Source: a virus (taxonomy: Duplodnaviria; Caudoviricetes). From it: DNA of 64,000 bases. The stretch lies in the IMG/VR virus record IMGVR_UViG_3300029288_000002, positions 64,001 through 128,000 of that record; one strand, given 5' to 3'. The position numbers and the translations under genes are program-made. The notes below the pieces were generated by a model. It did not search any database and was not told the origin of the DNA. It saw only the letters and a program-made list of their open reading frames with translations. Every line of letters begins with the position of its first letter. The stretch's first letter is position 1. Positions 1-64,000 of this stretch are shown here, one piece after another.

Positions 1-80
1 CAATATATACTACTACTACACTACTACTACACATATACACAACACTACTACACACAACTCACAGTATCACACTACACAGC
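1..80. repeat. Low-complexity, nearly G-free CTA/CAC repeat tract; possible genome end
   Basis: ACTACTACTACAC twice plus CACAC/CTAC variants; first G at position 64. Confidence 0.6.
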
Positions 81-82
81 GT

Positions 83-218
83 ATTAATAAACCGACCGTT
101 GGTTTATTAATTATATATGATCTATCACATATAAGACGAGTCTTATATGTATCACACTGCAAGTGATACTCAAATAAGATAAACTTAGTAAAGAATCAAC
201 TGTTAACCGGTTAACAGT
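83..218. repeat. Cluster of four inverted repeats/palindromes
   Basis: ATTAATAAACC..GGTTTATTAAT (83-111), ACATATAAGAC-GA-GTCTTATATGT (127-150), GTATCAC..GTGATAC (149-169), perfect palindrome ACTGTTAACCGGTTAACAGT (199-218). Confidence 0.8.
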
Positions 219-667
219 AATAATATCAACATTATCATATATCAATCTATACCTGGTGATCACTATGCTATAATCTACAATAGACATATAGAATGACCTT
301 GATCGAATATAAAACGATTGTAGACCTTGCTATACAATACTTAATATTAGTTATAGTATAACAATAGATAGTATCTAACTATATACAACACAGCAACCTT
401 ATACAGAACTGATCCACAACATTATCAAAATGTCAATACCCCAAATCCTTACAAAATTGCAAAGTGAAAAAAGGGATATTGGTGTCAAAAAAGGGGTAAA
501 AGCATTGACAAGGTATGGTATACTAATAGCGTAAGATGATCATTAACAAGGTAGCAAGATACACCAGCTACCACACAGGACGAAACACCTACACGCGCAA
601 AGCGTGATATTGGATGGATTAACTGGTACGCAAGTATCAGACCTATGACAGATAAGGATTAACCAGA

Positions 668-838
668 ATGAAAAAAGCTATTTTGGCAGAAATTGAACTC
701 TTGAAAAAACAGATTGAAATGAGCGAAATTGAAGCTATCCGCGCAGGTAAAGGCTTATTAACTGCGTACAATGACGGGAAGATTGAAGGATTAAAAAGTG
801 GTATTGCAAGTTTAGAAATTTTACTTGCAAAGCTTTAA
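668..838 (+). CDS. Small helical hypothetical protein (56 aa, MKKAILAEIELL...)
   Basis: RBS AAGGA, ATG 668, TAA 836-838, followed by a perfect 14-bp hairpin at 856-887; below ORF-track cutoff. Confidence 0.7.
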   Translation: MKKAILAEIELLKKQIEMSEIEAIRAGKGLLTAYNDGKIEGLKSGIASLEILLAKL

Positions 839-912
839 TCACTTAACCGCGATATTCCTACTACTCTCACCTGAGAGTAGTAGGAAACCCAGACTCGAAA
901 AAGGATAGCAGA

Positions 913-1065
913 ATGAAACACAGGAATATTTTGAACATCCGGGCTACATGCGCAAACGCGGCATTGGTAAGAGCCATCACTTGTGATGGCTGGTTCAAAA
1001 CTCCCCACACATGGAATTACAGTAATACCATTAATACCATTACTGTAATATGGAAAAAACCATGA
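913..1065 (+). CDS. Small hypothetical protein (50 aa)
   Basis: RBS AAGGA, ATG 913, followed by a terminator. Confidence 0.55.
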   Translation: MKHRNILNIRATCANAALVRAITCDGWFKTPHTWNYSNTINTITVIWKKP

Positions 1066-1078
1066 ACCTTAGAACCTT

Positions 1079-1101
1079 AAACCGCCGCAAGGCGGTTTTT
1101 T
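1079..1101 (+). terminator. Intrinsic terminator
   Basis: AAACCGCC-GCAA-GGCGGTTTTTT. Confidence 0.85.
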
Positions 1102-2159
1102 GTTGTCTTCTTACAAACTTACTTAGTTAACCTTACTAACTAAGTATAAAATCGCTCATATTGCACAATAATCACGTCATACACGCGCGTACACAGCAAT
1201 AATCATAGATTCTCGTGTTAAAGTAGTGCATCTTACACGATGCAAGCGAGAGTCATGCCTCCATTACGCAGAGTCAAGGATATTCAGACTTTTGAATGTC
1301 TTTGCGCGATTCGTGTTTTTTATATCACAAGATCACAGACTCCTGTGCATTTTTAGACACCTTGTATACAATAAAGCACACTGTTTACAAATAGACACAG
1401 TGTATAATAATCAACACAGAGTCTATTATCTAACACCGTGTACGATAACAGACAAGTGTACAGAATCCAACAAAATGTATCATATACAAAACGAGTATAC
1501 AATTGTAAACGAATAGACACAAGATCACGTCAATTTTAGCTTCACATGCGAATAGAACAAAAGTTTATTTTTAAAACCTTAAGAATCTTAAAAATTAGTA
1601 TAAAGATAATACAATAATGGCATAACTAAAATAAAGAAAATTGAAAGTACAATAGAAAATTTACAGAAAATCAATATTTTAGAATTTACAAAAACGGCTA
1701 TACTGGCTATCATCCTTTTTAAAATTGCGTTCTGGTGGCATCGTACAAGCGAGTTTAAGAATATTATGTTCTATTGAATAATATTAAGTTTTGAGTTTAA
1801 GAATCTTGAGTTTTCATACTTCTTTTTAGCTATAGAATTGAATATTTTGTATTTTCTTTTAGTCAATTTGAATTTAATCAATGTACCGGTCGGTATAACA
1901 TGCGAATTGTGAATATTCAGACTCGTTCTATCAGAAAATACTCATGCCTGTATAATATTATGACATATAATGTCTTATATACATAGGTAAACAACGTATA
2001 CTGCACAAATAATGATCTGATCAATAGAGTCAATAGAATCAATAAGATTATAAATATGATTAGAACAAAATATCTAATCATATGATCATTACAAGAATAG
2101 TCAACATACCAATTTATTAGTTGAAAATATAGCGAATTTGTACAAATTGATCGAACAGC

Positions 2160-2230
2160 CATTGTATGACACTGAGAAGGGCTGAGAGCGATTTTAAAAA
2201 ATAAAGGTATATTATGACCTGTGAGCTTTA
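2160..2230. repeat. Dispersed dyad element, copy (one arm plus core)
   Basis: TGTATGACACTGAGAAGGGCTGAGAGCGATTTT...AAAGGTATATTATGACC aligns with arms at 12028, 15171, 50941. Confidence 0.6.
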
Positions 2231-2646
2231 GTGCATATAAAAGTGGTGAAAAGATAGAAGATTCTACGCACAATAAATAGTACACAACAAAAAGAGTATG
2301 AATCTGTAAAGTTTATAGTGTACATCATAAAGTTGTAAAATTGCGCAGTTTATAGTGTACAGGTAAATGTATACACTGTTATACTTAATATTAGTAAACA
2401 ATAAAATTGTAAAAAGTTATACTCATTATAGAGACAACAAATAATATATAAAATTATAGAATAAATAGTACAAACTGCGGATGACTGCTTTCCAACCGCT
2501 TGTATAAGGTTGCAGTCATGGAGACGAGTCAAACATTATACAAGACGTACCAGGTGACAATCAAGTTAGTGTAATATATACGTTTAGTTAAAATCGGCGG
2601 AATATTGCATATAATGGAAGATAGCCGAAACACTGAGTAAAATCGC

Positions 2647-2757
2647 GCTCAACCCTTCCTGGTGGCGCACAAGGGCAACTGGTATATAAAGGTCAAACAC
2701 TACCTTATGACGGTTAAAATCGCTCTCACTCGTTCTGGAGGGCTTGCAGGGGTATTG
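2647..2757. repeat. Dispersed dyad element, copy
   Basis: Core AAAGGTCAAACACTACCTT; right arm AAAATCGCTCTCACTCGTTCTGGAGGGCTTGCAGGGGTATTG. Confidence 0.65.
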
Positions 2758-2929
2758 TAGCATAGAGTCTAAAAATGAATAGAACTATAATTTTAGTTGC
2801 AGCCCAGGCGTATAGAACAAATTACAACTATTGATAGAACAAATTGTAATTATCTTGCAACACACAGAAACCGAAATAGTGCTATCATAAGCATAGAAAT
2901 TCTACTACTCACAAAAAGGACACTTTCCG

Positions 2930-3145
2930 ATGAAACAAACCATTGCTTTACTTTTAGTTGTTGCGATCATCTTAGTCGCGTTCGTATTCGTAGTTTTGCC
3001 AGCGTTCAACGCGCTGGCAAACAACCCGGGTGAAGCAATTCGCCAAAACTACGCCTCCGCCGAAGAAGCGCAGCAGCAGCTCGAAACAAAAATGCAAAAT
3101 TGCGAGAATGACTTCTCTCAATGCGTGAATATCCTGCAACCGTAG
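2930..3145 (+). CDS. Small membrane-anchored/secreted protein
   Basis: RBS AAAAGGA; N-terminal hydrophobic helix; terminator at 3164-3190. Confidence 0.75.
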   Translation: MKQTIALLLVVAIILVAFVFVVLPAFNALANNPGEAIRQNYASAEEAQQQLETKMQNCENDFSQCVNILQP

Positions 3146-3325
3146 ACCCCCACACACAACAAAAAAGAGACTCTAACCAGTCTCTTTTTTAGTACCTGCA
3201 AATAGAACAAAATTTCTATCACGCAGGTACTACACCAGGATGACAATTAGAACATTTGTACCCTTTACAGGTGGTAAAAATCGAGTAAAATAAAGGTACA
3301 ATCTTTTTAGTCATGGAGTTTTACA

Positions 3326-3496
3326 ATGTCATACACAGTCATTTTAACAATGTCTAACGGCGAAACTCGCCCGACAAACCAATATTTTAGCAACCCCCAA
3401 ACCGCGATCATGGTTGCAAAAATAATCGAGAACCATGTTGCAGGGGTTGTATCTGCAACCCCGATTCCGGTTGTGGTGCCGGGCACAATCGTCTGA
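3326..3496 (+). CDS. Small hypothetical protein (56 aa, MSYTVILTMSNG...)
   Basis: RBS GGAG, ATG 3326, TGA 3494-3496, terminator at ~3522-3555. Confidence 0.6.
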   Translation: MSYTVILTMSNGETRPTNQYFSNPQTAIMVAKIIENHVAGVVSATPIPVVVPGTIV

Positions 3497-3702
3497 TAGA
3501 TTATACCTGCTACCACAAAAAAACGAGAGTCTGCCGGTCAGACTCTCGTTTTTTGTTGCTTCTCTGTGTCCTATAAAATATGTAAAAACGGTGAGAATTT
3601 GACCAAGAATTAGTAACACCAAAACGCCAAAATCGTGTATAATCAATATCGTAGCAAGTTGAGAGCGGAAACGCTCCAAACCAACAACTTGCGGAGGAAA
3701 AA

Positions 3703-3906
3703 ATGGCAGTGAAATTTTACGGCAAACAGCAGGAAGAATACGAGTCAATTTGCGCACAATTGCGCGAAATTGAAGAAGAAGTAGAACGCGAATATATACC
3801 GCCAACAGTTGCACAAAACCTTAAAAATTTTGTGCGCAATAACGTTGTTAGTGTATACGCACGCTCTATCCTACTTCACATCGAATTATTTTTTCGTAAT
3901 TTGTAA
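3703..3906 (+). CDS. Hypothetical early protein
   Basis: RBS GGAGG; terminator at ~3925-3956. Confidence 0.75.
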   Translation: MAVKFYGKQQEEYESICAQLREIEEEVEREYIPPTVAQNLKNFVRNNVVSVYARSILLHIELFFRNL

Positions 3907-4100
3907 ATAATTTTTATTATTTTTAAACCGCTATCCCTACCAGATAGCGGTTTTTGTTGTCTTAAAGTGTCCTATAAAACAACGATTTTACGGCTGGTCG
4001 GTAAACTATCCTATAAAATGGTAATTTTAGGTATAATTTGTCATATTTGTAGGTATAAAAATACCCCAGGTGGCAATCACCTGGGGTATAGTATACAAGA

Positions 4101-4316
4101 CTAAAGATAATTACGTGCATATTCGAGATCATTATCTGTAATAATGATCTCGCGGCGGGCGTTCCACACGCGCAAGCGAGGAAGGTCAACCAATTCGCCG
4201 TTTTCGTCAATTTTTGACGAAACGTTTAGATTCAAGGGTTCGTAAAAACGCGGCGTAAAGTGTAACACTTTGCATACCTTACGCGCTGTAGACGAAAGAA
4301 AATTTGCAGTAAACAT
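4101..4316 (-). CDS. Hypothetical protein; only convincing minus-strand gene
   Basis: Minus-strand RBS AAAGGA before ATG; hairpin ATACCCCAGGTG..CACCTGGGGTAT (4061-4089) downstream. Confidence 0.65.
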   Translation of the reverse strand: MFTANFLSSTARKVCKVLHFTPRFYEPLNLNVSSKIDENGELVDLPRLRVWNARREIIITDNDLEYARNYL

Positions 4317-4576
4317 TTTACAATTCCTTTTTTCAAAATTTCAGAATATCATCATATACCAGTATAGCCTTTTTTTATTGCCAAAAAATGACTTTCTAAA
4401 AACGATAGAAATTATACCTGGTGAAACCTACTTAAAGATAGTACGTAGATAAAAATTACCTTTTATGTCTGAAAACTGGTAGGAATAACTCCCTACCAGT
4501 TTTATTTTACCTATTGACAAAATAAGGATGATCGGTTAAGATGATAGCATACTCCGATTACAAAGGAATTACAGCA

Positions 4577-4984
4577 ATGGAAATTACAACCGCAAACTTA
4601 GACAAGGTTCTACATACACCAGGGTTAAAATCCTTGTGTGTTGAATTGGTAGCAAAGCGCAAAGAAGTTGAAAATTTGCGTAAAATTGTTGACTCTTTGT
4701 GGTTAGAATTTACTGGTGTACCTGAGAATAGGTCGTACCAGTTAGAAGAAAATATTTTTCGGCGGGCATTAATTGACATTGACCGGATTTTAAAAGAAGA
4801 AGGAATTAAACCCTTATCAATGGATATGGAACGCTGCCCGTTTTTAGTTGCACAAAACGAATTAAACCTCATCGAAAATAAAATTTTAGATATTACTGCG
4901 AAACCGTTTAATTTAAATATGGATTTGCTAAAAAATAGGCAATTATGGTTAGCCAAAATTCTGGAGGGGATGAAATACCAGTAA
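4577..4984 (+). CDS. Hypothetical early protein
   Basis: TTGACA promoter, RBS AAGGA, terminator at ~5000-5030. Confidence 0.8.
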   Translation: MEITTANLDKVLHTPGLKSLCVELVAKRKEVENLRKIVDSLWLEFTGVPENRSYQLEENIFRRALIDIDRILKEEGIKPLSMDMERCPFLVAQNELNLIENKILDITAKPFNLNMDLLKNRQLWLAKILEGMKYQ

Positions 4985-5135
4985 ATAATTTTCACGCAGT
5001 AAAGCGAGTCTGACAGTCAGACTCGCTTTTATTTTAGCTATAAATTAGAACAAAGATTCTACCATTTTACCCTTGACTCTGGGGTAGGATATGGTAAGAT
5101 AGTAGCATACTCTGATTTAAGGATGATAACAAACC

Positions 5136-5459
5136 ATGAATACCAGCGTTAAACACTTTGAGCGAAACGGCTTTCCAGAATTTTTGCAAGATATTTCAGG
5201 CGATAATTTGCCATTGTACGTTAAAAAGTTTTTTGAAAGTAAACCATATGAAAAGGCTTTACACACAAAAAACGGAAAAGTTAGCTACTTTGTACCATGC
5301 AAGAACGCGCCCGTAAATGTATACCTTTCACGTCATTTTATTTTACCTGATAATTTAGCCCATCAATTATACTGGAAAATTACGATCAATCAGGTAATTT
5401 ATTATCTGATGTATGACCGTGATAACACCTGTTATGCTGTAGCTGTAGAAATAGCATAA
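5136..5459 (+). CDS. Hypothetical early protein
   Basis: Promoter + RBS + terminator unit. Confidence 0.8.
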   Translation: MNTSVKHFERNGFPEFLQDISGDNLPLYVKKFFESKPYEKALHTKNGKVSYFVPCKNAPVNVYLSRHFILPDNLAHQLYWKITINQVIYYLMYDRDNTCYAVAVEIA

Positions 5460-5650
5460 TAACCCAAACCGCTTGACGTAAAAATCAAGCGGTTAAATTT
5501 TAGCCACAAATCAGACAAAATTTACCATAAAAAGAAGATTTTATCTGAGAATTTGCGCCAAACCTGATAGGCTAAAAGGCTTGACAAAATAAAGTACTTG
5601 AGATAAAATCAATACAGATTGACCAACCTATGACCAAAGAGGATAACGCT

Positions 5651-6001
5651 ATGAGCAATTATTACCGCACTACGTTAGAAACGCCTGAAGAAAAAAAGAC
5701 GGGTTTAACAAGTATCCAACAGGATGTTATTGTTACCTTTTCAAGTCTTATTGAACAAAGGATTAAGGTTTATACAAACCTTAATAACAACGGTTCTCAA
5801 ATGGGTGAGAAGTGGTGTAAAGCGCAAGACAAGAAAATGGATAAGATGTATACCCGTGAGCAAGAATTAATGACGGGATGGGGTATTACCCTTGATTATC
5901 CCGGGCTTTATCCTTGCTACAATTTCACCCATAACGGAAAGAGTTATCAGGAATTAAGTCTTGTAAATGCTTTCCGCAGAATAAACGGATTTTACGACTA
6001 A
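5651..6001 (+). CDS. Hypothetical early protein
   Basis: Promoter + RBS + terminator unit. Confidence 0.8.
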   Translation: MSNYYRTTLETPEEKKTGLTSIQQDVIVTFSSLIEQRIKVYTNLNNNGSQMGEKWCKAQDKKMDKMYTREQELMTGWGITLDYPGLYPCYNFTHNGKSYQELSLVNAFRRINGFYD

Positions 6002-6154
6002 AATTGTCATATTCTCACTTGAAACCGCGTATACTGATACGCGGTTTTTGTTGGTCAAACCGGTATAAAATAAGTTTACAAAAACCCTTGACATGGGATA
6101 ATTTTGTGGTAAAATGGTTATAGAGTAAGATATACTACTAACAAGGATTAAACA

Positions 6155-6514
6155 ATGCACACTTTTGAGATTGAACGCGCAATTAAGGATTATTGCTTAG
6201 TTAATCGCTTGAAGATTTTTCCGAAATTTTCAGCGGTTGTCAAGAATAAACCGTCAGTATGTATAAATGACATTATAGACGATACAGAAGAATTTGAATG
6301 CGATTATTACCACTTATCAGAACCCCTTATTATAGACATATACGACAATAATACTTTAGTATTACACTGTGAAGATTTTCCACTTGACCCTTATCACCTG
6401 AAAATTTTGATTGTAAATTTTCAAAACTGCGTAGCATGGGATTTAAGAGATGTTTGTAGTAATGCTTTGAGCGAATTGCGGCGTTATACTGACATTAAAC
6501 CGCCAAAACAATAA
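6155..6514 (+). CDS. Hypothetical early protein
   Basis: Promoter + RBS + terminator unit. Confidence 0.8.
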   Translation: MHTFEIERAIKDYCLVNRLKIFPKFSAVVKNKPSVCINDIIDDTEEFECDYYHLSEPLIIDIYDNNTLVLHCEDFPLDPYHLKILIVNFQNCVAWDLRDVCSNALSELRRYTDIKPPKQ

Positions 6515-6692
6515 AATATTTTCGCTCCCGTCTACAGAAATAGCCTATACTCGCAGTATAGGCTATTTCTATTCTGGTAAAATTTTCGCTCAAAATTTGC
6601 CCGAAAATTGCTTATACCAATTGCTTGACAAAACAAAATAACCATGCTACAATCAGACCAGATTGAAATACTGACAGAAAAGGACAGCTAAA

Positions 6693-6857
6693 ATGGACGA
6701 GTACAAGGTTTGGTTGCAAATGGAGAAGGATTATAGCCAACAAAGGATTGATGCCATTGCTCACCCTTCTTGGTTTCGTGATCCTAACTATGTAGAACAT
6801 TGCGATAAGATGCTGGTGATTATCCGTGATAACCTTAAACGGTTAGAACAAAGTTAA
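6693..6857 (+). CDS. Small hypothetical protein (54 aa, MDEYKVWLQM...)
   Basis: TTGACA promoter at ~6625, RBS AAAGGA, terminator at ~6879-6909. Confidence 0.7.
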   Translation: MDEYKVWLQMEKDYSQQRIDAIAHPSWFRDPNYVEHCDKMLVIIRDNLKRLEQS

Positions 6858-7041
6858 ATTAAAATTTTCGCTCAAAGAATAGGCTATACAGGTATTGTAT
6901 AGCCTATTTATGTTAGTAAAAGCACGGTTTTATCATCAGATTCATCAGATCATTACAAAATAGTTGCAAAGGTTGAAAAGGCTTGCGTTTTATATTTTTT
7001 GTGATAAACTATATATAATCTTAGGTGAAAAGGAAACCGAA

Positions 7042-7233
7042 ATGAGATCAACAATTAACGCCAGTGAAGCTACTTCTATTTTGAAAATTTTACGCGGGGT
7101 TTCGCGTGAAAAAAGGTGCGTGGTTTGTGGTAAACCTATTCCAACGAAATATTGGTTTTTTGAGTTTACCGGAAACCATGCTGTAGGTTTATGCCAACAT
7201 TGTAAGCCTGCGCAAACTGTAATTTACTACTAA
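7042..7233 (+). CDS. Small zinc-finger protein
   Basis: CxxC...CxxC (CVVC, CQHC); RBS AAAGGA. Confidence 0.7.
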   Translation: MRSTINASEATSILKILRGVSREKRCVVCGKPIPTKYWFFEFTGNHAVGLCQHCKPAQTVIYY

Positions 7234-7385
7234 TTAGACAAAATACCTCAGATTATTCTGGGGTATTTTGTTGTCAGTATTTCATTGCAACTATCTTGCA
7301 ACGAAATTGCAATGCACAAAAAGGATATTCTGTGATAAGATTAGTACATCGAACAAGGATTTTATCACTGAAAGGACTTGCACAC

Positions 7386-7793
7386 ATGGACGAATCTAGT
7401 GAAAAAATGATTTCTCGTAAATTCGAGGTTGCTGCCGGTACGAATGAAAACGGCGAGTATGAAGTGTACGCCAGTGAAGTATGGCATGATAATTTTCGCA
7501 ATAAGGACTATGATTATAGTCGTTGGATGTCATGCCATGAAACGCAAGAGCAAGCGAAACACGAAGCTGCCCAAATGAACAAGGGTTGTTATTACTGGAA
7601 ACCTTTTGGCCAATCAGCAAAGAAGCTGGCGTTATATCATAGTCATAAGGTTAATATGTTGGGTTGTGTTATTTGCAACGATAATGACACTTGGAACGTT
7701 TATTCTAGTGATACTGCAACCACTGAAAGAATCGGAAGTGAAAAAAAGGTAAATGTAGCAATGACATTGTTAGAAAATTACTACACAAAATAA
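7386..7793 (+). CDS. Hypothetical early protein
   Basis: RBS AAAGGA; terminator at ~7812-7843. Confidence 0.8.
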   Translation: MDESSEKMISRKFEVAAGTNENGEYEVYASEVWHDNFRNKDYDYSRWMSCHETQEQAKHEAAQMNKGCYYWKPFGQSAKKLALYHSHKVNMLGCVICNDNDTWNVYSSDTATTERIGSEKKVNVAMTLLENYYTK

Positions 7794-7905
7794 TCAAAAA
7801 ATTACTCGACAAAATAGGCTATACTTTGCAGTATAGCCTATTTATTTTACCTTGTTTTGTACAATTTTCCTTGTATAAAAATACACTTTTATATGTAATT
7901 TGCGC

Positions 7906-8013
7906 GTGAGCCTTTGCGGAGGCGTACAAGTGTATTTTTAGTTTAACTGGTATTTCATCGTTTTCACTGGTAAAATCGCTTAGAATCGCTCCCAATAAAC
8001 TACACAGGCATTG
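7906..8013. repeat. Dispersed dyad element, copy
   Basis: Right arm AAAATCGCTTAGAATCGCTCCC...ACACAGGCATTG. Confidence 0.5.
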
Positions 8014-8111
8014 TATAATAGGAGTTTACCGCAAAACTGGTTAATATTGGGGTATTGACAGATAAAAAAGAATGTGATATGATGAAACCAATCTTAGGAA
8101 AGGATTAAACC

Positions 8112-8723
8112 ATGAAAAAAGAAAGAATGATAGAAATACCTGATCAAAATAGCTATACTGGTTATTCCAGTATAGAAGTTGAGTTTTTAGGGAAAGGTTC
8201 TTTCTGTACTTGCTATGTTTGGCAACCTGTACTAGAAGATATTTGGGTAATCTCTTTTCTGAGAATCGGAAATAAAGAATCTGATTATAGTAAAGAAGCA
8301 ATCGCGCTTTACTGCGATAATTCGTTTATACCCCAGATTGAAAACTTAGGGTATAGTAAAGATGAACGATTTATGGTATTCAAATCACCTTTTTACGCTA
8401 AACTTGAGAAGAAGTTTACAGAAGCATGGTTGCAAGCAAAAATGCTGAAAAAAGCATATGACGAAATTGTATATACCTCTGATAACCGCAAATTAACCGG
8501 CTATGAGATTAATCTAAAAATCATAGATCGCTTGACTGAAATGAATTTGAATGAGCGTTTATTAGATGCACTAATCGAATTAAACGACTCACTATGCAAT
8601 TATGATGACAGTTACCGTTTTGAATTTCCTACCAGAAATTTAAAGGTAGATGAAAAGGGTAATTTAATCCTGTTAGATGTAATTTTCAACAGTAAAGCGT
8701 TACGGGATCGCTTTGAAAGTTAA
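8112..8723 (+). CDS. Protein kinase-like fold protein
   Basis: Gly loop FLGKGSF, helix-C-like KEAIAL, catalytic-loop-like EFPTRNL, then LILLD. Confidence 0.6.
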   Translation: MKKERMIEIPDQNSYTGYSSIEVEFLGKGSFCTCYVWQPVLEDIWVISFLRIGNKESDYSKEAIALYCDNSFIPQIENLGYSKDERFMVFKSPFYAKLEKKFTEAWLQAKMLKKAYDEIVYTSDNRKLTGYEINLKIIDRLTEMNLNERLLDALIELNDSLCNYDDSYRFEFPTRNLKVDEKGNLILLDVIFNSKALRDRFES

Positions 8724-8879
8724 AAATAAATTTACTCCAACAAACAAAAAAGACGGCTAACGACCGTCTTTTATTTTGCATAGAAATATGACAATTTTTA
8801 TACAAAACATCAGATTGTCAAAAAGGCTTGACAATTCCCAAAAAGAGAGTAAAATTATAGACAAGAAAGGAACTAAGCT

Positions 8880-9089
8880 ATGGATACAATCGAGTTTACA
8901 AAGTTAGATGAAAACATGCAAGAAACAATTAGCTTGTATGCTTACATGAATAATTGTACAATCGAAGATTTTTTGCGCTTGTTTTGGGTAATTGTGCTTG
9001 ATACCCATTTTCGCTATTTGTTAGACAGTGAAATGACAAAATCATTTTACACGATATTCTGCGAAATGGGTTATAAACTGGTGATTTAA
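8880..9089 (+). CDS. Hypothetical early protein
   Basis: Promoter TTGACA(8828)-N16-TAAAAT, RBS. Confidence 0.75.
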   Translation: MDTIEFTKLDENMQETISLYAYMNNCTIEDFLRLFWVIVLDTHFRYLLDSEMTKSFYTIFCEMGYKLVI

Positions 9090-9155
9090 CCTTTTCGCCC
9101 GTGATATGGTAAACTTAGCAAGGCTTAACCAACCACTAAGAAGGAGGAATTAGCC

Positions 9156-9380
9156 ATGAAAAAGCAAAAACAGCAACTGCAGTCATACTCTTTCAAAAGA
9201 GAAATGATTATTATATTTGTCAATAGTCAAACTGATGATCAATTAGACCCCTCTATTTTTCAAAAATTTATTATTACAGGTGAAGCGATTCATTCTGCAG
9301 GATTGGGTAACTGGTTAGTAAAATCTACCAGTATTGACTTACTAAACAACAAAATGTTTGTGTATCTTGAACCAGTATAA
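9156..9380 (+). CDS. Hypothetical protein
   Basis: RBS GGAGG. Confidence 0.75.
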   Translation: MKKQKQQLQSYSFKREMIIIFVNSQTDDQLDPSIFQKFIITGEAIHSAGLGNWLVKSTSIDLLNNKMFVYLEPV

Positions 9381-9423
9381 TCTTTTCTCGTAGTAATAGA
9401 ACAAAGATTCTATAGAAAAAGGC

Positions 9424-9451
9424 TTGACAAATAGCAAGAAAGGGCTATAAT
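9424..9451 (+). promoter_or_regulatory. Sigma70/SigA-type promoter, representative of about 30 in the window
   Basis: TTGACA-N16-TATAAT; preceded by TAGAAC-AAAG-ATTCTA box at 9397. Confidence 0.85.
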
Positions 9452-9493
9452 TATTACATACTGACAGAAGGAAAAAAGGACAATACAACAAAC

Positions 9494-9688
9494 ATGAAAC
9501 GGTTAATCGCAGAAGCTATTTTGAATGTTTTGACCAGCCGATGGTTTCAGAACTGGTATCGGTCTGGTAATTTTTACAAATACCTTACCTCTACAGGTAA
9601 AGTAATTCCTACTAAAGTCCAGATATTGCAAGAAATCGAAAATAATTTTCTTGAATATGTGGACTTTTCAAACGAGGTAGCAAAATGA
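9494..9688 (+). CDS. Hypothetical early protein
   Basis: RBS AAAGGA. Confidence 0.7.
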   Translation: MKRLIAEAILNVLTSRWFQNWYRSGNFYKYLTSTGKVIPTKVQILQEIENNFLEYVDFSNEVAK

Positions 9689-10046
9689 AATACATTCTAG
9701 GCGCATGTTTAGCCACCAGAAAAAAATATGCGCGTATTTTACACAGGAACAACGAGTAAATACAGGCGAATGGATTGAATGGCAAGAAATTTCAGGATTT
9801 GATTTAGCGTGTGAAACATGGAAGTTTTTTACAGGTAACGATCTGAAAGAAGAAGATTTTAACTAAACAAATAAAAAGACTTCTCCCACAAAGAGAAGTT
9901 TTTATTTAGTTATAATCTTGACAATATTTATCTATAAAATACAAAATTTACGCGCAAATTAGCCTGAAAACTGGTCATAAGAACCCTTGACTCTGGGTGA
10001 ATTTGTGGTAAAATAGATTTAATCTTTCAGACATAAGGTGACTAAA

Positions 10047-10385
10047 ATGGCTTCTGCAATTGAAATTAAGAACGGAATTATTGAACCTGTCACAGATAAA
10101 CACGGTTTCTATGATATGGTTAAATATTCTATAGCAATTGAGAAATTGCTAATGGCAGCAACTGCCAATGAGATTAAGTTTATGTGGAATAACTATATTG
10201 TCACACTGCCATTAAACATTTTAACTATTTCAAAAGTAAAATATGTGTATAAAGGCAAGGTTAAATGGACAGGTAGCATTAAATTTAAACTCGTTAGCCT
10301 CGAGTTTGTCGAATTTATGATGAATGATGATATTAGACATGATTTTATGCTACCAAAAGAAGTAATTTTTGAGTTGATAAAGTAA
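10047..10385 (+). CDS. Hypothetical early protein
   Basis: Promoter + RBS AAGGTG + terminator. Confidence 0.75.
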   Translation: MASAIEIKNGIIEPVTDKHGFYDMVKYSIAIEKLLMAATANEIKFMWNNYIVTLPLNILTISKVKYVYKGKVKWTGSIKFKLVSLEFVEFMMNDDIRHDFMLPKEVIFELIK

Positions 10386-10581
10386 AATTGCTCAAATCTA
10401 AAAAAGACTCTGGTCGTTCCAGAGTCTTTTTATTGCATAAAACGCAAGATTTACAACCATTTTGCAATGTAATTGTAATGCAAAACCCTTGCAATAATTA
10501 GAAAGTTTGGTATACTTATATATATGAATGGTAAAGGAAACGCGAAAGCGAAAATTCAACCTTTACTAAGAAGAGGATAGA

Positions 10582-10809
10582 ATGGCTAATAATATTGTAG
10601 AAATTACTGCTGAAACGAAGCTCGTAGAGTTAAATCAGGATTATGAAAATGCTCAGGCTGTAGGCGACGATACCTACAGTTTATGGGGCGAAATTTGTAA
10701 ATATTCAAAACTGCCTGAAACTCAGGTAGTAGAATATCGGATTTTAACTGCCGACGGATACTGGTCATTTGAAACCCGCGAGGAGGCGGCGGATCACATG
10801 ACTCAATAA
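10582..10809 (+). CDS. Acidic hypothetical protein
   Basis: RBS GAGGA. Confidence 0.75.
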   Translation: MANNIVEITAETKLVELNQDYENAQAVGDDTYSLWGEICKYSKLPETQVVEYRILTADGYWSFETREEAADHMTQ

Positions 10810-11010
10810 ATGCGGTATTGCGGTAGATAGAATTACCGCAATGAAAGTCGTTGAAAATTGTTTTGGCTAATTCTAAAATCCCTTTGACCAAAATCGAAGG
10901 GATTTTTATTTTACCCCTTGACAAATTTTAGCAAGTGCGCTAAAATAAATACAGATAAACATACCAGATAGCCAGAAGCTAAAAATCAACTGGTACGAAA
11001 AGAGGACAAA

Positions 11011-11340
11011 ATGAGAACGATTGAAATGACTTGCGATCAGTGTGATCGCGTACATACTGTGGAGTTTGGGGAATCCTTTGAATGCGAATGCGGAAACCCC
11101 ATATCTGCACCAGACTTTAGCGATTATACTGATACCTTCATGATCTATGGCACATATAATTGTGCAACTTGCTACGATTGGGGATGGGGCGGCGAGGGAT
11201 GTCCTGAGTGTGGGCTGGTAAATTCTCCTTGCCCTTCTGAAAGAGAAGATGAGTGTCCACAGTGTCACGACATGGGCGCAAGCCCAGAATGTTGTCATTG
11301 TGGAAAGTCGGTTCGTCGGCTTTCCACAGACGAGGAGTAA
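11011..11340 (+). CDS. Cys-rich multi-zinc-ribbon protein
   Basis: 14 Cys, mostly in CxxC/CxC pairs. Confidence 0.75.
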   Translation: MRTIEMTCDQCDRVHTVEFGESFECECGNPISAPDFSDYTDTFMIYGTYNCATCYDWGWGGEGCPECGLVNSPCPSEREDECPQCHDMGASPECCHCGKSVRRLSTDEE

Positions 11341-11341
11341 T

Positions 11342-11575
11342 ATGACCAATCAACTTTGGATTCAAATGCTAAAAGATAACGATAGTGGATTGCTCGCGCA
11401 ATTCCCCTATCTGTCCGATCAGCGCATTGTTGATCAGCAAGATGATCTTGCTGAAACAGATGTAATGTGGTACATTGTTGATCTTGCAGAAATGCAAGAT
11501 ACCACTGGAGCGCAAGATATTTTCCTTCGCTCGCATCAGGACGAAATCCTGACATGGGAAGTAGGGAAATATTAA
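11342..11575 (+). CDS. Acidic hypothetical protein
   Basis: RBS GAGGAG. Confidence 0.75.
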   Translation: MTNQLWIQMLKDNDSGLLAQFPYLSDQRIVDQQDDLAETDVMWYIVDLAEMQDTTGAQDIFLRSHQDEILTWEVGKY

Positions 11576-11711
11576 AAAAAAAAGACTTCTTAGAAATAAG
11601 AAGTCTTCTTTTTGTATAATTACAACTTGGTTGCAATCGCTAAAACCAGTTGCATTTGCAGAAAAATGAGTTATAATATTATTATCTTGACTGACAAAAA
11701 GGAATTGACAT

Positions 11712-11975
11712 ATGAAACACTTTTACGCTTTACATTCGTATATGGGCTTGAATTTTACTTATGATAGTCCCTGCTGGTCTGTGTATCGCTTTGACTCGCA
11801 GAAAGAACGTGAGTTATGGATGAAAGATCATGAGTATTGTGACAACAAGTGGGTTGCACAGGTAGCAACCCGCAAAGAAGCTGAAAAAGTGCGTAAGTAT
11901 TTTACACCAGTATATTGGAACGAATTAGAAAAGGATTTTTGCCCAGGCGAACAGGAAGATTTTAAACCAGAATAA
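11712..11975 (+). CDS. Hypothetical protein
   Basis: RBS AAAGGA. Confidence 0.75.
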   Translation: MKHFYALHSYMGLNFTYDSPCWSVYRFDSQKERELWMKDHEYCDNKWVAQVATRKEAEKVRKYFTPVYWNELEKDFCPGEQEDFKPE

Positions 11976-12027
11976 TCAAAGATAAATTGCACAAAATAGC
12001 CTGATAACTCATTATTTTATAGCATTC

Positions 12028-12132
12028 TTACCAGAAAGCGTTATAAACGATTATTAGCGTAACGGGCATAAGAACTACCTTTTCATCAGCAAAATCGCTC
12101 TCAGTCTTTTCTGGTGGCATACAGAGGCATTG
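12028..12132. repeat. Dispersed dyad element, best two-armed copy
   Basis: TTACCAGAAAGCGTTATAAACGATT...GGGCATAAGAACTACCTTTT...AAAATCGCTCTCAGTCTTTTCTGGTGGCATACAGAGGCATTG. Confidence 0.65.
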
Positions 12133-12173
12133 CAGAAAGGCAACTAAAAGTAAAATTGGTGTAAATTGGGGGA

Positions 12174-12201
12174 TTGACAAATACAGAAAAAAGACTATAA
12201 T
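12174..12201 (+). promoter_or_regulatory. Sigma70-type promoter ahead of a non-coding structured region
   Basis: TTGACA-N16-TATAAT. Confidence 0.85.
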
Positions 12202-12208
12202 AAATAAT

Positions 12209-12390
12209 GTAAGACACAAGAAAGAACGTCTTACAAAGACTAACGGTAACTGAGTACCGTTCCCGATCCGGCAGGGTTAATCCGAGTTACACCTGTGAGT
12301 TCAGTCTAACCAATGGTACAAGCACAGGCAGAAATGAACGTGACAAGTTGGGATAAACAGGCGGCTTGATACCGTAGGATAGACTCAACT
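12209..12390 (+). ncRNA. Candidate structured ncRNA or leader (~180 nt)
   Basis: Stems GTAAGAC/GTCTTAC, AACGGTA/TACCGTT, CCTGTG/CACAGG, AGTCTA/TAGACT, TCCCGA/TTGGGA; no ORF; starts just after a promoter. Confidence 0.5.
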
Positions 12391-12505
12391 AAAACAACAC
12401 TTTTATGACCGAAAAAGAGGACAGTATGAACCTTTTAGAACAAAGAGCAAGAGAGAGAGTTGATACTATGGGGTTTACCCAAAACGAAGAAGAGGAAAAT
12501 CTATA

Positions 12506-12712
12506 ATGAATCAATCGCCTTTTTGGTCAAAGGATGAGAAGAAATCTGATTTGTGGTGGTATACCCCCAACATATTAGATAAACCAATGGGGAAAATTCG
12601 TAAATCTGATACTGTTTGGATTTGGGCTTGCTATTTTGACAAACGGGATTCTGGTTGTGCTAATACTGACGAAGAAGCTAAACAGGAAATTCTAAAGCGA
12701 TGGTATAAATAG
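12506..12712 (+). CDS. Hypothetical protein, WxW..AK family (cf. 20903, 25825, 27770)
   Basis: WIWACYF...EEAKQEI. Confidence 0.7.
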   Translation: MNQSPFWSKDEKKSDLWWYTPNILDKPMGKIRKSDTVWIWACYFDKRDSGCANTDEEAKQEILKRWYK

Positions 12713-12853
12713 CCACTAAAACGGGCATCAAATCCGCTTTTTATCAACAAAGAAGCTACCGAAAATTGGTAGCTTCTTTTCGTAAATTGCTTATTGACTT
12801 TTTGGGTATAAGTGGTTATACCGTAAGTACAAATCGCTCAAAGGAGTTTGGCA

Positions 12854-13141
12854 ATGACACAAGAAAACAAAGTTAAGACATATAAGAAATCCGCTATAGC
12901 GTTACAAAATAGCGGAAAATATCACGGGAACATTGTATCTTTTGTTCCTGTTGGTATGAAATTGTCGGATAGACTTGCTGTAGTCTATCCTAATGGCAGC
13001 AAAGGGGATAACTGGACATTTATTGTCGGTAAAGGTACTACTGCAATGAACGAGGCTGCCGGTACTATGCCAACAGAAGAGCAGTCAATTGCAGCAGTAT
13101 GGGCTATTCTTTCTATTTTGGATATTGTGAAAGAAGGGTAA
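12854..13141 (+). CDS. Hypothetical protein
   Basis: Promoter + RBS AAGGAG. Confidence 0.75.
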   Translation: MTQENKVKTYKKSAIALQNSGKYHGNIVSFVPVGMKLSDRLAVVYPNGSKGDNWTFIVGKGTTAMNEAAGTMPTEEQSIAAVWAILSILDIVKEG

Positions 13142-13143
13142 TA

Positions 13144-13344
13144 ATGCCACAAACGATTGACCAAAAAAGATTTAACGCAGTTATGAAGAGTATCAATAAT
13201 TGGTCACTGTGGCCAGTGGATATTATTCCTACTGACGTAAGAGAAAGCACAGGTAATGCTATCAAAGCATTACCGGATAATCTAAGAGACGAAGTTAAAG
13301 ATAGACTCGAAGAGTTATATGGTAATAATGCTGATAAGTATTAA
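13144..13344 (+). CDS. Hypothetical protein
   Basis: Follows 2 nt after upstream ORF; RBS GAAGGG. Confidence 0.7.
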   Translation: MPQTIDQKRFNAVMKSINNWSLWPVDIIPTDVRESTGNAIKALPDNLRDEVKDRLEELYGNNADKY

Positions 13345-13624
13345 AACTGCCCCTTGACAAAATTTGAAAAGGGTGTATGATTTAAAAAGGTAGATAAGTT
13401 TATTTTTATTTACCTTCCTTTTTATTTACCGATAATATGAGGAGGTTTATGCTTACTTTTATCGTAATTGTAGTGCTGTTCGTTTTGTTAATTTGTAGTC
13501 TGGTAAAATCGCCAATTAGTTAAAAGAGTCTGCTTATAAGCAAACTCTTTTGTTATGATATTGCAATACTATTTTGGCTAAACTGTGATAGAATAGTATT
13601 ATCTTTCAAATAGGAGAAAGCATT

Positions 13625-13888
13625 ATGTTTTCAAAAGAGGCGCGGTATTTATTGCTTAGTGATTGTATTCAGTTTGGATTATACAATCGCCGCTACATTG
13701 AAACGGTTGTACACGCTAATACTGCTGAAGAATTATCTTGGATGTATTCTGGTCATACCGTTATTGCAAGTTTTAATACAGATGGAAAAATGATCAATGA
13801 CAAGAAGGATTCTCAAACAGTAGTTGATTTTTATGAAAGTAAACTACAATGGTTAAAAGATAATTCTGAAACGTATATTGAATTGTAA
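13625..13888 (+). CDS. Hypothetical protein
   Basis: RBS AGGAG. Confidence 0.75.
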   Translation: MFSKEARYLLLSDCIQFGLYNRRYIETVVHANTAEELSWMYSGHTVIASFNTDGKMINDKKDSQTVVDFYESKLQWLKDNSETYIEL

Positions 13889-13959
13889 TGCGATTGTAAT
13901 ACTACTTTGTGATAACAGTAGTATAATGAGTATAGTAATCAACCAAATAGGAGTTTACG

Positions 13960-14244
13960 ATGGGTACACTTCAACCAGACGGTTCTTATATTTATCTTCC
14001 CGTTACACGGGAAGAATTGGGGAAAATGGTTAGTAATAATATCGTTGAGTATATTGACCCTGTAAAGTTAACAAGGAATACACGAAGTGTTGTTGCTGGT
14101 GATTTTGGCAATAACCACGAATTAGAAATTATGTTTTGTTTAAATGATTTTCCAGTAAGCACAGAACAATTTGATTCGTTGGATTTTGACAAATTTCTTG
14201 ATCGTCTGTTAGAAATTTCAGACGACTGGCATATTCAAAACTGA
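13960..14244 (+). CDS. Hypothetical protein
   Basis: RBS AGGAG. Confidence 0.75.
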   Translation: MGTLQPDGSYIYLPVTREELGKMVSNNIVEYIDPVKLTRNTRSVVAGDFGNNHELEIMFCLNDFPVSTEQFDSLDFDKFLDRLLEISDDWHIQN

Positions 14245-14337
14245 TAATCGCAACTTCATAACAACACTATAAACCCTATTGACATAATAGGCGATAGGGT
14301 TTATAATTTAGGCATCAGTTGAAAAGGAGTTAACAAC

Positions 14338-14667
14338 ATGAAATTAACATTCAAGAAAGAAGCGAGAGAAACGGGGTTGAGGGCAGTGGTAAATCCTACG
14401 CCCTCAACAATTATTAAAATTGAGGGTAAAGAATGGGGACATATATGGGGACATATAATCCCTGCAAGTAGCCACTCTGATTTATTTGCCTGGTCAATCC
14501 AATTTTCCATTGTCAAAAAAGATATTATGGAAGATAAAAACCCAAATTGTATTTGGCGTAATGTCACATTAAAACAAAAATTTAGCAGTGAACCAGAAGC
14601 AAGGGATTGGCTAAAGACAAACTTAGATATGCTGTCTGAAAAATTTACTTTTTATTTACATGAATAA
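14338..14667 (+). CDS. Hypothetical phage protein
   Basis: RBS AAGGAG; MKLTFKK..ETGL N-terminus common in phage ORFs. Confidence 0.8.
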   Translation: MKLTFKKEARETGLRAVVNPTPSTIIKIEGKEWGHIWGHIIPASSHSDLFAWSIQFSIVKKDIMEDKNPNCIWRNVTLKQKFSSEPEARDWLKTNLDMLSEKFTFYLHE

Positions 14668-14830
14668 AGAAAAAACGGAAGAACGTTAGAAAGAGTTTAA
14701 CCAAAAAAGCGCATAAATTCTGCCTTTTATGCAATTATTCTGTAATTCAATTGCAACACACAAATTACAGGATAGTAGTATAATAGAAACAAGAACGAAA
14801 TCAACCAAAGTAACACTAAAGGAGTTTGAG

Positions 14831-15046
14831 ATGTACACTTTTGAAAAGCGAGGAGATTACTTTTGTGTTTATAACAAAGGGGAATTTATCAATGCTTTCT
14901 ATTCTGCAAAAGAAGCAGATAAGAGTTGTAAGGTTTGGAACAGTTTAGATAATTACCCAAGGTTTACAATCCGTGAATTTTTAGAAACACATAAATTGGA
15001 GATTATTGCCAGTGGTAAATGCCCTTATCCGAAAGTTGTAGCGTGA
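14831..15046 (+). CDS. Hypothetical protein
   Basis: RBS AAGGAG. Confidence 0.7.
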   Translation: MYTFEKRGDYFCVYNKGEFINAFYSAKEADKSCKVWNSLDNYPRFTIREFLETHKLEIIASGKCPYPKVVA

Positions 15047-15170
15047 AGACCTTTTAAAATGGTCTGATAAAATGACACAATATTTAAATATTTAGTGCAA
15101 TTTCAAAACTAATATAAAAAAAAGACTTCTGGATTATCAGAAGTCTTTTTTTATATCCCTGCAGTAATAT

Positions 15171-15273
15171 CTCTGTAAGCCACCATAAGACACAGAGAGC
15201 GAAGTTGTACATACAAACGCATAATTCTATACATTATAAATTTTAAACGATTGTGGGCTTTCCTGTGAGGTTC
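15171..15273. repeat. Dispersed dyad element, copy
   Basis: CTCTGTAAGCCACCATAAGACACAGAGAGCGAAGTT...AAACGATTGTGGGCTTTCCTGTGAGG. Confidence 0.6.
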
Positions 15274-15360
15274 AAATTGATAGCTTTTAGGGTATTGACT
15301 TCTACGAGAAAGGGGGTATAATAATTACAGATTGAAAAACTTTTAGATAAGGAGAATGAC

Positions 15361-15735
15361 ATGGGTACAATTCGTGAAGACTTTCTAAGCATGATTGGTG
15401 AAATTGACAATGCTGAATATACTGAAGAGACCGGCGGGGATTTGCAATTAATCTCTATTAAGGGAATTGCAGAAGAAGGATGGCTTCAGCAGGGGTTTCT
15501 TTTTGAAACAGACGAAGATGCACAGAAATTCTTTGAAGAACACAAAACGGAAATCAATAGTATTTTAGCAAAACTGCTAAAAGAAAATGGCTGTGGGTTT
15601 TCAGAGTTGTGTGATATTTATGATCTTTTCTGTGAAGAAGGCGATCCTTTATTTATGTATGTTTTCAATCAAGGGAACGTTGTAAACATTGTCTTGATTG
15701 ATTTATCTCAAAAATTATTAGCCGAAAAGGAGTAA
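15361..15735 (+). CDS. Highly acidic protein, possible Ocr-like DNA mimic
   Basis: About 27 D/E vs 8 K/R; IAEEG..GFLF..D..KFFEEHKTEI pattern; own promoter TTGACT(15295)-N16-TATAAT. Confidence 0.5.
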   Translation: MGTIREDFLSMIGEIDNAEYTEETGGDLQLISIKGIAEEGWLQQGFLFETDEDAQKFFEEHKTEINSILAKLLKENGCGFSELCDIYDLFCEEGDPLFMYVFNQGNVVNIVLIDLSQKLLAEKE

Positions 15736-15739
15736 AATT

Positions 15740-16087
15740 ATGTTGATTATCACAAATGCTTTTAGTTTATCTATGCTTGATGGTAACTTTTCATGTAAAC
15801 GGTTTGAAAAGATTACACAACAAGAAGCCGCGCAATGTTTCAATGAATATCGCAACAACTATGACTCTTATATTGGTCATAAGGACACAGGAAGTATTGT
15901 TGCTGATATGTTGGGATATTTTGGTACTTTGTGGGATTCGACTCGCCGCTCTTATGTAGATAAGGATGGTGATTTTATTTTGGTAGCACAATATTCTGGC
16001 ACTCGTTTACCAGAAGGGTCTACAACACTTCCACAAGGGGCTAAGATTGAATTTTGGCTGGTGCAGGAACAACGCTTGCTATATTAA
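15740..16087 (+). CDS. acrIII-1: DUF1874 (STIV B116/YddF) family, AcrIII-1 cyclic tetra-adenylate ring nuclease
   Basis: NAFSLSML N-terminus, catalytic IGH, and LVAQY..RLPEG.TTLP motif characteristic of DUF1874. Confidence 0.85.
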   Translation: MLIITNAFSLSMLDGNFSCKRFEKITQQEAAQCFNEYRNNYDSYIGHKDTGSIVADMLGYFGTLWDSTRRSYVDKDGDFILVAQYSGTRLPEGSTTLPQGAKIEFWLVQEQRLLY

Positions 16088-16197
16088 CAACTGTTATAGA
16101 ATTTGACATTTTAGTTATGGAATTGCAATGGAAAACCCATTGCAATTTTTAGTTTAAGTGCTATACTATATCTAACCTTTGATATGGAGTAACGATT

Positions 16198-16698
16198 ATG
16201 ACAGTAGAACAAATGATTGATGAAGTGAAACGCCAGGCAGTAATCCGCAGTTTTTCTATGCCTGAACACGGCTTTATGGCCAATAAAGAAAGTTCTATTG
16301 CAAAGCGGATTGTTGAGCAATCCGCTTTGGCTGAGTACTTTGCTTGTTTAGTTTATCATGCAAAATACAGCAATCTAAACACTAAAGGCGGCGATGGCGG
16401 TTATGACTTTGTTTTACCAAAAACAGGTAAAACTGTTGAGGTAAAGTGGTTAGGATATGTTGGTGGTACAACTACTCCTCGCAGGGAGGGTCATATTCTG
16501 GTACGTGAATCGCGTGGGCTACATGCTGATATTTATGTAGCAGTAATTGGGGATGAAACTACGGGTTTTGAAATTGCTGGCTGGTGTACGCAGCAAGAAT
16601 TATTTGATTCGCCGCGCTTTACTGGCAAAGCGCAAAAAGATGGAACTACTAACAATTATGCAATTCATACCAGTAAATTGCATAAGACCAAACTCTAA
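16198..16698 (+). CDS. PD-(D/E)xK nuclease-like protein, family A
   Basis: AEY..GDGGYDF...TVEVKW; paralogue of 40061. Confidence 0.7.
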   Translation: MTVEQMIDEVKRQAVIRSFSMPEHGFMANKESSIAKRIVEQSALAEYFACLVYHAKYSNLNTKGGDGGYDFVLPKTGKTVEVKWLGYVGGTTTPRREGHILVRESRGLHADIYVAVIGDETTGFEIAGWCTQQELFDSPRFTGKAQKDGTTNNYAIHTSKLHKTKL

Positions 16699-16755
16699 AA
16701 ACCCTTGACATTTTTAGAGTTATCCTTTACAATTAAAGTATAAGGAGATTAAACG

Positions 16756-16968
16756 ATGAATAAGATTCACAACTGGTATGAGGGTTGGATTGTAACTGCT
16801 TTTTACGAGCAGTATGAGGGTGTAGAAAAGTCATTCAAACTTCCCCGTATCAGAGTTGGTAGGTACGGGAAAAAGTCATGGACTATTTCTCCCTGGTTTT
16901 ACTATCTCCCTTATGCCGAAAGTATTTTGGCACATGAGGAGAATCAAAGAGAGAAATTTGAGTATTAA
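16756..16968 (+). CDS. Hypothetical protein
   Basis: Promoter + RBS AAGGAG. Confidence 0.7.
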   Translation: MNKIHNWYEGWIVTAFYEQYEGVEKSFKLPRIRVGRYGKKSWTISPWFYYLPYAESILAHEENQREKFEY

Positions 16969-17265
16969 TTTTTAGTAAATAATAGACAAAATCCTCTTGG
17001 CGAGCGTTTCTTAAAATGCTGTTGGGATTACAACAGAAATACAGACATAGATTTAAAATCCTTGTCTGTTAAATCCAACAAAACAATTTGGGTATTTGAT
17101 ATAACTGACCCATATAATAGTTATGAAACCACCGCATATCTTTTTTATAAAAAGTGCATGATACGGTTAGGTCGTAAATACTAAAAACGTATTACAACTA
17201 TTTTGTAATACGTTTTTCTGTAAAAGGTAGTATAATATATTCAATCTTAGATAAGGAGTTTTACT

Positions 17266-18503
17266 ATGAAAGCAACAAAGACTGCGAAAGTGTTGAATAC
17301 TATTGATGATAGATACGCTTTAAGCAGTTATGGATGTGAGATTTTAGACAGAGTTATTCGCAAATGCGAACCCCCAACAAACAGGTTTGATGTTTGGAAT
17401 TTGAAATCTATTAATGACGGCAGTGGGTTTTTCTATAGTGTTTGGCGCAATTCTTGGAAAGAAGGGGCTGTTCAAAATTTTCGTGAAATGGCAGATATAT
17501 TTATCTACATTGTAAAATATTATAATTAGTAAAATTGATGCTTGACTTTTGAACGAATGTGCTGTATACTTGAACCAAGATTGATTTTAGACAAAGGAGA
17601 ATTGAAACATGAAAAAGATTGATCGTTTATGTTCTGAATTAGCGCAAGCACATATGAGTGCGGCAAAAAGTAACGTTACATTTCATAATTCTTTTTGCAC
17701 AACATATGTGGAAGTATATTATAACGAAGAAACAAAAAAGTATTCTGTTTATGATGGAGATTCAAATCATTTAGGAGATTATGGTTTTGATAATGCTGAA
17801 AATTTATTGGCGAAACTGATTAAAACTGAAATTGTTAAATCACTTAATTTAGCATAAAAGGTATAAATTATGGAAAATCCTTATTCTCATTTTTACTTGT
17901 ACGCAAAGGGTTGGTATAAAGAAACCAACCAAACTGACGACCTTTTAAAAATCTTGTCTAATTACAACGGACAACCGCTCAAATATTGTACAGTGCATGA
18001 TTTACAGGTTGTATTGTCACAACCTGTTTACAATGAACTAACAAAGAATTGGTCACGTTATACCTTCCTGGAATTTTGTAGTAATATGGCTAAAGATAAC
18101 AATATCATTACAACCTATTTACGGGTATTGTGTTTAGCTGCAGTTTATGATACACTGGATTTACCAGACAGTAATATTTTGCCGTTGAAAAAGGAGAATT
18201 GAAATGGGTTACTTTACTGCAGACGGCAGAGATGAATATATGGGGGATTATCGCACAAACAACACTGTTAAATATTTATTGACTGTTGAAAGCAATGGTG
18301 ATACTTATCTAACAGGACACGAAACCATTGCTGAGTGTGAAGAAGAATTGAAAAAGTATTCTTCTTATAATGCACTTTTGCAAGTTCGGGTTGAGGGTGG
18401 TTTGCATGGGTATTCTGCCCTTTGTGATTGGAGTGGAAACGTTATGCCGGTTACAAGCAACGAAGAGTATTTTGCATGGCTGGCAACCGCTAAGATTGCA
18501 TAG
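17266..18503 (+). other. Four small hypothetical CDS (17266-17529, 17609-17857, 17870-18202, 18204-18503)
   Basis: Each has an RBS; tightly packed on + strand. Confidence 0.75.
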
Positions 18504-18913
18504 AAAGGATATTTTAGATATGAAAATTAAAAACAAACTTTTACTTTTTGCGTTTCGACAAGACTGGAAGTTTGGGAAATGGGAGCTTTCAGCAGGAATT
18601 TATTCAAAAAGGGTTCTGTATCGTTTCCCATTTTTACAGATTGATGTTTTTTACGATTAGTAATAAAAGGAGATTAGATATGCCTAATTATGAAACGACT
18701 CGACAGAAATTTGAAAAAATGCTTGTTAATAATGGCAAGAAAGGAGCACAATAATGTTAACATTTCTTTGCATATTTTTAGTTGTTATCTTTGTGATTTA
18801 CAAGAAATTCGATTAGGTGAGGTGTTTTTTGTTATGATGTTGCAATTCTAAACTGTTGTAATTATAACCAGAAGTGGTATAATTGTTGTAATAATTCAGA
18901 TAAGGAGAAACCA

Positions 18914-20450
18914 GTGAAACAACAAGATTTAGAACGTATTATGAACGAAACGCAAGATGCCTATATGCGTAAGTATTTTACAGAAGAATCGTGGCAAAAA
19001 AGTGTCGAAAATCTATTTACCGCCGGTTATACTGTAAAGGCTATTCTTGAAATTATGAGAAGTTTATATATGCGCTGGGCATATGAGGATTTTGCAAAAA
19101 AGGTTGAAACGCCTGATAATGAAGACGATTTCATACTTGTTGCAGACGGCAGTGAGATTATGAAATATGTTGCAAAGACTTATCACTTTCCCTGGTGTAG
19201 CAAGAGACAGAAATACCAAGAATTTTTAGAAACTTTTGAACAAATTTGGTAAAATGCGCGATAGATGGGGAAATAACAGAGAGTTTTGTGTTTGTTAAAT
19301 CAATTTGTGCTTTCATTTCTTTACAGGAGTATTAATGTTTACAGAAAAAGATTTCTCAATGTTGGTGGCTTTTTTGAAAAAGAACGATTTTTTAATGGCT
19401 ACTGAGTATAACAATGGTGCTTTTGTAGCACACGGTAATAACGGCGATGTACTTGTACGATTTGCGTGTTGTGAATATCCGGGACAAGATTGGTATACTC
19501 AAACTACTTATAACAGGATTGCAGCACATACTGTAAAAGGTTTTGACAAATGGCGATTTCCTGATATGGTGATTGCGTTACCGGCAGATAAGGATTATAT
19601 TCTACTGCAATTGCGAAACCTTGCTTTAGGCAAAATTGAAGATTTACCTTTTGAAGAATATGAAGGAGAATAATATGATTACCATTGCAGAAGTTTACTC
19701 TTGTTTTAATGTTTTGTGCTTGGTTATAATGTTTCTCTCTTTTGCGAAGAGTCTGTTTATTGGTAGCAAATTCAGTTTTATTTTGTACTTTAAGTATGGT
19801 AAGAAATACTACTCCTGGTACAAGTATACTATTTTAGATGCAAAGTTTCCAGACAATTTGAAATAAAGGAGTTTTTATGAAACCTATTTACCGCAAAAGC
19901 CCTCGTTTTGAGCATTTGAATCGGTGTATTTTAAATAATGTTTATTGGGGAAAAGATGCTGCTTTAGAACCATATTGTATTGCATTAGTCGTATTTTCAC
20001 CGATTGGAGATATGTATACTCGTGATAACAATACAGTTATTGGTCAAATTGCAAAGGATTATAACAAGGTTTTAAAGCAGTTTAAGGAAAACAAAGGAAA
20101 AACAATTTCTATAGTATACGAAGCAGAAGGTAGCGATACGAGGTTATATCAATTTGTATTTGTTGAAGGCAACAATATAAGTTTTGAAACATGGAAATAG
20201 AATCTTGTTTTTATGAAAAAGGATGTTGAGTAGGACTAAAAGGACTCCGACACAAGAAGGTTGTTTCTGGTTTTATGGTAATCCATATGAGTATGGTGAT
20301 TTAAACCCTTCTCATTTGCGGCTGTGTCTTGTGGAAATTAAACTGCTACCTTCCCGTTCTTATTTATATTGGTATGACAGTTGTGAATTGTATAACACCA
20401 TTGGATATTGGCAAGAAATTTTACAGCCCCAATTACCAGAGGTTGAATGA
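18914..20450 (+). other. Hypothetical CDS block (18914-19252, 19335-19673, 19675-19866, 19877-20200, 20223-20450)
   Basis: RBS-led, contiguous ORFs. Confidence 0.7.
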
Positions 20451-20899
20451 TTACATATCTTGTAGGAGATGCCACATATCCGCAAGGATTAGGGCTAAAG
20501 ATTATTGCTCATGTTTGCAACAATAAAGGCGGGTGGGGTAAAGGGTTTGTTTTGGCTATTTCTAAACGATGGAAAGAGCCAGAGCAATATTATCGAGAAT
20601 TTCACGATATATACAAACTTGGCATGACTCAATTTGTTAGTGTTGGTTATAATCTGTTTGTAGCCAACATGATTGCGCAAGATGGATATAGCACTAAAAA
20701 TAAGCAAGCGTTATCACATGATGCTTTAGAAAAGTGCTTAATGATTGTAAATACTACTGCTAAAAATTACAACGCTTCTATCCACATGCCTCGAATTGGT
20801 ATTGGTTTAGGCGGCGGTAATTGGGAAACTATAGAACAAATTATCAACAGTTGTTGCAATGTGCCGGTATTTGTATACGATTTACCCAAAAAGGAGTAA
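20447..20899 (+). CDS. Macrodomain (Appr-1-p processing / ADP-ribosylhydrolase) protein
   Basis: GDAT, IIAHVCNNKGGWGKGF, IHMPRIGIGLGGGNW motifs. Confidence 0.9.
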   Translation: MITYLVGDATYPQGLGLKIIAHVCNNKGGWGKGFVLAISKRWKEPEQYYREFHDIYKLGMTQFVSVGYNLFVANMIAQDGYSTKNKQALSHDALEKCLMIVNTTAKNYNASIHMPRIGIGLGGGNWETIEQIINSCCNVPVFVYDLPKKE

Positions 20900-20902
20900 A
20901 CC

Positions 20903-22198
20903 TTGCATTCACCATTTTTATGTTGGTGTCCGTATGGCAGAAACGAATGGAATCTATATGATGACAAAATTATTATTGTTTATGTTGGCATAGATGAAGA
21001 TAGACCGTTATGGGTATATGAATGTTACTTTTGGGGAAGGTTCAAACACGGGACTCGAAATAGTAAAAAAGAAGCGCAGAAGAAGGTAATGGAAGAATAC
21101 GCCAGGTGTGAAGTTGTAGAAGTCGCATAAATGTGATATTTTAGTTGTAAATTCTCATGTTTAAACATGAGAATTTTGTTATAAAATTGCAATATTTTGC
21201 CTATTGTAATTTTGACAGAATGTAGTATAATGATTATATCTTGATAAGGAAAGGACATAAGCAATGAGAAACAATATTGTACTAACAACCTGGGCAAAGT
21301 CTTATCCTACTCGCTCAAAGAATCCTGAAAAGGATATTAAATACTATCATGTAGGCACAAGCAGTTTATGGGTAGTATGTGACAAAAGCGAAGTATTTGA
21401 AGACGATCCTGGTCGTGGTACACCTGCTATGGTGTATAGAGTTGACAGAAGCGGCGAAGTATTAGAAAGTGCAACTTTCTGGTGTGCTTTGGATAATGGA
21501 TTAGATGGTTATGAATTAACCAATGCCCAGGATCAGTGGTTATCAAGCATTCAAAACAAGGTCAATAAGTTTTTATATAGCGATTCGTCGTGGGGAGTGT
21601 GCAAATATGACTAACAGCAATGCTATGAACAAAATGTTATCTATGAATTGTCCGCAAGATTTAGAAAACGGGTTACTCGGATTTTATTTTGAACTTCATT
21701 GCACAGCAGTTTTTATTACTGCAAAAAAGATTAAAGAGTATAATCCTTTTTCTGGATTTGCAGAATATGAAATTGTTTCTTTTAAAGAAGTGGATGTGAG
21801 GAGTGAACAAGAATGACTAAAAAGAAACGTGTAAAACTACACGGCAACAAAAAGAAAGAACAACCCAAGTTTGATTGGGAGTTTAAGTATTTTGTTTCTG
21901 GTCTAACTGAAGAAAAAGCAGACTATCTATCCGAGATTTTCATGTATGGTATAGATATTGCGGGTGAAGGCGGTATTGGTTTTTATAGCAAGATTGAAGA
22001 TAAGGAGTAGAAATGGCTAAGAAAAATAAAAAGCAGAAGAAGCATTTGATGGAAGTTGATTTGCTCATTGAAAATTTGACTAATGAGCAGGCAGATCGGT
22101 TATTAGATATTATTTGTAATTATGCAGATTCACATGGCGCAGTTGTTGTTGGTCATATAGGTATTCACAAGAAGGATAAATGTGATGTCAAAGCATAG
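20903..22198 (+). other. Hypothetical CDS block (20903-21130, 21264-21614, 21607-21816, 21813-22010, 22013-22198)
   Basis: RBS-led ORFs; 21813 and 22013 are tandem paralogues (GLTEEKADYL / NLTNEQADRL). Confidence 0.7.
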
Positions 22199-22448
22199 TA
22201 AAGACCTCGAACACTGTAAAGATTATAAAGATTTTGAGCGGTTTATGTTAGATAACGGGTTTGAATATGACCATAGTACTGGGGGTCATAACTTTTATAA
22301 ACCTCCAAACTGCGGGAGAAGCATTCCGTTATCTGCTCATACCAAAGAGCCGTCCAAAGATTTATTAAATCGCTTAAAGAAGGAAATCTTAGCAGCAATG
22401 GGATTACTCACTATAGTTGTTGTTCTTTTGATTATGTTTATTCATTGA
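22185..22448 (+). CDS. hicA: HicA-like protein with C-terminal transmembrane helix
   Basis: L..NGF....TGGH..Y....IPL..H motif of HicA; hydrophobic tail. Confidence 0.65.
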   Translation: MSKHSKDLEHCKDYKDFERFMLDNGFEYDHSTGGHNFYKPPNCGRSIPLSAHTKEPSKDLLNRLKKEILAAMGLLTIVVVLLIMFIH

Positions 22449-22484
22449 TAAATTTTGGGATTTTATAATTGAAAAGGAGTAAAA

Positions 22485-22718
22485 ATGACAGAGACATTAT
22501 TATCGCCAGAAAAGAAATGGTTTAAATTTACTAATAGGTTTGAAGATACTTATGGCTTAGTTTATGCCACAGACGAAAATGATGTGATGCTACAAGTGTG
22601 TGGGTATTTATCTGAGTTAAAAGAGTCTGATGATAACTACCTCATGTTTTTAGTTGAAGTGATTGCTAATATAGAAGATGCCAAAGCCAATTGGCATTAT
22701 AAGTATGTAATCGAATAA
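22485..22718 (+). CDS. Hypothetical protein
   Basis: RBS AAGGAG. Confidence 0.7.
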   Translation: MTETLLSPEKKWFKFTNRFEDTYGLVYATDENDVMLQVCGYLSELKESDDNYLMFLVEVIANIEDAKANWHYKYVIE

Positions 22719-22755
22719 AGGAGATTTGAAATGATTATTATTAACGTTGATATGG

Positions 22756-22872
22756 ATAATCCTGAGCATCATTACAAGTTTTTGCGCCAGGCTCTACGGA
22801 CAAAGAAGAAGTAAGCGAAAAACAGAGAAGATCATAGCCGAATTGGAGCTAATCGAAGGAGAGGAAAGCTGA
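22756..22872 (+). pseudogene. tnpA: C-terminal remnant of IS607-family serine recombinase TnpA
   Basis: Translates IILSIITSFCARLYGQRRSKRKTEKIIAEL...; its stop overlaps the tnpB start (TGATG). Confidence 0.8.
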
Positions 22873-24101
22873 TGCAACTGGTAGAGCAGCACGTAATCCG
22901 CAAGGGTGACAACCGATATGCAGAGATTGACCGTGCCTGCTTTGCATCGAAGAACCTCTACAATCTGGCAACATACACTGTTCGACAGGCTTTCATCGCG
23001 GATGAAAGCAATTACCTGAATTGGTACGCAGTGGATAAGATACTGCAATCGTCGGAAGCCTATCAGACTTTACCGGCAAAAGTATCTCAGCAAGTTCTCA
23101 AACAAGTGCATGAGACCTGGATAGGCTTCTTTGCCGCAATCAAGGTTTGGAAAGCCAATCCGGGTGCATTTCTTGGCCGGCCACGCATGCCTGGGTATAA
23201 AGACAAGCAGTCGGGTCGGAATATGCTGATCTATACTGACCAGGCATTCAGCAAGAAAAGCCTGAGAGAGGGGATCATCAAGCCCTCAAGGCTGAATATA
23301 GAGGTGAAAACAAGACAAACGCGGATTAATCAGGTCAGGATCATTCCGCGCAATAGGTTCTATGTGGTTGAGGTAGTGTACACGCGAGAACCGATACAGG
23401 CCGAATTGGATGCAGGGCTTGTGGCTGGGATAGACATTGGATTGAACAATTTAGCCACTCTAACATCAAACAAACCTGGGTTTCGACCAGTGATTGTTAA
23501 CGGGAGGCCGCTGAAGTCGCTCAATCAATTCTACAACAAGCGCAAAGCGGAACTGCAATCCAGACTAGCGAATGGTCAGCACACCTCAGAGCAAATCATC
23601 AGGCTTTCTATCAAGCGCAATTGGAGAATACGGCACTACCTGCATACTACCAGCCGTAGGTTCGTTGAACTTTTGGTAAAAGAACGGATTGCCACACTGA
23701 TTGTAGGAAAAAACAGCGCATGGAAACAGGAGATCAACCTGGGTACGAGAACCAATCAGAACTTCGTTTCTATTCCTCATGCGCAACTGATCGAGATGCT
23801 GCGATATAAGTGCCAGCTTGTTGGGATTGAAGTCATTATCCATGAAGAGAGCTACACCTCAAAGTGTTCTTTCCTGGATATGGAACCAATCGAAAAGCAT
23901 GAGACCTACCAGGGCAAGCGCATCAGTCGGGGCATGTTCCGTTCTGCTACAGGTGAAAAGATCAACGCCGACGTAAACGCCGCATACAATATCATCCGAA
24001 AAGTAATCCCCAATGCTTTTGCTGAGGGGATAGTGGGGCTTGTAGTTGCCCCTGTCAGATTTACTCTGCAAACCAAGATTGCCTCATTTTGTGGCAGTTA
24101 A
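22872..24101 (+). CDS. tnpB: RNA-guided endonuclease TnpB
   Basis: SKNLYN N-terminus; RuvC motifs GIDIG, EESYTSKC, NADVNAAYNI all intact. Confidence 0.95.
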   Translation: MQLVEQHVIRKGDNRYAEIDRACFASKNLYNLATYTVRQAFIADESNYLNWYAVDKILQSSEAYQTLPAKVSQQVLKQVHETWIGFFAAIKVWKANPGAFLGRPRMPGYKDKQSGRNMLIYTDQAFSKKSLREGIIKPSRLNIEVKTRQTRINQVRIIPRNRFYVVEVVYTREPIQAELDAGLVAGIDIGLNNLATLTSNKPGFRPVIVNGRPLKSLNQFYNKRKAELQSRLANGQHTSEQIIRLSIKRNWRIRHYLHTTSRRFVELLVKERIATLIVGKNSAWKQEINLGTRTNQNFVSIPHAQLIEMLRYKCQLVGIEVIIHEESYTSKCSFLDMEPIEKHETYQGKRISRGMFRSATGEKINADVNAAYNIIRKVIPNAFAEGIVGLVVAPVRFTLQTKIASFCGS

Positions 24102-24142
24102 GGAAACTATAATATTATTATACAATTGAAAAGGAGATTGAT

Positions 24143-27100
24143 ATGAGCAAACCCGTTTTGAATCATTATTGGTTCAGTAAAAAACAATTGGTATTAGCGC
24201 GAGAAATAATAAGAGAAATAGACTATAAGGACACATATTGTAATATTAATGGTGATGTTTTACAATATACAGAATGCACTTCTTCGAGCCATCCTCTTGG
24301 CACATGGGATGATTATAAATATCTAGGTATTGGCGTATTCGATCACGCAGAATAGGAAAACAGTATGCAACCCGTAATTATGTATTTGTCGGAAGAGTCT
24401 ACATTTGGAAAGAATACTGACCGTTTTCTTGGTATTCACTTTCCCAAAGACGCAGACGTGAAAGGTGTAGTCGAAAAGGTTCTTTCAACTACTAATGGTG
24501 TAAAATCCTTTTATGATTATAAGGATGACTTTTTGCAAAATTTTTTAGTATGTTATATGAAAGGTGCTGTACCAAAAGATGTGAATGCTGCCGTTCGAGA
24601 GTCTATCGAAGCAGCTTTTTAAAAAAGGAGATTGATATGTATAAAATTCAGTATAGCGAAGACGGGATTGTGCGTTGTAATGTAGTAGAGCCTACTAATA
24701 AAAAGCCCTTGTTATTCGATACTAAAGAAGAGGCTAAAGCATGGATTGAAGATTCAATGATCTGTGCGTTATACGAATATTGGTATTATGTACCCGTTGA
24801 ATAGAGAGGAATAAAGATATGACTGCAAACAAGACTTGTGAATATTTGATTGAAGAAGTGTCAAACAATAATGTGCTACAGGGGTTTTATGTGTATCTTG
24901 ATTTTATTGCCGCGAAATACTTTTACGATACTATGAAAGATTGTAGTGAAGAATATTTTTTGTGGACAACCATGATTCATATAGGCTGTGTGTTTGTAAA
25001 GTGTGACCCTCGATATGGAAAAAAGGCGATGAAACTAAAGCTGAAGGATAGAATTATCAATGCTATTGGTGAAGATAAAAAGCGCAAAGAAGCGTTAGAA
25101 GAAGTTGAAAACGAAGAGACAAACGAGAATAGTTGTGCTGATTATGAATAAAGTTAGAAACAACTTTTTTCTAACGAAGAAGCCTAAAACCCAGAGGACT
25201 CTATTGAGGAGGTGTAAATATGACTAACAAAGCATATTTTGAAGTAGTAGAATTAATGGATAACTGGTCGCATGACCCTTGTTGGGATATTGAAAATACC
25301 AAAGGGTTTGAAGAGTGGAAACCTCAATTGTTAGAATATCGGCTGACAAAAGAAAAAGAATGGAGCGACGAGTATGATAAGAGAATTTCTAATACTGCGG
25401 TTGAACTGGATTGCAGTTATGCTTTAGCAAAATATATTTTGTTACTACGCAAACATATTACTGATCTCGAAGAAAAGATTGACAAAATTGAATATGGAGG
25501 GGCATAGATGAGCAAGCAAGAAGTTATACAATTTCTAAAAATCATATGGGGGTTTATTGTAATTGTGTTGGTTATTTCTGGATTAGCTTTTGGAATATTT
25601 TGGGCGGTAGATGACCTAATTAATTATTCAAGTTACAATTCCCCTGACGGGTATTATTACATTCGTGATATGGGGGTATATAATGCCTCTATATGGAATT
25701 GTGATGTTGTTAGATTAGATAATTTAATTCTGAAGATGTTTGTTGTATGCACCGATAAACAAGGTAACACAGATGTAGGCTATACTCAATTTTTCAAATT
25801 ATATAAACCAAACGGAGACTCAAAATGAGACTGGATAAATCTGATTTCTATTGGGAACAAACACCTTTTTGTAATTGGTTATATACAAACAATAAAGATG
25901 TAGTGGGGGCTTTATATCATCATCACAATAATATGTGGGAATGGGAAATATATTGTTATTTAGATGGTTTTGACCAGCAAAGGATTATTGCAAGTGGATC
26001 AGGTAATAGTTTGCCGTTTAATGTAGCAAAAGAGACTGCCGAATATTTATTGTATCAATACGGAGTAATTTATTAATGTATCTAAAAATTTATTTAGAAG
26101 AAGAGTTATATAACAATAAAGAGTTCTTTGAAATTCTAATGAGCTATCCCCAGGTTTGTGAAAAAGGAACTGTTATCAAAAAGGGATTTTGTAATATCGC
26201 ATTCTTTTTTCAGGACGGTGTAGCAAAGAGAGACGTTACTGAAATATTAGAACAAATTATATCAGAGATTACTACTGCGCTCAAATTATATCCTGATAAT
26301 ATGTGTCCTAATTGTAGTAACAGAGTCACTTGGGATTATCCTTATATTTATTGGAGGTTTTCAGACAGTGGGAATTATCTAAAGGGATTTTGCTTTGAAT
26401 GTGGTAGTGATTATTTGTATAATGCAAGAAATTTAAAGGGATAGAATCATGAAAACATATATTGTATATATTAGTTATCGTGAAAATCATAATAATTGGG
26501 ACGAAACATATATTGTTATAGCCAATTCAGAAGAAGAGTGCTTTGATATTTTAAAAGAAGACGGAGTCAATCTTACAGGCGACTGCGATTATACAAGGGA
26601 AGTCTTTCCTGGAAAAGCGATAAAAATACATGATAGCTGGGATGGCTTTTGTCAGTAAACGGTTGATTTTAGTAACGAAATTGCAACCAAAAGTACTTGC
26701 ATGAGGGTTATGATTGTGGTAGAACAATAATCAGTAAGGTAAACGCTTTACAATATTTTGAAAAGGAGATTTGGGATGAAAGTTATTCTTGGTTGTTTGG
26801 GTTTAACGGCAGTAGCTCTAATTGTTTCCGCAGCAGAAGGCTGGATTGTAATGGTATTGTGGAATTGGATTATGCCTTATTTATTTAAATTACCAGAAAT
26901 AAATTTTTGGATGGCTTTGGGTTTGTTGTTTTTGGTTTCAATGTTGTTTGGTGCTTTGCGCGGAAATAATTCTTCTAACTCAAAATAATCTGTTTGTAAA
27001 ACTCGCTTGAAATATAGCGAGTTTTGTTATTATACTGTAACTTTATTACTCTTGCATGTTTAAAACAATATGGTATAATACTACTAAGATTAGAAATAAG

Positions 27101-28963
27101 GAGATATAGAAACTGGAAATTTCTCGTGGACAGTTATTTGAATGGCATTGCACTATAATGTCTTTAAAAGGGTTATCTTTTATGTCAGATTACTCTAATG
27201 ACATTCTTCCATCTACGGCAGAGTATGTGCTAAAATCGTTAGAAGAAATGTATGACGAAATTGAAAATGTTTCAGATGAAATGATTGTGTTATTGAAAGA
27301 AGATAAAGCAAAATAATTATTGCATAAAAACTTAGTTCGATAAACAAAAAAAAGGAGAATTATAATGCTTGATAGTGAGATGAAAGGCTCTATTCTAATA
27401 AATTCATACCTTGTGTTTGAATGTGATAACAAGTACGAATTAGTATTACAATTTAGGAAGAACAAGTTTTTATCCTTCTTTGGTTACTTTTGGGAAAATA
27501 GTATTCGTGGTATTTCTATGACTAAAGATGAGTGTAACACCTTCGCAAATACTATTAAAGAATTTGAAGGACAAAAAATAACAATGGTTATTAATAATAA
27601 CAGACAAAATGTTTGTTTTCTTTTTTCTAATGGGAAAACAATCACTTTAAATTCTAACTGACTCCCCTGCCCTACTGAATAACAACAAGTTTAAATTTCA
27701 GCAGAATCGTCTACTATTCTCACATACATATGCGAATAGATAAACTTAGTCTTATTTAAAGGAAACCTCATGACATTTTTTGACAATTATATAATAATCT
27801 TTTGGTCTAAAATATCCAAAGAAAAGGAGTTACCGGAATATATTGGCGAATATAATGGAGTTGTTGTTGGCAATGTATTTTTACAGTCTATAGAAAAGAC
27901 TAAAGTCAACAAGAAGATTCAGGCGAAGGAAAATTGGGTATGGGTATATCATTCGCCTAATAGTATGTATTCTTTGTCTAAAGGCTTCCTGTGTGTCTAC
28001 AGAGGCATTAAAGATAAGTATATTGATACCTCTATACAAGCAAAAAATATCGTTCAAAGCATGTTAGAACGAGAATTGGGTACTAAAAAGGCTTGACAAA
28101 CAAGAATAGTATGGTAGAATAGACTTACATTCGCCAAATAAAGGAGTAAAATGACTACGTTTTTGTATTTTCCAGACGAAGAAAGCAATACTGTTACAGT
28201 AGAAAGTAACGATTTCTTAGAAGACCAAAACCTACCACATTTCATACAATATGTTGAAGGCGGAGATGTTATAATCATGTCTTCAAAACCTCCAACAGAA
28301 GGAGATGTTGAAACCTTATTTGATATAATTCGTTCTTTTATAAATGTCATTAAACGAGAAGCCAATAAACAACCACATCAGAAAAGCAAATATTTACAAT
28401 AAAAGCGAAAGGAATAATCATGAACTACAAAGATAATTTATTTAGAATAGACTGGTTGTTTCTTGCTTTTTATATCGGGCGAATCTGCGAGTTTAGGGTT
28501 TTCAACTCCTGTTATAGTTGTAGAAGCAATTTGCTTTACTGTATCAATATTGCTATTTGTTTTAGTTAATTATTTTATTTTTAAGGAGAATTAAATGACC
28601 GGTAATACTATTGGAACTATGGAAGTATTGTGGACAAGTTTAGATGATGGCGGGCGTTGGATTGATTATTTTAAGTTTTCAGAAGAAATTGGTGAAAAGT
28701 TAGTAGGAAGTTTACCAAAGACAGAAGAGGAAGAACGGTATGACTCTACAATTTCGTCTTTGAATACGTGTACTCCTCGCTGGCTATTGGATGAACCTCC
28801 TGTTATTGATAATAGGGAATGGGATATTGTAAAGCGAGTTGAAGTTGTAGAAGAGCATATCGAAGATAAAATTTCATTGCCTGATTTTGTACAATTGTGC
28901 TATGAAGATGGAATTAGCGATACTGTAGAAATTATAGAAAAGTATAAAGGATTCTTCGGGTAA
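24143..28963 (+). other. Block of ~15 small hypothetical CDS (24143, 24365, 24637, 24819, 25220, 25508, 25825, 26076, 26449, 26776, 27365, 27770, 28151, 28595)
   Basis: RBS-led, contiguous + strand ORFs; 25508 and 26776 are membrane proteins; 26076 has a Zn ribbon. Confidence 0.7.
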
Positions 28964-28969
28964 AATAAA

Positions 28970-29686
28970 ATGAAAACTGAAAATAAAACAGACTGGATTG
29001 CTACTATGATTACATTTTTTGTAGTTGTAGTTGCTATACCTCGATGGGTGGGCGCGTTGATGGCTGCAGAAGGGTTTATTATTCCTACAAATTGGATGGG
29101 TTGGTGGATTCCAATGTCAGCGATTATGGCAGCAGGAATGGCTGTAGTTGAAGCAGCAAGTTTCGGCTATGTTTTTCACGCATGGAAAACACAAAAGGAT
29201 AAAAAGATTGCTCGAAATTTGCTAATTCTAACTATTTTCTCAGCATTGGTTTTTATTTTAGTCATTACACCATATATTGCGTCACAAGTTAAGCATACAA
29301 CAATAGATATAGTTTTACAAAATGACTTTTTTGTATTTGCCTGGGCAGCTTGTACTTCCGCAAGTACTATTACAATTGTGGCAAGCGTAGGATATGCACA
29401 ACGACCAGTGTCAAACATTGTAATGCAACCTGTAAAACCTTCTACACAAGCGGCAGCACCAGTAGATCAAACAGTTGCACCAGTGGTTGAAGCGATTGTA
29501 CAGCCAAAGAAAATTAAGCCTCCTCGTACAAACCCAACCAAAACGATGGTGTGCGAGTTATTTACAGCAAATACAAGCCTCAGTACAGCTAATTGCGCAA
29601 AACAATTAGGAAAAACAGTAGAAATCGTAAGACAATATCGGAACGAATTGATCGCAGAAGGAAAATTGCCTAAAAAGCAAGGTTAG
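28970..29686 (+). CDS. Multi-pass membrane protein with C-terminal HTH
   Basis: Four hydrophobic helices, P/A/V-rich linker, STANCAKQLGKTVEIVRQYRNEL HTH. Confidence 0.75.
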   Translation: MKTENKTDWIATMITFFVVVVAIPRWVGALMAAEGFIIPTNWMGWWIPMSAIMAAGMAVVEAASFGYVFHAWKTQKDKKIARNLLILTIFSALVFILVITPYIASQVKHTTIDIVLQNDFFVFAWAACTSASTITIVASVGYAQRPVSNIVMQPVKPSTQAAAPVDQTVAPVVEAIVQPKKIKPPRTNPTKTMVCELFTANTSLSTANCAKQLGKTVEIVRQYRNELIAEGKLPKKQG

Positions 29687-29898
29687 TACTTGACAAATAT
29701 CTCTTATTGATGTAAAATAAAAGCATCAGTAAGAGATATTTTAGTAAAGGAGTTTTTCTTTATTGACAAGTGCCATTTTGATTTTGCAAGGGGCAAAACT
29801 TTAAGAGAAGCAAATGCAGTAATAGAAGAGCGACGTAGAACTATTTATAATCTGTAAATTTTATTGTAAAGAATGCGATAAAGGAGAGTTATAAGACT

Positions 29899-30360
29899 AT
29901 GAAAAAATTAGAAGAAAGTGAGATTTTAATGTTTGAAAACTTAAAACAATGTTCTATGAATTTATTTGGACATATTAGTTATCAAACATTGGCGTTTTGT
30001 AATATGGAAATATTTTTTGGGAATGTTGATAGTGAATGGTATAAATCCGAAGAATATGTGGCACGCAGATACATGCGATGGCAAAGTAATATTAGTCCCA
30101 AAGATAAATTTATCAATCGTTTTTTAGATTATACGTTCTTGCACGAAAATGATCTGCAATGGAAGGATTGCATTGAAATGAGTAAAAAATATCGCAAGGA
30201 GCTACTTGAATACAGAGAAAAATCAAAAAAAGAGATTAGGGTTATAACCTTTGAAGAATTAGAAAAAGACGAAATTCTCAAGGAGATAGTTGAAAATAAT
30301 CCTTATTATGATAAAACTGAAAAGGGATATATTCAAAATGACAAATTTCACAGACAGTAG
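29899..30360 (+). CDS. Hypothetical protein, paralogue of 33100
   Basis: YMRWQSN..HENDLQWKDC vs YLVWQSN..HDNDLTWNQC. Confidence 0.75.
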   Translation: MKKLEESEILMFENLKQCSMNLFGHISYQTLAFCNMEIFFGNVDSEWYKSEEYVARRYMRWQSNISPKDKFINRFLDYTFLHENDLQWKDCIEMSKKYRKELLEYREKSKKEIRVITFEELEKDEILKEIVENNPYYDKTEKGYIQNDKFHRQ

Positions 30361-30542
30361 AACTATAATACAAAAGTATATCAAATCAATCTTTCCTCAA
30401 AAATGTTAGAGCCATTATATGCTGGGAATTATCGTTATTAGGTTGCAGTAATTGTTATATATTATGGGCGTTTTACAATTATCTTGCAACTTGACATTAT
30501 CCAATAAATGATTGTATAATATTAACAAAGGAGAAAGCCACA

Positions 30543-33047
30543 ATGTTTAATTTTCGAGATAAGGTTAGAGTTGTTGTCCCGTTAGAACCCTGGACTTTAG
30601 AAAGATTTGGTAATCAATATATGATTGAAGAGCGAACTAAAATTGGCTACATCATAGGGATTCAATATTTACCAAAAAATACTTCTTCGTTTAATAGCCT
30701 TGAAGATTTTGTTTTTGACAAAGACCAACCGGTTAATTACTTAGTTATATCTACAGACTCTTGTAGTTGGTTTAACGAAGATCAATTGGAAAAAGCAGAA
30801 AATGAAAATTAATATTTTAGCAACAAAAGGAAATAACTATGAAAACTTTTAAAGTGACAGATAATCATTGGAGAATGAGGTATAGTTGGGAAGAAATTTA
30901 TATATTGCAAGCAGAAACAAAAGAAGACTGTTTGCAAATTGCAATGGGTAATGGTTTGTGGGATGAAATCCTCGTTGAAGAAATTGACATTTCAAAGCCG
31001 TATTTAGTAGTAGACACAAGCGATTAAAGGGGAAGTATGGCAACAAAACCAGAACCTAATTCTATATTATATCAGGTTTGTTTTCCACAAACCATATTGT
31101 TGTTAAATTCAAAGTTTGAAGATGACACCAGGCGCGATATTGCAGTAAAAGAATATGGCACAGCATTAGAACTCATGGAGAAATATGACGCGGCTTTTAT
31201 TGCGGAAGTGATTGTATTTGATAACGGCAAAATGTATATAGATTGTATTTATCCAAAGGATGACGACATGGTTACTTTGGGCATTGATGCAATTGAGGCT
31301 ATTTGGGAACAAAAAACTCCTGTAGAAATGGACATTGTTGTATACGATAGTCTTAATGAGTTAATTTGGTAAACCTTATGAAAACAAATATACCACTGAG
31401 GGAATTATATAACCTAATGAACGAATTAGAATATCTCTTAAAGACACTACAAGCCCTTCCAATCAATGCTACATTGACAACAGAGCAATTATGCTTGTGG
31501 CAATATAAAGGGCTTTCTGAGGATTTACAATGGCATAGTTTTCTGTGTCCACATCACCCTATTACTAATCGGCGTGAAACAGTAAAAATTCCAACAAAGA
31601 AGGAAAACTGCAATGGGTAAAAATTTACAAGCTCCCTGGTTTACACTTGAAGAATTGATTAATAATTATCCTCCCGATTATGGAGTATCTATTGTTTTAG
31701 CCATAGAAATGTTGGTATCGCAGGGCATAGTTGAAGAGCAAAACGGATTCTATAGAGTGAAAGTCACAGAAGAAGAAATGCTACGACTAATGGGGTATTC
31801 GTTTATAGGAAATCCAAACTAAAACTGCCACTTGACAAGCAAAAGAAACTGTGCTAAAATTATACTATAAGAAACAAAGGAGAGTAATATGTGGAAAGTT
31901 CAATGTAAGCACAATTGCGAACAATTCTCCACACCCAATTGCAAAAATGAAAGGGCTGACGAATGGTGTGACTTGGATAATGAGTATTCATCGCAAGAAG
32001 AAGCACAATTGTTTGTTGATACAAATGAAACAGCAGTGCATTTTAAAAACGAAGGAACTGTTTTGTTCCGTATTGTTCCAGTATAAGAAGGAGACTAAAA
32101 TGACCACAGAAAACGAAATGACTTTCACTTTGGAAAACGGTGATACTGTAAAACTTAGTTATAATAACTTAATTGATCAGTGGGTAGTTATGCTTACAAC
32201 TACACCAATGAAAATTAGAGTCGCTCAGTATATGGGTACTAACTATGAAGATGCGTATGCTACATTTGTAGAATTAACAAGTAATAAAAAGGATACCAAA
32301 TAAAATGGCGAGATTCAATGCTCTTTTAACAGATGATATGGTGTACCGGCGGTTCGTTGATCCAAAAGACGATCCTCGTCCATATATTACTTGTGACATT
32401 GAAAAGTTGGCTTATGACATTAGAAATATTGAAGCGCACGATATAACTTTTGAACAAGCAATGAGCTATGCGAAGGGGATAGTTAACTATGCAAAAACTC
32501 TTAGAAAGGCGAAAGAATGAAAAACGATAAACAGAAACTGTGGGCTTTTTGGTATAGCCCGTCACATCACGATGCTTGTGTACAACTTGGTGTTTTTCTT
32601 TCTTTTGCTAATATTCGGGGTGTAATTCAAGAATATAGTATTTTGGATTGCCCTCATAACCCAAACTTAGAATATACACAACGAGTTAGTAATGGCGATG
32701 CTGTATATTTGGGGATTGGTGTGATTGATCAGTATGAAGATTTGTAAATAAAAGTCAATTTAATTACACAAAAGGAGTAATATATGAAAACGTCCAATCG
32801 TGCTGTATTAGTTCCTGCCGCTTTTTTGGCTGCAAGCATTAGCGAACCAGTTTTGCCAAGCGATGTGATAAAATATATTCAAAAGCATTATTATGACTCT
32901 ATTGACACATCGAGTATAAGCATTGAAGATACGTCTTCCGTATTAGAAACAATGTGGCAGTGTCATTTACTTGAACGAACACCACAAAACAAATATTATT
33001 CCAAGAATAATCCTTTTCTTAATCAAGACGGGGAATGGATAGAGTAA
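30543..33047 (+). other. Block of ~10 small hypothetical CDS (30543, 30839, 31037, 31378, 31613, 31889, 32100, 32305, 32517, 32784)
   Basis: RBS-led contiguous ORFs. Confidence 0.7.
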
Positions 33048-33099
33048 TTGACATTGCTGATGAGATATTAAATTATCAAAGTCATCTAAAGGAGAGATT

Positions 33100-33546
33100 G
33101 TGCAATATCTAATAGAAAAAGCAGACATAGATTATCTTGAAAAGATAGAAACATTGGCTAAACAATACTTCGAGGTTGTTACTTTTCAAACAATGAAGTT
33201 TTTTATGATTGAAATGTATGCAGCAATTCCAAATTCACAAGAATATAAGCAGTGGAACGAAGTTGTTTCAGAATATTTAGTTTGGCAAAGTAACCATATG
33301 CCATTTGACTTATTACTGCTTGTTCGAGGATACCAGCATTCTCATGATAACGATTTAACTTGGAATCAGTGTGAAAAAGTATGTTTAGAATATCATTCGT
33401 TATATGAAGAAAAAAAAGAATGTGCAGATTACATAATGTCACAAGAAGACTTTGATAAATTGTTTTCAGAGCCAGAGGTTAGTCAAGAAAGGCTAAATGA
33501 AATAACAAACATTCTTAAGGAATTTGGTGTATCAAATGCCGAATAA
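33100..33546 (+). CDS. Acidic hypothetical protein, partner of downstream nuclease
   Basis: RBS AAGGAG, GTG start; overlaps 33536. Confidence 0.75.
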   Translation: MQYLIEKADIDYLEKIETLAKQYFEVVTFQTMKFFMIEMYAAIPNSQEYKQWNEVVSEYLVWQSNHMPFDLLLLVRGYQHSHDNDLTWNQCEKVCLEYHSLYEEKKECADYIMSQEDFDKLFSEPEVSQERLNEITNILKEFGVSNAE

Positions 33547-34114
33547 TTTTAATGAAAACTATAAGAAAGGATGCGAAGTTGAAAATTTCATAAAGAAAAT
33601 ATATAAGGGAAAGAACGCTTCGTTTATTGCTGGCAACAATGGCGAGAATGTTGTAAACATTAATCTTATTGAACGAATATATCATTGCAAGTATGTGCCA
33701 CCAGGATATGACGAGTTTGAGCAACACAATTTTGGGCCGCGCTTAGACTTTAACGGCTTAAAAATTACTATGCCTGACTTGTTATTCAACAGCAGAACCG
33801 ATAATGTGTTTTGGGTAGAATGTAAATCTTCCCGAAATACTAATTTTCACACAATAGATGTTGCCGAAAAAGACATTCTTGATTATAGAGAAATCGAGAA
33901 TAGAGGATGTTGTAAGGTGTGGATGGCGTTGTGCTTTATTGATACTAATATGAATAAGGCAACAATCAAGGTTGCAAAAATTAGCGAAATTATAGGATTT
34001 GTTAAATTTAAATCTCAAGAATCTTTTTTTAATCGCTATTATAACGAAAACGTATATAGAATTGATCCTGATTGGAGTATATTTCAATACTTATATGTTG
34101 GCGAATATCCTTGA
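33536..34114 (+). CDS. PD-(D/E)xK nuclease-like protein, family B
   Basis: GCEVE..., MPDLL...FWVECKS. Confidence 0.7.
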   Translation: MPNNFNENYKKGCEVENFIKKIYKGKNASFIAGNNGENVVNINLIERIYHCKYVPPGYDEFEQHNFGPRLDFNGLKITMPDLLFNSRTDNVFWVECKSSRNTNFHTIDVAEKDILDYREIENRGCCKVWMALCFIDTNMNKATIKVAKISEIIGFVKFKSQESFFNRYYNENVYRIDPDWSIFQYLYVGEYP

Positions 34115-34220
34115 CACATATACTGTTTGTAGTATAATTGAATTATAACTTAAACAAGGTTGTATAAACTGGCGACAGTAAATACAATCCTTATGAGGGC
34201 ATGAAAAAATAGTTAGTAAT

Positions 34221-34293
34221 GCTGTAGTAGCTCAACAGTAGAGCAAATGCTTTTGTATACATTTAGTTCAAAGTTCAAATCTCTGCTACAGCT
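34221..34293 (+). tRNA. tRNA-like gene / pseudo-tRNA, anticodon ambiguous
   Basis: GCTGTAG/CTACAGC acceptor, GCTC/GAGC D stem, GTTCAAAT T loop; anticodon loop expanded to 10 nt (CTTTTGTATA). Confidence 0.6.
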
Positions 34294-34338
34294 TTCCCGA
34301 AAGGGTATAACACATTATTAAGATAAGGAGAATTTGAA

Positions 34339-34515
34339 ATGCCGGAATATCCGTACAAATGTTTAGATTGTAAATATGATTTTATTATTGTACGCAAAAT
34401 GACAGATGTTGCAAAAACACAATGCCCGCAATGCAAATCTGAAAAGTTGAAGCGTGTCTTTACTACTAATTTTATTCTCAATGGACTTGGCTGGGCAAAA
34501 GAGAAACATGCCTGA
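34339..34515 (+). CDS. FmdB-family zinc ribbon protein
   Basis: MPEYPYKCLDC...CPQCKS..LKR...F...G.GW; RBS AAGGAG. Confidence 0.85.
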   Translation: MPEYPYKCLDCKYDFIIVRKMTDVAKTQCPQCKSEKLKRVFTTNFILNGLGWAKEKHA

Positions 34516-35008
34516 TGGGAAGACTCACAATTTTATTTGGAAAATCTGCTACATTGCTGTAATTCCAACAACTATTGCAATATATAATTATGAGGATTTA
34601 CCCACTGCCGCGGGATTCTTTGTTGGTTATAGTATGGGAGCTATTATAAGTCCCGATTGGGATTTAGTAGCTATAACCAAAGATGAAAGTAACGCAATAC
34701 GAGTTCCTGTAATAGGAACTTTGTTATATGGACTTTCATCAATGTATGGTGCAGTATTTCGCAATCATCACAGGAGTATTTGGACTCATGGTTACATAAT
34801 TTCTACTGCAATAAGAATGCTATATCTTTTTTGGTGGTTGAGTTTACTGTATTACTTTGGGATTATCCCATATCAAGACTGGCAGTTATGGTTCGGTGTT
34901 GGATTATTTTCAGGAATGTGTGTGGCTGATAGTTTGCATTACACTGTTGATTTGTTAGTATCAGATGTTAAACGGAAAACACGAAAAACCAAAAGGAGCA
35001 AAAAGTGA
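34508..35008 (+). CDS. DUF2227-family putative metal-binding membrane protein
   Basis: MPDGKTH, SPDWDL, HHRSIWTHG, LHY..D motifs. Confidence 0.8.
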   Translation: MPDGKTHNFIWKICYIAVIPTTIAIYNYEDLPTAAGFFVGYSMGAIISPDWDLVAITKDESNAIRVPVIGTLLYGLSSMYGAVFRNHHRSIWTHGYIISTAIRMLYLFWWLSLLYYFGIIPYQDWQLWFGVGLFSGMCVADSLHYTVDLLVSDVKRKTRKTKRSKK

Positions 35009-35461
35009 AAATCCCTTCTGAAATGGAAACTTTGTCAAACGAAGTTAGTGTAGACTTATTGCGTTTAAAAAACGGAAATAATATTGGTCTATCCGCGTCT
35101 GCTGCTAATTTTCTGTATAATATAGTTTCTTCGCATCGTATTGCATCAAGGCACGACGCTACAGAATACGACTTAAAGTTATATAATGATTATTTGTGTG
35201 CTGCAAAAACTTGGTTGAATTATGTAAAGGACTAACAAACAATGAAAGTAAAAGTGCTTGCAAATGAAGTGTGTGTAATTGTAACTGCTATTTTGAACTT
35301 TCTGATTTTTCTAATATCGTGGAATATGATAATGATGGGAATTGCAATACCCGATATGAAAAATCTTATTTGCGGCGGTGCAGGTATTGTAATAGGACTG
35401 CTGATTTTTGTGTGGGCTGTTTATCCAGAATACAAAAAGATTTTATTTTCGGAGAGTGAAC

Positions 35462-35650
35462 ATGAATAATAAGAATATTGTAAATCGGTGTGAAAATTGC
35501 AGGTTTTTACGAGGCATCAATAGTGTTCCAGTATGTGTACACGGTGTAGTGAACGAATGTGAAACATTATTGGAAATGATGAAAGACCCTGAATATATGA
35601 AGTTTTTTACAGTAAGCCTGGATTGGTATTGCTATGATTGGAAGGAGTAA
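35462..35650 (+). CDS. Small Cys-rich protein, CxxC..C..CxxW family
   Basis: CENC...VC...YCYDW. Confidence 0.65.
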   Translation: MNNKNIVNRCENCRFLRGINSVPVCVHGVVNECETLLEMMKDPEYMKFFTVSLDWYCYDWKE

Positions 35651-36036
35651 ATAATGATTATTGATTCGTTATTGACAGCATGTCATGTCATATTGTTTTT
35701 AGGTGGTATTCTTATACTATCAGTAAAACAAGATGTAATTAGTTTGTTACTTGGGACAGCTTGTGTTCTAATTTCTATTTTGGTGCATTTGTATCTAATT
35801 AGAAAAGCAAGTCGAGGTAACAAATGTTAAGTGTTATATTATATACAAGAGTGACCAATACTAACAACACTTTTACTTTTGTGTATCAAAAGCAACTGAA
35901 ACCCACAGAATTTGCTAAATTATATCCTTATGAAAAGCTAAGCTGGAATGAGTTGGTTGCGGTTGATAATGATTTGTGGGCAATGTTAACTGAGTTAGAT
36001 CGGGAATTATAAACATCCAAAAAAGAAGGGAAACAA

Positions 36037-36471
36037 ATGCGAATAATAATTGCTGGCTCTCGAACATTTAGTGATTACAAGTTATTAGAAACAGAATGTA
36101 TGAAACGAATACCCGATTTTGATAAGATACAATCTAAAAACAGTGTAGAAAGCAATGTTACAATAATTTCAGGTCATGCTAAAGGGGCAGACGCTCTGGG
36201 TGAAAAGTTTGCGCTATCTCATAGACTTGGTTTATCCCTGTTTCGTGCTGATTGGAATAAAGACAAGCGTGGTGCAGGATATAAACGGAATGAGCGTATG
36301 GCTAAGTATGCTAAAGACAGTGAAAACGGTTCTATGCTAATTGCGTTTTGGGATGGTAAAAGTAAAGGGACAAAGCACATAATTGATATTGCAAAGAGAA
36401 TCGGTATTCAAAAAATAGAAATAATTGAATATAACGAAGAAGTAAAGGAAACAAAGGAAAATGGCAATTAA
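36037..36471 (+). CDS. SLOG superfamily (YspA/DUF2493-like) protein
   Basis: IIIAGSRTF, IISGHAKGAD, AGYKRNERM, AFWDGKSKGT. Confidence 0.9.
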   Translation: MRIIIAGSRTFSDYKLLETECMKRIPDFDKIQSKNSVESNVTIISGHAKGADALGEKFALSHRLGLSLFRADWNKDKRGAGYKRNERMAKYAKDSENGSMLIAFWDGKSKGTKHIIDIAKRIGIQKIEIIEYNEEVKETKENGN

Positions 36472-37114
36472 AGAAACTATCCTGTGTTCTTGTGGTAATC
36501 CTAATTGCCACAGCAGAGTAGAATTAGATTATGATAGTGAAACCAAAACAATTGAAATGAAGGGTTATGACAGCGATCAATTGTGGTTTACACATTTTTT
36601 AGAGTTGAATTACACTACAGGGAATCAGCTAATTAAATATATTAGACAATTTTACAAATCGGATAAAACAAAAGCATAATGGAAACCAGATATTACTTTC
36701 AAGATTTTGCAGATTTTCTTTTTCATTGGGAGACCATTTGGAAAGAAATGAAACTTCAAGATAAACCAAAAATAACGTTAACATTTTATACAAATCATGA
36801 TACTCAAAAGGAGATTGTAAAATATATAGAGAGTTTGAATATTCCGAGAGTTCTACCATCATACCCCAGAGGGGGATGTAATTGTTATACTGAAATTGAA
36901 TTTACATTATAGGAGAATCAAAATGACACAGACTCAAGCAGAAAACGAAGCAAGTAAGCGTAGTAAAAAGAATCACAATGTTGTATATGTAGTATTGCCT
37001 AAGAATATGACTGATTATGCTGTATATGCAGAGCAAGATGTTGTAGATACAGAACTGATCATTTGTAAATTTAAAAATGGTAGAATTATTGACTAATATT
37101 TAGGAGAGTGCAAC

Positions 37115-37789
37115 ATGAATAAAGCACTCTTAGACAAGCTGATAATACCCGTTGTACAGACGGGTATTTTGTCTATTGTTGCAAGTATTAGTGGCTGGTC
37201 TATTGCCAGCTTATTTGAGTTATATAATCCTTTATTGTGGGCTGTGATGTTAGGATTTACATTTGCTTCTATTTGGCTAATGAAAGCGTTTAGTGGCACT
37301 GAGTACTGGAAACCTAAAAACAAAGGCGTTAGAGCGAAAAGACAAGAGTCTCTAAACAAAGAAGTACATAGAATTACAGCTATAGCACAAGATAGACAGT
37401 CAGGGACATTTCATACTTGGGACATTCCTTTAGCCATTATAACTCGTGTTGCCTTTCATTTAGTCTATATGGACGGCAAGTTAAGTTATGATTATTTTGT
37501 AGATAAAAATAAAATAATCAGTAGAACTGAGATGAAAAAAATACAAAAAGAAATGTTACAGGAAGGATTTTTAGAAAACGGAAGAACTAAAAACTCTCCG
37601 AGAATTATAACTGATAAGGGACAATCTGTTATAAATCAATATTCTAAGTTATATGTGCCAACTAAAGAAGAAAGGCTATATATAAGAAACAAAGCAAAGC
37701 AAAAAGAAAACGAAAGAATGGTTATAAAAGCTAATTTGCAACAATCTTGCAATGAGGAATCTATTGACAGAATACAAATAAGAGCGTAG
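37115..37789 (+). CDS. Membrane-anchored protein with winged-helix-like C-terminal domain
   Basis: Two N-terminal TM helices; EMLQEGFL...RIITDKG wing motif. Confidence 0.65.
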   Translation: MNKALLDKLIIPVVQTGILSIVASISGWSIASLFELYNPLLWAVMLGFTFASIWLMKAFSGTEYWKPKNKGVRAKRQESLNKEVHRITAIAQDRQSGTFHTWDIPLAIITRVAFHLVYMDGKLSYDYFVDKNKIISRTEMKKIQKEMLQEGFLENGRTKNSPRIITDKGQSVINQYSKLYVPTKEERLYIRNKAKQKENERMVIKANLQQSCNEESIDRIQIRA

Positions 37790-37801
37790 AAGGAGTATAA
37801 T

Positions 37802-38146
37802 ATGAGTGATAGTAGACATTTAGCGACAGTGCAAAAGATTGTAAATATTAGTCCTATTCCTGGGGGAGATAGGATTCAGCTAACCAAAGTTTTAGGATGG
37901 CAATGTGTAACGAATAAGAAAGATAATTTTAAAGTGGGAGACCTCGTAGTATACTTTGAAATTGATTCGCAGTTGCCTGCTAAACCAGAATTTGAGTTTT
38001 TAAAAGATGTAAAATATCGTATCAAAACACGAAAGTTTTTGAAAACCGTTAGCATGGGGCTAATTATGCCATTGAGCATTCTTAAAAATTATGGCGAGTT
38101 GAAATATGATAATGACGGTAATATAATAGGAATAAGAGTTGAATGA
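37802..38146 (+). CDS. RNA ligase (DRB0094/Rnl2-like), N-terminal fragment
   Basis: LATVQKI..I.PI...DRI....VLGWQ...FKVGDLVVYFEIDS.LP..PEFEFL...RIKT....SMGL. Confidence 0.85.
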   Translation: MSDSRHLATVQKIVNISPIPGGDRIQLTKVLGWQCVTNKKDNFKVGDLVVYFEIDSQLPAKPEFEFLKDVKYRIKTRKFLKTVSMGLIMPLSILKNYGELKYDNDGNIIGIRVE

Positions 38147-39164
38147 GAAAAATACTAAGAAAAGTTGAATTGGATCAATACATTTTTATAATGGAGAAAT
38201 ATAATGCAGGAAACACTCTTGATAAAATAGCAAAAGAATACAAGGTTTCTGATGTGACAATTAGCAGAATATTAAAAACTATGGGTGTAAAAGTAAAAAA
38301 TCGTAAAGAACACGATTATAAAAACGACCCCGTTTTTACTGAAATTTGTGAAAACTATTTACAAGGAGTAAGTATAAAAATATTAGCTGAGAAATATAAT
38401 TTGAAAAAACATATTATAGTAACATGTCTAAAGTATAGACAAATTAAATCACGAAAAAGAGAGGATGCAAGAAAATATAAAATAAAGGAAAACTATTTTG
38501 ATAAAATTGACTCTCCTATTAAATCTTACTTTCTGGGTTTTTTGTTTGCAGACGGTTGTAATGCAAACAGCCAAATTTCAATAAATTTAAAATCGGAAGA
38601 TTCCTATATATTAGAGTATTTAAGCAAAGAAGTTTTTATATCAAATAGACCGGTTGCTTTTTTCGATAAATACTCAAAAGAAACAAACAAAAAATATCCT
38701 CGGTGTAGATTAAACATATGTAATAAGAAAATATCCGAAGACTTGTTAAAAAAGGGTATGTGTGAAAGAAAATCTCTAATATTAAAATATCCTATAGATT
38801 TACCGGATTGCTATTTTTGGGATTTTTTACGTGGATATTTTGATGGCGATGGATGCGTTAGAGTTATAAAACCAAAATACGGAATAACCAAAGTAACATT
38901 TTCGATAGTGGGGACATATGATTTTTTATATAGTGTTTCTGAGAAAATAAAACAACTTATATATGCTTGAAGTATCCAATTGCGATTTATAAAAGTAAAA
39001 CCTCAAAAATATTAGAACTGCGAATTATAGCAAAAGAAGATGTTTTAAAAATATACAAATGTATGTATGAAAACGCAGAATTGTTTTTAAAAAGAAAATT
39101 TGAAAAATTTGACATTGTTTATAAAGGAAAGGAACTGCAAAATGAAAACCTACTTAGAACTTAA
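38143..39164 (+). pseudogene. LAGLIDADG homing endonuclease with N-terminal HTH repeats, frameshifted near 38960
   Basis: YFLGFLFADG and FLRGYFDGDG motifs; C-terminal ..LKRKFEKF continues in another frame after TATATAT (38958-38964). Confidence 0.85.
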
Positions 39165-39990
39165 AGAAGGCGTTTTTTTGGACGACATTATTGGCGTAAC
39201 CAAATATGATCCCGAAGGCGAAGCAGAAGCTAAAATGTATGCGCAAAAGGAGAAGATTGCTAAAAATAGATTGGAGAAATACTTATTTAGCCAAAAGTGG
39301 TACAGAGTATTATTGTGTAAGATTACAGGCGAAAAACAAAGAGGCTTTCCAAAATTTATTTCTCGCTCGGACGAAATTAGAATCCAAAACTTAGGGGACT
39401 CGTTTTGTCAAAAAGAAAAAGACACCGCTTTTACAGCTTGCTCAAAAATAGATGGGCAGAGTTTAACAGCAGCACTAATGAAAAACCCCAACCGCCTTGC
39501 ACGTTTATTTGGTAATCCTTATATCTTTATCCTTTGCTCTCGTAACCTGAAATTAGGAAAATATGATCCTAACAACAATTATTGGAAAATGGCAAAGAAG
39601 TATGACTTAGAAAACAAACTAAAACTTCTTATTGGTAATAATGATTGGGTAGCAGTACAAGGTGAGTCCGTAGGAGTTGGTATTCAAGAAAACAAATATA
39701 AACTAACTGATAACCGACTATATATTTTCAACCTTATTTATCCCTCTGGCAGAGTAGATGACAAAACGTTTCGACCAAAATTGGAAGAAATGGGTTTACC
39801 TTGTGTCCCGCTATACAGTTATGATTTTCATTTGGGCAATACTGTGGCTGAAAGCGTAGAAAAGGTAACGGGATTAACCGGTGGTTTTGTAGAAGGGATT
39901 ATGGACGAAGGGGTTGTTGTGCGTGACTACAGTCGTGATATTAGCTTCAAAATTATCAATCCGTTATTCCTATTGAAGCACAATCTCTAA
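39142..39990 (+). CDS. RNA ligase (DRB0094/Rnl2-like), C-terminal catalytic fragment
   Basis: GVTKYDP, FPKFI..SDE.RIQN, KIDG (motif I), CSRN, VQGE..G.GIQ.N.Y, EGVV, SFKIIN..FLL; own RBS AAGGA. Confidence 0.9.
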   Translation: MKTYLELKEGVFLDDIIGVTKYDPEGEAEAKMYAQKEKIAKNRLEKYLFSQKWYRVLLCKITGEKQRGFPKFISRSDEIRIQNLGDSFCQKEKDTAFTACSKIDGQSLTAALMKNPNRLARLFGNPYIFILCSRNLKLGKYDPNNNYWKMAKKYDLENKLKLLIGNNDWVAVQGESVGVGIQENKYKLTDNRLYIFNLIYPSGRVDDKTFRPKLEEMGLPCVPLYSYDFHLGNTVAESVEKVTGLTGGFVEGIMDEGVVVRDYSRDISFKIINPLFLLKHNL

Positions 39991-40060
39991 ACTGCTACTT
40001 GACAAATAACCACAAGAGTCGTATACTAATACTATACGACTCTAACGGAGAATAATCACA

Positions 40061-40555
40061 ATGACCACAGAAGAAATCTTAGCAAGGGCTTATACTCGGC
40101 ATTATAATCTTGAAAAACATGGTCGCGGCTATAACGTAAACAGAAGCGAATACGAAGAGTATTATATTCTTGAACAATCTATTCGGGCTGAAATATTTGC
40201 TGCTGAATACTTTCGTGTAGAATATCGCTTTTTGGATGAGCGTTGCGGCGATGATGGATATGACCTCGTTTTATATAGTGGTGCAAAGGTTGATATAAAA
40301 TGGCTTGGTTGTTATCCAAACAGTATGACTCCTCGTAGAGAAGGTTACATCCACTACCCCGCTACTAAACCCATGAGTGCTAATTTTTATGTAGCTGTGT
40401 CAGGAACAAATGACACGGGTTTTAAAATGATAGGCTGGTGTAATAGAAAAGAGTTTAGGCAAGAATACTATACTGGTAATAAGCGCAAAGATGGTAGTAA
40501 TTTGTCGTATTCAATTCACACCAGTAAACTGCACAAATTTGAAGAAGAGTTGTGA
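40061..40555 (+). CDS. PD-(D/E)xK nuclease-like protein, family A
   Basis: GDDGYDL..KVDIKW; paralogue of 16198; own promoter at 39999. Confidence 0.7.
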   Translation: MTTEEILARAYTRHYNLEKHGRGYNVNRSEYEEYYILEQSIRAEIFAAEYFRVEYRFLDERCGDDGYDLVLYSGAKVDIKWLGCYPNSMTPRREGYIHYPATKPMSANFYVAVSGTNDTGFKMIGWCNRKEFRQEYYTGNKRKDGSNLSYSIHTSKLHKFEEEL

Positions 40556-40877
40556 AAATTTGGCAACAAACGGTAATAATATGGAAAGTACAATTTTCGT
40601 ACCAGAAAAGATTAGAGAAGAATTTCGAGTGTAAAAGAAAGGATTGAAAATGCAAAAAGGTGATGTGTTTGTTTGTTATATAAACGATTGGGATAGCGTT
40701 CAATCAAAAAAGGAAGGTGACTTTGTTGAAGCAGGATATTATGTAGCAATTTGTAATAGTGCAGAAAACGACTGCATTGATTACTCGCTAATTAGCTCTG
40801 CAATTGTTAATAAAAAAGATGTCAGTAGTGAACGCTGGCACATATTACAAAACGGTTTGCTCAATTAGGAGATTAAA

Positions 40878-41096
40878 ATGAATAAGCCTCACTATCACTT
40901 TTGGTTTAGCCAAGTACATTCTGACGAGATGAAAGAAAATGGTTGTCCAAAGAACTTCTGTTCTATTGTGGGATGGTGCGGAGAAACGGAATATACTGAT
41001 GCAGTAAGAGTAGAGCAAAAAGAAGAAATTGGTCTTAAATATCCAGACGCTTTATATTTGGGTATTGGAACATTTTCAAAATTAGTAAGGCAATAA
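40878..41096 (+). CDS. Hypothetical protein, YT..D..YLGIG family (cf. 24143, 32517)
   Basis: HFWFS...YTD...DALYLGIG. Confidence 0.7.
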   Translation: MNKPHYHFWFSQVHSDEMKENGCPKNFCSIVGWCGETEYTDAVRVEQKEEIGLKYPDALYLGIGTFSKLVRQ

Positions 41097-41224
41097 TAGA
41101 ATGAATATAAATATACCATTGATTATTGGGGTCATTATTGAAATACTACTCGGAAGTTTATTCTTCGGAATAATATTTTACATTGGTGGTAGATTTATCA
41201 AAGAATTATTTGAAAAGGAGTAAT

Positions 41225-41686
41225 ATGAGATATTTATTGGGAATGATTACTGCGATATTGATATTTGTGGTATTGATTTGGGGAGCTTCATTAATTTACG
41301 ACACTGTAACGAATCCTGTAAATACTTTGACAATTTCGGCGTCTAACAACAGGGCATTGGTTCAGTTAGATTTTCAGAACGCAGTACTCCGCCTGTTTTG
41401 TCCCTGCAATCAATATTTGTATACTGGCGACGATGGTTATACATGGATGAAATTGCCAGATAGTATATCAAAAGTTAGATTTTGGGTAATACAACCCAAT
41501 AATAATATTTTTACTTTAGCCTTCTACCAATGGCATAATCAAACAACGCTGCGGGATGACGGTTGTGTAAAATTAGATTATGGCAAAGCAGACAAACAAA
41601 GTGAAACAGGATTAGAGTCACCATCAGCGCGATGGTTTCCCTTAGAATTTTGTCATACTGATGAAAGCGTATATATTCTCAAATAA
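41225..41686 (+). CDS. Membrane-anchored hypothetical protein
   Basis: N-terminal TM helix; RBS AAGGAG. Confidence 0.7.
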   Translation: MRYLLGMITAILIFVVLIWGASLIYDTVTNPVNTLTISASNNRALVQLDFQNAVLRLFCPCNQYLYTGDDGYTWMKLPDSISKVRFWVIQPNNNIFTLAFYQWHNQTTLRDDGCVKLDYGKADKQSETGLESPSARWFPLEFCHTDESVYILK

Positions 41687-41755
41687 TATTACAATCATAC
41701 TTCTTTAGCTAATATAAAAAGTATGGTTGTAATACTTTTTATAAAAAGGAAACAA

Positions 41756-42337
41756 ATGCCAACTAAACCAAAGAAACCACAACCTCAGACCCCAAACGAA
41801 GTGCAAACAAAAGATTTCTTCGAGACTCCTCGTTGCGCTGTAGATATATTATTGCCTTTTATACCAAAAGGAACTAACGATATTTGGGAAATCGCGGCAG
41901 GCAATGGAAAAATAAGCAATTATTTAATTGAAAAAGGATATAGTGTTTTATGCACTGACATAAATGGAAATTACGAATATTGTAATTTTCTTGAAAGTAA
42001 TCGCAAATTAAGCGAATATTGGGCGATTATTTCAAACCCTCCTTTTAGTTTAAAGAAAAACTTTTACGAAAAATGTATGCAATATGTTGATAGATATGGC
42101 ATATCTTGGGCGTTGCTTATTCCTCTTGATTATTCCAAATGGCTCATAGATGCTATTCGCTATAATCATTGCGAAAAAATTATACCAGACTCGCGTATAA
42201 ATTATATAACCCCTTCTGGTAAAAGTGGTAAAGATTCGTCTGCTCAATTTCATTCTGGCTGGCTTACACACGGTTTGAACTTAGGTCAAAGCGAAACCTT
42301 TGTACATTTGTCAAAAGAAGATAAGGGGAATGTTTAA
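41756..42337 (+). CDS. DNA N6-adenine methyltransferase
   Basis: DFFETP, IWEIAAGNG SAM-binding motif, IISNPPF catalytic motif, ALLIP, RINY. Confidence 0.85.
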   Translation: MPTKPKKPQPQTPNEVQTKDFFETPRCAVDILLPFIPKGTNDIWEIAAGNGKISNYLIEKGYSVLCTDINGNYEYCNFLESNRKLSEYWAIISNPPFSLKKNFYEKCMQYVDRYGISWALLIPLDYSKWLIDAIRYNHCEKIIPDSRINYITPSGKSGKDSSAQFHSGWLTHGLNLGQSETFVHLSKEDKGNV

Positions 42338-42582
42338 AATGTTGATATTGATATATACTATAGAATTAATATTATTGTTTGCATCAATGATTAGTGTAAA
42401 CAATATTAGCGCAACAGACCCCGAATTGTTTTGGGTAAAAGCAGCTACTGTAGCAATAATGTTCGAAGATATATTTCTATATAATATATTATGTGAATTA
42501 CACAAGATTAACAAAGCCATAGATAGTAAAAAATAATAGCACAATATTGTAGAAATCCAACACTACTGCCATAATACCTTTA

Positions 42583-42682
42583 TACCCTCACAGGAAGGCT
42601 TAAGAGCGAGTTATACTCATTCAAGGTCACTTTATACCTTTAAATTACAAATACCTCATGTGACCACAGGAAGGGTTGAGAC
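42583..42682. repeat. Dispersed dyad element, copy
   Basis: CCCTCACAGGAAGGCTTAAGAGCGAGTT..AAGGTCACTTTATACCTT..CCACAGGAAGGGTTGAG. Confidence 0.65.
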
Positions 42683-42780
42683 ATAAATCGGGCATTTTAC
42701 AACAGCCGAAAACTCGGCTGTTTTTAGTTCTTGACAAACGATAAACAACGTGCTACAATGATTGAAAGGAGAAATAAAAA

Positions 42781-43227
42781 ATGGATAGAGCAAATTTTTC
42801 ACACGAAATTATTTTGATTGGAGCAGTTGAACAAACAAATCCAATTATAGAATCTTTGTATAATATGCCTCATTTGGCATACGGGTTTAAAGCAGACATT
42901 TTTGAAAATGTTGCTTACTGTTATATTGACATTGATATGAACGACGTTGCAATGTCTTCTTTTTTAGTAGAAACAAGTGTTGACTTTTACGATAGCAGTG
43001 GCTTTGAAGACGAACCGGAATTTACTACTGTGTCTTTTTATACCGAAACACAATTATACTCTTTTACTTGGTCATATCAATGGAGTGATTGGAGTAAAAT
43101 GCTTAGGGATGAAACCTCGATAATGAATCTTTTATCTTGTAACCTTTTTGGAAATAAAATTAAATCCTTAAGAGAACAAGTATCATGTTCCTTATATACA
43201 ATTGAGTTAGAAAATGAACAAGACTAA
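42781..43227 (+). CDS. Acidic hypothetical protein, partner of downstream nuclease
   Basis: Promoter TTGACA(42731)-N17-TACAAT; overlaps 43214. Confidence 0.75.
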   Translation: MDRANFSHEIILIGAVEQTNPIIESLYNMPHLAYGFKADIFENVAYCYIDIDMNDVAMSSFLVETSVDFYDSSGFEDEPEFTTVSFYTETQLYSFTWSYQWSDWSKMLRDETSIMNLLSCNLFGNKIKSLREQVSCSLYTIELENEQD

Positions 43228-43750
43228 AAATTATAAATATTTAGATTATGCTACACCAAAAGAGCAACACATTTTACAATATTTATATGGATATTCTACT
43301 AAGTTTATTGTTTGTAAAGATAAAAAGGGAAACACTGTCGAACAGACTAAGACATATGATGGAAATATTATTTGTAGTTATCCAGACATAGAAGTTTATA
43401 CCAATGAAACACAAACGGTTATGATTGCGTTAATTGAAGTAAAAGGCTTTCTTCAATTTCCTAGAAGGGATTTACCATTTGATACTGATTTGAACATTTT
43501 GGCAATAAAAGAAAATCAATTAAAGTCGTATATCAAAGTCCAAAAAGAGGAACAAACAAATATAAATATTATCTTTGTGGTTGGTTATTCACCAGACGAA
43601 TATGCTTTTTATTGGGAAAGTCTTGATAACATTTTAGCAATGGAATGTGTAAAGAAAACAGAATGGGCGTTTTTTCAAAAGAAGATAGTAAGATTTTACG
43701 ATGCTTCTTTGTTTAGAAGAGACATTGAATATTGTGTAATACCTTTTTAG
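43214..43750 (+). CDS. PD-(D/E)xK nuclease-like protein, family B
   Basis: YPDIEV...LIEVKG..Q..SY..VQ.EE...IIFV...YWESLDNI; close paralogue of 62454. Confidence 0.75.
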   Translation: MNKTKNYKYLDYATPKEQHILQYLYGYSTKFIVCKDKKGNTVEQTKTYDGNIICSYPDIEVYTNETQTVMIALIEVKGFLQFPRRDLPFDTDLNILAIKENQLKSYIKVQKEEQTNINIIFVVGYSPDEYAFYWESLDNILAMECVKKTEWAFFQKKIVRFYDASLFRRDIEYCVIPF

Positions 43751-44253
43751 GTAATAAAATCCACATTTGATGAACAAAAGGAAGTATATGAGAGTAATAA
43801 AACATACAATAAGCATAGAATATGAATGTGAGGAAACAAAATCCAAGCATAGTATAAAATTAATAAATAATAAATTTTCAATTTGGCAAAACCATGTGGA
43901 GGATTGGGGACACGAAACGTTTATTGAGTTTAAATGCCCGTTTTGCCAAAAATATCACCGACTGAAATGGCGTAACGAGTCCACATTTTAGAAATGAAAA
44001 AGGAGTGTTCATGTTAGAAATTGATATTGAAGATTATATTACAGAACAACTAAAAGATGTTGACTGTGAACTTGAAAGACACGATTTTATAGATTTTTAT
44101 TTTCAAGATAGAGATGGTATACAGTTACGGGTTGGTGAATATGAGTGTTATAAATATCTTTCGGAGTATGCAATTTCCAAAGGTGCTAAAATAGGGGATA
44201 TTGTTTATATTTACTGGAAGCCTATTCTAATATAAAAAAGGGCAATATAAAAA

Positions 44254-44454
44254 ATGGAAAATCGCTATCAAACAAGATGCTGTATGAATTGTAAATTTTT
44301 AGTTTTGTGTAACCACAATGAAGCGGATAATGTCTTTGAGTTTTTTGGTTGTAATGTAGATAAGACATATGATGAAGAAACAAGTGAAGCGGAATGGTTA
44401 GAAGAAAACAAAACAGAATTAGATATGGTTTGTGACTTATGGGAGTTTAATTAG
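44254..44454 (+). CDS. Small Cys-rich protein, CxxC..CN..CDLW family
   Basis: CMNC...GCN...EWLEEN...VCDLW. Confidence 0.7.
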   Translation: MENRYQTRCCMNCKFLVLCNHNEADNVFEFFGCNVDKTYDEETSEAEWLEENKTELDMVCDLWEFN

Positions 44455-44777
44455 GCAGCAGAATATAGATAGCAATAGTAATATAATTGCAACACTTTTG
44501 GCTATTGCAATTTTAGTATTTGTAGCGTATAATGAATTTAGATTGATAAACTAAGAATAAGGAGTAAACAATGTGTGATTTTTGTAATGGTATGTACAAC
44601 AAAGATGAAGCGAGAATGTACGCATTAAAACATCCAACATATTCACTAAGCATTATTGTCAATGGTAAGCAATATATAGTGGTTTCTTTGTCTTCTGATG
44701 TAAACGATCTTATTGAAATAGATTATGACATTAATTATTGTCCTATGTGTGGTAGAAAACTTGTAGAGGAATAAACA

Positions 44778-44987
44778 ATGAATAGACCCAACCTTAGAGA
44801 AATTAATTGTGAATGTTGCGATAATTGTTACTTTTCAAAAATTGTTTCTATTGAAGAAATAGGAAAAGCCTATTTGGTTTGTAATTATGAAAATAATGAA
44901 AAGGACTGTTGCCTAAAGCATAAACAAGAATGGGCTGAAGAAAACGAAACCTTTAGTTATTTTATTTGTGATCTTTGGTCAATATAG
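44778..44987 (+). CDS. Small Cys-rich protein, CxxC..CN..CDLW family
   Basis: RPNLRE..CDNC..VCN..EWAEEN..ICDLW. Confidence 0.7.
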   Translation: MNRPNLREINCECCDNCYFSKIVSIEEIGKAYLVCNYENNEKDCCLKHKQEWAEENETFSYFICDLWSI

Positions 44988-45023
44988 TATTTGACCATTT
45001 TAGTTACAAAAAAGGAAGTTAGA

Positions 45024-45239
45024 ATGACCAGTTTATATAGTATTAGACCAAATTTTAGAGAGAACAACAACTGTAGCACGTGTAAATATCGAAATCTTAG
45101 ACATGATGGTTACGGAGGATTTGAATGGATTGGTTGCAACTTTGGTAATACTCGCCAAAACTATTTATCCCTCCTTCAAGAATGGTTGCGCACTTATGAG
45201 GTTTCAGAATTCAATGTTTGCGATTTATGGGAAGAATAG
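45024..45239 (+). CDS. Small Cys-rich protein, CxxC..CN..CDLW family
   Basis: RPNFRE..CSTC..GCN..EWL..VCDLW. Confidence 0.7.
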   Translation: MTSLYSIRPNFRENNNCSTCKYRNLRHDGYGGFEWIGCNFGNTRQNYLSLLQEWLRTYEVSEFNVCDLWEE

Positions 45240-45273
45240 AATGCTTATTTTAGTGACAAAAAGGAGAGTAACC

Positions 45274-45925
45274 ATGTACACAACAGCGAAAGAAATGAGA
45301 GAACAGGCAAATAGTACAAAGACCGAATCTGAAAAAGTAAGTCGGCTTTTAATTCTCATTGATGAAGAATCTAAATTCGGAATGTATAATATCTGCCTCT
45401 ATTACGGAAAGAAAAACTGCATATGGCTTTCATATTGTGATGTGGAATATATAACTGAAGTTTTAGGATATAAATACTGTCCTATAATTAATTCGACAAA
45501 TGAAGAAATTGGTTATACAATATCTTGGTGACAGATTTTAAAATTAGACAAACAGGTTATATGATTTCTTGGAAGACAAGAAAAACATCATTCTGATAAA
45601 ACTCGGATTTTAGTTACGAAAAATAAGGAGTTTGAGTATGTCTGTATATGAAAAGATTATTAATAGTGAATTTAAAATTAATGCGCTTGAGGCTAAAGAA
45701 CTGTCGGAAGAATGTGAAAACTTATCAGAAAAAAATAGTATAAACACAAGCATTATACTAAGCGCAATAAAAGGGAGTCGTACTATTTACTACGGAGTTA
45801 ACCAAATAACACGAAGCGAAATTTTAGAATTGAAAAGGCAAGGATTTTGTATAATTCCACATTTGGGAAAGACTTGGTTGTTTGGTTTAATTGCAGATAT
45901 TAATGGATACAGCGTATATTGGTAA
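45274..45925 (+). other. Two paralogous small CDS (45274-45531, 45638-45925)
   Basis: Both end GY(T/S)(I/V)xW; both preceded by ATTTTAGT(G/T)AC-A-rich-AGGAG. Confidence 0.7.
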
Positions 45926-46131
45926 TAAATTCTTGAATTTTAGCAACGAAATTGTAACTAAAATTGCTTGTAATTTGTAGTTATTTAGTATATACTAATA
46001 GTATACTATGTAAAGGAGTAAAAATGACAAATTAGATTACTACAAACATTTGTCTTTTACCGCTTTGATTTGAAAAATGATTGAAACTATATCAAAAATA
46101 TCTCAATTATAAAACATATAAGGAGAGACAC

Positions 46132-46500
46132 ATGATCAGCCAAAAAAGTAAAGAGATGTGCGAAAAATTGGTAACAGCCATGTATAATTTGCAAGGGCTA
46201 TCAATTAAAGCAATGCTGTGTTCTATGATTCCTGCAAACGTTGTGCAGTTGGAAGTATCTGATATTGTCGAGCATTTAATTAGAATTATAGGTACTCATT
46301 TTATGATTGAAGAAAATCAAAGTTCAGAAATATATATTGAGCATTTGGAAGAATATGAATATTGGACTGGTAAAGCAAATAAACTGATCGAAAATTTAGA
46401 AACAATCATTTTATATGATACAGAGAAAGACAGTGGAAAACTTTTTATTGATGCAAATAAGCCCTTGTTGGATAATTTTAAAACATATTGGGAAGGATAA
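46132..46500 (+). CDS. Hypothetical protein, partner of downstream nuclease
   Basis: RBS AAGGAG; ends 7 nt before 46508. Confidence 0.75.
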   Translation: MISQKSKEMCEKLVTAMYNLQGLSIKAMLCSMIPANVVQLEVSDIVEHLIRIIGTHFMIEENQSSEIYIEHLEEYEYWTGKANKLIENLETIILYDTEKDSGKLFIDANKPLLDNFKTYWEG

Positions 46501-46507
46501 AATAAAT

Positions 46508-47176
46508 ATGAGGCTATTATCTCAATTGTTCAAAAGTCGCCCGAATCTTCCAGAGCCAAGCGAAGAATATTTAAAAATGCTAGAATTAGCAAAAGAATTT
46601 GAAAACATAGTTTTGAATTGGATGGACTCTTATTGTTATTATATGAATATTGACAGATATACAGTTATAGATGATAAAACAGGTAGAGAAACATATCAAG
46701 TATATGCAGATGAAAATGACAATCCTCGCGCACACCCTGATTTGATTGCTGAAATTTATGTGAATGATAAAAATAGAGTAATAGTATATGTAGAAGTAAA
46801 AAGCAAAAAGTCTCCGTATTACAATTTAACAGGAAACATACCAGAAGATAAAATTAGTAAAACAGAAGAATGTTTTATTATAGAACAAAGTCAGTTCAAT
46901 AGCTATTTACACTTGGCTAGAATGAAAAAATCAAAAGTTGATATTCTGTTTATTATTTCAAATTCCTGGAAATGGTATAGATTAGACGTTGAAAATTTAA
47001 ACAAAATAAAAACTTCAATAGTAAACCCTTTTGGTAATAATGGCGACAATCAACAAGGGTTATATTATGTATGGAGACTGAGAGACTTAAAAGAAATAAA
47101 AGATCGTCCCGAAAGACTAGAATTGTTAAGATGCGGGGATAAATTTGGGCAAATTCCTCCCTTTGAAGATAGATAG
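46508..47176 (+). CDS. PD-(D/E)xK nuclease-like protein, family B
   Basis: AKEFE..., HPDLIA...YVEVKSK, QFNSY. Confidence 0.75.
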   Translation: MRLLSQLFKSRPNLPEPSEEYLKMLELAKEFENIVLNWMDSYCYYMNIDRYTVIDDKTGRETYQVYADENDNPRAHPDLIAEIYVNDKNRVIVYVEVKSKKSPYYNLTGNIPEDKISKTEECFIIEQSQFNSYLHLARMKKSKVDILFIISNSWKWYRLDVENLNKIKTSIVNPFGNNGDNQQGLYYVWRLRDLKEIKDRPERLELLRCGDKFGQIPPFEDR

Positions 47177-47209
47177 AATCAGACTTTTACGCGCGAAAGG
47201 GAAATATTT

Positions 47210-48083
47210 ATGATAAAGAAAACTAAACTAACGCATTGGAAATATCAATTATATTATGATATGATTAGTGCATATAATATTGGTGTAAAAGAACATCCAC
47301 AAGAAGTAATACAAAAATTTATTGAGCAAATGAAAAACGAAAATGTTAGTATAGAAATATTAGAATCCGAAGCTGTATCCATAGCTGATTGTTGGCTGTT
47401 TTTGGTTAAATGCTCTACTCCCTGGCTTACCTCTAAATTACCAGAATACATTAAACATCAAGGATTAGGTAATGATAAAGAAGGCAAATATAAATGAAAC
47501 AAAAGGAAGTAAATAATGGGAATTAAACCTACAATGTATTTGGTTGTTGGTGTGGCAGACGTGGTTGAAAATGACACTCGTAATACTAGCAAAAAGGATG
47601 TTTACAACACGCCGTTAGAATATTGGGTTAGTAAAGACGGTTACTTTTCAGACAAACGCTATCATGACAAAAATGTTCCTGGTTACACTGCAGAGGTTAA
47701 AGACATAGTTACACATTTGTATTTTGAGGGAGATAATCCAGGTAAAGTGCTTACTATTGACTATGACATGAACGAATATATTGAATATTGTTTGAAAAAC
47801 GAGTTATTATTTGAAAAGGAGTAGTATGGAAGACTCTGTATTTAAAATAGCCGCTAATACTTGTTCTACAGTATATGTACTATGGGACTATTACAGAGGT
47901 ATGTTCTTTGTAGATACTACTCGTTATACACAACACGTTTTATCTGCTCAATTCTTTTTTACTAAAAAAGATGCAGAAAATAGGCTAAAAGAGTTATTGG
48001 ATATTCCAGTACATTTATCAATAAAATTAGATAATATGAGACTTCGTGTAAAAGAAGTTACAGTTGTAACTAAAGGAGAATAG
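47210..48083 (+). other. Three hypothetical CDS (47210, 47516, 47826)
   Basis: RBS-led contiguous ORFs. Confidence 0.7.
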
Positions 48084-48084
48084 T

Positions 48085-48606
48085 ATGAAATATAGAATTG
48101 GTTTTGTTAGCAATAGTTCAAGCACCAGTTTTACTTGCTGTTTAACAGGCGAAGAGATTTCTGGTATGGATTTAGGGTTAAGCGATGCCGGAATGTATGA
48201 GTGTAAAAACGAACACATCTTTTCAGAAAATTTGTTGTTATCTCCTGTTTTCCCAATTGCAGAATGTAGAGAATGGGCTGAAAATAAATGGTGTGATGAC
48301 GAATATATGAAAGAAAAGTATGCGGTTTTACATTCTCATATCACAAACGCGGAATTTCTAAAATGGTTTACCGAAAACGAATTTATGAACGAAATGTTGG
48401 AAGATGTAGAAGATTCCAGATATGATGTTGATCCTAAATGCTGTCCTGTTTGTCAGTTTGAAGACCTCCCTTATGAGGATGTAGCTAAATATTATCTATT
48501 ACTTGCCAAACTGACACGTAAAGAGTTTGCCAAAAAGATGAAGCGAAAATTTAAGACCTATAACGCCTTCTCAGAATATCTAAAAGGAGTGAATCATGAA
48601 AATTAG
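48085..48606 (+). CDS. FVSNSSS-leader protein 1, Cys-containing
   Basis: MKYRIGFVSNSSSTSF; CxxxH and CPVC motifs. Confidence 0.85.
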   Translation: MKYRIGFVSNSSSTSFTCCLTGEEISGMDLGLSDAGMYECKNEHIFSENLLLSPVFPIAECREWAENKWCDDEYMKEKYAVLHSHITNAEFLKWFTENEFMNEMLEDVEDSRYDVDPKCCPVCQFEDLPYEDVAKYYLLLAKLTRKEFAKKMKRKFKTYNAFSEYLKGVNHEN

Positions 48607-48964
48607 AACAGGTTTTGTTTCAAACAGTAGTAGTTCATCTTTTCTTTTGGCAGCAGACAAAGAAACAACCAAACTAACCATGACTGTAAATATTGACGTA
48701 GACGAATTTGTACAATATACAATATCCAACATAAAGGAATTAGGTCGTTATTATTCGGAAGAATTAGAATATGAGAAAGATGACGATGGTAGTTTTTTGT
48801 TCAATCAACGGGAACTTAGAAAATATAATGCTCTTTTAGACATTTTAAATAGTGGAAAGGAGTTACACTTTGTATCTATTTCAAGTGAAGGTGGTAATAC
48901 AAACGAGTTGTTTATTTATGAGCATGGTTTTATTGGTAATGTAAACTTCACAGTAGTTGAGTAA
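48596..48964 (+). CDS. FVSNSSS-leader protein 2
   Basis: MKIRTGFVSNSSSSSF. Confidence 0.85.
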   Translation: MKIRTGFVSNSSSSSFLLAADKETTKLTMTVNIDVDEFVQYTISNIKELGRYYSEELEYEKDDDGSFLFNQRELRKYNALLDILNSGKELHFVSISSEGGNTNELFIYEHGFIGNVNFTVVE

Positions 48965-48974
48965 TATTTAAACG

Positions 48975-49003
48975 AAGACCCTGAATAAAATCAGGGTCTT
49001 TTT
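48975..49003 (+). terminator. Intrinsic terminator
   Basis: AAGACCCTGA-ATAAAA-TCAGGGTCTTTTT. Confidence 0.85.
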
Positions 49004-49008
49004 GGTAC

Positions 49009-49037
49009 TTGACAAAGCGAAGATAAAGGTTTATACT
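49009..49037 (+). promoter_or_regulatory. Sigma70-type promoter for radical SAM operon
   Basis: TTGACA-N17-TATACT. Confidence 0.8.
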
Positions 49038-49068
49038 AAACGTAAGATTAGACTAAAAAGGACAAACA

Positions 49069-50055
49069 ATGATTCGTAAATATCGCAGCGAAGGTTATAA
49101 TTATGATTTTGATACAAACACTGGTTTCTTTGCACGTTGGGGCAAAACATATGAGGATGATCCACAAATGAGCCCTATTGGAGCGGAGATACTTGACATA
49201 GAAGTTTCTGAAGCATGTCATCAAGGCTGTAAATTTTGTTATAAGTCTAATACTGGTGTTGGTAAGAATATGACTCTTGCTACTTTTAAAACCATTCTTG
49301 ATAAGATGCCGAGTGTTATGCAAATCGCTTTTGGTATTGGTGATTTGTCTGCCAATCCCGATTTGTTCCCGATGATGGAATATGCAAGAAGTAAAAATGT
49401 TGTGCCTAATATTACAATCAACGGAGCAGGGTTAACTGATGAATTAGCTAAAAAGTTAGTATCATTAGTAGGAGCGTGCAGCGTAAGTAGGTATAACGAC
49501 GACCAGTGTTATAATGCAGTGAACAAATTAACGTCGCTTGGGTTAACGCAAGTCAATATTCATCAATTAGTAGCAGAAGAAACATACGACTCTATTTGGA
49601 AACTATTAGAGTCATATAAAACCGATACTCGTTTAGCTAAATTAGGTTATATTGTAATGCTTAGTCTAAAGCGCAAAGGTCGGGGAGTCGGTTTTAATCG
49701 TATGAGCGATGAACACTTCTCTGAAATCGTAGAATATTGTATCAACAACGATATACGTGTTGGATTCGACTCTTGTGGCGCAAACAAGGTTGAAAAGATT
49801 CTACGCAACATGAATCTGCATAATATTGAACAAGTATGCCAAAGCATTGAACCCTGTGAGTCATCGGGATTCTCGGCATATTGCAACGTTGAAGGCAAAT
49901 TCTTTCCGTGTTCATTTGCAGAAGGAGAGTTTGAAGGAATTGATGTAGTTAATTGTAACACTTTTTTAGATGATGTGTGGTACAATCCAAAGGTTGTAAC
50001 CTGGCGCGAAAGGTTACTTAACCAATGCCGTAATTGTCCTATGTATGATATTTAG
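49069..50055 (+). CDS. Radical SAM enzyme with SPASM/twitch-type C-terminal domain
   Basis: CHQGCKFCY (CxxxCxxC); NITING; C-terminal PCES...NVEGKFFPCSF...W...CRNCP. Confidence 0.9.
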   Translation: MIRKYRSEGYNYDFDTNTGFFARWGKTYEDDPQMSPIGAEILDIEVSEACHQGCKFCYKSNTGVGKNMTLATFKTILDKMPSVMQIAFGIGDLSANPDLFPMMEYARSKNVVPNITINGAGLTDELAKKLVSLVGACSVSRYNDDQCYNAVNKLTSLGLTQVNIHQLVAEETYDSIWKLLESYKTDTRLAKLGYIVMLSLKRKGRGVGFNRMSDEHFSEIVEYCINNDIRVGFDSCGANKVEKILRNMNLHNIEQVCQSIEPCESSGFSAYCNVEGKFFPCSFAEGEFEGIDVVNCNTFLDDVWYNPKVVTWRERLLNQCRNCPMYDI

Positions 50056-50070
50056 ATAAAGGAGTATAGT

Positions 50071-50529
50071 ATGAAGTTTCGTAACAGGTTTGTTTCTAAT
50101 AGTAGTTCTAGTAGTTTTCTGATTACCAATGTCAAAAACGGATATATTGATTTGTCTTGGTTAGCTGGCGATGTTTTAATTGTAAATGACGAACTTGGCA
50201 AAACAGAATTTGGTTGGGGATATGAAGAATTGTTTGATTGGGGCGATAGAATTAATTTTGCTTATTTACAAACGCAATTTAAAAATAGTAACCCTTCCTG
50301 GCTGCCAATGCTCGAAAAAGTGATTAGGGCTTTTACTAAAGTTTCTGACATTCAATGGCGCATTACTACCGATTATGATACTCCCGAAGGATATTCTTGG
50401 GGATGCATAGATCACCAATCAGGAGCTTGTGACAACGAAAACATTGAAATCTTTGAAAATGAACAAAGTTTAAAAGACTTCCTCTTTGGAAAAGACTCTT
50501 ATATTGTATTAGATAACGATAATCATTAG
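50071..50529 (+). CDS. FVSNSSS-leader protein 3
   Basis: MKFRNRFVSNSSSSSF; EFGWG, CIDHQS, LDNDN motifs. Confidence 0.85.
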   Translation: MKFRNRFVSNSSSSSFLITNVKNGYIDLSWLAGDVLIVNDELGKTEFGWGYEELFDWGDRINFAYLQTQFKNSNPSWLPMLEKVIRAFTKVSDIQWRITTDYDTPEGYSWGCIDHQSGACDNENIEIFENEQSLKDFLFGKDSYIVLDNDNH

Positions 50530-50538
50530 GAGTAAAAA

Positions 50539-50932
50539 ATGAAAATCAGAAACGGATTTGTTTCTAATTCGAGTAGTAGTAGTTTCGTTATTGCCATTAA
50601 AAATAAAAAAGGATTTTACTCAATTTCCATATTGGAATGGAAATATCTACAGTACAGTAGAGGAATTAGATGCTTACTATTTAGACGAGTATTCGTATTT
50701 TTCAGATGAAGGTAATTGCAAAACTATGGATGGTTTATATGGTCTAATCCCTCATTTGTGCAGATGCGAATTTGATAAATTTATAATTTATCGCAAATGC
50801 GTAGAGTACATCCAAAAGGGTTATTCTGTATACATTAAATCATTTGATCGCGATTACGACGAGGATTTAATTGAGTCAATTCCGATATGCAAAGGCGAAG
50901 ACATTATCTTAATCTTGCAGAAAACAGAGTAA
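50539..50932 (+). pseudogene. FVSNSSS-leader protein 4, +1 frameshift in an A-run at ~50605
   Basis: MKIRNGFVSNSSSSSFVIAIKNK from ATG 50539 (RBS AGGAG); the body resembling protein 2 (STVEELDAYY vs SNIKELGRYY) lies in the 50558 frame. Confidence 0.75.
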
Positions 50933-50940
50933 TACTTCTA

Positions 50941-51051
50941 CAATGCCTTTGTAGCTTCACAGGAAGCACTGCAAACGATTTATATTGAATAAAGGTAGTA
51001 TTTTTGACCTATAAACTGAAAATGCCCCACATCGCGTCCAGAAGGCTTGAG
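50941..51051. repeat. Dispersed dyad element, copy
   Basis: CAATGCCTTTGTAGCTTCACAGGAAGCACTGCAAACGATTT..AAAGGTAGTATTTTTGACC..CCAGAAGGCTTGAG. Confidence 0.65.
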
Positions 51052-51507
51052 TCAAAAGGAGTAATTATGTCAGTATGGTATTCTTGCAGTGGTAATCATT
51101 TACCAAAAGGCACATTTGATGTAGAAATCAGGTTGTGTTATGGCGGCAACTTAGATAACAATATTATAACAGGTTATTACAATGGGCGTGCCTGGTATAA
51201 TGATGAATACTGCTATACTAAAATTGAAAATCCTATTTGCTGGAGATATAAATAAACTAAAATAATTAGGATTATACTAATCTAAATTATTTTAGCGTGC
51301 AAAGGAGTTATATGAAAATTTGCTGTAATGAGAGATGCAAAGAATTATACGATGACATTTTTACGCTTCATGTTATTTGTTGCCCTATATTTAATGAAAT
51401 GCTAATAAATCGTGGTTATTCCTGTTGGTTAGATAAAGACATAAAAGATTTATACTTTAGCAATGGGGAATATAGAGAGTATGAGGTTTATGAAAGGACA
51501 AATAACA

Positions 51508-52416
51508 ATGGACAATGATATTTTGAGGTTGATTGCAATTCAAACAAAAGACTGTGTATATGTTTCCAATGACCTAATGGGAAATGGTTATTGTTATGAA
51601 AGTGGGAATAAACTATTGAGTTGTCGGTTTGACGGGAAATCGCCAAAAAAGACATATCACGGTCAATGGTTTATTTTAGATAATATTCCTGCTGTAGTAG
51701 AATATAAGCACGCAGAAGGTTATATAAACTATAGATTAGAATTAAAGCCAGAAGTTGTTGATGCAGTTGTAAATTTGCCTAAAGTAATAAACTCTCGATA
51801 TTTAGATGAGGATTGTGCAGAATACAACTTTAGAGGGTTATACGAAGAGCGATACGATACTACACCTGAATATTGGGAAGAGATACCTTTTCAAATTAAC
51901 ATCTTAGATTCACTTGATGATTTTTCTATAACTAAAAAAGAGTATGAATTTACAACATCGTTGTTAGATAAAATTAAATATCACCCAATCCTTTTGCCTA
52001 CAAAACCTTGCTCTATGAGTAGCAAAGACTCTTATAATGTTATTAGAGATTATGTAAGAACTCATATTGACAATAATTATGCTAAAATCGTTACAAATGA
52101 AAGTAATCACTTTAAAGTAGAAAAGATTATAGAAACAGATACTCCAGAAGCATATCGAGTGGAAATTAACAAGGGTTACAGAAAGAAATCCAAATGGGAA
52201 ACTTGTTATCGCAAAATAAGAAGTGCTGAAATGTTGAATATATCGCCAAATAACGATTCTTGGGCAAAAGAAAAGGTTTATTTGTTTTCAGGTATAAATT
52301 ATAATGATATGATTGCAAACATGAACGCTTATTTAGAAAGCCTAATGCTTCAAATAAATAAGCCTCTTTGTGATTGTCCAACTTGCAAAGGATATGGAGT
52401 TATAGAAAAAGAATAA
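51508..52416 (+). CDS. Conserved phage protein with C-terminal CxxCxGxG zinc finger
   Basis: CPTCKGYG; RBS AAAGGA. Confidence 0.8.
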   Translation: MDNDILRLIAIQTKDCVYVSNDLMGNGYCYESGNKLLSCRFDGKSPKKTYHGQWFILDNIPAVVEYKHAEGYINYRLELKPEVVDAVVNLPKVINSRYLDEDCAEYNFRGLYEERYDTTPEYWEEIPFQINILDSLDDFSITKKEYEFTTSLLDKIKYHPILLPTKPCSMSSKDSYNVIRDYVRTHIDNNYAKIVTNESNHFKVEKIIETDTPEAYRVEINKGYRKKSKWETCYRKIRSAEMLNISPNNDSWAKEKVYLFSGINYNDMIANMNAYLESLMLQINKPLCDCPTCKGYGVIEKE

Positions 52417-52563
52417 ATATTGCCTATTGACAATAACTACAGTGTGTAATATAATTATATTGTGAAATGAGCGCAAAAGCTGTGGCAGAACTTGTAAGCA
52501 AATGCTTCAAGAGAAGGCTCGATGCCTTCACTATATTATGTCTAAGTTATAAAGGAGACAATA

Positions 52564-53291
52564 ATGGGCGGTATAGACGGAAATAGTTATCATTTGATAC
52601 AGGGTTGTTCAAACTGCAAAATGTTTGTACATAAAGGATTATGCGATGTTGACAATTTCTTAAGGGATTTATCAGAAGAAAATGCTCATTGGAATTATGA
52701 GTATTCTGTAAACCCTGCGGGAATTTGTAATAATTATGATAGCAATGGTGATGTAGAATTATATGATAATTGGATAAAAAGCATAACTAAAAAGGAAATC
52801 AAATGAGTATAAGTACATATACAGTTGTAGGATGGTTTATTTTAGCTAAAATAAAGGATGCCGAAAAAGAAGAGTACACTTATATTTGCGAAGATACACA
52901 ATGTTATAGCAAACACAAGTATACAAGCAACGACAGCTTATATTGTCCATATTGCGGAACTAAATTAGCGAGAGTTTCTACAGGTAAACGGTATATTGAT
53001 ACTAAACAATATGCGCAATATGAGGTTGGTGAAATGATACAGGAATCTTTTTATAAAGCCGATAATAGAAATATTACAACTCATTATTGGCTATATAATT
53101 TTGGTAATGATGCAGTGAGCCGTACTATAAACGGAGAATACGACCTTGATTTTCTAAATCTTAGCAAGTTAAAATTTCTTACTAAAAAGGAATTTGAAGA
53201 GATGTTCTCAAAAGAACTAAATATATTTAAGGAATATTATGGTGAAAATAATATTAGTGTTGTGTTTGGAATTATGCAGTATTCAAGCTAA
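52564..53291 (+). other. Two Cys-containing hypothetical CDS (52564-52806, 52803-53291)
   Basis: CSNC..C..IC; YCPYCG. Confidence 0.7.
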
Positions 53292-53305
53292 AAGGAAGAT
53301 ATATA

Positions 53306-54133
53306 ATGGCTAATAATGAGAATAAAAAAGCAGAAAATCAACCCATGAAATACCCGACTCTGATGAAATTGATAGCTGCTTTTGCAGTATTAGTGGGAAT
53401 GGGGTTACTGTCCATTGCTTCGTTTCTACAAACAATGGATGGGTTTTCTACTATTGGTGATCCAGAAATGATATTGTTTGGTATACCGCTTGGTGCAGCA
53501 TTACCGTTTATATATGCTATTGTTTTTCAATATGGTCAAAACGTAGCATTGTTAGTTAGAGAATATTTAACTCACGATAAAGTAATTTGGGAAAATGATA
53601 ATACCTTTTTACCAATTACAATAACCGATACAAAATTAGCAACAATGGTGTTTGTATTATGCGCAGTGGTTGATGCTGGTACAAATATTCTATGGATGGC
53701 TAATAACTGGAGTCCAAGCGGGGTTATTATTAAAGATGTTGCTTCAGTTGTTATTGGGTACTCAGCTATGATCGCAGTAGTCTTTGTAGAAGAGGGTATG
53801 GGTATGGTTGCACAAGCCATGAGTAAATCTTATCATATCTATAGAGATATTGTAATTAAAGAACGGCTTGCTGCTAAGAACAATAATCAGTCAAATAAAG
53901 GTAATGATCAACAACAGCGCAATTCGCAATCAGAAATGAGACAAGAAAGACCAGAAGTAGAACATAGAGGTATGCCAAACGATAATACTGTGGGTATTCC
54001 TGGTGAGAATCACCAAAGTAAAAAGCAACAGCCTAATCAAAATCAAGGTAGAAAGTCTAATAGCAGTTTCGCTTCTTTAGTTAATTCTGGCAATCAAGAT
54101 AGAAACAACAATGGTCACAATATTCCTTTCTAA
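53306..54133 (+). CDS. Four-TM membrane protein with N/Q-rich disordered tail
   Basis: Hydrophobic helices; low-complexity C-terminus ending NIPF. Confidence 0.8.
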   Translation: MANNENKKAENQPMKYPTLMKLIAAFAVLVGMGLLSIASFLQTMDGFSTIGDPEMILFGIPLGAALPFIYAIVFQYGQNVALLVREYLTHDKVIWENDNTFLPITITDTKLATMVFVLCAVVDAGTNILWMANNWSPSGVIIKDVASVVIGYSAMIAVVFVEEGMGMVAQAMSKSYHIYRDIVIKERLAAKNNNQSNKGNDQQQRNSQSEMRQERPEVEHRGMPNDNTVGIPGENHQSKKQQPNQNQGRKSNSSFASLVNSGNQDRNNNGHNIPF

Positions 54134-54166
54134 GTATTACTGTAAAGACTCTTGTATTTTGCCCCT

Positions 54167-54439
54167 TGACAAGATTTAAAAAGAGTGTATAATATTAAAA
54201 GGTGAATTATAACTTCTGGTTGTTAGTTAGTATTTCAACCAGAAGTAGATTCTTATAAAATTCTAATGAAATTCATCCTTGACAAAAAGTAGTTTCTGTG
54301 TTAGTATTTAAGAAGGTGAAGATTTTCATTTTAGTTTTGCGATTCTAAATAGGGCGAGAGGCTTAGACTTACTTAGCCAAAACGAGTTTCTCAAAATAAG
54401 CAAATTGCTACTTGACAAAATAAAATAGTATGCTATAAT
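54167..54439 (+). promoter_or_regulatory. Three tandem sigma70-type promoters ahead of the tRNA cluster
   Basis: TTGACA at 54167, 54279, 54412, each with a TATAAT/TAGTAT -10 box. Confidence 0.75.
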
Positions 54440-54458
54440 GTAAATATGAATGAATTAT

Positions 54459-54527
54459 AGCGGGTTGCGAATGGTACGCCATTGGTCTCATACGCCAATC
54501 TAAACAGTCCGAGTCTGTTACCCACTA
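54459..54527 (+). tRNA. tRNA-Met or Ile2 (CAT), atypical
   Basis: Anticodon arm TTGGT-CTCATAC-GCCAA; T arm AACAG-TCCGAGT-CTGTT; acceptor AGCGGGT/ACCCACT with one mismatch. Confidence 0.7.
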
Positions 54528-54590
54528 CTTATCAGCAATAGAATATAGATATGCGGCTTGTACGGTAATCTCTATTGCTGATATTATAAT

Positions 54591-54663
54591 GCCTTATTAG
54601 CTCATTCAGTAGAGCAACGCCCTTTTAAGGCGGAGGCGGTTGGGGCAGAGCCAATATAAGGCA
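54591..54663 (+). tRNA. trnK: tRNA-Lys (TTT)
   Basis: Acceptor GCCTTAT/ATAAGGC; D stem GCTC/GAGC; anticodon loop CTTTTAA; atypical T loop GGCAGAG. Confidence 0.8.
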
Positions 54664-54665
54664 CT

Positions 54666-54760
54666 GCCAGTTTAAATATATCTATTGTTTAGCCGACAGT
54701 CTGCTCTCGATAGTTCGCTACGCCTAAGCATATACAATAGATTAATCGAATTAAACTGGT
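54666..54760 (+). ncRNA. Rod-like hairpin RNA between tRNAs
   Basis: CCAGTTTAA/TTAAACTGG and ATCTATTGT/ACAATAGAT nested stems. Confidence 0.45.
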
Positions 54761-54826
54761 AAACATTATAACTCGGCGGCATTGGTAGTCATTATTAGAC
54801 TATAACATTGCAGCATACCGCCAAAT

Positions 54827-54912
54827 GGAGAGTTGGCAGAGTTCGGTTGAATGCACTCGTTTGCTAAACGAGACCCCGAAAGGGGTCACAGGTTCAAATC
54901 CTGTACTCTCCG
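54827..54912 (+). tRNA. trnS: tRNA-Ser (GCT)
   Basis: GGAGAGT/ACTCTCC acceptor; CTCGT-TTGCTAA-ACGAG; long variable arm ACCCC-GAAA-GGGGT; GGTTCAAATCC. Confidence 0.95.
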
Positions 54913-54961
54913 CTAAAAAGCAATATGACAATATTGCATATTATCACAAGGAGAATTTCAA

Positions 54962-55600
54962 ATGTCAAAACTCAATATTAGTGTTGCTGAGGGTTTAGCC
55001 CTATTGAAAAAGTATGATGATCGTATCGAAAAGGCACGCCAAAAAGGTTTGCTTGGTACGGTAAAGGTAGATCAGACTGTTGCCAATGGAAAGCCTATTT
55101 CCGAAATGATTGATGAAATGAAGGCTAATTTTCAATCGTTGAATCATTTGTTTAGCAATAAGAAAGCTGTAAAAGATGCACTTACGAAAAGTAACGGCGA
55201 AACGGTTGTTACTATTGCTGGCGAAGAGTTAACTGTTGCAGAGGCTATTGAACGTAAGAAATGGATTGCTTCACGTAAGGAGTTTTTGAATCTTATGGCT
55301 CTCACCTATAATTCTCTCAATAATACTGTTACTTCAACTAACAATAAGGTTGATGAAGGGTTTGATAGCTACTTGACTACTGTTCCTGGTGCAAAGGAAA
55401 AGACGGTATCACAAGAAACCATTGATATGTACCGCGTAGCTTATCAAAAGAGCAAGTATATCAAATTGGTTGATCCAAACAACATTGGTAAGGTGATTGA
55501 ACAGTGGAATAAGGAAGTTGAAGATTTTGAAACCACTGTAGATTTCACATTGTCGCGCAGTAATGCTTTGACAATGATTGATGTTGAGTTAGAAGATTAA
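54962..55600 (+). CDS. Helical coiled-coil protein resembling the DIP1984-like ('septicolysin'-annotated) family
   Basis: VAEGLALLK..DDRI, SN..T.VTIAGEELTVAEAIERK, DFTLSRSNALTMI motifs. Confidence 0.7.
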   Translation: MSKLNISVAEGLALLKKYDDRIEKARQKGLLGTVKVDQTVANGKPISEMIDEMKANFQSLNHLFSNKKAVKDALTKSNGETVVTIAGEELTVAEAIERKKWIASRKEFLNLMALTYNSLNNTVTSTNNKVDEGFDSYLTTVPGAKEKTVSQETIDMYRVAYQKSKYIKLVDPNNIGKVIEQWNKEVEDFETTVDFTLSRSNALTMIDVELED

Positions 55601-55611
55601 TAAAAGTTATA

Positions 55612-56035
55612 CTGTAGGAATTACAGAATTTTAAGCCTGTGGAGATTGTGTAAGACTCTTCGGAGCAACTGTCTATGAAACAGGAAGTTACTAAGGTAAC
55701 AATTCAAGACTAAATAAGTAACATTGTGGTTATTTGAAAATATAAACACTTGACCCTTTGGCGATGAGGGTTATCATCGCCACTAATTTGATTATATCAA
55801 ATAACTGATTGAACTTGAAATTCAATCCCTTCTTTGGCTGCATTGCCAATGTGTGCGGAAACCGTACAAAAAAGTCAAAGATCAAAGGTTAAAGATTAAA
55901 AATCAAAGTTTAAAGTTTAAATTGTTAAAGATTACTTATTACAGTTTACGGTTTATAGTTAATACAAATCTTTGAACAACGGTTAAGGTACTTCAAGTAT
56001 GACCGCAGATTCCCGCAAAGCTGAATAATCACAAC
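55612..56035 (+). ncRNA. Large structured ncRNA candidate with 12 x 7-nt repeat tract
   Basis: At least 8 local hairpins (UUCG and GAAA loops), two long-range pairings, no ORF, ends at a terminator. Confidence 0.7.
55874..55958 (+). repeat. Tandem degenerate heptamers, consensus (G/A/T)TYAAAG
   Basis: GTCAAAG ATCAAAG GTTAAAG ATTAAAA ATCAAAG TTTAAAG TTTAAAT (T)GTTAAAG ATTACTT ATTACAG TTTACGG TTTATAG. Confidence 0.8.
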
Positions 56036-56037
56036 CA

Positions 56038-56065
56038 AGAACCTGAGTAAAATCAGGTTCTTTTT
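56038..56065 (+). terminator. Intrinsic terminator
   Basis: AGAACCTGA-GTAAAA-TCAGGTTCT-TTTT. Confidence 0.85.
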
Positions 56066-56148
56066 ATTTTGCCTATTGACAAATCGGCAATAGTATGCTA
56101 AACTACACATATCGAATAAATAGTAGTTATTTCTATAAGGAGACAGAA

Positions 56149-56658
56149 ATGGCTAAATCGAGTAGTGTTCTCAATATTTTTGGAGCTTTGCTCACAGTGG
56201 TTGTCTTGTATTTTCTCTTTTGTATCTTCCAAAGTTTTGCAGAAGGATTGAAAGATAGTGGTTATTTTGATAATCTTGAAGCACAAGCTCAGTCATCACA
56301 ATCACTTGAAAACATTACTATTACTTTGGATAATAATCCTGTTACGGTAAATGGTACACATGCTGCGGATCGAGGGCATACTGAAGCAGATGCTATTCGT
56401 GATGCGTGTGGCATGTCAGGACAAAACGCTTTTCAATTTTACATTGAGCCAGACAATGTCACACTGCATATGCTTTGTGTTTATATGGATGGCGGGAATC
56501 GTATGATTGGAGATTGGATTGTCAAACTTGTCAAAGATGGGGAAATCTATCAAAAAATTGAGAAAACTGTTTTTAAGCCTATGGATGGTACACAGACAAA
56601 AATAGTAGAATGGCTTTTGCGCAAAAACGCAGTTAGAATCAATCCGATTTTCAAATAG
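56149..56658 (+). CDS. Membrane-anchored extracytoplasmic protein
   Basis: N-terminal TM; HAADRGH motif; own promoter. Confidence 0.75.
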   Translation: MAKSSSVLNIFGALLTVVVLYFLFCIFQSFAEGLKDSGYFDNLEAQAQSSQSLENITITLDNNPVTVNGTHAADRGHTEADAIRDACGMSGQNAFQFYIEPDNVTLHMLCVYMDGGNRMIGDWIVKLVKDGEIYQKIEKTVFKPMDGTQTKIVEWLLRKNAVRINPIFK

Positions 56659-56678
56659 ATTATTACAAAGGAGATATT

Positions 56679-59374
56679 ATGTGTAATTCAGATGAACAAT
56701 TCCTTATGAAGTTACAACAGGTTGCTAACGGTGAGCGTTTGGGCAATTTGGATTACAATGGCTACGATTTAGTATTACGTGTGGCATCTGCACTAATGAA
56801 TACTAAGCAATCAGAATACCCACAGGGAGACGATTCTGCTATTGTTGCACTGATGAGTGCAATAGAAACACTATATCCAGAATTGTATAATAAGGCTTAT
56901 AATGGATGGTTGCGGGCTTTTCATAATGGTAATCGTTTACTATTACATGCAAACTGGAATGAGGAAATTAAGTGGTATCAAGAATTATTGCGTAGTGATG
57001 CTTCGTGGTATAATATCAAATGCTGATTTTATGAATGAAAAAGGAGAAGGAGTCGAGTATGAAAATTGTACAGAAAACTCCAGATTGGATTGGAGCTAAA
57101 GGGGTGTGTGGTTTTTGTAATTGCGAAGTTGAATTAGAAGAGTGTGACGGGCTTCCTATTAGTAAAGAAAATCCTTTATATAAATTAGGTGATTATTGGG
57201 TTGGGCAAGAACTACTGAAAATAAAACTAAGTGATTACAGGTCTCCAATTATTCAAACCATCCAACAAACACCATTTGTTATATTTTGTCCAAATTGCAA
57301 TTACAATATGATTGTGTTGGCTAATCATAAAGTGCAATTAGCTTTATCGTTATCTAATGACAGTGTTAGTATCATTCGTATTTAATAAAAATTATTCCTA
57401 TTTTCTATAATGGATTAATTGACTCTGTTAGTTATGAAAGGATATAATATGAACTCTGATATTTTAGAATTCTTACAAAAAGAAGCAGATAGTGATACGA
57501 GTGGTAATATTACAACATTACTCATTGATAATATTATTCGCCAAGATTTACATTATATTTGGAAAGAAGGTAACGAATATATTTGTGTAAGTATTATGTG
57601 TGACCGTTATTTTCAATATACTTTGAAAGAATGGTTGGAAGATGATAGTTGCATTGATATGGATAGGGTAGTAGAAGTTTATCCTATTAATTATATTGCT
57701 ACAAAATATATTCCTAAAAATCCAATTGTGCATTCGCCAAAACTCAGGATATTTAAATATTACGATTTGCTTTATGGTGATGTTCCATATGAAATAAATC
57801 AGTTTGCATATGAATGCTTGGGTACATTTGCTAACAGGGGTGTAAATAAATATGTAGTTGGAGATACTACTATTTTAGACAAATACCTTGTTGAAAATGG
57901 GGCATTTGTGGGTGAAGAAGTACTGCTTGAAATTGATTGGAAATTTTAAACTAATAAAGGGAATAATATGACAACTTATGATTTAGTCAAAGTATTTAAT
58001 GTACACGATTTTCCAGAAAATCTACAGAATGATATTGCCTCGCTGCCATTTGATTCTGGTTATAATGTTTGGTGGTATGACCAGAGGGCTAATAGATACG
58101 CAAATGTTAGATTATCTGCATATTTATTGGGGCATGGTGTGTCTAAAGAAGATGAATATGTTCTATTGTTTTACTAATTATAATTGAGCGAATGAACCCG
58201 CGATATAACAATTATCGGTTATATCTAATTTACAACGAAATTGCCACTTGACTAATTTCTGGTTATAGAGTATACTCATATTATGAAAAACAAGAAACAA
58301 ACACATCGTATTCAAGGAGACATTCCTAATCGTGATAAAGATAAGAATAAGACTCTTCTGCGCAAACAACAGCGCAAAGAGAAAGAGAGTATGAGGACTG
58401 AAAAAGCATGAAGAAGAAAGAATGCGAATTAATGGTAAAAGAGTTATTAGAATACGTATTCTTTAGAGCATTGAGTTATACTAAAGAAGAAATGATGATT
58501 ATGTCAGATGTTGACAAGCTCTCATTTAACAAAGTTGATTATGCTTTTTATGTTCATCAACGACTACCAGAGTTAGAGAGAATCTGGGCAATTTTGAACA
58601 AATATTGCCCTCCAGATCGAGGTAAGTTGTCAACAGTTGTTAAATTAGCTATTGAAAAAGGATGGTAATATGGACGAATATCAGGATATTAGCACCTTTC
58701 ATGGAAAACACGGCTTGTATATGATTATTGATGATGATAATCAAGAATATGCAGCCTGGTATAAAGATGGCGAATGGAAAGTTAATATCAAGACTGCTTA
58801 TTATGGAAAATATTGTCACAATCCTATTATGTGGAAAGATTACAAATACGAAGGAGTTTACTAACTATGACTGACGAAACCTTAGCAGCAATCAAGCATC
58901 AGATTATTCAATGCGCATATAATTCTTTGGCTTATACAGCATGGGAAAAGCCGACAGACATCCCTGCTTATCGTGATTGTATGCGTATGTGGAAACTGTG
59001 TATGGGAGAAAATCCCGACCGCAAGAGAGATACCCTTTGGTATTTTGTGAAGAATAAGTTTGCAATTATTGACGAAAACGGAGAGGTGGTTAAATAGTAT
59101 GTACAACTGGTTGCCAAAGGATGAACGTAATAGACTCTTACGCAAAGATGCAAGTGAAGCAATTGCATGGATTAGAGATTATATTGTTTCACGTGACAGA
59201 TGTGAATCGGATTTTTCAAACTGTCTTACTAAAAATGTACAAGCAATGAAATACAACGATAGATTTAATTGTCTTGCCATTGTTGAATGTTTAGAACAGA
59301 TTCCTTTTCGTTCAGAAGAATGTGATAGGCGACTTGCTATAGCTAAATCTGCTATTTTAGACACGGAGGAGTAA
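56679..59374 (+). other. Block of small hypothetical CDS (56679, 57059, 57449, 57968, 58408, 58670, 58867, 59099)
   Basis: RBS-led contiguous ORFs; 57449 and 57968 share an L..YL...G....VLL tail with 44005. Confidence 0.7.
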
Positions 59375-59934
59375 TGAATAAATCTGAAACAAAACATATT
59401 CGAGAGTTTGTATCTTTGAAATGTGCCGGTCAAATGCTAAACTTAGGGCTATTCCCTAATTCAGCAGCTAAAGAGATTACCGAGACTGTTGGCATGTTTA
59501 GGGCAGTCGTAGATCATTTATTAGATGATACTATCACTCTAAAGAACCCTGATATTCAATTGATTGTGGTAGGTGATGGTAATACTCCTCGTACAGCAGC
59601 GATGTTTGCATTACGCTCTGGTTGGAATTGCCATAGTATTGATCCAATTTTAAATATAAATAAAGATTGGAGTAGTATTAAACGGTTACTTATTCATTCT
59701 CTAAAAATTGAACAATGCAATTTGCGTTTTGGTGATTATCCTACTGTTATTGTTTTGCCTCATAGTCATGCTAAAATTAGCGATGTATTAGAGCATATTG
59801 CTGCCAAAACTCGTCACATTGTATCAATGCCCTGTTGTGTGCCACACGATATTCCCAACAAAGAATATATTGGGTATGTGGATACAGCAGTGTGGAGCGA
59901 AAAGAATACTATCAAGATTTGGAAGAATGTATAA
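59374..59934 (+). CDS. Putative class I SAM-dependent methyltransferase-like protein
   Basis: IVVGDG.TPRTA, SIDP, HSHA, VSMPCC pattern. Confidence 0.6.
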   Translation: MNKSETKHIREFVSLKCAGQMLNLGLFPNSAAKEITETVGMFRAVVDHLLDDTITLKNPDIQLIVVGDGNTPRTAAMFALRSGWNCHSIDPILNINKDWSSIKRLLIHSLKIEQCNLRFGDYPTVIVLPHSHAKISDVLEHIAAKTRHIVSMPCCVPHDIPNKEYIGYVDTAVWSEKNTIKIWKNV

Positions 59935-60469
59935 TATGGTTAAAACCTTTTTAATTGAAACAACGGATGTTACATTTTTAGATGAAAACAACAATGTTAT
60001 AACTATAAAAAAGTATCCTGTATTTACAGACGAATTCGGCAAATATATTGAAATCTCTTTTTTCGATACTAGAAAACAAAAATATTATTTGGACTGTGCT
60101 GAAACAGATGAGGGGTAAAGGAATTAAACAATGTTTTGGAAAAAGAATAAACCAATGACTGAAACTGGCAAACAGATTTTGAATTTGAAGATATTAAACG
60201 CATTACTGGTTGCGAAGTTAGAATTAACAAGATACTCAGCTAATTCAAACCCTTTTAGTAACGAGACTCGTCTTTTAGGAGAACTTTCTTACGCTATTCA
60301 AGTTGTCAAAGGGGGTTATTATTTGAATATAAGTAATACTAAAGGAACGTTATCCTCTTTAGCTAAACAATTAGACGCTGTTGGTTTTCCAGCCATTGCC
60401 GAATCTTTAAGGTCGTTATTTTGGGATTCATAAACTTTGTTTTATATCAAATAAAAATGAGGAATTATA

Positions 60470-61152
60470 TTGCTAACTACTACATTAAATATAGACAATA
60501 TGACATTTGAAACAATTGAGAAGTTTGATATAATCTATTGTGATTATATCTATGAAAATCTTGACTTTACTTGGGCAAAGAAATACTTTCAATTTCTAAA
60601 ACCAAATGGGGGATATTTATTGCTCAAACTGATTGGCACTCTGTATCTGAATTTGATGTGTACATGAAAAAAGAAGTGAATGCCACTTTCATAAATCATC
60701 TTGTGTGGAAATGCGAATGGGGAAACCATTCCCGCAATCGTTTTCATCAATGTTACGATGACATTCTTATATACTCTAATAGTAATAATTGGCAGTTTTA
60801 TCCTGAAAAGATTCAAGTGCCTAAAGTTACTGTTACTAAAGGGATGAATCCGAGTGGTAGAATGACTAAACAAAGAACTGCATGGATAGATGATTGCACT
60901 CTTACTACAACTGCTACTGAACGAGTCAAATTGGAAGACGGTCATTTGATTCGTTGGCAAAAACCACAAAAGCTATATGATGCAATTATATCGCCCTGGT
61001 TTGATAAGACTGCAAATATTCTTGATCCTTTTGCCGGTAGTTTCTCACTTGGAGTATGGTGTAATCATAACAATTGTGACTATACAGGAATTGAACAAGA
61101 CACTGATGTATTTGAAATTGGGAAGAAAAATATTGAAACTACTAAAAATTAA
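60470..61152 (+). pseudogene. N4/N6 DNA methyltransferase (beta-type order), frameshift at G5 run 60608-60612
   Basis: FDIIYCDYIY..LKPNG in one frame; IFIA..DDILIYS..WQKP..ILDPFAGS..GIE in the next. Confidence 0.75.
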
Positions 61153-61213
61153 TTACAAATAAGCAATAATATTACAAAGCAAAAGGTGCTTTATAAATAG
61201 GAATGGTTTAGTT

Positions 61214-61942
61214 ATGCAATATATGGGTAGCAAAAATCGTTATGCTAAATACTTGTTGCCGATTCTGTAACAGAATCGGCAATTTGGTCAGTGGTATGTA
61301 GAGCCGTTTGTTGGTGGTGCAAATATGATAGATAAAGTTACTGGTAACAGAATTGGTGTGGATAATAACAAATACCTTATAGCATTACTCAAAGCAGTAC
61401 AACAAGGGTGGATACCACCAAGCAACATTAGCAGAGAAGAATACAACAAAGTTAAAGATAACCCAGACTCTTATGAAGATTATTATGTTGGTTTTGTGGG
61501 ATTTTGTTGCTCTTATGCTGTAAAGTGGTTTGGCGGTTATGCTAATAGCGTAACAAAAGCGGGTAGAATTAGAAATTATTGTTTTGAAAATAAAGAAAAT
61601 TTGTTAGCACAAGCACCAAAGCTAAAAGATGTAGATTTTAGGTGTTGTTCATATGATCAATTAGACATTCCTAAGCAAAGCATTATCTATTGTGAATATG
61701 CAAATAGCACTAAATATGTATCTGCCTTTGATCACATTTCATTTTGGCGGTGGTGTAGAGAGAAGTGTGCAGAAGGTCATGCGCTTTATGTATCAGAATA
61801 CTCCGCGCCAGAAGACTTCGTTTGCACATGGTCTAAACAGGTGATTGTAGGGTTAGATGTGACTACAACTACAAAGCGGATTGAGCGGCTGTTTGTACAC
61901 GAAAGTCAGTTAAATTTGCATCTTGACAATCGCTTGTTTTAG
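61214..61942 (+). pseudogene. dam: Dam-family (D12) adenine methyltransferase with in-frame TAA and missing DPPY
   Basis: MQYMGSKNR..., TAA at 61268, YVEPFVGGAN, IIYCEY in place of IIYCDPPY, YVSEY. Confidence 0.85.
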
Positions 61943-61980
61943 TGTATAATGAAAGTATAAGATTAGCTAAAGGAGAAGAT

Positions 61981-62463
61981 ATGGGTGAAATCAGAATCAT
62001 TTTTGGTGAAAATGAAGTTCCGAGCAATGAAGAGTTAATTAAATGGGGAGATTTGGGAATTGCTTGGGTAATGGAATTTACCTTAAAGAAGAATGGGAAT
62101 AAGGCATTAATTGAATTTGAGGAATGTTCTCGCAGTTTCATTGACCAGTGTTTTGAGTTATTTATGCCATTTCACGATTCTAAAGTGTGGGCTTTTGCTT
62201 TGGATAATGATGATGATTGCGCAATGCTACAAAAGTATTTGCGAAACGGCGAAGCGGAATATATGAGCATGGAGTCTAAGTCTGTTTGGACAAGACCATA
62301 CAACAAAGAGTATGGTGATGCTTTTCTAAAATATATTGGATTTCCTGAAAACTTCTTTGATTTATTCAAAGAAGAAGCGTTTGAAAAGGACATGGTTTAT
62401 TTAGTAGATCATCGTAATGAAACGCTTATAGCAGAATATGAAAAGAGTCTTCTATGCCAATGA
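61981..62463 (+). CDS. Acidic hypothetical protein, partner of downstream nuclease
   Basis: Promoter TTGACA(61923)-N16-TATAAT, RBS AAGGAG; overlaps 62454. Confidence 0.75.
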   Translation: MGEIRIIFGENEVPSNEELIKWGDLGIAWVMEFTLKKNGNKALIEFEECSRSFIDQCFELFMPFHDSKVWAFALDNDDDCAMLQKYLRNGEAEYMSMESKSVWTRPYNKEYGDAFLKYIGFPENFFDLFKEEAFEKDMVYLVDHRNETLIAEYEKSLLCQ

Positions 62464-62978
62464 GAGGTAGCGAATTTAGTATTTTTAATTTATTGTCTAA
62501 GTTTAATAAAAAGACACCCGAATACAAATGGGAATACTTTGAGGTTTTTGGCGAAGATGGAAAAACAACAACATATCAATCAAAGTTATACCCTCCTCCC
62601 GCTTTTAGAGCAGCATATCCTGATTTTGAAAAGTATAAAATGCCAGAACACAGTTTGGTTTTGTTGGTAGAAGTAAAAGATCAAACAGATTACTATGAAA
62701 ACTGTGAAGGTATGCTTGCAATGAAAAGATGCCAATTTAACCAATATTTTACAGTTCAAGACCAAGAAAAGGTAAAAGTTAGAGTTGTATTTGCTTTGAA
62801 TATTACTGGCAGTCATTGGCATACAGAATACTATTGGGAAACATTAGATAATCTAAAACGCCTCCCTCATATTGACCAAATTTATGAAGGTTGGAGTTAT
62901 GGTAAAAAGAAAACAGAAACTTATTGTTTTTGGAATGTTTGTGACCTTCGTAGTGATGTCGAAAACTTGGGAATTTGA
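62454..62978 (+). CDS. PD-(D/E)xK nuclease-like protein, family B
   Basis: YPDFE...LVEVKD...QY..VQ..E..VRVVF..YWETLDNL. Confidence 0.75.
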   Translation: MPMRGSEFSIFNLLSKFNKKTPEYKWEYFEVFGEDGKTTTYQSKLYPPPAFRAAYPDFEKYKMPEHSLVLLVEVKDQTDYYENCEGMLAMKRCQFNQYFTVQDQEKVKVRVVFALNITGSHWHTEYYWETLDNLKRLPHIDQIYEGWSYGKKKTETYCFWNVCDLRSDVENLGI

Positions 62979-63087
62979 ATTGCTATAAAAGCCGCGTTTT
63001 AGCAACGGAAATGCAATGTTAATCTCTTGCAATTTCGATTATTGTGATGTATACTAATTAAAACAGACTGAAAAGGAGATATTGAAT

Positions 63088-64000
63088 ATGTTAGAATTTT
63101 TAGCGTCAGCGTGGGTTACTTGGATTAGTGCTATTTTAGCCGTTTTAGTTTTGGGCGGTATTATTGGGGCTATTGGTTCGGATTCAAAAGAGGGACTTAT
63201 TGGAGCAGGGGTTTTAGTAGTTGTAGAAATCTTCTTAGTGTGGGCGTTTATTTTTAGCGGTACTCATCGGGTAGTACCAGTTAATAGTATAGCAATTCTT
63301 GAAAACACAATGGCTGGTAAAATTGAAAACACATTGCAATCGGGATTAGTCGAAACACCTTTTATTGGATATGAATTACATATGTTTCCGGCTGTACAGA
63401 ATCTGCAAATTTGCAACGAGTTTACTCCAAGTGTAAAGGGCGGCTATGGTGTAAAAACAAACATTTGCTTTTATATCAACTCTTCTGCTGTTGATTGGAA
63501 AGCGCAAGTAAAGAGTTATAACTCTTGGGATACTAACGCTTTAGTGGGAGCGTGGTATAATCAAGTAGCAGGAATTGTAGGTGATACAATCAAAGAATAT
63601 TCGCCTGCTGATTTGACTGGCAATAAGCTGGCTATTAGCGAATTATTATATGGGAAAGTTAATCCTAAGTTCAATCAATTAGGTGTACAACTAAACTCAG
63701 TACAATTTATGAATTGGGATTTTCAATCTGCTGAAATGAGCGCAGAATATGATAAAACCATTACAGCTCAAACACAGTCAATTCAAGCAGAGGCAGAATT
63801 AGCAAGGGCAGAAGTTGAGCGAAAGACTCGTATGTACAAACAGGACACTGAAATTTTAGCTATGACTCAATGGGTAGAAGCTCAAAAGAAACAAATGGAA
63901 CTATTGGAGTTAGAGTCAGAAGAAGCAAAGTTAGACTGGCTAAAACTACAATGGCTTCGTGAAAATCCAAACAGCACAGTAATTGTAACTATGGGTAACA
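63088..64000 (+). CDS. SPFH/band-7 (prohibitin-like) membrane protein, runs off the window
   Basis: RBS AAGGAG; two N-terminal TM helices, VVPVN...GL..TPF, coiled-coil AQTQ..AEAE region; no stop before window end. Confidence 0.75.
   Translation, partial: MLEFLASAWVTWISAILAVLVLGGIIGAIGSDSKEGLIGAGVLVVVEIFLVWAFIFSGTHRVVPVNSIAILENTMAGKIENTLQSGLVETPFIGYELHMFPAVQNLQICNEFTPSVKGGYGVKTNICFYINSSAVDWKAQVKSYNSWDTNALVGAWYNQVAGIVGDTIKEYSPADLTGNKLAISELLYGKVNPKFNQLGVQLNSVQFMNWDFQSAEMSAEYDKTITAQTQSIQAEAELARAEVERKTRMYKQDTEILAMTQWVEAQKKQMELLELESEEAKLDWLKLQWLRENPNSTVIVTMGN

Follow-up and report, generated by a model that had tools for sequence, protein, structure and literature searches.

Does the long ORF-free region behind a small phage gene encode a structured RNA, and does such an RNA work together with the protein encoded beside it? 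The question arose from a sequence-only reading that proposed a candidate undescribed ribonucleoprotein in the window (the whole 64,000-nucleotide stretch of viral DNA that was analysed). Much of the layout it described is found at the locus: the gene lies just after a cluster of three tRNAs that ends at 54913, the ORF for a 212-aa helical protein runs from 54962 to 55600 on the plus strand upstream of the RNA, the region 55601–56094 contains no ORF longer than 54 aa, every hairpin that had been listed is present in the sequence, a terminator-like hairpin follows (56037–56062, then a T run), and an RNA-ligase domain (PF09414) is present at 39100–39990 elsewhere in the window. The RNA had been thought to start 11 nt after the stop codon; its conserved core instead begins at 55724 and extends to 56034 (~310 nt; family range 280–420 nt). 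The CTC-TTCG-GAG and GTTAC/GTAAC hairpins are part of a leader that has no counterpart in the other compared loci, and in the relatives inspected by hand (L005–L012) the core starts sooner, 16–69 nt past the stop codon. The features of the locus are as follows.

54459–54913, plus strand: upstream tRNA cluster, with tRNA-Met (54459–54528), a tRNA (54591–54663) and tRNA-Ser(GCT) (54827–54913), from ARAGORN and Rfam
54962–55600, plus strand: gene for the 212-aa helical protein of the phrog_1491 family, a homologue of T5 ORF080, from the ORF call and the PHROG match
55601–55722, plus strand: lineage-specific leader from the stop codon to the RNA core, with four small hairpins, from the sequence
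55724–55734, plus strand: 5' strand of the closing helix P1 (UUGUGGUUAUU), paired with 56024–56034, from covariation
55735–55747, plus strand: junction motif UGAAAAUAUAAAC (family consensus YGAAAAY..UAAAC), from the alignment of loci
55752–55782, plus strand: H-type pseudoknot, in which GACCC (55752–55756) pairs with GGGUU in the H1 loop (55768–55773), H1 being 55759–55767 with 55774–55782, from a permutation test
55786–55868, plus strand: four variable hairpins (55786–55803, 55808–55827, 55835–55849 and 55852–55868), from the sequence and the MFE fold
55869–55960, plus strand: array of 7-nt units, ~13 in number, of which ~9 are U-Y-A-A-A-G-N and the following ones of the UUAC/UUAU type, from Tandem Repeats Finder
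55965–56023, plus strand: 3' domain, with a CAAAUC box, a helix of CUUUG (55970–55974) with CAAAG (56016–56020), an inner hairpin (55980–56005) and the invariant GCUG (56020–56023), from the A2 alignment and the R1 model
56024–56034, plus strand: 3' strand of P1 (AAUAAUCACAA), from covariation
56037–56068, plus strand: predicted intrinsic terminator, a 10-bp stem (56037–56062) with a 6-nt loop and a T run, found as a terminator-like hairpin

Neither the count nor the sequence of the variable hairpins is constant between loci, and the hairpin inside the 3' domain was seen by eye, the model alignment shifting its register between clades.

The region folds more stably than shuffled versions of itself, with z = −4.1 on the plus strand and −4.35 on the minus strand; since the two values are similar, folding energy alone leaves the strand undecided. 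Compensatory changes were then counted across the family. In alignment A4, which admitted only loci scoring ≥18 for P1 and placed the P1 5' strand by complementarity, all 12 pairs of P1 covary with 98% of the cells paired, and P1 together with the 3' helix is 98.2% paired with 290 double-change cells (0/500 shuffles; slid controls 29–47%), figures that are inflated for P1 because its 5' strand was chosen by complementarity and filtered by score. A fairer test of P1 is the position of its best sites when they are located without using the flanking motif: these abut YGA[AC]/YGAA in 54 of 64 distinct loci, compared with 78 of 640 in the null, and in the window P1 likewise abuts YGAA on its 5' side and GCUG on its 3' side. 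The CUUUG/CAAAG helix of the 3' domain is 99.4% paired with 96 double-change cells (0/500 shuffles; slid controls 11–51%). For the pseudoknot, pairing within the own locus scored 9.94 against 7.48 ± 0.42 when the partners were permuted (0/2000), and the pair types differ among loci (CCC:GGG, CGT:ACG, CCTG:CAGG, GGC:GCC and others). P1 contains many G-U pairs (GU 18, UG 13 and GU 8 at three positions), which on the opposite strand would be A-C mismatches; this points to an RNA of the plus strand. Taken together, the comparisons argue that the region encodes a real structured non-coding RNA, pseudoknotted and read from the plus strand.

These results also sort out the two long-range pairings that had been proposed to cross each other. 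Covariation identifies TTGTGGTTATT with AATAATCACAA as P1, the closing helix of the family, whereas AGCCTGTGGAGATTGT with GCAGATTCCCGCAAAGCT finds no support, the CAAAG within it (56016–56020) covarying with CTTTG at 55970–55974. A pseudoknot had thus been predicted correctly but in the wrong place: it is formed by GACCC (55752–55756) and the H1 loop, not by crossing long-range pairings.

Tandem Repeats Finder reported period-7 repeats at 55871–55934 (8.1 copies) and 55939–55960 (3.1 copies), so that the earlier count of 12 identical-length units comes close, the tract at ~55869–55960 holding ~9 U-Y-A-A-A-G-N units and 3–4 of the UUAC/UUAU type. The same program gives a 21-bp super-period in the repeat tract. 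Across the family, AAG sites (mean 7.8) lie 6–8 nt apart in 48% of cases compared with 8% in shuffles, the units of the array align in register over 42 non-redundant RNAs, and the motif is identical in phages of Gram-positive and Gram-negative hosts. We considered whether the heptamers are complementary to the anticodon loop of tRNA-Lys(UUU), the complement of which is UUAAAAG, and rejected this because the consensus UYAAAGN mismatches it.

The protein belongs to the phrog_1491 family, its residues 5–209 matching positions 4–210 of the 211-position profile (E 4e-51), which is a full-length match; the family comprises ~3500 clusters at 50% identity (3509). The PHROG label of this family, 'tail fiber protein', is unsupported, the T5 gene being ORF080 in the operon of the putative early promoter T5P24. 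Searches of the window protein gave no Pfam or NCBIfam match and no PDB sequence match, and no RNA-binding domain was recognisable by Pfam, NCBIfam, Foldseek against the PDB or a wide structure search. Its AF2 model is mostly helical (pLDDT 75.6), and proteins of the family are on the whole slightly acidic (median pI 5.7, net charge −2). Oligomer modelling, which covered the dimer, predicts a homodimer with an ipSAE of 0.71 compared with 0.00 for the best control, a mark reached by 20/30 true homo-pairs and 1/23 single chains in the calibration; three runs share ≥97% of the contacts and the partner pLDDT is 91. Structure searches offered no functional lead: the hits in BFVD were uncharacterised viral proteins only, Foldseek on the PDB was equally uninformative, and the best hits of the wide search (VIA; Z 8.2) were SNARE-type helical bundles, which is within the noise for helical models.

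A resemblance to the uncharacterised DIP1984-like family, suggested earlier, turns out to be weak, as a faint likeness of fold and profile exists but the window protein has no Pfam match. Neither the window protein (searched to an E of 10) nor the best 120 profile hits matched PF20935 (DIP1984-like/DUF6847; Pfam cut-off 27 bits), and the best relative (P0016) scored 13.7 bits against it (E 0.06), below the cut-off. Foldseek ranked PDB 3kdq (3kdq_C) second with a probability of 0.47 and TM scores of 0.27/0.36, and Atlas clusters with 10–16% DUF6847 members gave TM scores of 0.56–0.70. DUF6847 proteins are also shorter, ~150 aa compared with ~210 aa for the phrog_1491-type protein.

How far the RNA accompanies this gene was examined with a model of the 3' domain (R1, 76 positions) built from 13 seed loci including the window, whose own copy (55957–56030), a seed, scores 54.9 bits (E 1.5e-9). 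Of 80 independent IMG/VR loci selected on the protein only, R1 matches 77, always on the plus strand, and in the three misses the RNA is present by eye. A second, weak match in the window (34096–34169, 18 bits) is a sigma-70 promoter at an ORF end and not a second copy. The comparison of homologues with their downstream 500 nt, proposed earlier as a check, gave a positive outcome, with heptamers and covarying stems kept: the RNA lies just downstream of the protein gene and on the same strand in 93/93 phage loci, with 199–587 nt from the stop codon to the 3' domain (median 280; 81 distinct loci), and R1 found it in 67/80 bacterial chromosomal loci with the protein, the other 13/80 having no match at E up to 0.1. 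When three RNA-bearing bacterial genomes were searched in full with R1, nothing was returned, the 76-position model being too weak at genome scale. Neither blastn of the region against phages, which found no close relative and leaves the window's phage a singleton at the DNA level, nor a search with the single protein revealed related loci; a profile search was needed to find them.

Judged from these comparisons, the gene-plus-RNA pair is a recurrent arrangement, found in hundreds of phages, among them T5, as well as in Bacillus-type bacteria. Among phages it is found in T5, Bastille-like Bacillus phages, Pseudomonas Otagovirus, Lactococcus 949-like phages and phages of Vibrio, Klebsiella and C. 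difficile, and among chromosomes in Lysinibacillus, the Bacillus pumilus group and Brevibacillus, where the module is single-copy among housekeeping genes. The T5 copy consists of ORF080 and an RNA at 43064–43414 of AY587007; this RNA has ≥93% nucleotide identity in 438 T5-like records, and the region is unannotated in GenBank in 440 T5-like phages. ORF080 lies within the operon of the putative early promoter T5P24; the promoter that follows it, T5P23, comes after the RNA. In a Lysinibacillus locus (L096) we see by eye promoter-like hexamers, the gene, the RNA and a terminator-like hairpin in this order; such hairpins also follow the RNA, again by eye, in L001, L004, L007, L010 and L011. A tRNA begins 7–12 nt past the RNA in five loci, and tRNAs are close in fewer than half of the phage loci and in 6/80 bacterial loci. 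The C. difficile phage LIBA2945 also has a tRNA-Met/tRNA-Ser(gct) pair preceding the homologous gene, and by eye a terminator-like hairpin between the gene and the RNA.

The RNA had been called undescribed, which holds only in part, as the first 86 nt of one sub-branch correspond to the Rfam orphan RAGATH-27 (RF03100), an 'sRNA' of 86 positions with one annotated hairpin. RF03100 matches the first 84–86 nt of three homologous RNAs (L002, 77.2 bits; L031, 67.7 bits; L054, 46.6 bits), all three matches beginning exactly at the P1 5' strand, and its gathering threshold of 76.1 bits is passed by one of 37 distinct loci scanned. The RAGATH-27 consensus contains the CGAAAAC..UAAAC junction and the first hairpin, and window 55735–55782, comprising UGAAAAUAUAAAC and hairpin H1, aligns with the RAGATH-27-positive loci in A4; RF03100 itself does not match the window copy, even at E up to 10. 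In contrast to the RNA described here, the RAGATH-27 model covers less than one third of the molecule, leaves the P1 strand unpaired and has no pseudoknot, heptamer array or 3' domain. No Rfam family matches the window RNA, either above the gathering thresholds or in a search to an E of 10, apart from a minus-strand ncr1015 match (56031–56121; 35 bits compared with a threshold of 60) that is merely the terminator, and ROOL, GOLLD, OLE, tmRNA, RNase P, 6S and Y RNA have no Rfam match inside the RNA in the window and 37 related loci. In the literature searched we found no description of this RNA or of T5 ncRNAs, and the term RAGATH-27 was absent from the paper texts; RAGATH is not mentioned in the main text of its source paper (PMC5737381). 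Another of these motifs, RAGATH-18, proved to be the source of the guide RNA of IS607 TnpB nucleases (PMC11061315).

These observations support the view that the protein gene and the large structured RNA constitute one conserved module. Its best explanation, to which we would give a little less than an even chance, is that the RNA assembles with the neighbour-encoded protein into a ribonucleoprotein. The gene and the RNA would be transcribed together, as suggested by the Lysinibacillus layout seen by eye and by the T5 early operon. Here the terminator would release or stabilise the RNA, a step that tRNA processing would take over in loci with a tRNA directly behind it. The RNA may then join the protein made from the same transcript, its folded core providing a scaffold or a point of nucleation and protein dimers sitting on successive heptamer units. 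A wider proposal, which we hold more tentatively, is that the phrog_1491 protein and the RNA represent an unrecognised class of ribonucleoprotein of T5-like phages, many other large phages and Bacillales, in which the core positions 7-nt units, each read by a dimer or subunit, and whose target would be a universal process, for instance RNA turnover or the working of tRNAs or ribosomes. In Bacillales the module is also found by itself among housekeeping genes, which makes a broad function in RNA metabolism or translation more plausible than one confined to anti-defence; the connection with tRNA or RNA repair is one of context only. Taken by itself, the synteny is compatible also with simple co-expression or with a 3' UTR that acts in cis.

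It is rather unlikely, in our estimate, that the RNA acts without the neighbouring protein, either self-assembling as ROOL, GOLLD and OLE do or serving as a sponge for a host factor through its A-rich array, with the gene linked by co-expression or pathway. Such a role would suit an acidic protein without an RNA-binding domain, and an array motif shared by phages of Gram-positive and Gram-negative hosts would fit a universal partner; the module also lies in RNA islands with tRNAs and with skipping-rope, YrlA-like and group I intron matches, and PMC12286853 describes ROOL and GOLLD as phage RNAs adjoining tRNAs that form RNA-only complexes. However, very distant phages and bacteria preserve gene order, strand and short spacing more tightly than co-expression needs, and no gene-less copy of the RNA was seen in a search of low sensitivity.

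We consider it improbable that the element acts in cis, as the 3' UTR of the mRNA that encodes the protein, governing stability or autorepression rather than giving a free-standing RNA. The operator of T4 gene 32 combines a pseudoknot with UUAAA/UAAA repeats and mediates self-repression. The pseudoknot beside unstructured A/U-rich repeats recalls this operator, and the constant placement 3' of one gene, with gene and RNA on one strand, together with a Lysinibacillus layout that by eye resembles a single transcription unit, is what a 3' UTR would give. Against this reading, the element is located past the stop codon and not over the ribosome-binding site, and a P1-closed core of 280–420 nt that also has conserved junctions and a 3' domain of its own far exceeds the needs of known stability elements or operators. 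A tRNA within ~10 nt would moreover cut the RNA free in several loci, and in LIBA2945 the terminator-like hairpin seen by eye separates gene from RNA. Finally, a function as DNA (replication origin, iterons, packaging or protein-binding site, with the repeats as duplex-DNA sites), to which the AT-rich direct repeats with their 21-bp super-period and the equally good folding of the minus strand might point, is already disfavoured and very improbable, as compensatory changes keep three separate helices, many G-U pairs are valid on the plus strand only, a terminator or tRNA follows the element, and it is single-copy among housekeeping genes in bacterial chromosomes.

Large structured RNAs of unknown function are rare and have repeatedly been a source of new biology. 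In T5, one of the classic model phages, the annotation lacks a conserved RNA of 300–400 nt that combines a pseudoknot and a unique heptamer array with a dedicated protein neighbour, and Rfam has only a fragment, which misses most members of the family. Both T5 on its host E. coli and Bacillales that are amenable to genetics offer direct experimental access to the module.

Among known systems, regularly spaced short purine-rich single-stranded motifs read by an oligomer are shared with TRAP and HutP, which we use as a working analogy only. TRAP is an 11-mer beta-sandwich ring that binds (G/U)AG triplets spaced by 2–3 nt, HutP is a hexamer that binds UAG repeats at a 7-nt period, and both act on the 5' leaders of operons. 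In contrast, the phrog_1491 protein is helical, a predicted dimer and mildly acidic, the motif is UYAAAG at ~7 nt, and the array lies within a large folded RNA 3' of the gene; with a helical model and this repeat, the oligomeric ring imagined earlier does not have the marks of a TRAP-type ring. CsrA and RsmE bind GGA in the hairpin loops of CsrB and RsmZ, the genes of sRNA and protein being unlinked. Like CsrB and RsmZ, the RNA repeats a short motif many times and could accommodate several dimers of a small protein, but those RNAs have no P1-closed pseudoknotted core. Type III toxin-antitoxin systems (ToxIN-like) have tandem repeats of ~34–36 nt upstream of an endoribonuclease toxin gene, and we rejected this class as the repeat unit here is 7 nt long and the tract comes after the gene. 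OLE RNA has dedicated protein partners. With OLE, and with the ROOL and GOLLD RNAs discussed above, the RNA has in common that it is large, highly structured and of poorly known or unknown function, whereas it is smaller (280–420 nt) and is set apart by its unique heptamer array and its strict synteny with one protein family.

The source virus record is complete (165,307 bp, with direct terminal repeats), and the sequence-only reading had described the locus accurately: the open reading frame, the upstream tRNAs, the ORF-free stretch (no ORF longer than 54 aa from the stop codon of the 212-aa gene up to 56095 in the ORF scan), the terminator-like hairpin and the period-7 tract are all in place.

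Features of the module and its neighbours (window coordinates)
54459-54528, 54591-54663 and 54827-54913, + strand: three tRNAs upstream of the gene (ARAGORN, Rfam; the second is a 45-bit Rfam match without an ARAGORN call)
54962-55600, + strand: gene of the 212-aa protein (ORF call)
55724-55734 with 56024-56034, + strand: closing helix P1 (complementarity, covariation)
55735-55747, + strand: junction
55752-55756 with 55768-55772, + strand: pseudoknot on the hairpin 55759-55782 (permutation test)
up to 55868, + strand: four variable hairpins
55869-55960, + strand: heptamer array
55871-55934 and 55939-55960: period-7 repeats (Tandem Repeats Finder)
55970-55974 with 56016-56020, + strand: 3' helix (covariation)
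56020-56023, + strand: GCUG
56037-56062, + strand: terminator-like hairpin, then a T run

A full-length homologue of Gad1 (Gabija anti-defence 1; 317-aa ORF at 51463-52416, + strand; PF25705, E 1e-71) assigns the module to an early, counter-defence region of the genome. Elsewhere in the window, an RNA ligase is apparently split (37802-39990, + strand) into a PHA02142 OB-fold part (37802-38146) and a PF09414 RNA_ligase part (39100-39990) with a LAGLIDADG-type ORF (38143-38970) between them, and was missed by a six-frame family search over the whole genome. At 34221-34293 (+ strand), ARAGORN predicts a tRNA whose anticodon has four bases (ttgt) and to which it assigns no amino acid; the Rfam tRNA model scores it at 49.5 bits. 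It might resemble a frameshift suppressor or serve as a decoy.

No credible CDS occupies the 365-830 nt behind the gene in any of the eight annotated phages inspected, and the same is true of four metagenome contigs with the closest proteins. The 650 nt after the stop codon share one layout in the 13 loci compared: a YGAAAAY..UAAAC motif, hairpins, a tract of YUYAAAG units, an AAAAUC box and, 53-58 nt from the latter, a GGCUG box. The two boxes are flanked by four-base stretches that are mutually complementary and vary among loci. R1, a covariance model built from 13 sequences of this 3' domain, matched 77 of 80 further IMG/VR loci picked by the protein only, on the + strand every time, and in the other three the RNA is present by eye; the structured RNA proposed for the window is thus conserved downstream of the homologues. 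The 3' domain lies 199-587 nt after the stop codon (median 280; 81 distinct loci), and its 5-bp helix shows 99.4% pairing and 96 double-change cells (0/500 shuffles as good; slid controls, 11-51%). The RNA keeps an identity of at least 93% across 440 T5-like records, nearly all of which leave it without annotation.

The 12 nt after GCUG form the closing helix, P1, with an upstream complement. When the best upstream complement of these 12 nt was searched for without using the YGA[AC] motif, it immediately preceded YGA[AC] in 54 of 64 distinct loci (null, 78/640), and the own-locus score exceeded the 95th percentile of scores with other loci's strands in 84% of loci. In an alignment of 42 non-redundant full-length RNAs (A4), P1 and the 3' helix together are 98.2% paired with 290 double-change cells, compared with 0/500 shuffles and 29-47% in slid controls; since the P1 strands were found by complementarity and then filtered, the search without YGA[AC] is a fairer test than these covariation figures. 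The first hairpin after the junction and the bases upstream of it form an H-type pseudoknot: three to six loop bases are complementary to those just 5' of the hairpin, the pairings are diverse (CCC:GGG, CGT:ACG, CCTG:CAGG, TCCG:CGGA, GGC:GCC, ACCUCG:CGAGGU), and the own-locus scores lie above 2000/2000 permutations. The spacing from one A(2+)G site to the next is 6-8 nt in 48% of cases vs 8% in shuffles, with a mean of 7.8 sites per RNA, and the array units, U-Y-A-A-A-G-N, align in register across A4. The other loci compared lack anything equivalent to the 122 nt 5' of P1 in the window. A further long-range pairing suggested earlier, of ~55634 with ~56005, finds no support; its 3' half is taken by the covarying 3' helix.

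Rfam gave no match on the stretch downstream of the gene, also with the E cut-off relaxed to 10. RF03100 (RAGATH-27; type sRNA, 86 positions, one hairpin) covers the initial 84-86 nt of the RNA in three related loci, L002 (77.2 bits; threshold 76.1), L031 (67.7) and L054 (46.6), where every match begins at the 5' strand of P1; the remaining 34 of 37 loci scanned gave no match, and neither did the window. We found no mention of RAGATH-27 in the literature searched and no paper on this RNA or on a T5 ncRNA at the ORF080 position; the RAGATH source paper does not discuss the RAGATH motifs in its main text.

The 212-aa protein is a full-length match to PHROG 1491 (E 4e-51) and has no match in Pfam, NCBIfam or PDB sequences. 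A profile from 14 homologues retrieved 3509 clusters at 50% identity and 2564 at 90%, with no Pfam domain among the best 120 matches. By tblastn, the protein occurs in 743 phage records, always at <40% identity to the window copy, from T5-like Salmonella and Escherichia phages, Pseudomonas Otagovirus and Vibrio, Klebsiella, Erwinia and Aeromonas phages to Bacillus Bastillevirinae, Lactococcus 949-like and C. difficile phages. The T5 homologue, ORF080, is part of the operon served by the putative early promoter T5P24, a position that discredits the propagated name 'tail fiber protein'. The AlphaFold model has long helices and short strands (pLDDT 75.6), and fold searches yielded nothing beyond helical-bundle noise, uncharacterised viral proteins and a weak resemblance to DUF6847/3kdq, with weak Mimiviridae matches in BFVD (E 0.02). 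A predicted homodimer is supported, though not proven, by a two-copy co-fold (ipSAE 0.71 vs 0.00 for the best control; at least 97% contact agreement across three runs; pLDDT 91), at a mark reached by 20/30 true homo-pairs and 1/23 single chains.

Of 81 distinct phage loci, 12 have a tRNA no more than 200 nt upstream of the gene and 13 have one no more than 200 nt downstream of the RNA; in five of the latter it is 7-12 nt away, which makes processing of the RNA by the tRNA machinery plausible in some lineages. In related phages the module lives in RNA islands, flanked by orphan or mobile RNAs (L059 1142-1229; L057 1079-1136 and 2576-2639; L054 2646-2853; L020 418-645) that include skipping-rope RNA (63 bits), YrlA-like partial matches and group I intron-like matches. 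The protein is also encoded in chromosomes of Lysinibacillus, Solibacillus, Exiguobacterium, the B. pumilus and B. licheniformis groups, Brevibacillus, Paenibacillus and some Clostridia, with an R1 match at the expected place in 67/80 bacterial loci. Neighbours there are ordinary genes (MFS transporter, amino-acid permease, subtilase, two-component hybrid), a tRNA is present in only 6/80, and the proteins looked up (Lysinibacillus, Brevibacillus) are nearly all named 'hypothetical'. In L096 the order by eye is promoter-like hexamers, gene, RNA and terminator-like hairpin. In a Parabacteroides MAG (L155), two tandem R1 matches after one protein gene (2839-2915 and 3201-3273) may be a duplicated RNA; the protein and an R1 match (38.7 bits) on a contig labelled Candidatus Bathyarchaeia MAG (L164) could be explained by a virus, by contamination or by a genuine copy in an archaeon; and in one genome only, Brevibacillus fortis (L158), an AbiEii-type nucleotidyltransferase toxin gene (3660-4556) lies ~1 kb downstream of the module.

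The RNA is thus a folded + strand molecule strictly linked to the protein gene, and from this synteny and the apparent single transcription unit we infer that the protein and the RNA form one particle. The protein family is mildly acidic (median pI 5.7) and has no known RNA-binding domain, which counts against a particle; an RNA-only role is the rival here, set against the strict linkage to the gene. Alternatively, within the single transcription unit, the structured region could act in cis as a 3' UTR. Action as a DNA element is least likely: both strands of the downstream stretch fold more stably than shuffled sequence (z -4.1 on +, -4.35 on -), so that folding energy alone says nothing about strand, but the G-U pairs common in P1 would mismatch on the opposite strand, implying that the functional molecule is the + strand RNA. 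Because the module also stands alone in chromosomes of Bacillales, a general cellular function is favoured over one peculiar to phages. For a protein-RNA particle, we speculate from the predicted dimer and from known systems that protein dimers might read the heptamers, in a manner akin to TRAP, HutP, CsrA-CsrB and the T4 gene 32 operator.
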